IMG/VR virus record: IMGVR_UViG_3300005512_000301
Location: 1-25,235 of that record
DNA: 25,235 nt
From: a virus
Lineage: Duplodnaviria; Caudoviricetes
Direction: 5' to 3' (one strand)
Shown here: positions 1 through 25,235 of the stretch, in pieces
Position numbering within the stretch: position 1 is the first letter of the stretch
Layout of the letters: every line of letters begins with the position of its first letter
Notes under the pieces: model-generated
What the model was told of the DNA's origin: nothing
Databases searched by the model: none
The model's input: only the letters and a program-made list of their open reading frames with translations
Position numbers and translations under genes: made by a program

Positions 1-261
1 AATAGGTAGTCCTTTGTTACTACTTCCATCTACACTAGGTGCATTAGACAACACAGGTGAACTGAACATAAACCAACCATCACTTACATAGTTGTAGATA
101 CGCTGTGCTAGTTTCTTGTCTCCACCTGAGAAAGCCTGTGCTGCTCTAGCATATGCTTCCTGTGCTGATGTCTCTTCTTTGGTAGTGTAGTACTTAGTTA
201 CTAACTCTCTAGCCTGTTCACTCATTAGTGAATCTTTTGTTGTATCAATCTTGATTGCCAT
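1..261 (-). CDS. nrdA: Ribonucleotide reductase class I alpha subunit, N-terminal part (runs off window start)
   Basis: Not in ORF track. Manual translation from ATG at 261 (TAATG overlap with the upstream stop) gives MAIKIDTTKDSLMSEQARELVTKYY...QEAYARAAQAF...LAQRIYNYVSDGWFMFSSPVLSNAP...KGLPI. WFMFSSPVLSN and GLPI(SC) are typical of phage/bacterial NrdA lacking an ATP cone. Confidence 0.85.
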   Translation of the reverse strand, partial: MAIKIDTTKDSLMSEQARELVTKYYTTKEETSAQEAYARAAQAFSGGDKKLAQRIYNYVSDGWFMFSSPVLSNAPSVDGSSNKGLPI

Positions 262-776
262 TAAGGTCGTTCCCCTTCTGTAATCCATTTCCAATCTACT
301 AAGTCTGAGTCTTCTACAGTAGGATATAGTATATCATGTATCTTTTCTTCAGGTGGTACAAAAGATGCTGGCTTGATTATCTTTCCGTTCTCATCTTTCT
401 CACTTCCCTTTTGATTGTTAGCTGTTACAACTGCCTGTAAAATTTTTTGCACTTTTGCTCGGCTACCTGTCAGCTTATATAAACTACCTACTGCAACAAA
501 GATAGTATCTGCTAGAGCATCTGCTTGGTTAACTTCCCACTTAGGCTTAAACTCAGGTGACTCTACAAAGAGTGCTATGCGGTCATTAAGTTGTTTGCTT
601 TCTTCTTCATCTTCAGTAGTATATGTAAGGATATCTACTCCAACCTCATCACTTACTGTTTTAATATATGAATGTGCATACTCAGTAACTTCTTCTTGTA
701 GCATAGCATATTCTTTTGTTGGGTCATAGTCTTTATTGTGTCTGTCAACATTCCAATCAATAATCTGGTCAATCAT
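261..776 (-). CDS. MazG-like / PRA-PH-type nucleoside triphosphate pyrophosphohydrolase
   Basis: All-alpha NTP-PPase motifs LQEEVTE and ADALADTIFVAVG, and C-terminal NxxK...DENGKIIKP..F..PE typical of this phage family. Confidence 0.75.
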   Translation of the reverse strand: MIDQIIDWNVDRHNKDYDPTKEYAMLQEEVTEYAHSYIKTVSDEVGVDILTYTTEDEEESKQLNDRIALFVESPEFKPKWEVNQADALADTIFVAVGSLYKLTGSRAKVQKILQAVVTANNQKGSEKDENGKIIKPASFVPPEEKIHDILYPTVEDSDLVDWKWITEGERP

Positions 777-1189
777 TATTCGCTTCCTTTATTTGCAAAG
801 TCTTTTATTGTCTTAATTAGTTTTTCTAAGTTTACTAATAGTAGTTTACTTGCTCTGTTGTCTCCGCCCATAACTGTACGGTTAGGTAACTCTTCTACTA
901 ATTCTTTTAGTACGTCTGTAGGTAACATTATACTTGCTATTAACCTACCATCTTTAACTAGATTCTGTACCCATACATCTGCTTCAGTACTATTAATACC
1001 ACTAGGTTTGTTCCAACTTTCTAACTCAATGCAAATGTTACCTGTTGTAGCCCATTGGTCTCTCTCTGTTTTTACTTCGCAAGTCTTAACACCTTTGAAT
1101 AAATCATCAAGATGTTGTTCCCATTGCTGTCCAAACTCTAAGTCAATATCAAACTTAGAGAACTTACCTTTGTCTTTAGTTGTAGCCAT
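776..1189 (-). CDS. Conserved phage protein, probable PD-(D/E)XK nuclease fold
   Basis: FDIDLEFGQQWE ... EVKTERD.W..TGNICIE..SWNKPSGI..TEAD.W pattern, common in marine podophages; EVK resembles the (D/E)XK motif. Confidence 0.55.
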   Translation of the reverse strand: MATTKDKGKFSKFDIDLEFGQQWEQHLDDLFKGVKTCEVKTERDQWATTGNICIELESWNKPSGINSTEADVWVQNLVKDGRLIASIMLPTDVLKELVEELPNRTVMGGDNRASKLLLVNLEKLIKTIKDFANKGSE

Positions 1190-1197
1190 TCCTATCC

Positions 1198-1599
1198 TTA
1201 GTGTTCATACTTAGTCCAACGATAACCAGCATTGCTGTTATAGTTAGTAGTGTCTAATGACAAGTTTGAACTATCAATTTCTTCAGCAGGTATCTCCCAC
1301 ACCCTGTCTTCAAAGATAATTAGTAGAATATCATACCTGTCTTTTGGTTGTGTATCTTTATACTTGTGTGTCAAGCGTGTCCTACATTGTAGGTACGAGT
1401 ATTTTCCAGACTTAACCCAAGTAGCTGTCTTAACTTGAACTTTCTTCAAGCCATCTTTATCGACTACGAAGTCAACCCATCCTTGTTGTACAACTGGTAC
1501 ATATACTTGACAGCCTTCAGAAAGATAAAATTGTTGTGCCTTAAGCTCGCTTAATGCCCCTGTGTAATGGTCTTTATGTAATCCAGTATTATCTATCAA
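1198..1599 (-). CDS. PD-(D/E)XK endonuclease, homing-endonuclease-like (I-Ssp6803I/PDDEXK_5-type)
   Basis: GALSELKA...GCQVYVP......DFVVD.....KVQVKTA...Y.....YDIL pattern; start overlaps the DNA polymerase stop (ATGA). Confidence 0.7.
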   Translation of the reverse strand: MIDNTGLHKDHYTGALSELKAQQFYLSEGCQVYVPVVQQGWVDFVVDKDGLKKVQVKTATWVKSGKYSYLQCRTRLTHKYKDTQPKDRYDILLIIFEDRVWEIPAEEIDSSNLSLDTTNYNSNAGYRWTKYEH

Positions 1600-3395
1600 T
1601 GCGTTTCACTCCAGTTATTTCCTATCTTTGCCTCTCCTTCAAGCTTACACCTAAAGTTAAGCCTGTCAGTTACATCTGAAAAAGTATCTTCACATATCTT
1701 AGCAACTGTTTCTGCCTGTGTTTCTAGTACTTGTATTTGAATTTCATCGTGTATATTACCTACTATCTTATAGTCTACATTAGCTTGTTTAAGTTTACTA
1801 TCTAGTATTACTACATAATACTTCATAACATAAGCACCAGCTGATTGTAGTAGTGTATTAAGGGCAGAGTGTTGGCTTCTTACAAACAGTCTACGTCCTG
1901 TTAATCCTTTTAAGTAACCTCTCTTTGCTGCTTTCTTAACAGAAGTAACCAAATCATTTAAGCCCTTAGTACGTTTAAGAAAAGTATTCTTTAGTACCTT
2001 ACCTTCTTTACTAGTACCGTTAACTATCTCTCCTATCTTTGCATCACCTGCACCATATAGGAAACCGTAAATAAATGTTTTTGCATTATCTCTTGTAGGT
2101 AAACCAGCGGCTTGCTGATTAGCTGTATGTATATCAGACTCTAATAATTTAGTACCGTAAGCCCCTCCGTCATAGAGTGCAAGGTAATGGGATAAAGTAC
2201 GTAGTTCCAACCCACTAGCATCACAACCAACAAGCTTATACTTACTAGGTACAGTAAATAATTCTCTGCTTTCTTTCCCCTTAAACGCCCTAATTGATGG
2301 TACTTGCGCCATATTAGGATTGTTATGCGTAAACCTACCAGTAACAGCACCGAGTATATTAGCATTACCATGAATACGATTATCATTTCTTACTTTCTTT
2401 AACCAAGCATTGTCTCCTTCTGCTAGTTGCCCTAACAGTTTCTTTACTTCAAAGAAATGTAGTAAAGGCTTAGACCAGGATTCTTTTTTAAACATATTTG
2501 CTAAGGTAACAGCATCTGTCTTTGGATTTCCTTTATCTGTTAACTGCCATTTCTGTTTACCATATAGTTCTTCAATCCATCTTACTATATGCTGACCAGA
2601 ACCAGGATTAAAGATAACATCCTCATAGTATCCCCAACCACAATCGTACTGCTTACATCCTTTCTCTTCCTGTTTTATTAAAGCTGTTGCTTTATTCCCA
2701 TCCTTCTTGTAAGGATTCTTTGGGTAGTTTACAGGTACAAAAGTAGGCAGTGGTTTGAATACAGAGTATAGTTCTTTCTCTGCCTTCTCTAATGAATCTA
2801 ATAACTCTACGTGTAAACGTTGTGCTTTCTTAACATCAAACAACCAACCATCTATATGTTGTTGTGTTACTACCTTCTGTACTTCTTGCTCTAACCATAA
2901 TGCTTCATTGGGTAGCCAAGGAGTTTTACGTTTTAAGTGTGTATATAGTTTAACTGTTACTGCCACATCTTGCTTACAATAATCGTCCATTTCTTTAGAA
3001 TATTTAGTCCAATCATTGTGACTTCCTTTGGGGAAACCTAATCTTTGTCCGTAAGAATCTAGTGAGTGACTAAAACTTTTATCTTTATCATAATAAGCTA
3101 GTCTGCCTAGAATTAATGTGTCTACAATATCAATGCTGTTATCTATATGTACACCTGATAGTTTTGCAAGTGCTGGACAATCATATCCTATGATGTTGTG
3201 TCCTACAATACAAGTAGCTGTGTTAAGATGTTCAGTCATAGACTTTGCATCAGTAAACCTTTCCCATTTCTTATTCTCTATACAGTAAGTCCAGCCTATC
3301 CAAAACTTACTACATTCTAATAGTAATCCATCTGTTTCTATATCAAACACAAGAGTCTTAGAATTCTGGTTCAATGTCTTTTCTGTCTGACTCAT
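1596..3395 (-). CDS. Family A DNA polymerase with 3'-5' exonuclease (T7 gp5-like)
   Basis: Exo I FDIETDG, Exo II GHNIIGYD, Exo III YCKQDV, motif A DASGLELR, motif B RDNAKTFIYGFLYGAG, motif C IHDEIQ. ORF is open from 3410; the AAGGA RBS favours ATG at 3395 or 3398. Confidence 0.97.
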   Translation of the reverse strand: MSQTEKTLNQNSKTLVFDIETDGLLLECSKFWIGWTYCIENKKWERFTDAKSMTEHLNTATCIVGHNIIGYDCPALAKLSGVHIDNSIDIVDTLILGRLAYYDKDKSFSHSLDSYGQRLGFPKGSHNDWTKYSKEMDDYCKQDVAVTVKLYTHLKRKTPWLPNEALWLEQEVQKVVTQQHIDGWLFDVKKAQRLHVELLDSLEKAEKELYSVFKPLPTFVPVNYPKNPYKKDGNKATALIKQEEKGCKQYDCGWGYYEDVIFNPGSGQHIVRWIEELYGKQKWQLTDKGNPKTDAVTLANMFKKESWSKPLLHFFEVKKLLGQLAEGDNAWLKKVRNDNRIHGNANILGAVTGRFTHNNPNMAQVPSIRAFKGKESRELFTVPSKYKLVGCDASGLELRTLSHYLALYDGGAYGTKLLESDIHTANQQAAGLPTRDNAKTFIYGFLYGAGDAKIGEIVNGTSKEGKVLKNTFLKRTKGLNDLVTSVKKAAKRGYLKGLTGRRLFVRSQHSALNTLLQSAGAYVMKYYVVILDSKLKQANVDYKIVGNIHDEIQIQVLETQAETVAKICEDTFSDVTDRLNFRCKLEGEAKIGNNWSETH

Positions 3396-4974
3396 CATCG
3401 AATCCTTCATATTCTAATAATCTCCCTGTCTCGTTATAGTACTTGACCTTACCAGCTAAACCGTTTTCACCTGTATATCTGTTCTTAAGGATACGTACAT
3501 TACCTACGTTACTGTCTACCTCTGCTTGTTGGTCTCTCTCAAGAGCAACTACTGCATCTGATAGCTGTGCAATACCACCTGAACCACGTAGATGTGATAG
3601 GGTTACTTCGTGCCCATTCTCAAAACCTTTATCTCCTTGCGCTCTACGTAAGTGAGAAATTATTACAATACCTACTTTAGTTTCTTCTGCAAGGCTTCTT
3701 AATGCTGTCATAAGATTATCTATAGCGATACGCTCATTGTCACCATAACCTCCGCCAGATACTACAATACTAATATGGTCGAGGAATATGAAGTCTACTT
3801 CAGCACCTACTGCAAGGTAACGTAGTTTACTAATAAGTACATCACTCTCTAATGAACCCCAATGGTCATAAAAGAATACTCTATCGTTTGTAATAGTATC
3901 TTCATAAGCTTTCTGTAAACTTTCTTTACTTGCTTTGCTTCTTTCTTCTTCAAGGTATACTGGGGCATCCATATTAAGACTCATGAAACCTAGAGCAGAC
4001 CGTTGTGTATTCTCTTCAAGAGCAACCCATCCAATCTTAAGACCTTCATCCATCATAAGACTATACGCAATCTCACGTACCATTGTAGTCTTACCCATAC
4101 CAGAACCAGCAGTAAAAGTAACTAACTCACCTTTACGGAAGCCTCTAAGCATCTTATTTATACCACTATAAGGTGTTGTATAAGATTTAGTGTTGTCAAT
4201 ATTAGTTACATCATCAAAAGATAATTGACTACCAGAAATAATACCACTAGGTGTAAATAGTTGTGTTTCATAGTATACTTTTAGTACACCTGCCTTACCC
4301 TTATCTTGCAGTAACTCGTTGAAATCTTTATACTTTCCTAGGTTAACTATAGTAACCTTACCTGGAGTAAATAAACTACTTACATCTTGTACTGCCTTCT
4401 TACCAGCTTCATCATTATCAAAAGCTAAGGTAATCTCGTCATAAGAATTTAAGAATTCTATATGTTCTTTAAGGTCATTACGTGCTGAAGCCGCACCATT
4501 ATTAATAGATATTACAGGATACTTACCGTTGATAGCCTCAGCTACTGATAAAGCATCTAGTTCACCCTCAGTAATAATAATACGTTTACCACCATTACGC
4601 CATTGTTTCATTCCGAAAGGTACTGCCTTCTTAGCTTTACCATTCCAGCTGAATGTTTTATCAGGGTAACGTAACTTCTGTGCTACTATATTACCTTGGT
4701 TATCATAATGATTAATGATATGGTTTCCATCTGGTGTTTTATGGTAATCATATTGACTAAAGATATCTGGTGAGATGCCTCTGATTGGTTTGATAATCCT
4801 TGTAGTTTCTTTTATATTCCAAGTCTCGTCAGTAAAATCTTGCTCTGGCATATATTCCTCTCCTTTAATAGCCCAAGCCTTTTCACACGCAAAACATTTC
4901 ATAATGTTCTTTCCTGGTAACTGACTAGCAGCATCAGAACTTCCACAATAAGGACATTCTACGTGTCTAAGCAT
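3358..4974 (-). CDS. DNA primase-helicase (T7 gp4-like)
   Basis: Zn ribbon CPYC...CFAC, TOPRIM EGELD and FDND, SF4 Walker A GSGMGKT, LDHIS, LRGSGGIAQLSD, LKNRYTGE, acidic tail ending in F. Confidence 0.96.
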   Translation of the reverse strand: MLRHVECPYCGSSDAASQLPGKNIMKCFACEKAWAIKGEEYMPEQDFTDETWNIKETTRIIKPIRGISPDIFSQYDYHKTPDGNHIINHYDNQGNIVAQKLRYPDKTFSWNGKAKKAVPFGMKQWRNGGKRIIITEGELDALSVAEAINGKYPVISINNGAASARNDLKEHIEFLNSYDEITLAFDNDEAGKKAVQDVSSLFTPGKVTIVNLGKYKDFNELLQDKGKAGVLKVYYETQLFTPSGIISGSQLSFDDVTNIDNTKSYTTPYSGINKMLRGFRKGELVTFTAGSGMGKTTMVREIAYSLMMDEGLKIGWVALEENTQRSALGFMSLNMDAPVYLEEERSKASKESLQKAYEDTITNDRVFFYDHWGSLESDVLISKLRYLAVGAEVDFIFLDHISIVVSGGGYGDNERIAIDNLMTALRSLAEETKVGIVIISHLRRAQGDKGFENGHEVTLSHLRGSGGIAQLSDAVVALERDQQAEVDSNVGNVRILKNRYTGENGLAGKVKYYNETGRLLEYEGFDDESDRKDIEPEF

Positions 4975-5354
4975 ATAACTTCTACCTCACATCTAGGGTT
5001 TTCTGTATCTACTCCCCCTATCTTGTACGTTACTCTAGGTAAGTGGTGGTAGTTATCATCTGGAATATATCCTAATTCTGTTAAAGCATCAGTTTGATAC
5101 TTATCAATTACACAACAAACATTACTAATATCTCTTAATCTTTTATCTGGTAAATACAATGTATATACTAACTCAAACTTTTCAAACCTAAACTCAGGAC
5201 AAGCATCAGCTACTCGCTTCTTTGTTTCCTTCTTTAAATTATTGTTTAGGTGGAAAGGCATGTTTCTATAAAGATTAAGGTTCAAATAATGTTTTTTCTT
5301 TTTATTAACCCCTGTCTCAATGAACAGGGGCAAAGCGTATTTAACACTTTCCAT
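4959..5354 (-). CDS. RusA-like Holliday junction resolvase
   Basis: RDISN...K...DAL...G.IPDDN...ENPRCEVEV matches the RusA DxDN..K...DAL...DD pattern. Confidence 0.7.
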   Translation of the reverse strand: MESVKYALPLFIETGVNKKKKHYLNLNLYRNMPFHLNNNLKKETKKRVADACPEFRFEKFELVYTLYLPDKRLRDISNVCCVIDKYQTDALTELGYIPDDNYHHLPRVTYKIGGVDTENPRCEVEVICLDT

Positions 5355-5397
5355 ATTGCCCCTTTAATTTTTTAGTTATTTTTCAGAACCATTGATT

Positions 5398-5967
5398 TTA
5401 GAATTCATCATCTGTATCGAAAGGTACATTAGAACCTCCTGTCTCATCTCCGAATCCTGAGTCACCTTTAGCCGAATATTCTACAAGATTGATTACCTGT
5501 ACTGCATAGAACTTTAAAGATACGCCTACCATCTTGGTAGAGTTCATATAGTAAGGACGTGCCTGGAACTTAACCTTTACTGTTGAGCCGTTGCCTACTA
5601 ATCTATCCCAATCATCTACCTTTTTACCAGAGGCATCATAGATATCAATCTTATTCATTGTGCCATTGTAGCCTTCTGCTGGTAGTTTGAAACTAAAGAA
5701 CTCTTTACCTTCATCATCCTCTTTGACAGCATCTGCTAGACCAACTACTTTCTTATCTTTATCTTCTACCTCTGACTTAGCTGAGGCGATAATGCTTTCA
5801 AACATAGTTACGTGTTTGTCTAGGTCTTCTTTTTCAGGGTATACATTGATTGAGTACTTACCGTAGTCATCAGGTTCTAGTACCTTAGCCCATTTTGCTG
5901 TACCTTTTAGGTATCCGTATACTGCTTCTGTATCTGTAATAATTTGTTGTGGTTTCTTGATAGCCAT
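5398..5967 (-). CDS. Single-stranded DNA-binding protein (T7 gp2.5-like)
   Basis: G.AKWAK..EPD..GKYS, GNGSTVKV, VSLKFYAVQVINLVEY, acidic tail ending DDEF; syntenic position. Confidence 0.88.
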   Translation of the reverse strand: MAIKKPQQIITDTEAVYGYLKGTAKWAKVLEPDDYGKYSINVYPEKEDLDKHVTMFESIIASAKSEVEDKDKKVVGLADAVKEDDEGKEFFSFKLPAEGYNGTMNKIDIYDASGKKVDDWDRLVGNGSTVKVKFQARPYYMNSTKMVGVSLKFYAVQVINLVEYSAKGDSGFGDETGGSNVPFDTDDEF

Positions 5968-5979
5968 TGTTGTCTCTCC

Positions 5980-6174
5980 TTAGTTAATTTCTTTTGCTGG
6001 TGTTTCTTCTGATACTTCTGTAAAGTTTTCTAGGATGTCATTAACAGGTACACCACTCTCTTTTGATGCTACCTCAATCAATGCTCCAGCCATACCTAGA
6101 ATCTCTAGAATAGTTCCTTCTCCATCAATGATTACCTCTGAATCATCGTTTGTCGTTACTGTTAGTTTTCCCAC
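5980..6174 (-). CDS. Small acidic hypothetical protein
   Basis: GTG start with GGAG RBS, tight packing between RNAP and SSB. Confidence 0.6.
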   Translation of the reverse strand: MGKLTVTTNDDSEVIIDGEGTILEILGMAGALIEVASKESGVPVNDILENFTEVSEETPAKEIN

Positions 6175-6183
6175 TTTCTCTCC

Positions 6184-8613
6184 TTAACTTATAATATAGT
6201 TTGCTTCTCTTACTTCTAACAACTCTAGGTCTCCATAAGGGGGTAGTTGTACTATACCTTCTGGGTCAAGTTGTTGTTTGAAGTTGTTTAATGGGTCTAG
6301 TGACATGACTGTTATAAACCCTTCTTTGTAACACTCTTGTATCTCATCACCCTCATTAGGATGTACAAGAAAACAATCATGTATTACTCCAATGTTAGTA
6401 CTCATATTATCTACACAAAACATAAGGATGGTAGAGTCAATGTTATGTACAAAGTTTGGTGCAATGCTGTTACGCTGTCTGCGCTTGTTTAGTTTAGGTG
6501 ACTCAATGTTTAAAGATAGTCTACCATAAGGTGTCTGTACTTGTGTAACAGATAAGTCTAAAGCTGTCTGCCTAACAGGGAAGTCATACAGTACGCCCTT
6601 CCATGTTGCGGGTTCTTCTTGTAACTTAGACACCTCTACTAGATAGTCCTGTCCTTTCTTAGCTCCCTTAATAGTATCATAGATAGCTCCCTCATTCAAC
6701 TCAGTAAGTATCTTATTAGCTACAAACTTATCTCCTGACCAGAACTCTTTGCCCTTTAAGGTAGCTTCATCCATCTTATCCCATAACTGATTACTCATTC
6801 CTCTCTTAGTAACAGAGTAAGGTACAGTCATTACATTACGCTTAACAATACTTCTTGTAATATTACCTGACATACTATCACCTACTGCCTTACCATTGAT
6901 AGAGTGTTGTTGTCCTTCTCTATCTTTGTAATCTACAATAGGGTTGTAAGTACCTGCCTTTAATGTATTGTTAACCTTATCTGCTACAATCTGATAGATA
7001 TCATTACGGCTATTGCCTATTACATTAACTGATAATGCACCATCCCTATCCCTAAGTAGCCCTGAGTACATCTGTATTCCAGAACAAGTAGCGTCTAATT
7101 GTATAGGTAAGTGTACAGGTTTATCATTAATGTAATCTCTGTATGCTAGACAACTAGCCATGAACTCAAACGGACTGTCTGTCCATACCCAATCAGCTAG
7201 AGTTCCTAATGGGTCAGCTGATATAGACAATAACATATCATGATTACTATCTACCCAGGCTAACCTCTCTTCAAACTCTTCCTTGTCAAGACCATAACAG
7301 TTAGCTATATGTATCTTTAACCAGAACTCCCCAATATCATCTAGTACCTTACCTTCTGAGAATTCCATCATAGCCTTTGTATGTGCCTGTCCTTGAGGAG
7401 ATAAGAAGTTTACCTTACTGTATACCCTACCCCTGTAATCTACCTCATAAGGGAAGTATAGTCCTGCGTACTTCTTCATCCTGTCTGCTACTGATAAGGT
7501 GAATAGTAAGTCAATACGTTTACTATCATCAGCGTTACTTCTGATATCTATGTCTTCCCTTTGTCTATTATAGTCAGACCATTCAGCATAGTTTTCTTTG
7601 TCTATCATGTCCTTAGAACTAAAGCCATCACGTGTGGGTAATTCTCCATACAAGTATGGTGCTAACTCAGGTGACTTAGGGTCAACCATATTGTTATCGA
7701 ATATATGTTTTATTACATCATATACTTCGGTATTTACTCTCCACGCTGTTTTTTGTAGCTTGTTTATAATAGGGTATACCTTTGTTAGTTTCTGTTGATG
7801 TAGGTAGTTCTCTACATCCCTAGACCTAGTAGTAAACAAACTACTCTTTCCTGTTAAGAAACCTCCACCAGTATTAGCAGTCCAATCCTTAGGTGGTACA
7901 ATCATTGGTAACTTATTGACTGCCGCTTCAGTTAATGGAGTAATATCTAAACTACGTATTACATCAGCCGCCTGGTTTGTAAGTCGTACAAGATATTGGC
8001 TCTTGTTATGTCCTACTATTTCCTTACGTACCTCAATAATATTAGCACCACTTAACTCTAGTAAGTTTATTAGTGTAGTACCTAACCTTAACATAAGTTT
8101 AGTATCGCTATCATACTTACCTAGATTATATAAATCTTTAACGTGTGTTTCTAATAGCTCTTTCTTCTTACGTTTGCTTGCTCTCCTAAACCTCTGGCCT
8201 AAGTAAGTATGTAGTTTAGGGTTATCTTCCTTTAACTTGTTGAATAAGAAAATATCCCTCATATTACGTACACAACTAATAGCCGTATGGGATAGGGTGT
8301 TACCACCTGCCGCACCGTTTATCACGTTGGTTAGTACAGTAAAAGCTACTACATCCATATCATCTGACATAAGAAGTAGTAAATCTTTAGGCTTACTATC
8401 ATGATTAGTAAACTCAGTATTTACGTACTCATTTAACTTAGTTACGTATGCTTCATACCCTAGCTTTACTAGTACCTGTCCATATATAGTATCAGATATA
8501 CTATTATTAGCTATTGCCTTTCTAATAGTACGTACTACTTTATGTACACCCTCTTCTTCTTTTAGTTTCTCTAGTTCTAACTGTTCTTTTACAGTACCTA
8601 GTATCCTATTCAT
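6184..8613 (-). CDS. Single-subunit DNA-dependent RNA polymerase (T7 gp1-like)
   Basis: DYRGRVY, motif A PIQLDATCSGIQ, motif B RSIVKRNVMTVPYS, APNFVHNIDS, motif C IHDCF; GGGAGAG RBS. Confidence 0.97.
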   Translation of the reverse strand: MNRILGTVKEQLELEKLKEEEGVHKVVRTIRKAIANNSISDTIYGQVLVKLGYEAYVTKLNEYVNTEFTNHDSKPKDLLLLMSDDMDVVAFTVLTNVINGAAGGNTLSHTAISCVRNMRDIFLFNKLKEDNPKLHTYLGQRFRRASKRKKKELLETHVKDLYNLGKYDSDTKLMLRLGTTLINLLELSGANIIEVRKEIVGHNKSQYLVRLTNQAADVIRSLDITPLTEAAVNKLPMIVPPKDWTANTGGGFLTGKSSLFTTRSRDVENYLHQQKLTKVYPIINKLQKTAWRVNTEVYDVIKHIFDNNMVDPKSPELAPYLYGELPTRDGFSSKDMIDKENYAEWSDYNRQREDIDIRSNADDSKRIDLLFTLSVADRMKKYAGLYFPYEVDYRGRVYSKVNFLSPQGQAHTKAMMEFSEGKVLDDIGEFWLKIHIANCYGLDKEEFEERLAWVDSNHDMLLSISADPLGTLADWVWTDSPFEFMASCLAYRDYINDKPVHLPIQLDATCSGIQMYSGLLRDRDGALSVNVIGNSRNDIYQIVADKVNNTLKAGTYNPIVDYKDREGQQHSINGKAVGDSMSGNITRSIVKRNVMTVPYSVTKRGMSNQLWDKMDEATLKGKEFWSGDKFVANKILTELNEGAIYDTIKGAKKGQDYLVEVSKLQEEPATWKGVLYDFPVRQTALDLSVTQVQTPYGRLSLNIESPKLNKRRQRNSIAPNFVHNIDSTILMFCVDNMSTNIGVIHDCFLVHPNEGDEIQECYKEGFITVMSLDPLNNFKQQLDPEGIVQLPPYGDLELLEVREANYIIS

Positions 8614-8623
8614 ACTCTCCCTC

Positions 8624-8670
8624 TAGTATAAGTAATAGTATAAGTAATAGTATAAGTAATAGTATAAGTA
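8624..8670. repeat. Tandem 12-bp repeat TAGTATAAGTAA x~4, followed by a degenerate AT-rich tract to ~8720
   Basis: Units at 8624, 8636, 8648 and 8660 (last one 11/12). Confidence 0.92.
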
Positions 8671-8730
8671 TAATAGTAATAGTATAACTATAATAGTAAT
8701 ATAATATCTAATTATTTATCTTAATCTTAA

Positions 8731-8752
8731 CCACTTGTAGCTACTCCTAGCA
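8731..8752 (-). promoter_or_regulatory. Candidate phage-RNAP promoter TGCTAGGAGTAGCTACAAGT|GG
   Basis: 14/16 identity over 8737-8752 with 13147-13162; both are intergenic, same orientation as the genes, with GG at the same offset. Confidence 0.4.
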
Positions 8753-8797
8753 GGAATAACGGTTAAGTTGTTGATATCATTAGTAAATCAGACTACT

Positions 8798-8838
8798 AAA
8801 AAAACTACTTGGAATAACGTATCTATTACTAAGTAGTT
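8798..8838 (-). terminator. Putative intrinsic terminator after phoH
   Basis: Minus strand AACTACTT...AAGTAGTT stem running into a T7 tract; the stem is AT-rich, so probably weak. Confidence 0.5.
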
Positions 8839-8850
8839 ATCCTACCCTTA

Positions 8851-9552
8851 TTAGTAACCATCTTTAAACAATTTGTGTTTTGTTTTTATATAATCTGCCA
8901 CTAAACCACTACGTACTATATCATCTACTTCAAAATAATTAAAATCAAATTGATTTGGTATCATCTCAATGACTTTTAAAAACTTTTCTATGTTCTTCTC
9001 TCCGTTACGTGTGAAGTCTCTTTGTAGCACATCACCACAAAACATAATCTTACAGTTCTTACCTATACGTGTCAGTACACTATCTGCTTCATGTGCTGTC
9101 ATGTTTTGGAATTCATCTACAATAACAATACTATTATCTAACGTCATACCCCTAACAAAAGAAGTTAACATAAACCTAATACCATCATGTTTAGTTAGTA
9201 TGTCATACGCATCATCCCTACCAAACAACTCACTACATACTTTCTTATAAGGAAGTTCATAGACTGCCGCTTTTTCTTTTTCTGTTCCTGGTAAGAACCC
9301 TACATCACGTGTTGGAACTGCTGACCTAATAACAACCACCCTCTTGTAGTCAGAAACACCACTTGAAAGCTCCTTAAATGCGTTATAACAAGCGATAAAG
9401 GTTTTACCAGTACCAGAGTAGCCTAAAAGAAGTTGCGACTTGTCAGAAGCATAATTTGAAAAGAACTTCTCTTGTGTCTCAGTTGCTGGCGTAACATCAA
9501 TAAGTTTTAAATTATTACTAGCAACTACATTATTTTTAGCTTTTCTTGCCAT
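8851..9552 (-). CDS. phoH: PhoH-like ATPase
   Basis: GYSGTGKT, RSAVPTRDVGFLPG, RGMTLDNSIVIVDEFQN, GDVLQRD, DIVRSGLV. Confidence 0.93.
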   Translation of the reverse strand: MARKAKNNVVASNNLKLIDVTPATETQEKFFSNYASDKSQLLLGYSGTGKTFIACYNAFKELSSGVSDYKRVVVIRSAVPTRDVGFLPGTEKEKAAVYELPYKKVCSELFGRDDAYDILTKHDGIRFMLTSFVRGMTLDNSIVIVDEFQNMTAHEADSVLTRIGKNCKIMFCGDVLQRDFTRNGEKNIEKFLKVIEMIPNQFDFNYFEVDDIVRSGLVADYIKTKHKLFKDGY

Positions 9553-9565
9553 ATTTTTACCTTTA

Positions 9566-9838
9566 TTATAACCAACTATCTGGGTAGTCTTTATAGAATG
9601 TCGAGTCTTTTGCTTCTCTCCACCTATCTCTTTCCTTTAATAGTTTTAACCTTTTAACTACTTCTCTTGCCTGTTCTACGCTATCATACGTATCATAATG
9701 TTCATACTCTCTTAAGGGTACGTCCTCTTTACTATATGTATAGTATACACTTGCTGTATTATCGTAGTTAGTAAGTATTACAGCTTTAGTGTTTTTACGT
9801 AACTCCCTAAGTACTTCCTCACTTTCATAATTTTCCAT
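9566..9838 (-). CDS. Hypothetical protein
   Basis: Fills the gap between thyX and phoH; ATG at 9838 (MENYESEEV) avoids overlap, though the ORF is open from 9883. Confidence 0.55.
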   Translation of the reverse strand: MENYESEEVLRELRKNTKAVILTNYDNTASVYYTYSKEDVPLREYEHYDTYDSVEQAREVVKRLKLLKERDRWREAKDSTFYKDYPDSWL

Positions 9839-9858
9839 ATTTTCTTGATTCCATTGAT

Positions 9859-10545
9859 TTATTTGTCTACAAGAGCTGACCAACTCTCAGGAAATAAAGG
9901 TCTAATCACTTTGTCTAGGTCTTCTGCGAACCATTGTGCCTCAAGTTGAGCACCCTCTGCAATACGTTCTTTGTACACATGAGCAAAAGATATTAGATTA
10001 CCTGTCCAATACCAGGAAGTCATCATTGACTGTGGTAGTACCATTCTAGCTTGTTCGGGTGCTACCCCTAAACCCATCAATCCTTTGTAAAGGGTTATCA
10101 TGTCATTGTTAGTCTTTTTCATGCCTTCAATGATACCTGCATTCTGTTCAACAACACCCCCACTCCCTTGCTTGATACTCCCATCAGGTCTGCATCTCCA
10201 TTCATCAGGTACAAAAAACTCAGGTTCACTATCTACATAACGTCTGCTAACCTCATTCCAACTTAAACCTGCTTGATGCTTGCCTAACTGCCTAGCTATA
10301 AAGATAGGGGCATGGCATCTAATCTGTATTTGGTTATGACGAAAAGGCGTCATATGCTTATGTTTAGCTAGGTACTTGATAAGCTTCTCGTCTCTCTCAA
10401 ATAACATTGGGTACTGAGAGCCAACCCCTCGGTCTACCATCTGCCAATCGCTTTGCTTATCAAAACTAACCCTAGCTGAGTTAACTGTCGATAAGTCACT
10501 ACCCATATGGTCAATGTATTCTACTTTAATCTGTTCTCTACCCAT
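9859..10545 (-). CDS. thyX: FAD-dependent thymidylate synthase ThyX
   Basis: MGSDL..VNSARVSF, LIKYLAKHKHMTPF.H, PIFIARQL.KHQ....WNEVSRRY, GVAPEQARMVLPQS, AQLE. Confidence 0.95.
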   Translation of the reverse strand: MGREQIKVEYIDHMGSDLSTVNSARVSFDKQSDWQMVDRGVGSQYPMLFERDEKLIKYLAKHKHMTPFRHNQIQIRCHAPIFIARQLGKHQAGLSWNEVSRRYVDSEPEFFVPDEWRCRPDGSIKQGSGGVVEQNAGIIEGMKKTNNDMITLYKGLMGLGVAPEQARMVLPQSMMTSWYWTGNLISFAHVYKERIAEGAQLEAQWFAEDLDKVIRPLFPESWSALVDK

Positions 10546-10734
10546 CTAGTTTACCTCCATATCTGCATATTCTTCTAACAACTCTTGTAAGTCTTCCAAT
10601 GTTGGTACTAGGATTTTAGCTGTTGCCCATTCATCTTGTTCATCACGTCCACCTACCTCAACCATATAACCATTATCTAGTTTATTAATTGTAAGACTAT
10701 CATCCGCTTTAGCTAGTTTATTTTTAATCATCAT
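10546..10734 (-). CDS. Small acidic hypothetical protein
   Basis: Tightly packed ORF with GAGG RBS; TINKLDNGYMVEV pattern seen in phage hypotheticals. Confidence 0.65.
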   Translation of the reverse strand: MMIKNKLAKADDSLTINKLDNGYMVEVGGRDEQDEWATAKILVPTLEDLQELLEEYADMEVN

Positions 10735-10735
10735 T

Positions 10736-10966
10736 TTAACACCCTCTCATTTCCATTTCTGCCATCATTTTAGACTCAATATAATCATCATATCGCATAT
10801 CTTTTAAGGTAGATATAACATCTACTTCTAAACCATCTAAAAAACTATCTGTGAAATACTCAACATCTATACCCTCAATCGTTAGTAAATCAACATAGCC
10901 ATCAGCTTCATCATATTCAACTGTTATATACATGTCCTGGTACTTTAAATCAATAGTACTATTCAT
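10736..10966 (-). CDS. Small acidic hypothetical protein
   Basis: GAGG RBS 8 nt before ATG 10966 (alternative coupled ATG at 10999); very D/E-rich. Confidence 0.6.
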   Translation of the reverse strand: MNSTIDLKYQDMYITVEYDEADGYVDLLTIEGIDVEYFTDSFLDGLEVDVISTLKDMRYDDYIESKMMAEMEMRGC

Positions 10967-10998
10967 TTTCTTTTCCTCTCTAGTTAGTCCAATATACA

Positions 10999-11214
10999 TT
11001 ACCACTTACCTACAATATTATTGACATTGGTAGTATCTTCAATCTCTTCAATAGAAATCCTACACTTTTTACCCTCAAAAGTCAAAACAATTTCACAGTT
11101 TTCCGCATCAAAGTACGCCTCACCCTCTTCAATCTCTTCGGGGTACACAAAAGCGTCTAAGTCGAAATCAGTTAAATAATCCCAAAGTAGTTCAACACGT
11201 TCATAGTTAGTCAT
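10999..11214 (-). CDS. Small acidic hypothetical protein
   Basis: AAGGA RBS, tight packing, 19 D/E in 71 aa. Confidence 0.65.
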   Translation of the reverse strand: MTNYERVELLWDYLTDFDLDAFVYPEEIEEGEAYFDAENCEIVLTFEGKKCRISIEEIEDTTNVNNIVGKW

Positions 11215-11216
11215 CT

Positions 11217-11426
11217 TTAATTTTCCTTTAATAGTTCCTGTTTAATCCTTTCAATGTATACACTAGCATCCATTAGCTCTTCTTGCAAGTGTGTTAGCCA
11301 TTCATTTAAGTTTAAATCATCTCTTTCAGTAGTAACACCATATTTATTTAAGCCAATATCCGCTCTACTTTTTAACTTTTCCATTACATTAGATACATTA
11401 TTATCTTTAGGTTTATTTATTAGCAT
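11217..11426 (-). CDS. Conserved small phage protein (G..KYG...LQEELMDA..Y), possibly MazG-like helical fold
   Basis: RADIGLNKYGVT.ER.DL...EWL.HLQEELMDASVYIE is a recurrent phage motif; AAGGGG RBS. Confidence 0.6.
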   Translation of the reverse strand: MLINKPKDNNVSNVMEKLKSRADIGLNKYGVTTERDDLNLNEWLTHLQEELMDASVYIERIKQELLKEN

Positions 11427-11704
11427 ACTATCCCCTTATATTTTGATAAATTTTCTGCGTTCCATTGAATGCCTATTATACATAAATAAGACACATTTTA
11501 TTATTTACGTAGTTATTCTCCTTATATTAATACATAAGACTTATATATTATCCCTACGCTTACTTACTGCTAAGGTTAATATATAAATGTTATCTACGTA
11601 TCCCGATATCAACCACGCTGTTTGGCTTCCTAGGGTATCCACCACCACAATCAAAACTTCTAATTGATAGGCTAAGTTTTATACTGCGTTATCAGTTACT
11701 AAAT

Positions 11705-11713
11705 ATTATAACA
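11705..11713 (-). promoter_or_regulatory. Extended -10 sigma70 promoter (TGTTATAAT)
   Basis: Perfect TGnTATAAT at the head of a ~315-bp intergenic region. Confidence 0.5.
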
Positions 11714-11742
11714 TTATATTTAATACAATGTACAGCTATTAT

Positions 11743-11985
11743 TTAACAATTTATATCTGATATATAATACTGCTCTATCCACTTAGAGCCACAATATTGA
11801 CCTAGTTTCTGAACGTATACGCCATCCACTTTAAAAAAATCCCTTTCACCTCCTTCAAACTCTATTGTAGCTAGTTTTTCATTAGCTTGTATACCTAATC
11901 TATAAAATAATACTTTTGTAATTTCAGTCCATTCCCTTTCAAATTCTGTATATCTTACACTATTTAAATCTTTTATAATGTTCAT
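11743..11985 (-). CDS. Early hypothetical protein
   Basis: GAGG RBS, packed behind the first gene. Confidence 0.6.
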   Translation of the reverse strand: MNIIKDLNSVRYTEFEREWTEITKVLFYRLGIQANEKLATIEFEGGERDFFKVDGVYVQKLGQYCGSKWIEQYYISDINC

Positions 11986-11989
11986 GTTA

Positions 11990-12220
11990 CTACCCTCGTT
12001 CCATTACTTCGTTTTCATCTAACCCTATCCATTCACATACAGCCTCAAACTCGAACCAAAACAGGTCATTTAGTTGTGTTTCGTCCATACCCTCTGGATA
12101 GATATCATCTAGTACACTTTCTAACTCATTCAATTCTGTATAAGTTAAATAAGAAGCGTTATCTTTAGCACCACTCCAAAAGTTAAAAGCTGTAAGGTTT
12201 TGTTCTGTTTGAATTTTCAT
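11990..12220 (-). CDS. First early gene: small very acidic protein, candidate DNA mimic/anti-defence
   Basis: 18 D/E vs 3 K/R in 76 aa; FWSGAKD...ET.LNDLFWFE motif recurrent in mobile elements; first ORF after the host promoters. Confidence 0.65.
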   Translation of the reverse strand: MKIQTEQNLTAFNFWSGAKDNASYLTYTELNELESVLDDIYPEGMDETQLNDLFWFEFEAVCEWIGLDENEVMERG

Positions 12221-12255
12221 TTTAATTACTCTCTCTTTTTGTTTGATTCGTGGTC

Positions 12256-12284
12256 AGTATAGTAAAGCTTTTAACTATTGTCAA
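12256..12284 (-). promoter_or_regulatory. Host sigma70 early promoter P2 (TTGACA-17-TATACT)
   Basis: -35 at 12284-12279, -10 at 12261-12256, AT-rich upstream. Confidence 0.85.
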
Positions 12285-12387
12285 GTTTATTTTAACGTTA
12301 ATTACATATTAATAAACTCTCTTATATATAATACCTTTTTAACGTCCTGACTCGGTATGGCAGACTACTTGTATATATAAGAGCGAC

Positions 12388-12399
12388 TTGTTAAAGAAC
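12388..12399 (-). promoter_or_regulatory. boxA antitermination-like element GTTCTTTAACAA
   Basis: Matches rrn/lambda boxA (GCTCTTTAACA) with one C>T change; ~15 nt downstream of the P1 start. Confidence 0.6.
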
Positions 12400-12420
12400 T
12401 TTTCTTGCTTGTTGTGTCCT

Positions 12421-12448
12421 ATTATACAGGGTTGGGCTAGTTTGTCAA
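12421..12448 (-). promoter_or_regulatory. Host sigma70 early promoter P1 (TTGACA-16-TATAAT) with AT-rich UP-like element
   Basis: Perfect hexamers at 12448-12443 and 12426-12421; A/T tract at 12453-12478. Confidence 0.85.
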
Positions 12449-12481
12449 TGACTATATTCAAATTAATTTAAATAATTAGCC

Positions 12482-12671
12482 CAAAGGGAATGACAAAGGG
12501 AATAAGTAATATATATATTGGTGCAATGTTTGCCATATTAAGGTGCAGCAAAGGGCAAAGGGAAACAAAGGGCAAATAAGAACTACTATCAAATGAGAAT
12601 CATTATCAATTAAGAACTATTATCAAATAGGAATCTAATGCAAATGAGAATCATTCTTATTAAGCAAAGGG
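12482..12671. repeat. Dispersed heptamer CAAAGGG x6
   Basis: Exact copies at 12482, 12494, 12549, 12556, 12566 and 12665. Confidence 0.85.
12573..12659. promoter_or_regulatory. Five tandem 17-bp units resembling Fur boxes
   Basis: Units at 12573, 12590, 12607, 12624 and 12641; TGAGAATCATTATCA (12594-12608) matches the 7-1-7 Fur consensus TGATAATnATTATCA at 13/14 specified positions. Confidence 0.7.
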
Positions 12672-12675
12672 ATAA

Positions 12676-12826
12676 GTTGGCACGATTCTTGCTAAGGGCT
12701 TGGCTAAGTAGTACACTAAGTACAATTACTAGGGGCTAGGGTTGGCACACTTCTTGCTAAGGGCTAGAGTTGGCATGATTCTTGCTAGGGCTGGGACTGA
12801 GGCGGGAAGTTGGCATGGTTCTTGCG
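12676..12826 (+). promoter_or_regulatory. Four sigma54 (RpoN) -24/-12 consensus sites in direct repeat
   Basis: TGGCACGATTCTTGCT (12678), TGGCACACTTCTTGCT (12743), TGGCATGATTCTTGCT (12771), TGGCATGGTTCTTGCG (12811); all GG-N10-GC. Confidence 0.78.
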
Positions 12827-12882
12827 GGGGGGCATGGGGGAATTACGTAGCGCGTATAAAGAGAGACACCTCAAAGATTTTT
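12826..12882 (-). other. Predicted start of the direct terminal repeat / left genome end (~12864-12866)
   Basis: Minus strand AAAAATCT..GAG.G..TCTC...TTCCCCCAT (TCTC starts 22-24 nt before TTCCCCCAT) resembles the T7 terminal-repeat start (TCTCACAG...TTCCCCCATAGG, recalled); lies between terL and the early promoters. Confidence 0.6.
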
Positions 12883-13030
12883 GTGTCATTTTTTGAGCCC
12901 TATACTAAGCACCTCCCTAAGAGGGCAGTACACTAGATACTATTTCGGGGGCATTAAGGGAGTATTAGTAATAAGTATACGTAGTAGTATTAATTACTAA
13001 TGAAGTCTTAATAATAGTAGTAGTAATAAT

Positions 13031-13081
13031 AGTAATACGTAAGTATTACTGAACGGATACCTTCGCTATGCTCAGGTATCC
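13031..13081. repeat. Two adjacent perfect 8-bp palindromic stems
   Basis: AGTAATAC-GTAA-GTATTACT (13031-13050) and GGATACCT-N11-AGGTATCC (13055-13081). Confidence 0.8.
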
Positions 13082-13140
13082 TATACTATTACTTATACTA
13101 TACTATAGTATATATAGACGTTTCCCCCAGGAATCTTATT

Positions 13141-13162
13141 CCTATAGTAGTTACTCCTATCA
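13141..13162 (-). promoter_or_regulatory. Candidate phage-RNAP promoter (phiOR-like) TGATAGGAGTAACTACTATA|GG
   Basis: Ends in ACTATA|GG like T7/SP6 promoters, sits right after terL pointing at the terminal repeat; paralogous motif at 8731-8752. Confidence 0.5.
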
Positions 13163-13183
13163 ATTCCCTTTGTATTCATATAG

Positions 13184-14860
13184 TTAGTAGTTATTTATAT
13201 AATTTACTTTAGGTGTATTATAACTACCATATATCTTTTCATTTAAGAACTGTTCCATCCTACTCTTATTAAGCTCATCTATAGTTCTTTCTGTATCAAC
13301 CATAACCATATCCTTAACATATTGACAGGCAATAGCCAAAGCATCTAATCTATCATCATGTGTTAAGGATTGTCTATCTCTAGTCAAGTGTGTAAACTGA
13401 TGTATTAAACTATATACTAAGTTAGTAGGTTCTTGTTGTACCATCTCAGAGTCTTTCTGTATTACATCATAGTTAATAACTAGTTTGTGGTTAGATACTA
13501 AAGGTTCTATGTTTTCTATAATACGTAACTCTTTCTGTCCTTTAACCTTAAAGTCTTCTTCTATAGTACAAGGATATACAGTAGCTATTACTTTACTAAG
13601 TAAGTTATAGAACATACCTCCACCCCAGTTAGCTTCAGGTACAATAGTATTAACTTTATACTCCTTAGCTTTATTAGCAAAGAACATTAGAGCTTCATCT
13701 GAGAAGCCTAAGCGTGTACCACCCACATCTAAGATATATACATACCCATTAAGGACTCCTAGGATTGCGTATGTGGCTTCATCTGTACCTTTACCTGATG
13801 GGTCTATAGACATCATCTTAAAGTCGTAAGGAGCGTACTCTGAGTGCGTTCTAAGAGGCTTATGATAATAGTCACCTGTAAATCCATAGTTAGGTAATTC
13901 TTTAATTACATTATCAGATGAACCAGAGTAAGTAATAGATAGTGGTGCTTCTTCTTTATCAAGAGGATGTACAATTAAATCCTTAAGCTTAAGAGGGAAT
14001 CTCTCAGCATCAGATAATGTAGTATCTAGGTTGTACTGTAACTTGAAGTTAGCAGCTCCCATAAAGCCCCTACGTTCTATTAATACTTCATCTGGGAAAC
14101 GTACCTTATCTGTAGCATCTCCAGGATTACCTTGTTCAAGAATCCAAGGGTCTAGCTTACCATTATACAGCTCAGGCTTCTCAGGTACTTGAGCAGGTAG
14201 TATAGTAGTAGGGTAGGTAAGTTTATTATATATAGTCTCCATAGACTGAGGAGTACCTAGCATTAGTACGCTACTTGGTAAATCAGGTATTAGTAGTGCT
14301 TCAAACTCAGATACCTGTTGTACTAGCTTCTCTCTCATTAATTCAGTAGCTGAGTTAGAAGGTACTTCAACATCATCCCCTAAGATTAATGTAGCACGTC
14401 TACCTGTAATCTGTCCTGTAATACCTACAGCAGCTACAGAAGGAGCAATAGAAGGTTTAGCACCTTGTACATCAAACGCTAGTACACTATCACGATGTTC
14501 ACTAGAAGGTCTAAGGTGATGTAGTAAAGGTACTTCTTCAAACAGTCTACGTACAAAGGTAGCTATCTCAATAGCCTTAACACCAGATGCAGAGATAACT
14601 AATATCTTTTCATCTATATTACGTAATAATCTCCATGTAGTATAGATAGCAGATATCCAAGACTTACCAGTACCACGTGCAGCCTCTAAGATAAGTCTGT
14701 CTGGGTTATCCCCAATAATATCAGCTATCCTATTCTGTAGAGGTGTAGGGCTTGGTAAGTTAATATTAGTATATACATACTCAAGGTACTTTGGAAAGCT
14801 ATTGATTATCTCTGTTAGTTCTTGTCTGTTTAAATTGTTTATTGTTGTTTGTTTTGGCAT
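13184..14860 (-). CDS. terL: Terminase large subunit (T7 gp19-like)
   Basis: Walker A EAARGTGKSWI, GITGQITGRRA.LILGDDVE, LGTPQ, nuclease DPSGKGTDE and HDDRLDALA; AAGGAG RBS. Confidence 0.96.
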   Translation of the reverse strand: MPKQTTINNLNRQELTEIINSFPKYLEYVYTNINLPSPTPLQNRIADIIGDNPDRLILEAARGTGKSWISAIYTTWRLLRNIDEKILVISASGVKAIEIATFVRRLFEEVPLLHHLRPSSEHRDSVLAFDVQGAKPSIAPSVAAVGITGQITGRRATLILGDDVEVPSNSATELMREKLVQQVSEFEALLIPDLPSSVLMLGTPQSMETIYNKLTYPTTILPAQVPEKPELYNGKLDPWILEQGNPGDATDKVRFPDEVLIERRGFMGAANFKLQYNLDTTLSDAERFPLKLKDLIVHPLDKEEAPLSITYSGSSDNVIKELPNYGFTGDYYHKPLRTHSEYAPYDFKMMSIDPSGKGTDEATYAILGVLNGYVYILDVGGTRLGFSDEALMFFANKAKEYKVNTIVPEANWGGGMFYNLLSKVIATVYPCTIEEDFKVKGQKELRIIENIEPLVSNHKLVINYDVIQKDSEMVQQEPTNLVYSLIHQFTHLTRDRQSLTHDDRLDALAIACQYVKDMVMVDTERTIDELNKSRMEQFLNEKIYGSYNTPKVNYINNY

Positions 14861-14894
14861 ATATCTCCTTTAAATCAAATCCTAGGGGTCTCTA

Positions 14895-14950
14895 AGAAGA
14901 GTTCTTCCATAAAGGTATACTAGTGCATACCTCTACAGGAGAAGTCCTCT
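14895..14950 (-). promoter_or_regulatory. Long RNA hairpin, probable RNase III processing site upstream of terL
   Basis: ~26-bp stem with 4-nt loop ACTA; several pairs work as G-U only on the coding (minus) strand. Confidence 0.65.
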
Positions 14951-14960
14951 CTATGAGCTT

Positions 14961-15557
14961 CTATTGCTTTCTTTCAAAGATAGAAGACATTTCTGAGATG
15001 TTTAATACATCTGCTGCGTTTTCTTTTTTACTTTGTACAATTAAAGTAAAGTTACCTCCAGCATGAACAACTGGTTTAGTATAAGAAACTACTTCTAAAT
15101 CTGTAATATCTTTAACTTCTTTTCTAATCTCTAGCCAGTTACTTCCACCATCAGTACTAAATCTAAAGAATGAAGAGGTGTTAGTATTATTTAAAGAGAA
15201 CACCATACTTAAAGTTAACGTATAAGTACCAGCAGCTAGGTTAGCATATGTAGCATTAATAATATCTTCATATGTATCACCTACTACATTTCTATTACTG
15301 ATAGCCTCATAGTTAAAAGAATGGAAACCTTGTAAAGTTTCTACGTCTGTTTCTAAAGATGATAGGCTTAAGTCTAACGCTGTTGTTGCTGTATCTAAAG
15401 AGTTAATCTCTGATTCAGCAGTAGTTAGTCTAGTATCAAGAGAGTTTACAGCAGATAACTCAACCTTAGAATCGTTTAGGTTACTGAAGTTATCGTTTAG
15501 TGTTTGTCTAAAAGACAGTCCAGTAACACCATTGTTTAGTGTATTAATTGTAGCCAT
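14961..15557 (-). CDS. Putative virion fibre/decoration protein (coiled coil plus beta-rich C-terminal domain)
   Basis: N-terminal RQTLNDNF anchor-like motif, heptad-rich middle, alternating beta-strand C-terminus; TAATG-coupled to terS. Confidence 0.5.
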   Translation of the reverse strand: MATINTLNNGVTGLSFRQTLNDNFSNLNDSKVELSAVNSLDTRLTTAESEINSLDTATTALDLSLSSLETDVETLQGFHSFNYEAISNRNVVGDTYEDIINATYANLAAGTYTLTLSMVFSLNNTNTSSFFRFSTDGGSNWLEIRKEVKDITDLEVVSYTKPVVHAGGNFTLIVQSKKENAADVLNISEMSSIFERKQ

Positions 15558-15784
15558 TATTGTTGTACCTCATTATTGGTTACTAAGTTTTGTAGTATGT
15601 TTGATAAATTTTGAGGTGAGTCTTGCTCTAATACGTCTACCTTAATATCATTGTTTTTTAAAAATGTATTAACAGCCGCCAAAGTACCAGACGAAAGTTC
15701 TTCGCCTGATGCTAATTGGTCGGCATAGTACATACATAGTAGATTGTGTAATGCTTCTACTTCTGTTTTATTTGCCTTAGCCAT
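15557..15784 (-). CDS. terS: Terminase small subunit (T7 gp18-like)
   Basis: LH..L......L..GE.....LAA...FLKNNDI pattern, size and position. Confidence 0.75.
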   Translation of the reverse strand: MAKANKTEVEALHNLLCMYYADQLASGEELSSGTLAAVNTFLKNNDIKVDVLEQDSPQNLSNILQNLVTNNEVQQ

Positions 15785-15786
15785 TG

Positions 15787-18700
15787 TTAATATTTCCTAG
15801 TATTGTCTTCGATAAGTTCTTGTACTGCTGGGTTGATTACAATAAAGTTATGTAGTGGCATACGATTCCATACGCTATCCCACAAGTCTTCGTTATCATA
15901 TTCCCCTTTGACTAAAGAAGAAGTAATGTTCTTAACATCCTTAAGTATCTGTCCAGATGCTCCTAAAACTAAACTCTCTGGTGTACCTGTTCTATAAGGA
16001 GACCAAGGTACTTCACCTTCAATAAACAAAGAACCCATTACATCTAATGGAATAGTAGAACCTGATAAAGTACCTGAGAAAGATAAACCTTTTAGTACTA
16101 AGTTATACATACCTTCTTCTGTTGAGATATCATAGAAAGTCTCTGAAGCCTCTCTAGCACCAGAAGCAAGCTCTGCTTGCTCAATTAGATAGAACATTCC
16201 CATACTCATCATAGAAGCAGCCACAGTAGTAGCAGCTAGCCCAGCTCTATCAGAGTTAATACCTTTAGCTAAGAGCTGTTCATTGGCAGCTAATGGGTAA
16301 CGCCAGAACTGTGTCATAAGTTTAACAAAAGGATTATTAGCATAATTCTTCATCCACGTAGGTACAGCCCAAGTATCTCCTTGAATTACTCCAGAAGCTA
16401 CGCCTTCAGAAATAGCACGTTGCATTAATATTTCACCTCTGGAATCAAAGGCTTTAAAGTTAATAGCTTTAACAATACCATCATCTGAGATGTCTGAGTG
16501 CTTAAGGATTTGTTCTTGTAGATGTTTAGCATCTGACTCATTAATACCCCAACGTAGGAATAGCTCTGCATCTTCTGGGTTAAGTGCTTTAGGATTAATA
16601 TCTTTAAACTTAGTTACAATATTACTAGCTACCATAGTTTCTAGCCAACTAGTCATAACACGCATACCATTAAAAGCAAACACTTTATTAGAGAAGCCCA
16701 TAAGCTTGTTCTCTAGTTTACCTACGTTAAATGCACCTTCAGTATCAGCAATACGGTTAACTCCCATCTGGTCAGTTAGCTGAGCTAAATAACCCATCTG
16801 TACTAACTCTTTTTGTAATGGAGTAAACTTCTTACTACCTAATGTTCTAACAGTTTCACCAAACAAAGCACCAAACTGTTTATGGAAAACTCGGTTAAAC
16901 CCAGTAGCCCACAAAGCAGCAGGAATCTCTAATGCTTGTATAATACCAAACATACCTCCCATAGTAATAGAGTTAACTTGAGTAGCCACACGAGTACCTT
17001 TCCATAAAGCAGAGTTCTGTGTTTGTGCAATACGTAATGTACCCATTATATCTTGCATCATTTCATCTACTGCTACAAGGTCATCTTCTAATAGCTTTCT
17101 AGTTTCTGGTGAAGAGCTTGCTAATCTACTTCTAATAGGGTCTGTAAAGTTCTCTCTAAAAACTTCCATAGTCTTACTAGACTCTACACCTCTAAGTTCA
17201 GGTAAAGCTTGTCTAGCTGCAATCTGCCCTCTCATCCAATAATGATACTGTCCAATAGAAGAACTAATGTCTGTCTCTAACATATCAGTAAGTTCAGCTT
17301 CATTAAGATAAATCTTACGTCCTTGTAACGCTGTATCTACACCAAACTTTTCTTTACCTAACATATACTGTAAGTTATCAGCACCAAAAGCAGAGTTAGC
17401 GGCACGTGACCAATACTCATTAACAGCCTCTTCTAATAGAAGCTTATCGTCTCTTAGTGCTTGGTTATTAGGATGTGTAACTAAAGCTCTTTCAATCATA
17501 CTCTTAGCCTTGTCTTGGGATAACTCTTTGATTTTACTAGAGTTAAGGTGACGTGGCATATATAATCTATTCTCAGAAATATTCTTAAGCTCAGGCATCT
17601 CCGCACCTTTGGCTTCTTTTAATATCTCTTGAAAGTACTTATGTACAGGTGAATTAAGTTTAGTTATTTTATTAGAAGGAAAGTGTTTCTTCCAAATAAC
17701 ATCTTCATTCTTATATCTTTCTTCTAATAGTTTTTGTTTTACAAGACTACGTTCTTTTTCCAAATCATCAAGTCTAAGCTTTGCTTGCTCTACAAAAGCA
17801 GCATCTTTTTTATTTTTCTTGATTTCTTCTTTTAAAACTGAAATATCTTTATTATATTTCCTATCGCTTTTAGCAGTTTCTTTTTCATAAGTCTTACGTA
17901 GTTGTATAAAGTCCTGGTCTCCACGTACAGCCATATCTTGTTGACTAGCAAGCTGTTTGTATTGAGTACCTAGCTCATTATAGAAATCATCTTTAGTGCC
18001 TTTATAACCAGCACGTACTTGTTCTTTGTACAGTACAGCTAATTCAGTCAATGCTTCATTAGACTTACCATTTAACCTAGAAGCATAAGTACGCATAGTA
18101 TCACCAGAGAACTGGCCTTTACCATGCTGTGGTCTAGTAATACGAGAAGCAATATCACGTACACCCTTATCAGCAGAAGCATAAGCAGTCATTACGTTAG
18201 AACGCATAAACTTAGGTAACATAGTACTAATACGTTCACCAGTTCTAGTTGCCTTTTCTATACTCTCATTCTTAATAAACTCTTGTACATCATCTGTAAC
18301 CTTACTTGTAAAGATAGGACTTGCTTCTGGTTCTAAAGAAACTTTGAAGTCTTTAAATGCAAGAGCATCATCTTCACTCATAATCTTACCAGCTGCTATC
18401 TTTCTAAACCCAGGAGGGGCTTTGATTAAAGCTTCCCCAATACCTCCCAGAGTACCACCTAACGCCATACCAAATAGTGCAGCATTAGAGTAGTCAGTAG
18501 GTAGGTTTTGTACATCATATAAGCCTTCAGAAGCTACAGCACCAGCAGCACCAGCAGCAGCGGTAATACCTACCGCCTTACCTACGTTAAGCGCCCTGTT
18601 GGCTGTACGACCCATTCTTGTGGCGTATCCTACAGCACCACCAATAGGTATCAGGTTAGTAGGGTCTGTTAACCCCACACCTAACATTAAAGGAATAGAA

Positions 18701-19008
18701 GTTAATAGACTGTCTTGCCCGATAGCTTGAGCAGATTCATTGAACTTATTAATACGTCCAACCCTATCAAGCATATCTTCATAAGACCTAGGTGGTTCTG
18801 CCATTAAGTTACGCTGTACTTCATCTGTCTGTTGTGATACAAAATCAACATGGTCATTTAATACAAATGAATCATCTCTATCTGCATCAAATAAATCAGA
18901 ATGAAGTACTCGCATAGCGGCAGGGTTAACTACATTAAAATAATCTAATAATGTAGAATCTCTCCCTTGTTTTTCAATTTCGGGATTAATCCCACCAAAT
19001 ATTTCCAT
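15787..19008 (-). CDS. Internal virion / ejection protein (gp16-like)
   Basis: 1073 aa, DPTNLIPIGG plus Gly/Ala hydrophobic segment, YMPR, C-terminal KLMTQFWRYP pattern; last of three ejection genes. Confidence 0.75.
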   Translation of the reverse strand: MEIFGGINPEIEKQGRDSTLLDYFNVVNPAAMRVLHSDLFDADRDDSFVLNDHVDFVSQQTDEVQRNLMAEPPRSYEDMLDRVGRINKFNESAQAIGQDSLLTSIPLMLGVGLTDPTNLIPIGGAVGYATRMGRTANRALNVGKAVGITAAAGAAGAVASEGLYDVQNLPTDYSNAALFGMALGGTLGGIGEALIKAPPGFRKIAAGKIMSEDDALAFKDFKVSLEPEASPIFTSKVTDDVQEFIKNESIEKATRTGERISTMLPKFMRSNVMTAYASADKGVRDIASRITRPQHGKGQFSGDTMRTYASRLNGKSNEALTELAVLYKEQVRAGYKGTKDDFYNELGTQYKQLASQQDMAVRGDQDFIQLRKTYEKETAKSDRKYNKDISVLKEEIKKNKKDAAFVEQAKLRLDDLEKERSLVKQKLLEERYKNEDVIWKKHFPSNKITKLNSPVHKYFQEILKEAKGAEMPELKNISENRLYMPRHLNSSKIKELSQDKAKSMIERALVTHPNNQALRDDKLLLEEAVNEYWSRAANSAFGADNLQYMLGKEKFGVDTALQGRKIYLNEAELTDMLETDISSSIGQYHYWMRGQIAARQALPELRGVESSKTMEVFRENFTDPIRSRLASSSPETRKLLEDDLVAVDEMMQDIMGTLRIAQTQNSALWKGTRVATQVNSITMGGMFGIIQALEIPAALWATGFNRVFHKQFGALFGETVRTLGSKKFTPLQKELVQMGYLAQLTDQMGVNRIADTEGAFNVGKLENKLMGFSNKVFAFNGMRVMTSWLETMVASNIVTKFKDINPKALNPEDAELFLRWGINESDAKHLQEQILKHSDISDDGIVKAINFKAFDSRGEILMQRAISEGVASGVIQGDTWAVPTWMKNYANNPFVKLMTQFWRYPLAANEQLLAKGINSDRAGLAATTVAASMMSMGMFYLIEQAELASGAREASETFYDISTEEGMYNLVLKGLSFSGTLSGSTIPLDVMGSLFIEGEVPWSPYRTGTPESLVLGASGQILKDVKNITSSLVKGEYDNEDLWDSVWNRMPLHNFIVINPAVQELIEDNTRKY

Positions 19009-19021
19009 TTACTTCTCCTTG

Positions 19022-22000
19022 TTACATACTATTTTTCTTTTTGTTTAAAGCAGATATCTCACCATCACTAATGTCAACTTTATCAAGTCCTAGGTTTTTA
19101 ATATCGTTAGGATTCTCAACATAGCCTAATAAGTACATTAATCTTCCTACTCTATTGTCCATACCTGTAGTATAGTTACCCTTTTCTTTACGTCTACTTT
19201 GAATAGCTACTTGTTTAAGGTTTTCAATAGAAGGGTCAGCCTCATACTTTTCTAACGCATTAGTCAAAAGTTTAAAAGTTTCTCCTGTATTATACTTACC
19301 ATCCAATACTAAAGCTTTTGCTTTTGGACTTAAAGAAGAATAGTTAGGAAGTTCTTTAGATAATGCTGAATCCATTTTCTGTGTTACAAGAGCTGCAATT
19401 TCTTTTGATTGTTCTGGTGTTGCATTAACTAAATCATAACCTAGTTCTTTAGCAGCATTTGCGTTAGCTTTAGCCGCAGCAGGGTTCATTTTAGTATCAT
19501 ACACCAAACCATAGGCTTTTGTTTTAATGCCTACCGTATCAACATGGTCTGCAGTACCTTCCAAATTACCTAATGTAGTAACAAAAGAATCTACACCAGA
19601 AGATGCAACATTAGCAGCTGCCTTAGGTTGATAGACATCTCTCATTGCTTTCATGATACCTTGTCTAGTCTGTTCTCCCATAATACCATCTACATCAATA
19701 TCATACCCTTTAGAGTTAATATATTTCTGCATAGTCTTAATCTTATCTGTACTAATATAAGAAGCAGGGTCACTTTGTAACTCTAGAAATTCAGCATCTT
19801 GCATAGAAATATCATTAGGTGCAAAGTTCATAGCATTTCTCCCAAGGTTAGAAAGTTCTCCACTAGATAAAGGTTTACTATTAGGTAATGGTAGTCCTTC
19901 TTCTCCTAACATAGAAGATACATTACTACTAATTACATCTGAGAAGTATCCACCTAATAGCTCTTTAGCTTTAGAAATACCTTCCATAACTTTATCAGTA
20001 GTACTAGCAGCAGTAATCTCTGTTACTTGATACACAGGCTTAACAGTAGAGTTTTTATAGAAAGCCTCACTTGTTTTAACTGCTTCAGAAGCTACCTCAA
20101 AACGATTAGGTAAATCAGGTACGTCAGCGTTAGTCCCTGCATCTGAGATAAAGAAATCTAATGCTTTACCGCCTAAATCGTTTACTGCATTAATAACTGT
20201 ATTGTTAGGCTCATCTCTAAAAACATCTACAGGAAGGCTTACAAGGTCAATAATATTTTTACCTAGTTGGTTATTAAAATCAGTTACTGCTCTACCAGCA
20301 GCGTTAGGTAAGAACATAAGCCCTTCTTCTCTGAAGTTTTCTATTGCTTGCATAACAGTTGAGTCAGTAAAAGGAGCATCAACATTCATACTTTTTAACA
20401 TTGCAGCTTTATCTGCATCTTCTTTTACAAAGTTAATAGCTTCTCTATTATCTATAATACCATTAACATACTGTGTATCGCCATTTCTTTCATAGATAAG
20501 GTAATCACCACTAGGTAGTATTTCAATATAAGAGTTTTCTTTTAAATCCTTATACTTAACACCACGTTCTTGAGCATAACGCTTCATCATAGAATCAACA
20601 ACAATAGGGTCTCCAGCTTCAGAGTTCATATAGTTAAAAGTCTCAAAACCAGAAGTCTCACTCTTATTATTTAAAAACTCTTCAATTACTTTAGCACCTT
20701 GTCCTGAGTCTCCAGTAAGGACAGTAACTTTCTTAGCTGCTCCTAAAGCATAAGCTCTCATACTAGGATTACCAATTTCATTAGCTAAAGATACTACGTT
20801 GTCATTAAAGTCTTGCTTTAAGTTACCACCCCATACTTTCTTTTCTAATTCTGTAGCACCTGCTATCTTTTCTTTTAGTTGATTGATATCAAGATTACCA
20901 CCATAGTAATCATTAAGTAACATAACCTCAGTAGATTTAGCAATGTCTTCTGGTTTATATATTTTAGAAGCTGCATTTAAACCTAGTTTCTGTACGTTAG
21001 AAATATGACTTCCAACTTCTTCAATAGTTTTAGCACTATCTATACGTGCTGAATTAGACTCTCTAATACTCTTTAAATCAGAAGAAGTAGCAGCATTAAT
21101 AATATTACGTGCTTCTTCTGTGTTAGGAGGTAAATAAGTACCGTCTACTGATTGAGGAGTAAGTGCTTCTCCTATACCAATTACCTGAGCAGTATTACGT
21201 GTCTTTTTCAACTCTGAGGCATTAGGTGAATTATTTACAAGTGTCTGTACTTCTGGTGATACAGGTACAGTAGGTTCAAAATAATTATTCTGTTTAGCAA
21301 CTAAAGTAGTTTTAAGATTATCAACTTTCTTTTGAAAAGTCTTAGCACTACTATGCCCTAACGAAGAAAGAGTATCTACTTTATCTTGAAGTACTTTAAA
21401 GTCTATTCCTTCAGAACCACTATTATTAAAAATAGAAAGAACTTCTTTTGCAGTATTATCACCTAAAAGTTTTTCAGACTGGCTAATAGAAGTAGTAATA
21501 CGGTTTTCAAGTGCAAGCACGTTCTCTGCACCATAAGTACTTTTATCGCCTAACCATTTAGGGTCGTTTCTTAAAGCATCTACTTTATCTACAAGTTCTT
21601 GTTTTCTTATATTAAAAGTATTTAAGCCTCCACCTTTAGCGGCTTCATCTTTTAAAGCAAGTTCTGATTGAGATACAATAGAGTTCATAATACGTGTCTT
21701 TAACTCTCTTGGGTCTAGCCCAGAAGTATTGACAATATTATTTAATTCCCCTAAATCTTTATTTGCATTATATACTGTAGCAGCACCTTCTGCTTGTTGT
21801 CTGTATAAAGTCTCAGTATTTTGTTTAGCAACCACATTATTATTAAGTAATTCTTGTTTACCCATAATATCTCTTAAAGGAGAAGCCACAGCAAACTGGA
21901 TACCATCCTGCTGTAATTTAGCTTCAAAAGAAAGGTTAATTTGTTTAATCTGCTCTGCTTTCTGTACATCACTTAATGCAGAAGAGTTTACAGCAGCAGA

Positions 22001-22201
22001 AGCATTGCTATAACTAGTCTTAAGTTGGGATACGGTTTCAGCTTGTTGGGCTGTCTGTACCTTTTGATAAGCTCCTACTAGTGAAGAGGTAAGGTTTGCA
22101 AGTGCGCCAATATTTCGGTACAGATACATATCTTCATTAGGAGCTATAGGTGCTTGTTTAAAATGTATGGATTCCATATATCCACTTGTGCCAATCGCCA
22201 T
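19022..22201 (-). CDS. Internal virion / ejection protein (gp15-like) with C-terminal peptidoglycan-binding and lysozyme-like domains
   Basis: Helical N-terminal region; MQKYINSKGYDIDVDGIMGEQTRQGI (PG_binding_1-like); LEGTADHVDTVGIKTKAYG and ALVLDGKYNTG (GH24-like). Confidence 0.7.
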   Translation of the reverse strand: MAIGTSGYMESIHFKQAPIAPNEDMYLYRNIGALANLTSSLVGAYQKVQTAQQAETVSQLKTSYSNASAAVNSSALSDVQKAEQIKQINLSFEAKLQQDGIQFAVASPLRDIMGKQELLNNNVVAKQNTETLYRQQAEGAATVYNANKDLGELNNIVNTSGLDPRELKTRIMNSIVSQSELALKDEAAKGGGLNTFNIRKQELVDKVDALRNDPKWLGDKSTYGAENVLALENRITTSISQSEKLLGDNTAKEVLSIFNNSGSEGIDFKVLQDKVDTLSSLGHSSAKTFQKKVDNLKTTLVAKQNNYFEPTVPVSPEVQTLVNNSPNASELKKTRNTAQVIGIGEALTPQSVDGTYLPPNTEEARNIINAATSSDLKSIRESNSARIDSAKTIEEVGSHISNVQKLGLNAASKIYKPEDIAKSTEVMLLNDYYGGNLDINQLKEKIAGATELEKKVWGGNLKQDFNDNVVSLANEIGNPSMRAYALGAAKKVTVLTGDSGQGAKVIEEFLNNKSETSGFETFNYMNSEAGDPIVVDSMMKRYAQERGVKYKDLKENSYIEILPSGDYLIYERNGDTQYVNGIIDNREAINFVKEDADKAAMLKSMNVDAPFTDSTVMQAIENFREEGLMFLPNAAGRAVTDFNNQLGKNIIDLVSLPVDVFRDEPNNTVINAVNDLGGKALDFFISDAGTNADVPDLPNRFEVASEAVKTSEAFYKNSTVKPVYQVTEITAASTTDKVMEGISKAKELLGGYFSDVISSNVSSMLGEEGLPLPNSKPLSSGELSNLGRNAMNFAPNDISMQDAEFLELQSDPASYISTDKIKTMQKYINSKGYDIDVDGIMGEQTRQGIMKAMRDVYQPKAAANVASSGVDSFVTTLGNLEGTADHVDTVGIKTKAYGLVYDTKMNPAAAKANANAAKELGYDLVNATPEQSKEIAALVTQKMDSALSKELPNYSSLSPKAKALVLDGKYNTGETFKLLTNALEKYEADPSIENLKQVAIQSRRKEKGNYTTGMDNRVGRLMYLLGYVENPNDIKNLGLDKVDISDGEISALNKKKNSM

Positions 22202-22212
22202 ATTATCTCCTA

Positions 22213-23595
22213 TTATTGACCTTTAACCACTCTTGAAATCATTTCTAAAAAACCGCTATTAGCTTGAGAAATGTTATTTACCGCTAAATTTTGAAATGTA
22301 ACTGGTAAGGAAGTTTGTCCAGGTACTGTATTTGTAGTACCCTCATTAAATGTAATATTCCCTTGCAAACCAGAAGTCTCTACTGTACCATCACCTCTTG
22401 TTGTTAGGTCTGTATATCCAGAGTATTTAGTACTATTAAATAATACACTTCTATTGTCAGCTGCTTTTGTAGAAGATGTTTTCTCTTGTGTCTTAATAGA
22501 CTGCTCCATACCACGTAGTAACTCAGATTGTGTCTGGTTATATTCTGCTGTACGTGCTTCTTGTTCAGTAGTAGAGTCTGCGTATAACTTATCTACTTGA
22601 CTTACTGTATCAGATATAGCTGCTTGGTTTTGAATATTAGCTTCTTGTCTAATTTGGTTGTTTGTAATATTACTTACAGAAGCAATGTAATCACTAGTAG
22701 TTACAAGATTCTCAAGTTTATTTTGAGTATCTACTTTTGTTGATTGTAATATACGAGAAGCAGATTGAATTGCATTGTCTTCTTCTTTTCTAGCCATTTC
22801 ATTAGCAGTAAAAAGAGTGTTTCTAATCTCAGACATTCCTGTTGCTTTAGTTTCTGATTGTTGAGCAATAGCTTTATCAATAGCAGATTCATATTTTAAT
22901 TCTGTTTCTGCTTTTAACAAGTCAAGTTTAATTTGACTAGATAAAGTTTTTCTTGCATTGTTATTACCACCAGCCATAGACAAAGAGTTTTGAGCTACAA
23001 TCTTACCTATCTCTTCATCACTTGTAATATCCATACCTTGTTTAATTTGAGAAAACTCAGAACGTAAAGAACTTACATCTCTATCTAGTAAGTTAATAGT
23101 ACTGTTAATAGATTGTAGTTTAGTAGAGGCATCAATAGCAGCTTTAGTAGTATAGTAATCTGCATTGGTCTTACCTAACTCAATAGCATACTCTGCATCA
23201 ATAACAGCCTGTTTCTGCATCTGAGCTAAATCAGCTAATGTAGTATCACGTAACCTAGCCAGCTCTTCATCTGTTGTTTCAATATTGACTATCTGTTTTA
23301 ATAAAGCAGAAGAATCATTATATTCAGTTTTAGTTGCTAGAGAATCATATGCTTGGTCTATAGTATTATCTCTATAAGATTGAGCAGTTTGTGTTTCATT
23401 GTAATAATTTGCTTGGTTATCATCAAATGCCCATTTAGCATTAGTAATAGCACCTTCTACTTCATCTGCAAAAGCAGCTTGTTGTGCTTTATATTGTTCT
23501 TTAGCTTGGTCTTGTGCAGCATTGTTTGCCTGTATAGATGCTACAGTACCTACAACTGCTGTTGCTGCTGTTACTGCTACCGCTACTCCAGACAT
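22213..23595 (-). CDS. Internal virion / ejection protein (gp14-like), unusually long
   Basis: Hydrophobic Ala/Val N-terminus followed by Q/A-rich helices; first of the three ejection genes. Confidence 0.65.
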   Translation of the reverse strand: MSGVAVAVTAATAVVGTVASIQANNAAQDQAKEQYKAQQAAFADEVEGAITNAKWAFDDNQANYYNETQTAQSYRDNTIDQAYDSLATKTEYNDSSALLKQIVNIETTDEELARLRDTTLADLAQMQKQAVIDAEYAIELGKTNADYYTTKAAIDASTKLQSINSTINLLDRDVSSLRSEFSQIKQGMDITSDEEIGKIVAQNSLSMAGGNNNARKTLSSQIKLDLLKAETELKYESAIDKAIAQQSETKATGMSEIRNTLFTANEMARKEEDNAIQSASRILQSTKVDTQNKLENLVTTSDYIASVSNITNNQIRQEANIQNQAAISDTVSQVDKLYADSTTEQEARTAEYNQTQSELLRGMEQSIKTQEKTSSTKAADNRSVLFNSTKYSGYTDLTTRGDGTVETSGLQGNITFNEGTTNTVPGQTSLPVTFQNLAVNNISQANSGFLEMISRVVKGQ

Positions 23596-23598
23596 AAG

Positions 23599-24060
23599 CT
23601 ACTCTCCTGTGATTGTAATATAATTAATTGCATCTATATTCCTCGACATAAGTTGTTCATAAGAAGAAGTCATTTCTTTTTCCGCTCCTTCTATTGTTGT
23701 TTGTTTAGTAGTAAAGCTCATAGCTACATAAGTATCTTCAAAAGCAACTACAGCTTGTTTTCTATCTTTACTACCAGGCACTACTTTAAAACCATCTACT
23801 ATAAAAACAGAATCTCCTTGAGAGAATTTTGCTTTTCCATGTATAGTTACTGTGGTAGGAACTTCTATTATTGTACCTACAGCAACTGCGCCTTTTGGTA
23901 TAAAAACAGTTCTGGTATAGATACCTCCATGTAAAGTATGCCACGTAGTAATATCTAATTGGGTTTCTTTTTTTAATACTGCTTCAAGATTATTTATTTT
24001 TTCAAGGCCTTCTTTTGAAGAAGGTACTATTTGTGTTTGTCTTAGTATTACCTTGCTCAT
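23599..24060 (-). CDS. Cupin-fold phage protein
   Basis: HTLHGGIYTRTVFIPKG...VG..I..PT ... G...RKQAVVAFEDT pattern of podophage cupin-like proteins found beside ejection genes. Confidence 0.6.
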   Translation of the reverse strand: MSKVILRQTQIVPSSKEGLEKINNLEAVLKKETQLDITTWHTLHGGIYTRTVFIPKGAVAVGTIIEVPTTVTIHGKAKFSQGDSVFIVDGFKVVPGSKDRKQAVVAFEDTYVAMSFTTKQTTIEGAEKEMTSSYEQLMSRNIDAINYITITGE

Positions 24061-24512
24061 GATAATACCTTAGTAAATAAAGTATTGGTAGCAGTAAAGC
24101 CAAATATTCTTGCAGCTTTTTCTAATCTACTTTCTTTGGGTGCAGTCATAATAAAGGCTTTTATTCCAGCTTTCCTAGAAACATCTTCTAAAGTATTAAG
24201 TAACCGTTTAGTTGTATTTGTATTTCTATATTCCTGTAATACAAAAATAGCAGATGTAGACACAGACTTTACTAGGTAATGTGGCAAAATACTAAAACTT
24301 GCCATTATAAAACCTACTAGTTTATCTTCTTCATAAGCCGCAATTACTTTAAACATTCCAGTATCTTCTAACTCTTGATATACATACTCTTGTACGTTAG
24401 CTTTAGGAAGTACTTTATTATTAGACTCATTTATGTATGCAGATACAACATTATCCCAGTTACTACTAGAAAATAATTCCTTTACTGTAACAAGTTTAAT
24501 TTTAATTTCCAT
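24057..24512 (-). CDS. GNAT family acetyltransferase (paralog 2)
   Basis: KLVGF, PHY, IFVLQEYRN (motif A, degenerate Gly loop), LEDVSRKAG. Confidence 0.75.
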   Translation of the reverse strand: MEIKIKLVTVKELFSSSNWDNVVSAYINESNNKVLPKANVQEYVYQELEDTGMFKVIAAYEEDKLVGFIMASFSILPHYLVKSVSTSAIFVLQEYRNTNTTKRLLNTLEDVSRKAGIKAFIMTAPKESRLEKAARIFGFTATNTLFTKVLS

Positions 24513-24530
24513 ACCCTCTCCTTTAATTCT

Positions 24531-24983
24531 TTACTTCAATACCCTAATAAATTGTACGTTAGCTTTCTTATATCCGAACAGTCTAGCTGCTTTTTCTAGT
24601 CTACCACCAGCTGGGGCAGTAATATAAAAGAACTCAGCTCCTGCTTGTTTAGCATATTCTTCAGCTGTACGTATTAGTTTAAGTCCTGTATTCCCTTTGC
24701 GGTAATTATCATCAACATATAAAGATTCTGTATCTGCTGCCAGTACATCATAGTGTAAATAGTAACCTATTGTAGTAACAGTAAATCCTATTAAGATAGC
24801 ATCATCAGAATAAGCACCTACTATAATAAGTTCATTATTATTTTCTATCTCTTTATATTTTTCATATTTTGGGTTAACATCTTTAAGATATTCAAGTGAA
24901 GATTCTTTTTCATAATCTAAACATAATCTGACAAACCCTGGAGTATTCCAAAGTTCATCAAGACTAATTTTTCTAAAATACAT
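24531..24983 (-). CDS. GNAT family acetyltransferase (paralog 1)
   Basis: LIGF, LHY, LYVDDNYRKGNTGLKLI..AEEYAKQAGA (intact acetyl-CoA motif A). Confidence 0.85.
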   Translation of the reverse strand: MYFRKISLDELWNTPGFVRLCLDYEKESSLEYLKDVNPKYEKYKEIENNNELIIVGAYSDDAILIGFTVTTIGYYLHYDVLAADTESLYVDDNYRKGNTGLKLIRTAEEYAKQAGAEFFYITAPAGGRLEKAARLFGYKKANVQFIRVLK

Positions 24984-25013
24984 ATTCTCTCCTTTATGTA
25001 TACTACTTTTTAA

Positions 25014-25235
25014 TTAAACTCCAAACTTAACTACAGAAGCTAAGACACCCATAAGAATAAAGACTAAAATAGTTTTAGCTACAGTTCCTATAATAGCATC
25101 TAACTTATCTAATCTCTTATGACATGTCTTAATAACTTCTTCATCTTTCTCAACTCTAGCCATTACACGTGTTTCCACAGCATCTATTCTAGAGTTGAAC
25201 CGTTCATCTTGAATGGCAAAGTCTTGAAGTATAGA
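25014..25235 (-). CDS. C-terminal part of a coiled-coil membrane protein, holin/XhlA-like (partial)
   Basis: Manual translation: ...CHKRLDKLDAIIGTVAKTILVFILMGVLASVVKFGV*; coiled coil then one transmembrane helix. Confidence 0.5.
   Translation of the reverse strand, partial: SILQDFAIQDERFNSRIDAVETRVMARVEKDEEVIKTCHKRLDKLDAIIGTVAKTILVFILMGVLASVVKFGV

Follow-up and report, generated by a model that had tools for sequence, protein, structure and literature searches.

Introduction

Binding sites for host proteins are already known from the termini of tailed phages. In T5, the injection-stop region (Repeat Region 3) contains DnaA boxes according to an in silico model presented in the main text of a preprint (10.1101/866236), where 'Fur' does not occur as a whole word, although the supplements could name the repeats. 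Like the array described here, that region combines non-coding terminal-repeat DNA, clustered host-protein sites and a proposed action by binding during injection, yet it lies ~9.5 kb in and is a proposed stop, whereas our array lies 42–290 bp from a T7-like end. For phiCbK-like and other Alphaproteobacteria phages, terminal repeats likewise contain clusters of sites for the host regulator CtrA; according to PMC9437464, these phages are lytic, binding has been shown, and one factor acts in promoter regions to regulate phage genes. The clade studied here differs in having several interchangeable factors, at sites that are distant from promoters and free in orientation.

Phage lambda carries IHF sites at cos. 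As at lambda cos and upstream of the Mu early promoter (PMC8501957), a host DNA-binding protein would be recruited at our locus without phage synthesis, but IHF is a single bending protein that requires an exact position and is not swappable. The T7 left end, with its CCTAAAG repeats, leftward A0 and A1-A3, offers the homologous landmark, with heptamers, an outward-facing polymerase site and then sigma-70 early promoters; it differs in that its positions 1–1400 are free of matches to Fur, sigma-54, DnaA and LexA sites. Bacterial sigma-54 promoters and Fur operators are the source of the consensus shared by the sites reported below. Compared with the former, our sigma-54 sites stand in tandem at 28–65 bp with no gene ahead and no significant enhancer; compared with the latter, our Fur boxes overlap no promoter.

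No description of sigma-54 or Fur arrays at phage termini was found in a literature search from which subscription journals were mostly absent, so that this absence is weak evidence. In the passages searched, PMC6969025 and PMC9023278 held nothing pertinent, and the paper on Roseobacter phage CRP-143 (PMC11092137) did not use 'terminal repeat', 'promoter' or 'binding site'. While host sites in phage termini are established, a lattice of sites for several interchangeable factors seems to be undescribed for the left end of a T7-like genome.

Results

Genome context of the array

The window (the whole stretch of 25,235 nucleotides analysed, from IMG/VR record IMGVR_UViG_3300005512_000301) comes from the genome of a T7-like phage and has its genes on the minus strand. 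A single-subunit RNA polymerase (6184–8613, minus strand; phrog_414, E 7e-169), a T7-type terminase and a unidirectional gene order identify it as a member of the Autographiviridae; PhoH and ThyX were also matched in PHROGs. Among cultured phages, the best match is to Roseobacter phage CRP-143 (Autographiviridae), with a terminase identity of 73.8% and a similar gene order, in which the primase-helicase and polymerase encoded by the window phage follow the same order. The class I RNR proposed in the first-pass annotation was borne out, as the fragment at 1–261 is 47% identical to CRP-143 NrdA over 75 amino acids. GC content is 35% for the window and 31% for the promoter stretch. A host search among genome contigs returned a single 71% match, in a Proteobacteria bin, and the sequencing runs that matched were two DNA contig runs, at small shares, and none of RNA; the DNA contigs do not span the array. 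Elsewhere in the window, three adjacent open reading frames (ORFs) of ~150 amino acids (23599–24983, minus strand) are positioned ahead of the internal-virion genes, and two of the three are alike and acetyltransferase-like by eye.

The array is located in the 960 bp that separate the terminase stop from the first early ORF (12220). This ORF, for which an atlas search yielded no function, is small and strongly acidic and by composition only is a candidate DNA mimic. In the terminase-side spacer, a GC-richer inverted repeat at 13050–13090, found in the same place in an 87% relative (L136), is possibly a late terminator or a packaging element. The features are as follows (window coordinates).

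11990..12220, minus strand: first early ORF, 76 amino acids, acidic (phrog_5149; PHROGs)
12256..12284, minus strand: second sigma-70-type promoter match (11/12), ahead of the first early ORF
12421..12448, minus strand: first sigma-70-type promoter match (12/12), with its −35 box at +419 from the predicted end
12482..12790, plus strand: scattered CAAAGGG / CTAAGGG heptamers
12519..12547, plus strand: two GGTGCA hexamers, earlier called NtrC-like, at chance level as NtrC sites
12573..12659, no strand assigned: tandem repeat of 17-bp period, five units (repeat search and Fur-box scoring), with Fur-type boxes that are good at 12594, 12611 and 12645, weak at 12577 and degenerate at 12628
12678..12692, plus strand: sigma-54 site 4 (13/13)
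12743..12757, plus strand: sigma-54 site 3 (12/13), separated from site 2 by 28 bp, which is the most frequent spacing class among viral arrays
12771..12785, plus strand: sigma-54 site 2 (12/13)
12811..12825, plus strand: sigma-54 −24/−12 site 1 (11/13), +42 to +56 from the predicted end, outward-facing
12826..12886, minus strand: terminal landmark, consisting of an A-run, GAGGTG followed by TCTCTC, and a C-run from 12840, by homology to defined termini
12887..13183, no strand assigned: non-coding DNA from the terminase stop to the landmark, on the predicted right-end side, used as internal control
13184..14860, minus strand: T7-like terminase large subunit (phrog_38, E 6e-101)

A predicted left genome end

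The minus strand from 12886 to 12826 resembles the start of the T7 terminal repeat plus the DNA immediately preceding it. In T7, SP6, phiKMV and Syn5, using records that carry both repeats, the C-run starts 25–29 nt inside the left end, an arrangement that the end motif of the window reproduces: its C-run from 12840 puts the predicted end at 12864–12868, and TCTC begins at 12866. The terminase cut and left genome end are thus predicted at ~12866, where the first-pass annotation had placed the end, with backing from homology to these four termini rather than from read mapping. The landmark was present in 24 of 29 related loci (the match in L141 being weak), while blastn of the landmark against cultured phages gave chance matches only, in Enterococcus primase genes.

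The T7 junction pause motif, searched in its exact form, is absent from the window, so that the inner boundary of the terminal repeat is unmarked. Reference terminal repeats measure 160 (T7), 174, 237 and 414 bp, and that of ProddE is predicted at 271 bp; a repeat of any of these lengths would place at least three sigma-54 sites (+42 to +124) at both genome ends. Among other termini, Syn5 (L255) has two ATTGAGAAT half-sites at ~45–80, directly after the terminal C-run, and Lau218 (L257) has one Fur-type box (13/14) at 2715, inside its predicted left end.

Host-factor-type sites in the window

The four sigma-54 sites named earlier were all recovered as strict TGGCA-N6-TTGC matches at 12678, 12743, 12771 and 12811, all on the plus strand, with no fifth copy on either strand of the 25,235 bp. 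Each has GG/GC at −24/−12, the correct spacing and consensus flanks, as expected of a binding site, the scores being taken against a 13-position −24/−12 consensus. When the 500 bp inside the landmark were dinucleotide-shuffled 2,000 times, the mean number of such sites was 0.006, and four were reached in none (0/2000). All four are directed outward, to the predicted end of the DNA, and run antisense to the genes of the phage. They do not look like functional sigma-54 promoters, since there is no gene ahead, the NtrC match is insignificant, the spacing goes down to 28 bp and the orientation flips (among relatives, see below). Blastn of the sigma-54 block yielded matches only to one group of Vibrio phages (286 records, E ~2) and to a single Pseudomonas phage.

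The tandem repeat had been read as five Fur-box-like units. Their scores are 11, 14, 12, 7 and 13 of 14 against a 7-1-7 box; three of the five are therefore good inverted repeats (at least 12/14), one is weak and one has no Fur match. The shuffle mean for units scoring at least 12/14 was 0.013, and three were reached in 0/2000. The arrangement is not that of a Fur operator, as neither a −35 nor a −10 box is overlapped and the array is located 145 bp upstream of the −35 box.

Two NtrC-like sites had also been proposed, and these were lost: the best palindrome scores 10/14, a value equalled in 225 of 2,000 shuffles, and GGTGCA occurring twice was by itself seen in 38 of 2,000, so that the two full palindromic sites above chance that make an NtrC enhancer are missing. 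The nitrogen-sensing arm of the earlier proposal is thereby left without its NtrC sites. The stretch 12519–12533 is also a loose sigma-54-like match (9/13). The CAAAGGG repeats, on the other hand, were found six times, and the broader heptamer class has eight copies against 0.6 expected (0/2000 shuffles). Heptamers are retained across the clade, including where host sites are absent, and are likely counterparts of the short terminal repeats of T7 (CCTAAAG). The strong sigma-70 promoter reported before holds as a consensus match (12/12 at 12421..12448, minus strand); it and the second promoter are the best of 13 matches, where 11.5 were expected in all.

Position is conserved and content varies among related loci

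From a terminase alignment, 53 of the 120 listed homologues led to 37 viral plus 80 metagenome loci being fetched. Those with at least 50% identity and a match reaching terminase residue 500 or beyond were kept and duplicates removed, leaving 29 loci including the window and CRP-143, of which the 24 with a landmark were analysed (it was missing in five). The loci are not independent, some being near-identical (L137 and L144), and the counts given here ignore kinship.

Sites for Fur, sigma-54 or DnaA were found inside the landmark in 15 of the 24 loci, window included. Over 9,488 bp inside the landmark there were 42 Fur boxes (14 of 24 loci), 8 sigma-54 sites (3 of 24) and 10 DnaA boxes (4 of 24; three loci with three each and one with a single box), as compared with 0.4, 0 and 0.2, respectively, in shuffled inside sequence. 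None of these 60 sites had a counterpart outside the landmark, where 7,041 bp of non-coding DNA held 0 Fur, 0 sigma-54 and 0 DnaA matches. The earlier annotation would have been refuted by relatives that retain repeats but lose the consensus-critical bases; the related loci instead carry sites of consensus quality at the landmark. Heptamers followed the same side, with 61 inside (16 of 24 loci) and 5 outside (shuffles, 6.2), and LexA boxes numbered 0 among the 24 loci. All three host-site types were absent from nine of the 24 loci, two of which end at 98 and 240 bp.

In 12 of the 15 site-bearing loci, the first host site begins between +42 and +59, while the gap that separates the last host site and the first −35 box ranges over 46–196 bp across the five loci where a promoter was matched, with no overlap. 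The factors and their orientation differ from locus to locus. The 87% relative L136 carries three inward-facing sigma-54 sites and lacks a Fur box over the 207 bp scanned, and L175 has one sigma-54 site, also inward-facing, so that four outward sites in the window stand against four inward ones in these two loci. CRP-143 carries three Fur boxes, with no others in 42.6 kb, and no sigma-54 site, and DnaA boxes are added in L137, L144 and L220. The exact T7 junction pause motif occurs in two of the 24 loci (L180 and L185), 270–350 bp inside the landmark, and both of these are devoid of Fur, sigma-54 and DnaA sites. Among more distant T7-like loci (<50% terminase identity), any match at all was seen in 6 of 52 and an array in none. 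The array is real, non-random and end-anchored, with conserved position and variable content.

An AT-rich motif, TATTTAACATAAT (window plus orientation), is common to L136, L137, L144 and L220 at 110–160 bp inside the landmark; located among the host sites, it is possibly the site of a further host factor.

Sigma-54 arrays in other viruses, T5 and ICP1

A scan of 10 of 64 parts for the tandem sigma-54 pattern matched 129 viral loci, from which ~770 viral stretches with tandem sites are estimated; these arrays are not independent of one another. Among 213 distinct neighbouring pairs in the same orientation, a distance below 24 bp was never seen, even though 20–23 bp was permitted by the search pattern, and 69 were at 26–28 bp. 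Convergent pairs clustered at 21–22 bp (35 of 58) and divergent ones at 25 bp (24 of 43). Such spacings are what would be expected under simultaneous occupancy by a protein with a fixed footprint. A helical phasing of the spacings was considered from peaks at 26–28, 36–37 and 48 bp and is not claimed, as the fit was weak (0.37) for the 85 spacings of at least 30 bp, which did not single out 10.5 bp.

For 71 distinct loci, taken from 80 with long flanks, terminase was the largest nearby ORF on one side in 28 by hand count (116 ORFs scanned), and these terminases belong mostly to one family of ~417 amino acids; 21 of the 71 arrays fall within a mechanical ORF of at least 100 amino acids. In a phage group unrelated to the window (L015, L024, L029, L036, L048, L058 and others), up to nine sigma-54 sites alternate in orientation in 22/25-bp steps upstream of a terminase of ~417–429 amino acids.

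Through its Fur repeat, the window array matched the ends of ICP1 and the 8.6–9.6 kb region of T5-like phages by blastn, with weak E-values. In T5 (L258, NC_005859), Fur-type boxes at 9554, 9658 and 9693 (12, 14 and 13 of 14), plus more partial copies (9554–9707), lie within the annotated injection-stop signal; outside it, boxes are located at 233–247 (14/14, in dmp) and 6100–6114. The ICP1 matches (MN419153 and other records) are weak Fur-repeat matches at 713–796, in an unannotated terminal region. No Fur, sigma-54, DnaA or LexA match was found in T7 1–1400, the whole of SP6 or the whole of phiKMV.

Discussion

The reading that we tentatively prefer is a coat of host proteins that would secure and protect the first-entering end until it is engaged by host RNA polymerase. 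The 250 bp inside the predicted end contain three to four Fur-type boxes in addition to the four sigma-54 sites; upon DNA entry, host sigma-54 and Fur would cover these predicted sites and keep the naked leader in place and protected until host RNA polymerase is loaded at the sigma-70 promoter ~420 bp in. Before any phage protein exists, the bound proteins would act as an anti-backsliding pawl and as a steric shield. For this account we infer the position of the end, binding by the host proteins, selection on occupancy rather than on signalling, and the pawl and shield action.

Occupancy, rather than promoter or operator function, is probably what matters at these sites, since the factors swap, orientation is free, spacing is near-minimal, the promoter is distant and sidedness is strict, all of which favours occupancy at a DNA end. 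A first site that is fixed relative to the end, with a promoter gap that varies, supports a coat, as do the steric signature of the sigma-54 pairs (0/213 below 24 bp), the 28 of 71 arrays beside terminase and the Fur-type boxes in the T5 injection-stop region. The protein-free docking module suggested by the first-pass annotation is therefore retained in part: relatives keep consensus-quality sites at the landmark, whereas the NtrC sites drop out. Among the functions proposed for it, a ratchet or end-cap fits best, though a simple block to RecBCD is made doubtful by the ability of this enzyme to push through and evict tandem arrays of tight binders (10.1101/142224). The first 40 bp, left free for RecBCD loading, also argue against a nuclease shield. 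Moreover, T7-like phages do not generally need a coat, as it is absent from nine of 24 relatives, the left 1.4 kb of T7, SP6 and phiKMV. The start at ~+47 may merely be the first free position after a conserved packaging motif, and the host may lack RpoN or Fur of the scored type. The T7 leader is moved in by virion proteins, in which case a pawl would be redundant.

A gate set by the state of the host, in which occupancy by Fur (iron), DnaA or sigma-54 tunes entry or early transcription and the lytic programme is thereby timed to host physiology, as has been proposed for CtrA sites, is an unlikely alternative for which several observations nonetheless speak. Fur boxes are the most frequent type of site, a class I RNR, which is an iron enzyme, is encoded by the phage, and Fur is able to spread along DNA from tandem boxes. 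The CtrA sites in the terminal repeats of Alphaproteobacteria phages are bound and regulate phage genes (PMC9437464). Promoter overlap is nevertheless absent (145 bp upstream in the window and 46–196 bp across the five loci), the NtrC match is insignificant, and the window sigma-54 sites face the DNA end with no gene ahead of them. The iron and nitrogen sensor of the earlier annotation is weakened in the same way, as Fur, sigma-54 and DnaA replace one another between close relatives, sigma-54 sites flip, and all lie well away from the −35 box. Still less likely is a scaffold for packaging or replication, whereby host proteins among the junction heptamers would aid the terminase cut, repeat duplication or origin opening, in the manner of IHF at lambda cos. 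The sites do adjoin the predicted cut and are interleaved with conserved heptamers, three relatives have DnaA boxes, and viral sigma-54 arrays often neighbour terminase (28/71). T7 packaging begins from a polymerase pause at the concatemer junction (PMC3276506), and bound proteins might replace the pause motif, which is present only in two of 24 loci, both without host sites; this split (2/9 vs 0/15) is however too small, and seven loci have neither. Proteins of unrelated structure, bound in either orientation, are moreover unlikely to share one architectural role, and the phage carries its own primase-helicase and polymerase.

That replicated genomes titrate Fur and sigma-54, so as to derepress iron uptake and free core polymerase, is improbable. 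Multicopy Fur boxes titrate Fur (FURTA), and high-quality tandem sites at near-minimal spacing and in any orientation would suit such a sponge; the host chromosome may also stay expressible, CRP-143 being without T7-type endo- and exonuclease genes (PMC11092137). A sponge, however, needs no fixed place, yet the adjacent non-coding DNA outside the end, which is equally replicated, has 0 sites in 7,041 bp as against 60 in 9,488 bp inside, and this weakens the decoy option of the first-pass annotation. There are no further sites elsewhere in the window or CRP-143, each genome has just 1–10, and the effects of titrating DnaA, Fur and sigma-54 are unrelated to each other. We give an equally low standing to counter-silencing, in which bound host proteins would break H-NS-type filaments on the AT-rich leader and let the first promoter fire. 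It suits the low GC (window and promoter stretch alike) and, being agnostic as to the factor, matches the swaps in related loci. Phages are known to counter H-NS, Mu doing so via host IHF bound upstream of its early promoter (PMC8501957), and counter-silencing can be achieved by inserting an operator that an unrelated repressor recognises, while the iron-dependent IdeR counter-silences naturally (PMC7002338). The effective range given there, ~25–35 bp near the nucleation site or start site, is at odds with sites that follow the DNA end and lie upstream of the −35 box at distances of 46–196 bp. Neutral repeats, or repeats for a phage protein, that resemble host sites by chance are very improbable: phage ends are repeat-rich with fast turnover, and the arrays of the window and its 87% relative do differ, but 0/2000 shuffles match, three unrelated host consensuses recur at one landmark, and phage groups that are not related to each other share the sigma-54 motif, with a sharp lower limit to its spacing.

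Beyond the preferred host-protein coat at this one end, we find it rather doubtful, though worth stating, that unrelated tailed phages independently evolved protein-free 'end coats', as interchangeable lattices of tight Fur, sigma-54 and DnaA sites that serve by their occupancy as pawl, brake or shield during DNA entry, with the T5 injection stop as an instance in which Fur was overlooked. The mechanism of that stop has been a question for more than 50 years, and the Fur-type boxes of T5 allow a test in E. coli; the coat itself is directly testable in the cultured relative CRP-143. There is only a partial understanding of how phage DNA, while still naked, is kept in place, protected and drawn into the cell in the first seconds, before phage proteins are made. 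If the coat is real, a swappable cis-element would represent a new phage use of host proteins, one invisible to gene-based annotation, and the type of site may help to predict the host of a phage.

Follow-up and report, generated by a model that had tools for sequence, protein, structure and literature searches.

Host-factor sites just inside the predicted left end of a T7-like marine phage: four sigma54-type repeats as possible docking sites on entering DNA

Four sigma54-type promoter sites stand in a part of a phage genome where there is no gene for them to transcribe, and the question raised by this locus is what such sites would do there. The window, that is, the whole stretch of DNA analysed, is a 25.2-kb fragment (~62% complete) of a marine T7-like podophage, which encodes a single-subunit RNA polymerase, a T7-type DNA polymerase, a primase-helicase and a terminase, all on the - strand. 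The single-subunit RNA polymerase and the T7-type terminase, with genes on one strand, place it among the T7-like phages (Autographiviridae; phrog_414, E 7e-169, and phrog_38, E 6e-101), and the nearest cultured phage is Roseobacter phage CRP-143 (OR420748), with 60% identity in the RNA polymerase and 74% in the terminase large subunit (TerL). Within the structural region, two GNAT acetyltransferase genes (phrog_1249) stand in tandem after a tail-fibre-like gene (window 23599-24983). The sites occupy a gap without genes, bounded by the terminase gene, which ends at 13184, and by the first early gene at 12220, and both near-perfect sigma70 promoters found in this gap aim into the early genes. 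The features of the region, in the direction of the phage genes, are the following:

13184..14860, - strand: terminase large subunit gene, the genome's last gene; its 3' flank runs into the end block, the fragment being circularly assembled
12827..12895, - strand: conserved genome-end block (A-tracts, GAGGTG/TCTCTC boundary, C-run), present in 12/13 clade loci and aligning with the T7 repeat start
12810..12826, + strand: predicted sigma54 site 4, 12/14 consensus positions, next to the end block's G/C run and ~40 bp inside the predicted end
12770..12786, + strand: predicted sigma54 site 3, 13/14, 28 bp from site 2
12742..12758, + strand: predicted sigma54 site 2, 12/14
12677..12693, + strand: predicted sigma54 -24/-12 site 1, 14/14 consensus positions, ~175-190 bp inside the predicted end
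12482..12671: six CAAAGGG heptamers (12482, 12494, 12549, 12556, 12566, 12665), clade-wide short repeats
12573..12660: 17-bp tandem array with three Fur-box-like palindromes (12594-12608, 12611-12625, 12645-12659)
12520..12547, + strand: two GGTGCA half-sites (12520, 12542), the second inside a degenerate NtrC-type 17-mer
12421..12448, - strand: sigma70-type early promoter, 12/12 consensus, 16-bp spacer, -35 box 419 bp from the predicted end
12256..12284, - strand: second sigma70-type early promoter, 11/12 consensus, 17-bp spacer
11990..12220, - strand: first early gene, 76 aa, phrog_5149, of unknown function

All four copies keep the GTTGGCA-N3-TTCTTGC sequence on the + strand (exact matches at 12676, 12741, 12769 and 12809), with the GG (-24) and the GC (-12) exactly 10 bp apart in 4/4 sites and irregular distances of 65, 28 and 40 bp between copies, as a sequence-only reading of this DNA had described them. 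The same reading placed them opposite to every gene, and all annotated-type phage genes of the window are indeed on the - strand. Its statement that variation is confined to the bases between the two cores holds for the spacer changes, but not for a GCG in place of GCT after site 4, the sole departure outside the spacer. Simple tandem duplication was rejected because the copies are irregularly spaced and their spacer bases vary, whereas the consensus positions hold. The extended consensus used for scoring, YTGGCACGrNNNTTGCW (taken from an excerpt of PMC13207237), is matched at 14, 12, 13 and 12 of its 14 specified positions in sites 1 to 4, and the next best site in the window reaches 11. The strict pattern TGGCAY-N5-TTGC occurs in the record four times forward and zero times in reverse, with zero matches to a reversed-pattern control, and 2000 simulated 25-kb sequences contained 0.036 strict sites each and never more than one per 200 bp, which upholds the earlier claim of a sigma54 consensus under selection beyond chance. 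Sites 2 and 3, at 28 bp from each other, are likely too close to hold two holoenzymes simultaneously.

Nothing to transcribe was found next to these sites, in agreement with the sequence-only reading. The only + strand ORF across them (12742-12936, 64 aa, TTG start) has no PHROG match and would be truncated by the predicted end, and downstream of the sites there is no credible ORF and no Rfam family above threshold (one sub-threshold match, E 0.6), although a short RNA may lie there. The bEBP GAFTGA motif is absent from the six frames of the window, which represents 62% of the genome. In sequence and in GG-N10-GC spacing, the sites are like the bacterial sigma54 promoters treated in excerpts of PMC13207237, PMC3844500 and PMC7057263, where the sigma54 closed complex is stable without an activator, and by analogy a stable, activator-dependent closed complex is expected here. 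Unlike those promoters, they come as four copies in 150 bp with no downstream gene and no conserved enhancer, their orientation is free among relatives, and Fur or DnaA boxes can replace them.

The left end of the mature genome, and with it the start of the terminal repeat, is predicted at ~12866 (±3), because an alignment with T7 and the starts of the T7, SP6 and phiKMV records agree on this position. The - strand block at ~12895-12835 aligns with T7 DNA across the start of the T7 terminal repeat, and the three records begin with TC(T/C)C.., a TC-rich hexamer, and have a C-run motif at nt 27-29, which falls at nt 28 in the window counting from 12866. The same end-block layout is found at nt 1 of the Kp7 record. 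An end at this place puts the sites 40-190 bp inside it, the distance that had been given for them before. GTGTCTCTCT had first been read as the inner end of the repeat, since the T7 repeat also ends so; this was rejected because of the longer match to the T7 repeat start and the starts of the SP6, phiKMV and Kp7 records. Five clade contigs, including one with the sequence of the window, run 126-286 bp beyond the predicted end before they stop, as would be expected from a repeat of that size but also from assembly breaks, and the contigs of one metagenome sample (share 0.20, contigs only) leave 11536-12875 uncovered and are hence silent on the ends. A scan for the end-block pattern gave seven stretches, one of them a clade member, and scans for a C-run combined with a sigma54 site yielded 2 + 2 stretches, of which none was T7-like.

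Between TerL and the end block there is also a hairpin-like inverted repeat (GATACC..GGTATC core, 13047-13080), with similar hairpins in the related loci L011 and L013; T7 carries hairpins in the zone between its terminase and its genome end. A 12-bp-period repeat of the AGTAATAGTATA type (~5 units, 8624-8694) lies just upstream of the RNA polymerase gene, and one inverted copy is present at 13082-13101, 100 bp past the terminase gene, where L011 has kept it too. The repeats of this type are candidates for a phage promoter or origin iterons.

Further elements lie between the sigma54-type sites and the early promoters. The best two of the three palindromes match 15/19 and 14/19 positions of the 19-bp Fur consensus, and the palindromes (12594-12659) are taken here to be Fur-type boxes. 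Similarly, the degenerate 17-mer over 12542 is presumably NtrC-type; it is ~165 bp upstream of the predicted +1 of site 1, compared with a usual bEBP enhancer distance of ~80-150 bp upstream, and is missing in 10 relatives. The CAAAGGG repeats sit where T7 has CCTAAAG repeats, and the slot of the window, that is, the stretch after the end block, contains no DnaA box. The Fur-box stretch (12588-12671) gave weak blastn matches to unannotated gaps of the T5-like phages Lindwurm, KS_S14, J2-1 and 10AMN.

The slot was compared across 13 clade loci with a TerL identity of at least 56%, kept from the collected TerL relatives; L002 and L008 were left out as coming from L011's contig, L031 because its sequence is that of the window, and L035 and L036 as near-duplicates of L013, and the close pairs L033/L325 and L012/L015 remain in the set. 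The end block was found in 12 of the 13 loci, with host-type sites directly after it in 11; L014 has none of the sigma54, Fur-type or DnaA motifs in its slot, and L037 is too short to show the block. Sigma54 sites are present in three loci, as four outward sites in the window, three inward sites in L011 (the closest relative, TerL 87%) and one inward site in L032, and most clade members with a 71-74% identical TerL have no sigma54 motif. Fur-type boxes were found in 10 loci (the window has three, at 12594-12659, and L015 as many as seven), and DnaA boxes, by the consensus given in the accessible text of a study on T5 (bioRxiv 10.1101/866236), in five, three of which (L012, L015 and L050) have them as pairs 3 bp apart. 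Both factor and orientation are thus exchanged within one slot among relatives, and sigma54 sites are one kind of content found there besides Fur-type or DnaA boxes. Because Fur-type boxes are present in the window itself, and Fur or DnaA boxes in its relatives, the element is a multi-factor array and no sigma54-specific device; since the sites of L011 and L032 are inverted, the outward orientation, to which the sequence-only reading had attached a meaning, is beside the point.

The position of the slot is fixed while its content varies. The first site is 42-58 bp from the predicted end in 10 of the 11 loci with sites (75 bp in L013), and the distance from the last site to the first -35 box ranges from 47 to 328 bp in six measurable loci (146 bp in the window), the last Fur-type box being 47-52 bp from the -35 box in CRP-143 and L012; no site overlaps a -35/-10 promoter in 6/6 of the measurable loci. 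Part of the constancy of the first site's distance is imposed by the layout, since nt 1-40 are taken up by the end block and most of the non-coding space is at the genome end. In a further 34 TerL loci, more distant and in some cases perhaps stopping short of the genome end, there is no case of two such sites within 2 kb downstream. The 12-mer ATTATGTTAAAT recurs within the arrays of L011, L012, L015 and L050 (500-600 bp after TerL); it is presumably ArcA-like and is probably a fourth host-factor site. The clade contig L325 belongs to a 1.7-Mb 'Proteobacteria' bin with Fur and no rpoN match, and the rpoN cut-off was passed by 12 of the 31 genomes searched around this bin; it was set aside as host evidence because it may be incomplete or mixed.

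Beyond the clade, IMG/VR was surveyed for two strict sigma54 motifs (TGGCAY-N5-TTGC) within 35 bp, the control having a spacer one base longer. Such pairs occur in ~1,400 stretches (an estimate from 125 seen in 6/64 parts), and control pairs in 114 in the whole collection. When the first 80 loci were taken from either set, 12/80 sigma54 pairs and 67/80 control pairs fell within an ORF of at least 150 aa, and clusters of at least four sites number 39 for sigma54 and 16 for the control (loci not de-replicated), with mixed orientations in 27/39 and 0/16, respectively. At positions that were not part of the search, 419 distinct sites have Y (83%), R (96%), R (78%) and W (89%), as in the sigma54 consensus, from which the control differs. 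Since the motif is common to unrelated phages and shows the host consensus at unsearched positions, it is most likely read by a host factor. In a scan of 140 ORFs that had no control set, 10 of the 39 arrays have a terminase ORF within 1.5 kb and five more share an endolysin, which precedes TerL in three of the terminase-linked arrays. A C-run with the polarity seen in the window lies between the terminase module and the array in 12 of these 15 terminase-linked arrays of other phage groups, a layout shared with the mapped left end of cobaviruses, whose repeats start G+C-rich in the portion of PMC6775973 drawn on here.

Cultured phages carry host-factor sites as well. Klebsiella phage Kp7 has five same-orientation DnaA boxes in the slot (L184:63-222), inside its 238-bp terminal repeat; the related phages SP6 and K1-5 have no such boxes. 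Short matches to this DnaA-box stretch come from many further SP6-like records of Klebsiella, Proteus and Vibrio phages. No sigma54, Fur or DnaA motif was found in the slot of T7, SP6, K1-5, phiKMV, ICBM1 and CRP-113. The cultured phages DC31, phiK7A1, Vibrio phage D419, Ab03 and PAK_P3 have non-coding sigma54 sites, the first three also having DnaA boxes. In the Pseudomonas Nankokuviruses PAK_P3 (L329:1799, 1946) and Ab03 (L189), two divergent sigma54 sites lie in a non-coding gap with a C-run before and a sigma70 promoter after them, and a 12.7-kb contig with inverted terminal repeats (L194:72, L195) has one near-perfect, inward-facing sigma54 site at nt 72 of both ends. In CRP-113 (L317, ~2000-2050), TGCACCA heptamers, presumably similar to an NtrC half-site, are repeated right after the predicted left-end C-run. 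In a hand-picked panel, sigma54 clusters were found in phages of Limnohabitans, Pseudomonas and Vibrio and in none of pelagiphage HTVC027P, 023Pt_psg01, AM24, MW202484, PVA7 and the Seuss stretch, and MW202796 had one sigma54 site and one Fur-type box; because the panel was picked by hand, it carries no weight for a correlation with host rpoN. A blastn search of the arrays against cultured phages gave short motif matches only.

Here it is tentatively proposed, at somewhat under an even chance, that the four repeats are non-transcribing docking sites, which likely hold or shield the entering end of the genome. T7-type phages inject their left end first and host polymerase at the early promoters pulls in the remainder, which favours a role at entry. 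The array begins ~40 bp inside the predicted left end, likely the first injected, and ready-made host proteins would be loaded onto this entering end, holding and shielding it up to the moment when the early promoters, ~420 and ~580 bp inward of the end, are occupied by host RNA polymerase. The benefit would fall at entry, when one genome copy is present and phage proteins are still unmade, and would consist of no back-sliding and less exposure to free-end nucleases or silencers. The constant feature would be a bound host protein just inside the tip; such proteins would have to bind in vivo, and any abundant sequence-specific host protein should suffice. Because relatives have flipped copies or Fur-/DnaA-type boxes, the slot likely loads any bulky host protein, with no transcription of a gene. 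Transcription is argued against by the free orientation, the lack of a gene and the lack of a conserved enhancer, with which the docking or roadblock role favoured by the sequence-only reading over mRNA production fits better. Additional support for docking comes from the fixed position with variable content, the host-factor motif, the selected exact spacing, the DnaA boxes of Kp7, the C-run layout and the stable closed complex expected at the sites. On the other side, the slot is empty in T7, SP6, K1-5, phiKMV, ICBM1, CRP-113 and L014, so the array is dispensable for T7-type entry in general, and RecBCD evicts bound proteins in vitro, which weakens the nuclease-shield version. Sigma54 closed complexes are also described as reversible in a literature passage. 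Furthermore, Fur, sigma54/NtrC and DnaA all report host state, which fits sensing equally well.

Sensing of host state, in which iron (Fur), nitrogen or envelope signals (sigma54 and its activators) and replication (DnaA) would tune early transcription or replication and so shift lysis time, is regarded as unlikely, although it has precedents. According to an excerpt of PMC9437464, phiCbk-like phages have clusters of CtrA sites in their terminal repeats, where CtrA binds and regulates phage promoters ('lytic deferment'), and phi29 uses Spo0A sites. The window likewise has host-regulator sites, at its predicted terminal repeat and directly upstream of the early promoters, and the last Fur-type box comes closest to them in CRP-143 and L012 (47-52 bp from the -35 box). 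However, the phiCbk-like sites are for a single factor, promoter-associated and shown to be regulatory, whereas the window has a swappable factor and no promoter overlap; sites and promoters overlap in 0/6 measurable loci, with a gap of 47-328 bp (146 bp in the window), and close relatives swap factors for unrelated signals and flip the sigma54 sites.

A roadblock at packaging, where a host protein just past the repeat boundary of the concatemer would stall the phage RNA polymerase or the packaging motor and position the terminase cut, appears rather improbable. It would explain why the first site abuts the conserved cut-site block in 10/11 loci, and it has a precedent in T7, whose RNA polymerase pauses at the concatemer junction and recruits terminase (excerpt of PMC3276506); the uncontrolled association of arrays with terminase modules in 10/39 other-group loci, and with the module's endolysin in five more, also points this way. 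The T7 pause, however, is at the far end of the repeat and the sites here are 40 bp inside its start, the arrays span 200-330 bp, beyond the need of one stop, and similar clusters are found in a T5-like pre-early region and in the inverted terminal repeats of the 12.7-kb contig, both of which package differently. Late in infection, host proteins may also be outnumbered.

The sites could instead act as a sponge, a genome copied about a hundredfold titrating sigma54 holoenzyme, Fur or DnaA, so that iron uptake is derepressed for an iron-dependent ribonucleotide reductase or host programmes are halted; this is an improbable account. The sites are multiple, near-consensus and orientation-free, a terminal repeat would double their number, and, in the available text of PMC11092137, the clade encodes a class I ribonucleotide reductase and CRP-143 is without the endonuclease and exonuclease genes of its relatives, so its host chromosome may persist. 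Nevertheless, titration would work from any position, whereas the first site keeps close to the end; it would also set in only late in infection, and in several relatives the number of sites is as low as 1-3.

True leftward sigma54 promoters, as a counterpart of T7 A0, would depend on an NtrC-type activator and give rise to short RNAs (run-off or anti-terminase) or to primers for replication, and are considered very improbable. The left end of T7 (V01146) shares the end block, a zone of short repeats, two strong sigma70 promoters at ~420-600 bp from the end and, close to the end, a leftward site for host polymerase, annotated as promoter A0 at nt 224; in the window, site 1 is a perfect consensus with the degenerate NtrC-type site ~165 bp upstream. 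T7 A0, however, is a single sigma70 promoter, and the corresponding region of T7, SP6, K1-5 and phiKMV is free of sigma54, Fur and DnaA motifs. Moreover, both relatives with sigma54 sites have them reversed, NtrC-type half-sites are missing in 10 relatives, and there is neither a gene nor an Rfam family at threshold; the PAK_P3 record, with its RNA-seq-based annotations, lists no RNA at its two divergent sigma54 sites, a weak point against transcription. Lastly, binding by a phage protein such as the terminase small subunit or a replication initiator, the sigma54 likeness being coincidental, is hardly credible, for although the repeats lie next to the terminase cut-site block, where T7 has short repeats that are phage-specific, the full sigma54 consensus appears at unsearched positions, the motif is common to phage groups with unrelated terminases and absent from most clade members with a TerL of 71-74%, and for a phage-specific role the CAAAGGG repeats of the clade are available; the terminase binding that the sequence-only reading had named as its own counter-case is therefore unlikely.

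For docking on the entering end, published kin are already available in the DnaA boxes of T5 (bioRxiv 10.1101/866236) and the CtrA clusters of phiCbk-like terminal repeats (PMC9437464), both as given in excerpts of these sources. In the text excerpted from bioRxiv 10.1101/866236, the T5 injection-stop region has host-protein sites in non-coding DNA, as the window does, in its case within a terminal repeat and with a proposed physical role in entry. Its DnaA boxes are pairs 3 bp apart, like those of L012, L015 and L050, whereas the window has none, and its sites are 6-9.5 kb into a long repeat and proposed to stop injection, whereas those of the window start 40 bp from a T7-type tip. The T5 region also lies at the inner end of a multi-kb repeat with the A1/A2 pre-early genes and goes with two-step injection, and A1/A2 had no match among the 27 proteins scanned. 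The array would act like a sigma54 binding site and like the T5 host-protein region, without being a demonstrated promoter, and it is no injection-stop region. CRP-143 (group ARP-B in PMC11092137) shares gene order and end block with the window and has three Fur-type boxes in the slot and no sigma54 site; in the available main text of PMC11092137, the terms 'terminal repeat', 'promoter' and 'termini' do not occur. No report of sigma54 or Fur arrays at phage ends was found in the open-access literature, subscription papers and supplements lying outside this scope. What is new at this locus is the swap of factor and orientation within a clade at a fixed distance from the end, together with the spacing-controlled survey. 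In a wider and more speculative form, which is possible and held with less confidence than docking in the window itself, many unrelated lytic phages would pave the first few hundred entering bases with interchangeable, high-affinity sites for abundant host proteins (sigma54 holoenzyme, Fur, DnaA) as a general cis-element, a passive, gene-free entry ratchet and shield, with an unfired RNA polymerase serving as a mechanical clamp.

There is no settled account of what catches and protects the leading end of an injected phage genome while phage proteins are still to be made, and a role of host DNA-binding proteins at entry has been argued mostly from theory, in addition to the DnaA boxes of T5. 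The clade is a natural experiment in this respect: sites for three unrelated host factors, in either orientation, fill a slot whose place at the tip is fixed, and the existence of the cultured carriers CRP-143, Kp7 and PAK_P3 opens the slot to direct testing. For thousands of uncultured phages, these motifs could additionally help in predicting where the genome ends lie and which hosts, as carriers of rpoN or fur, are infected.
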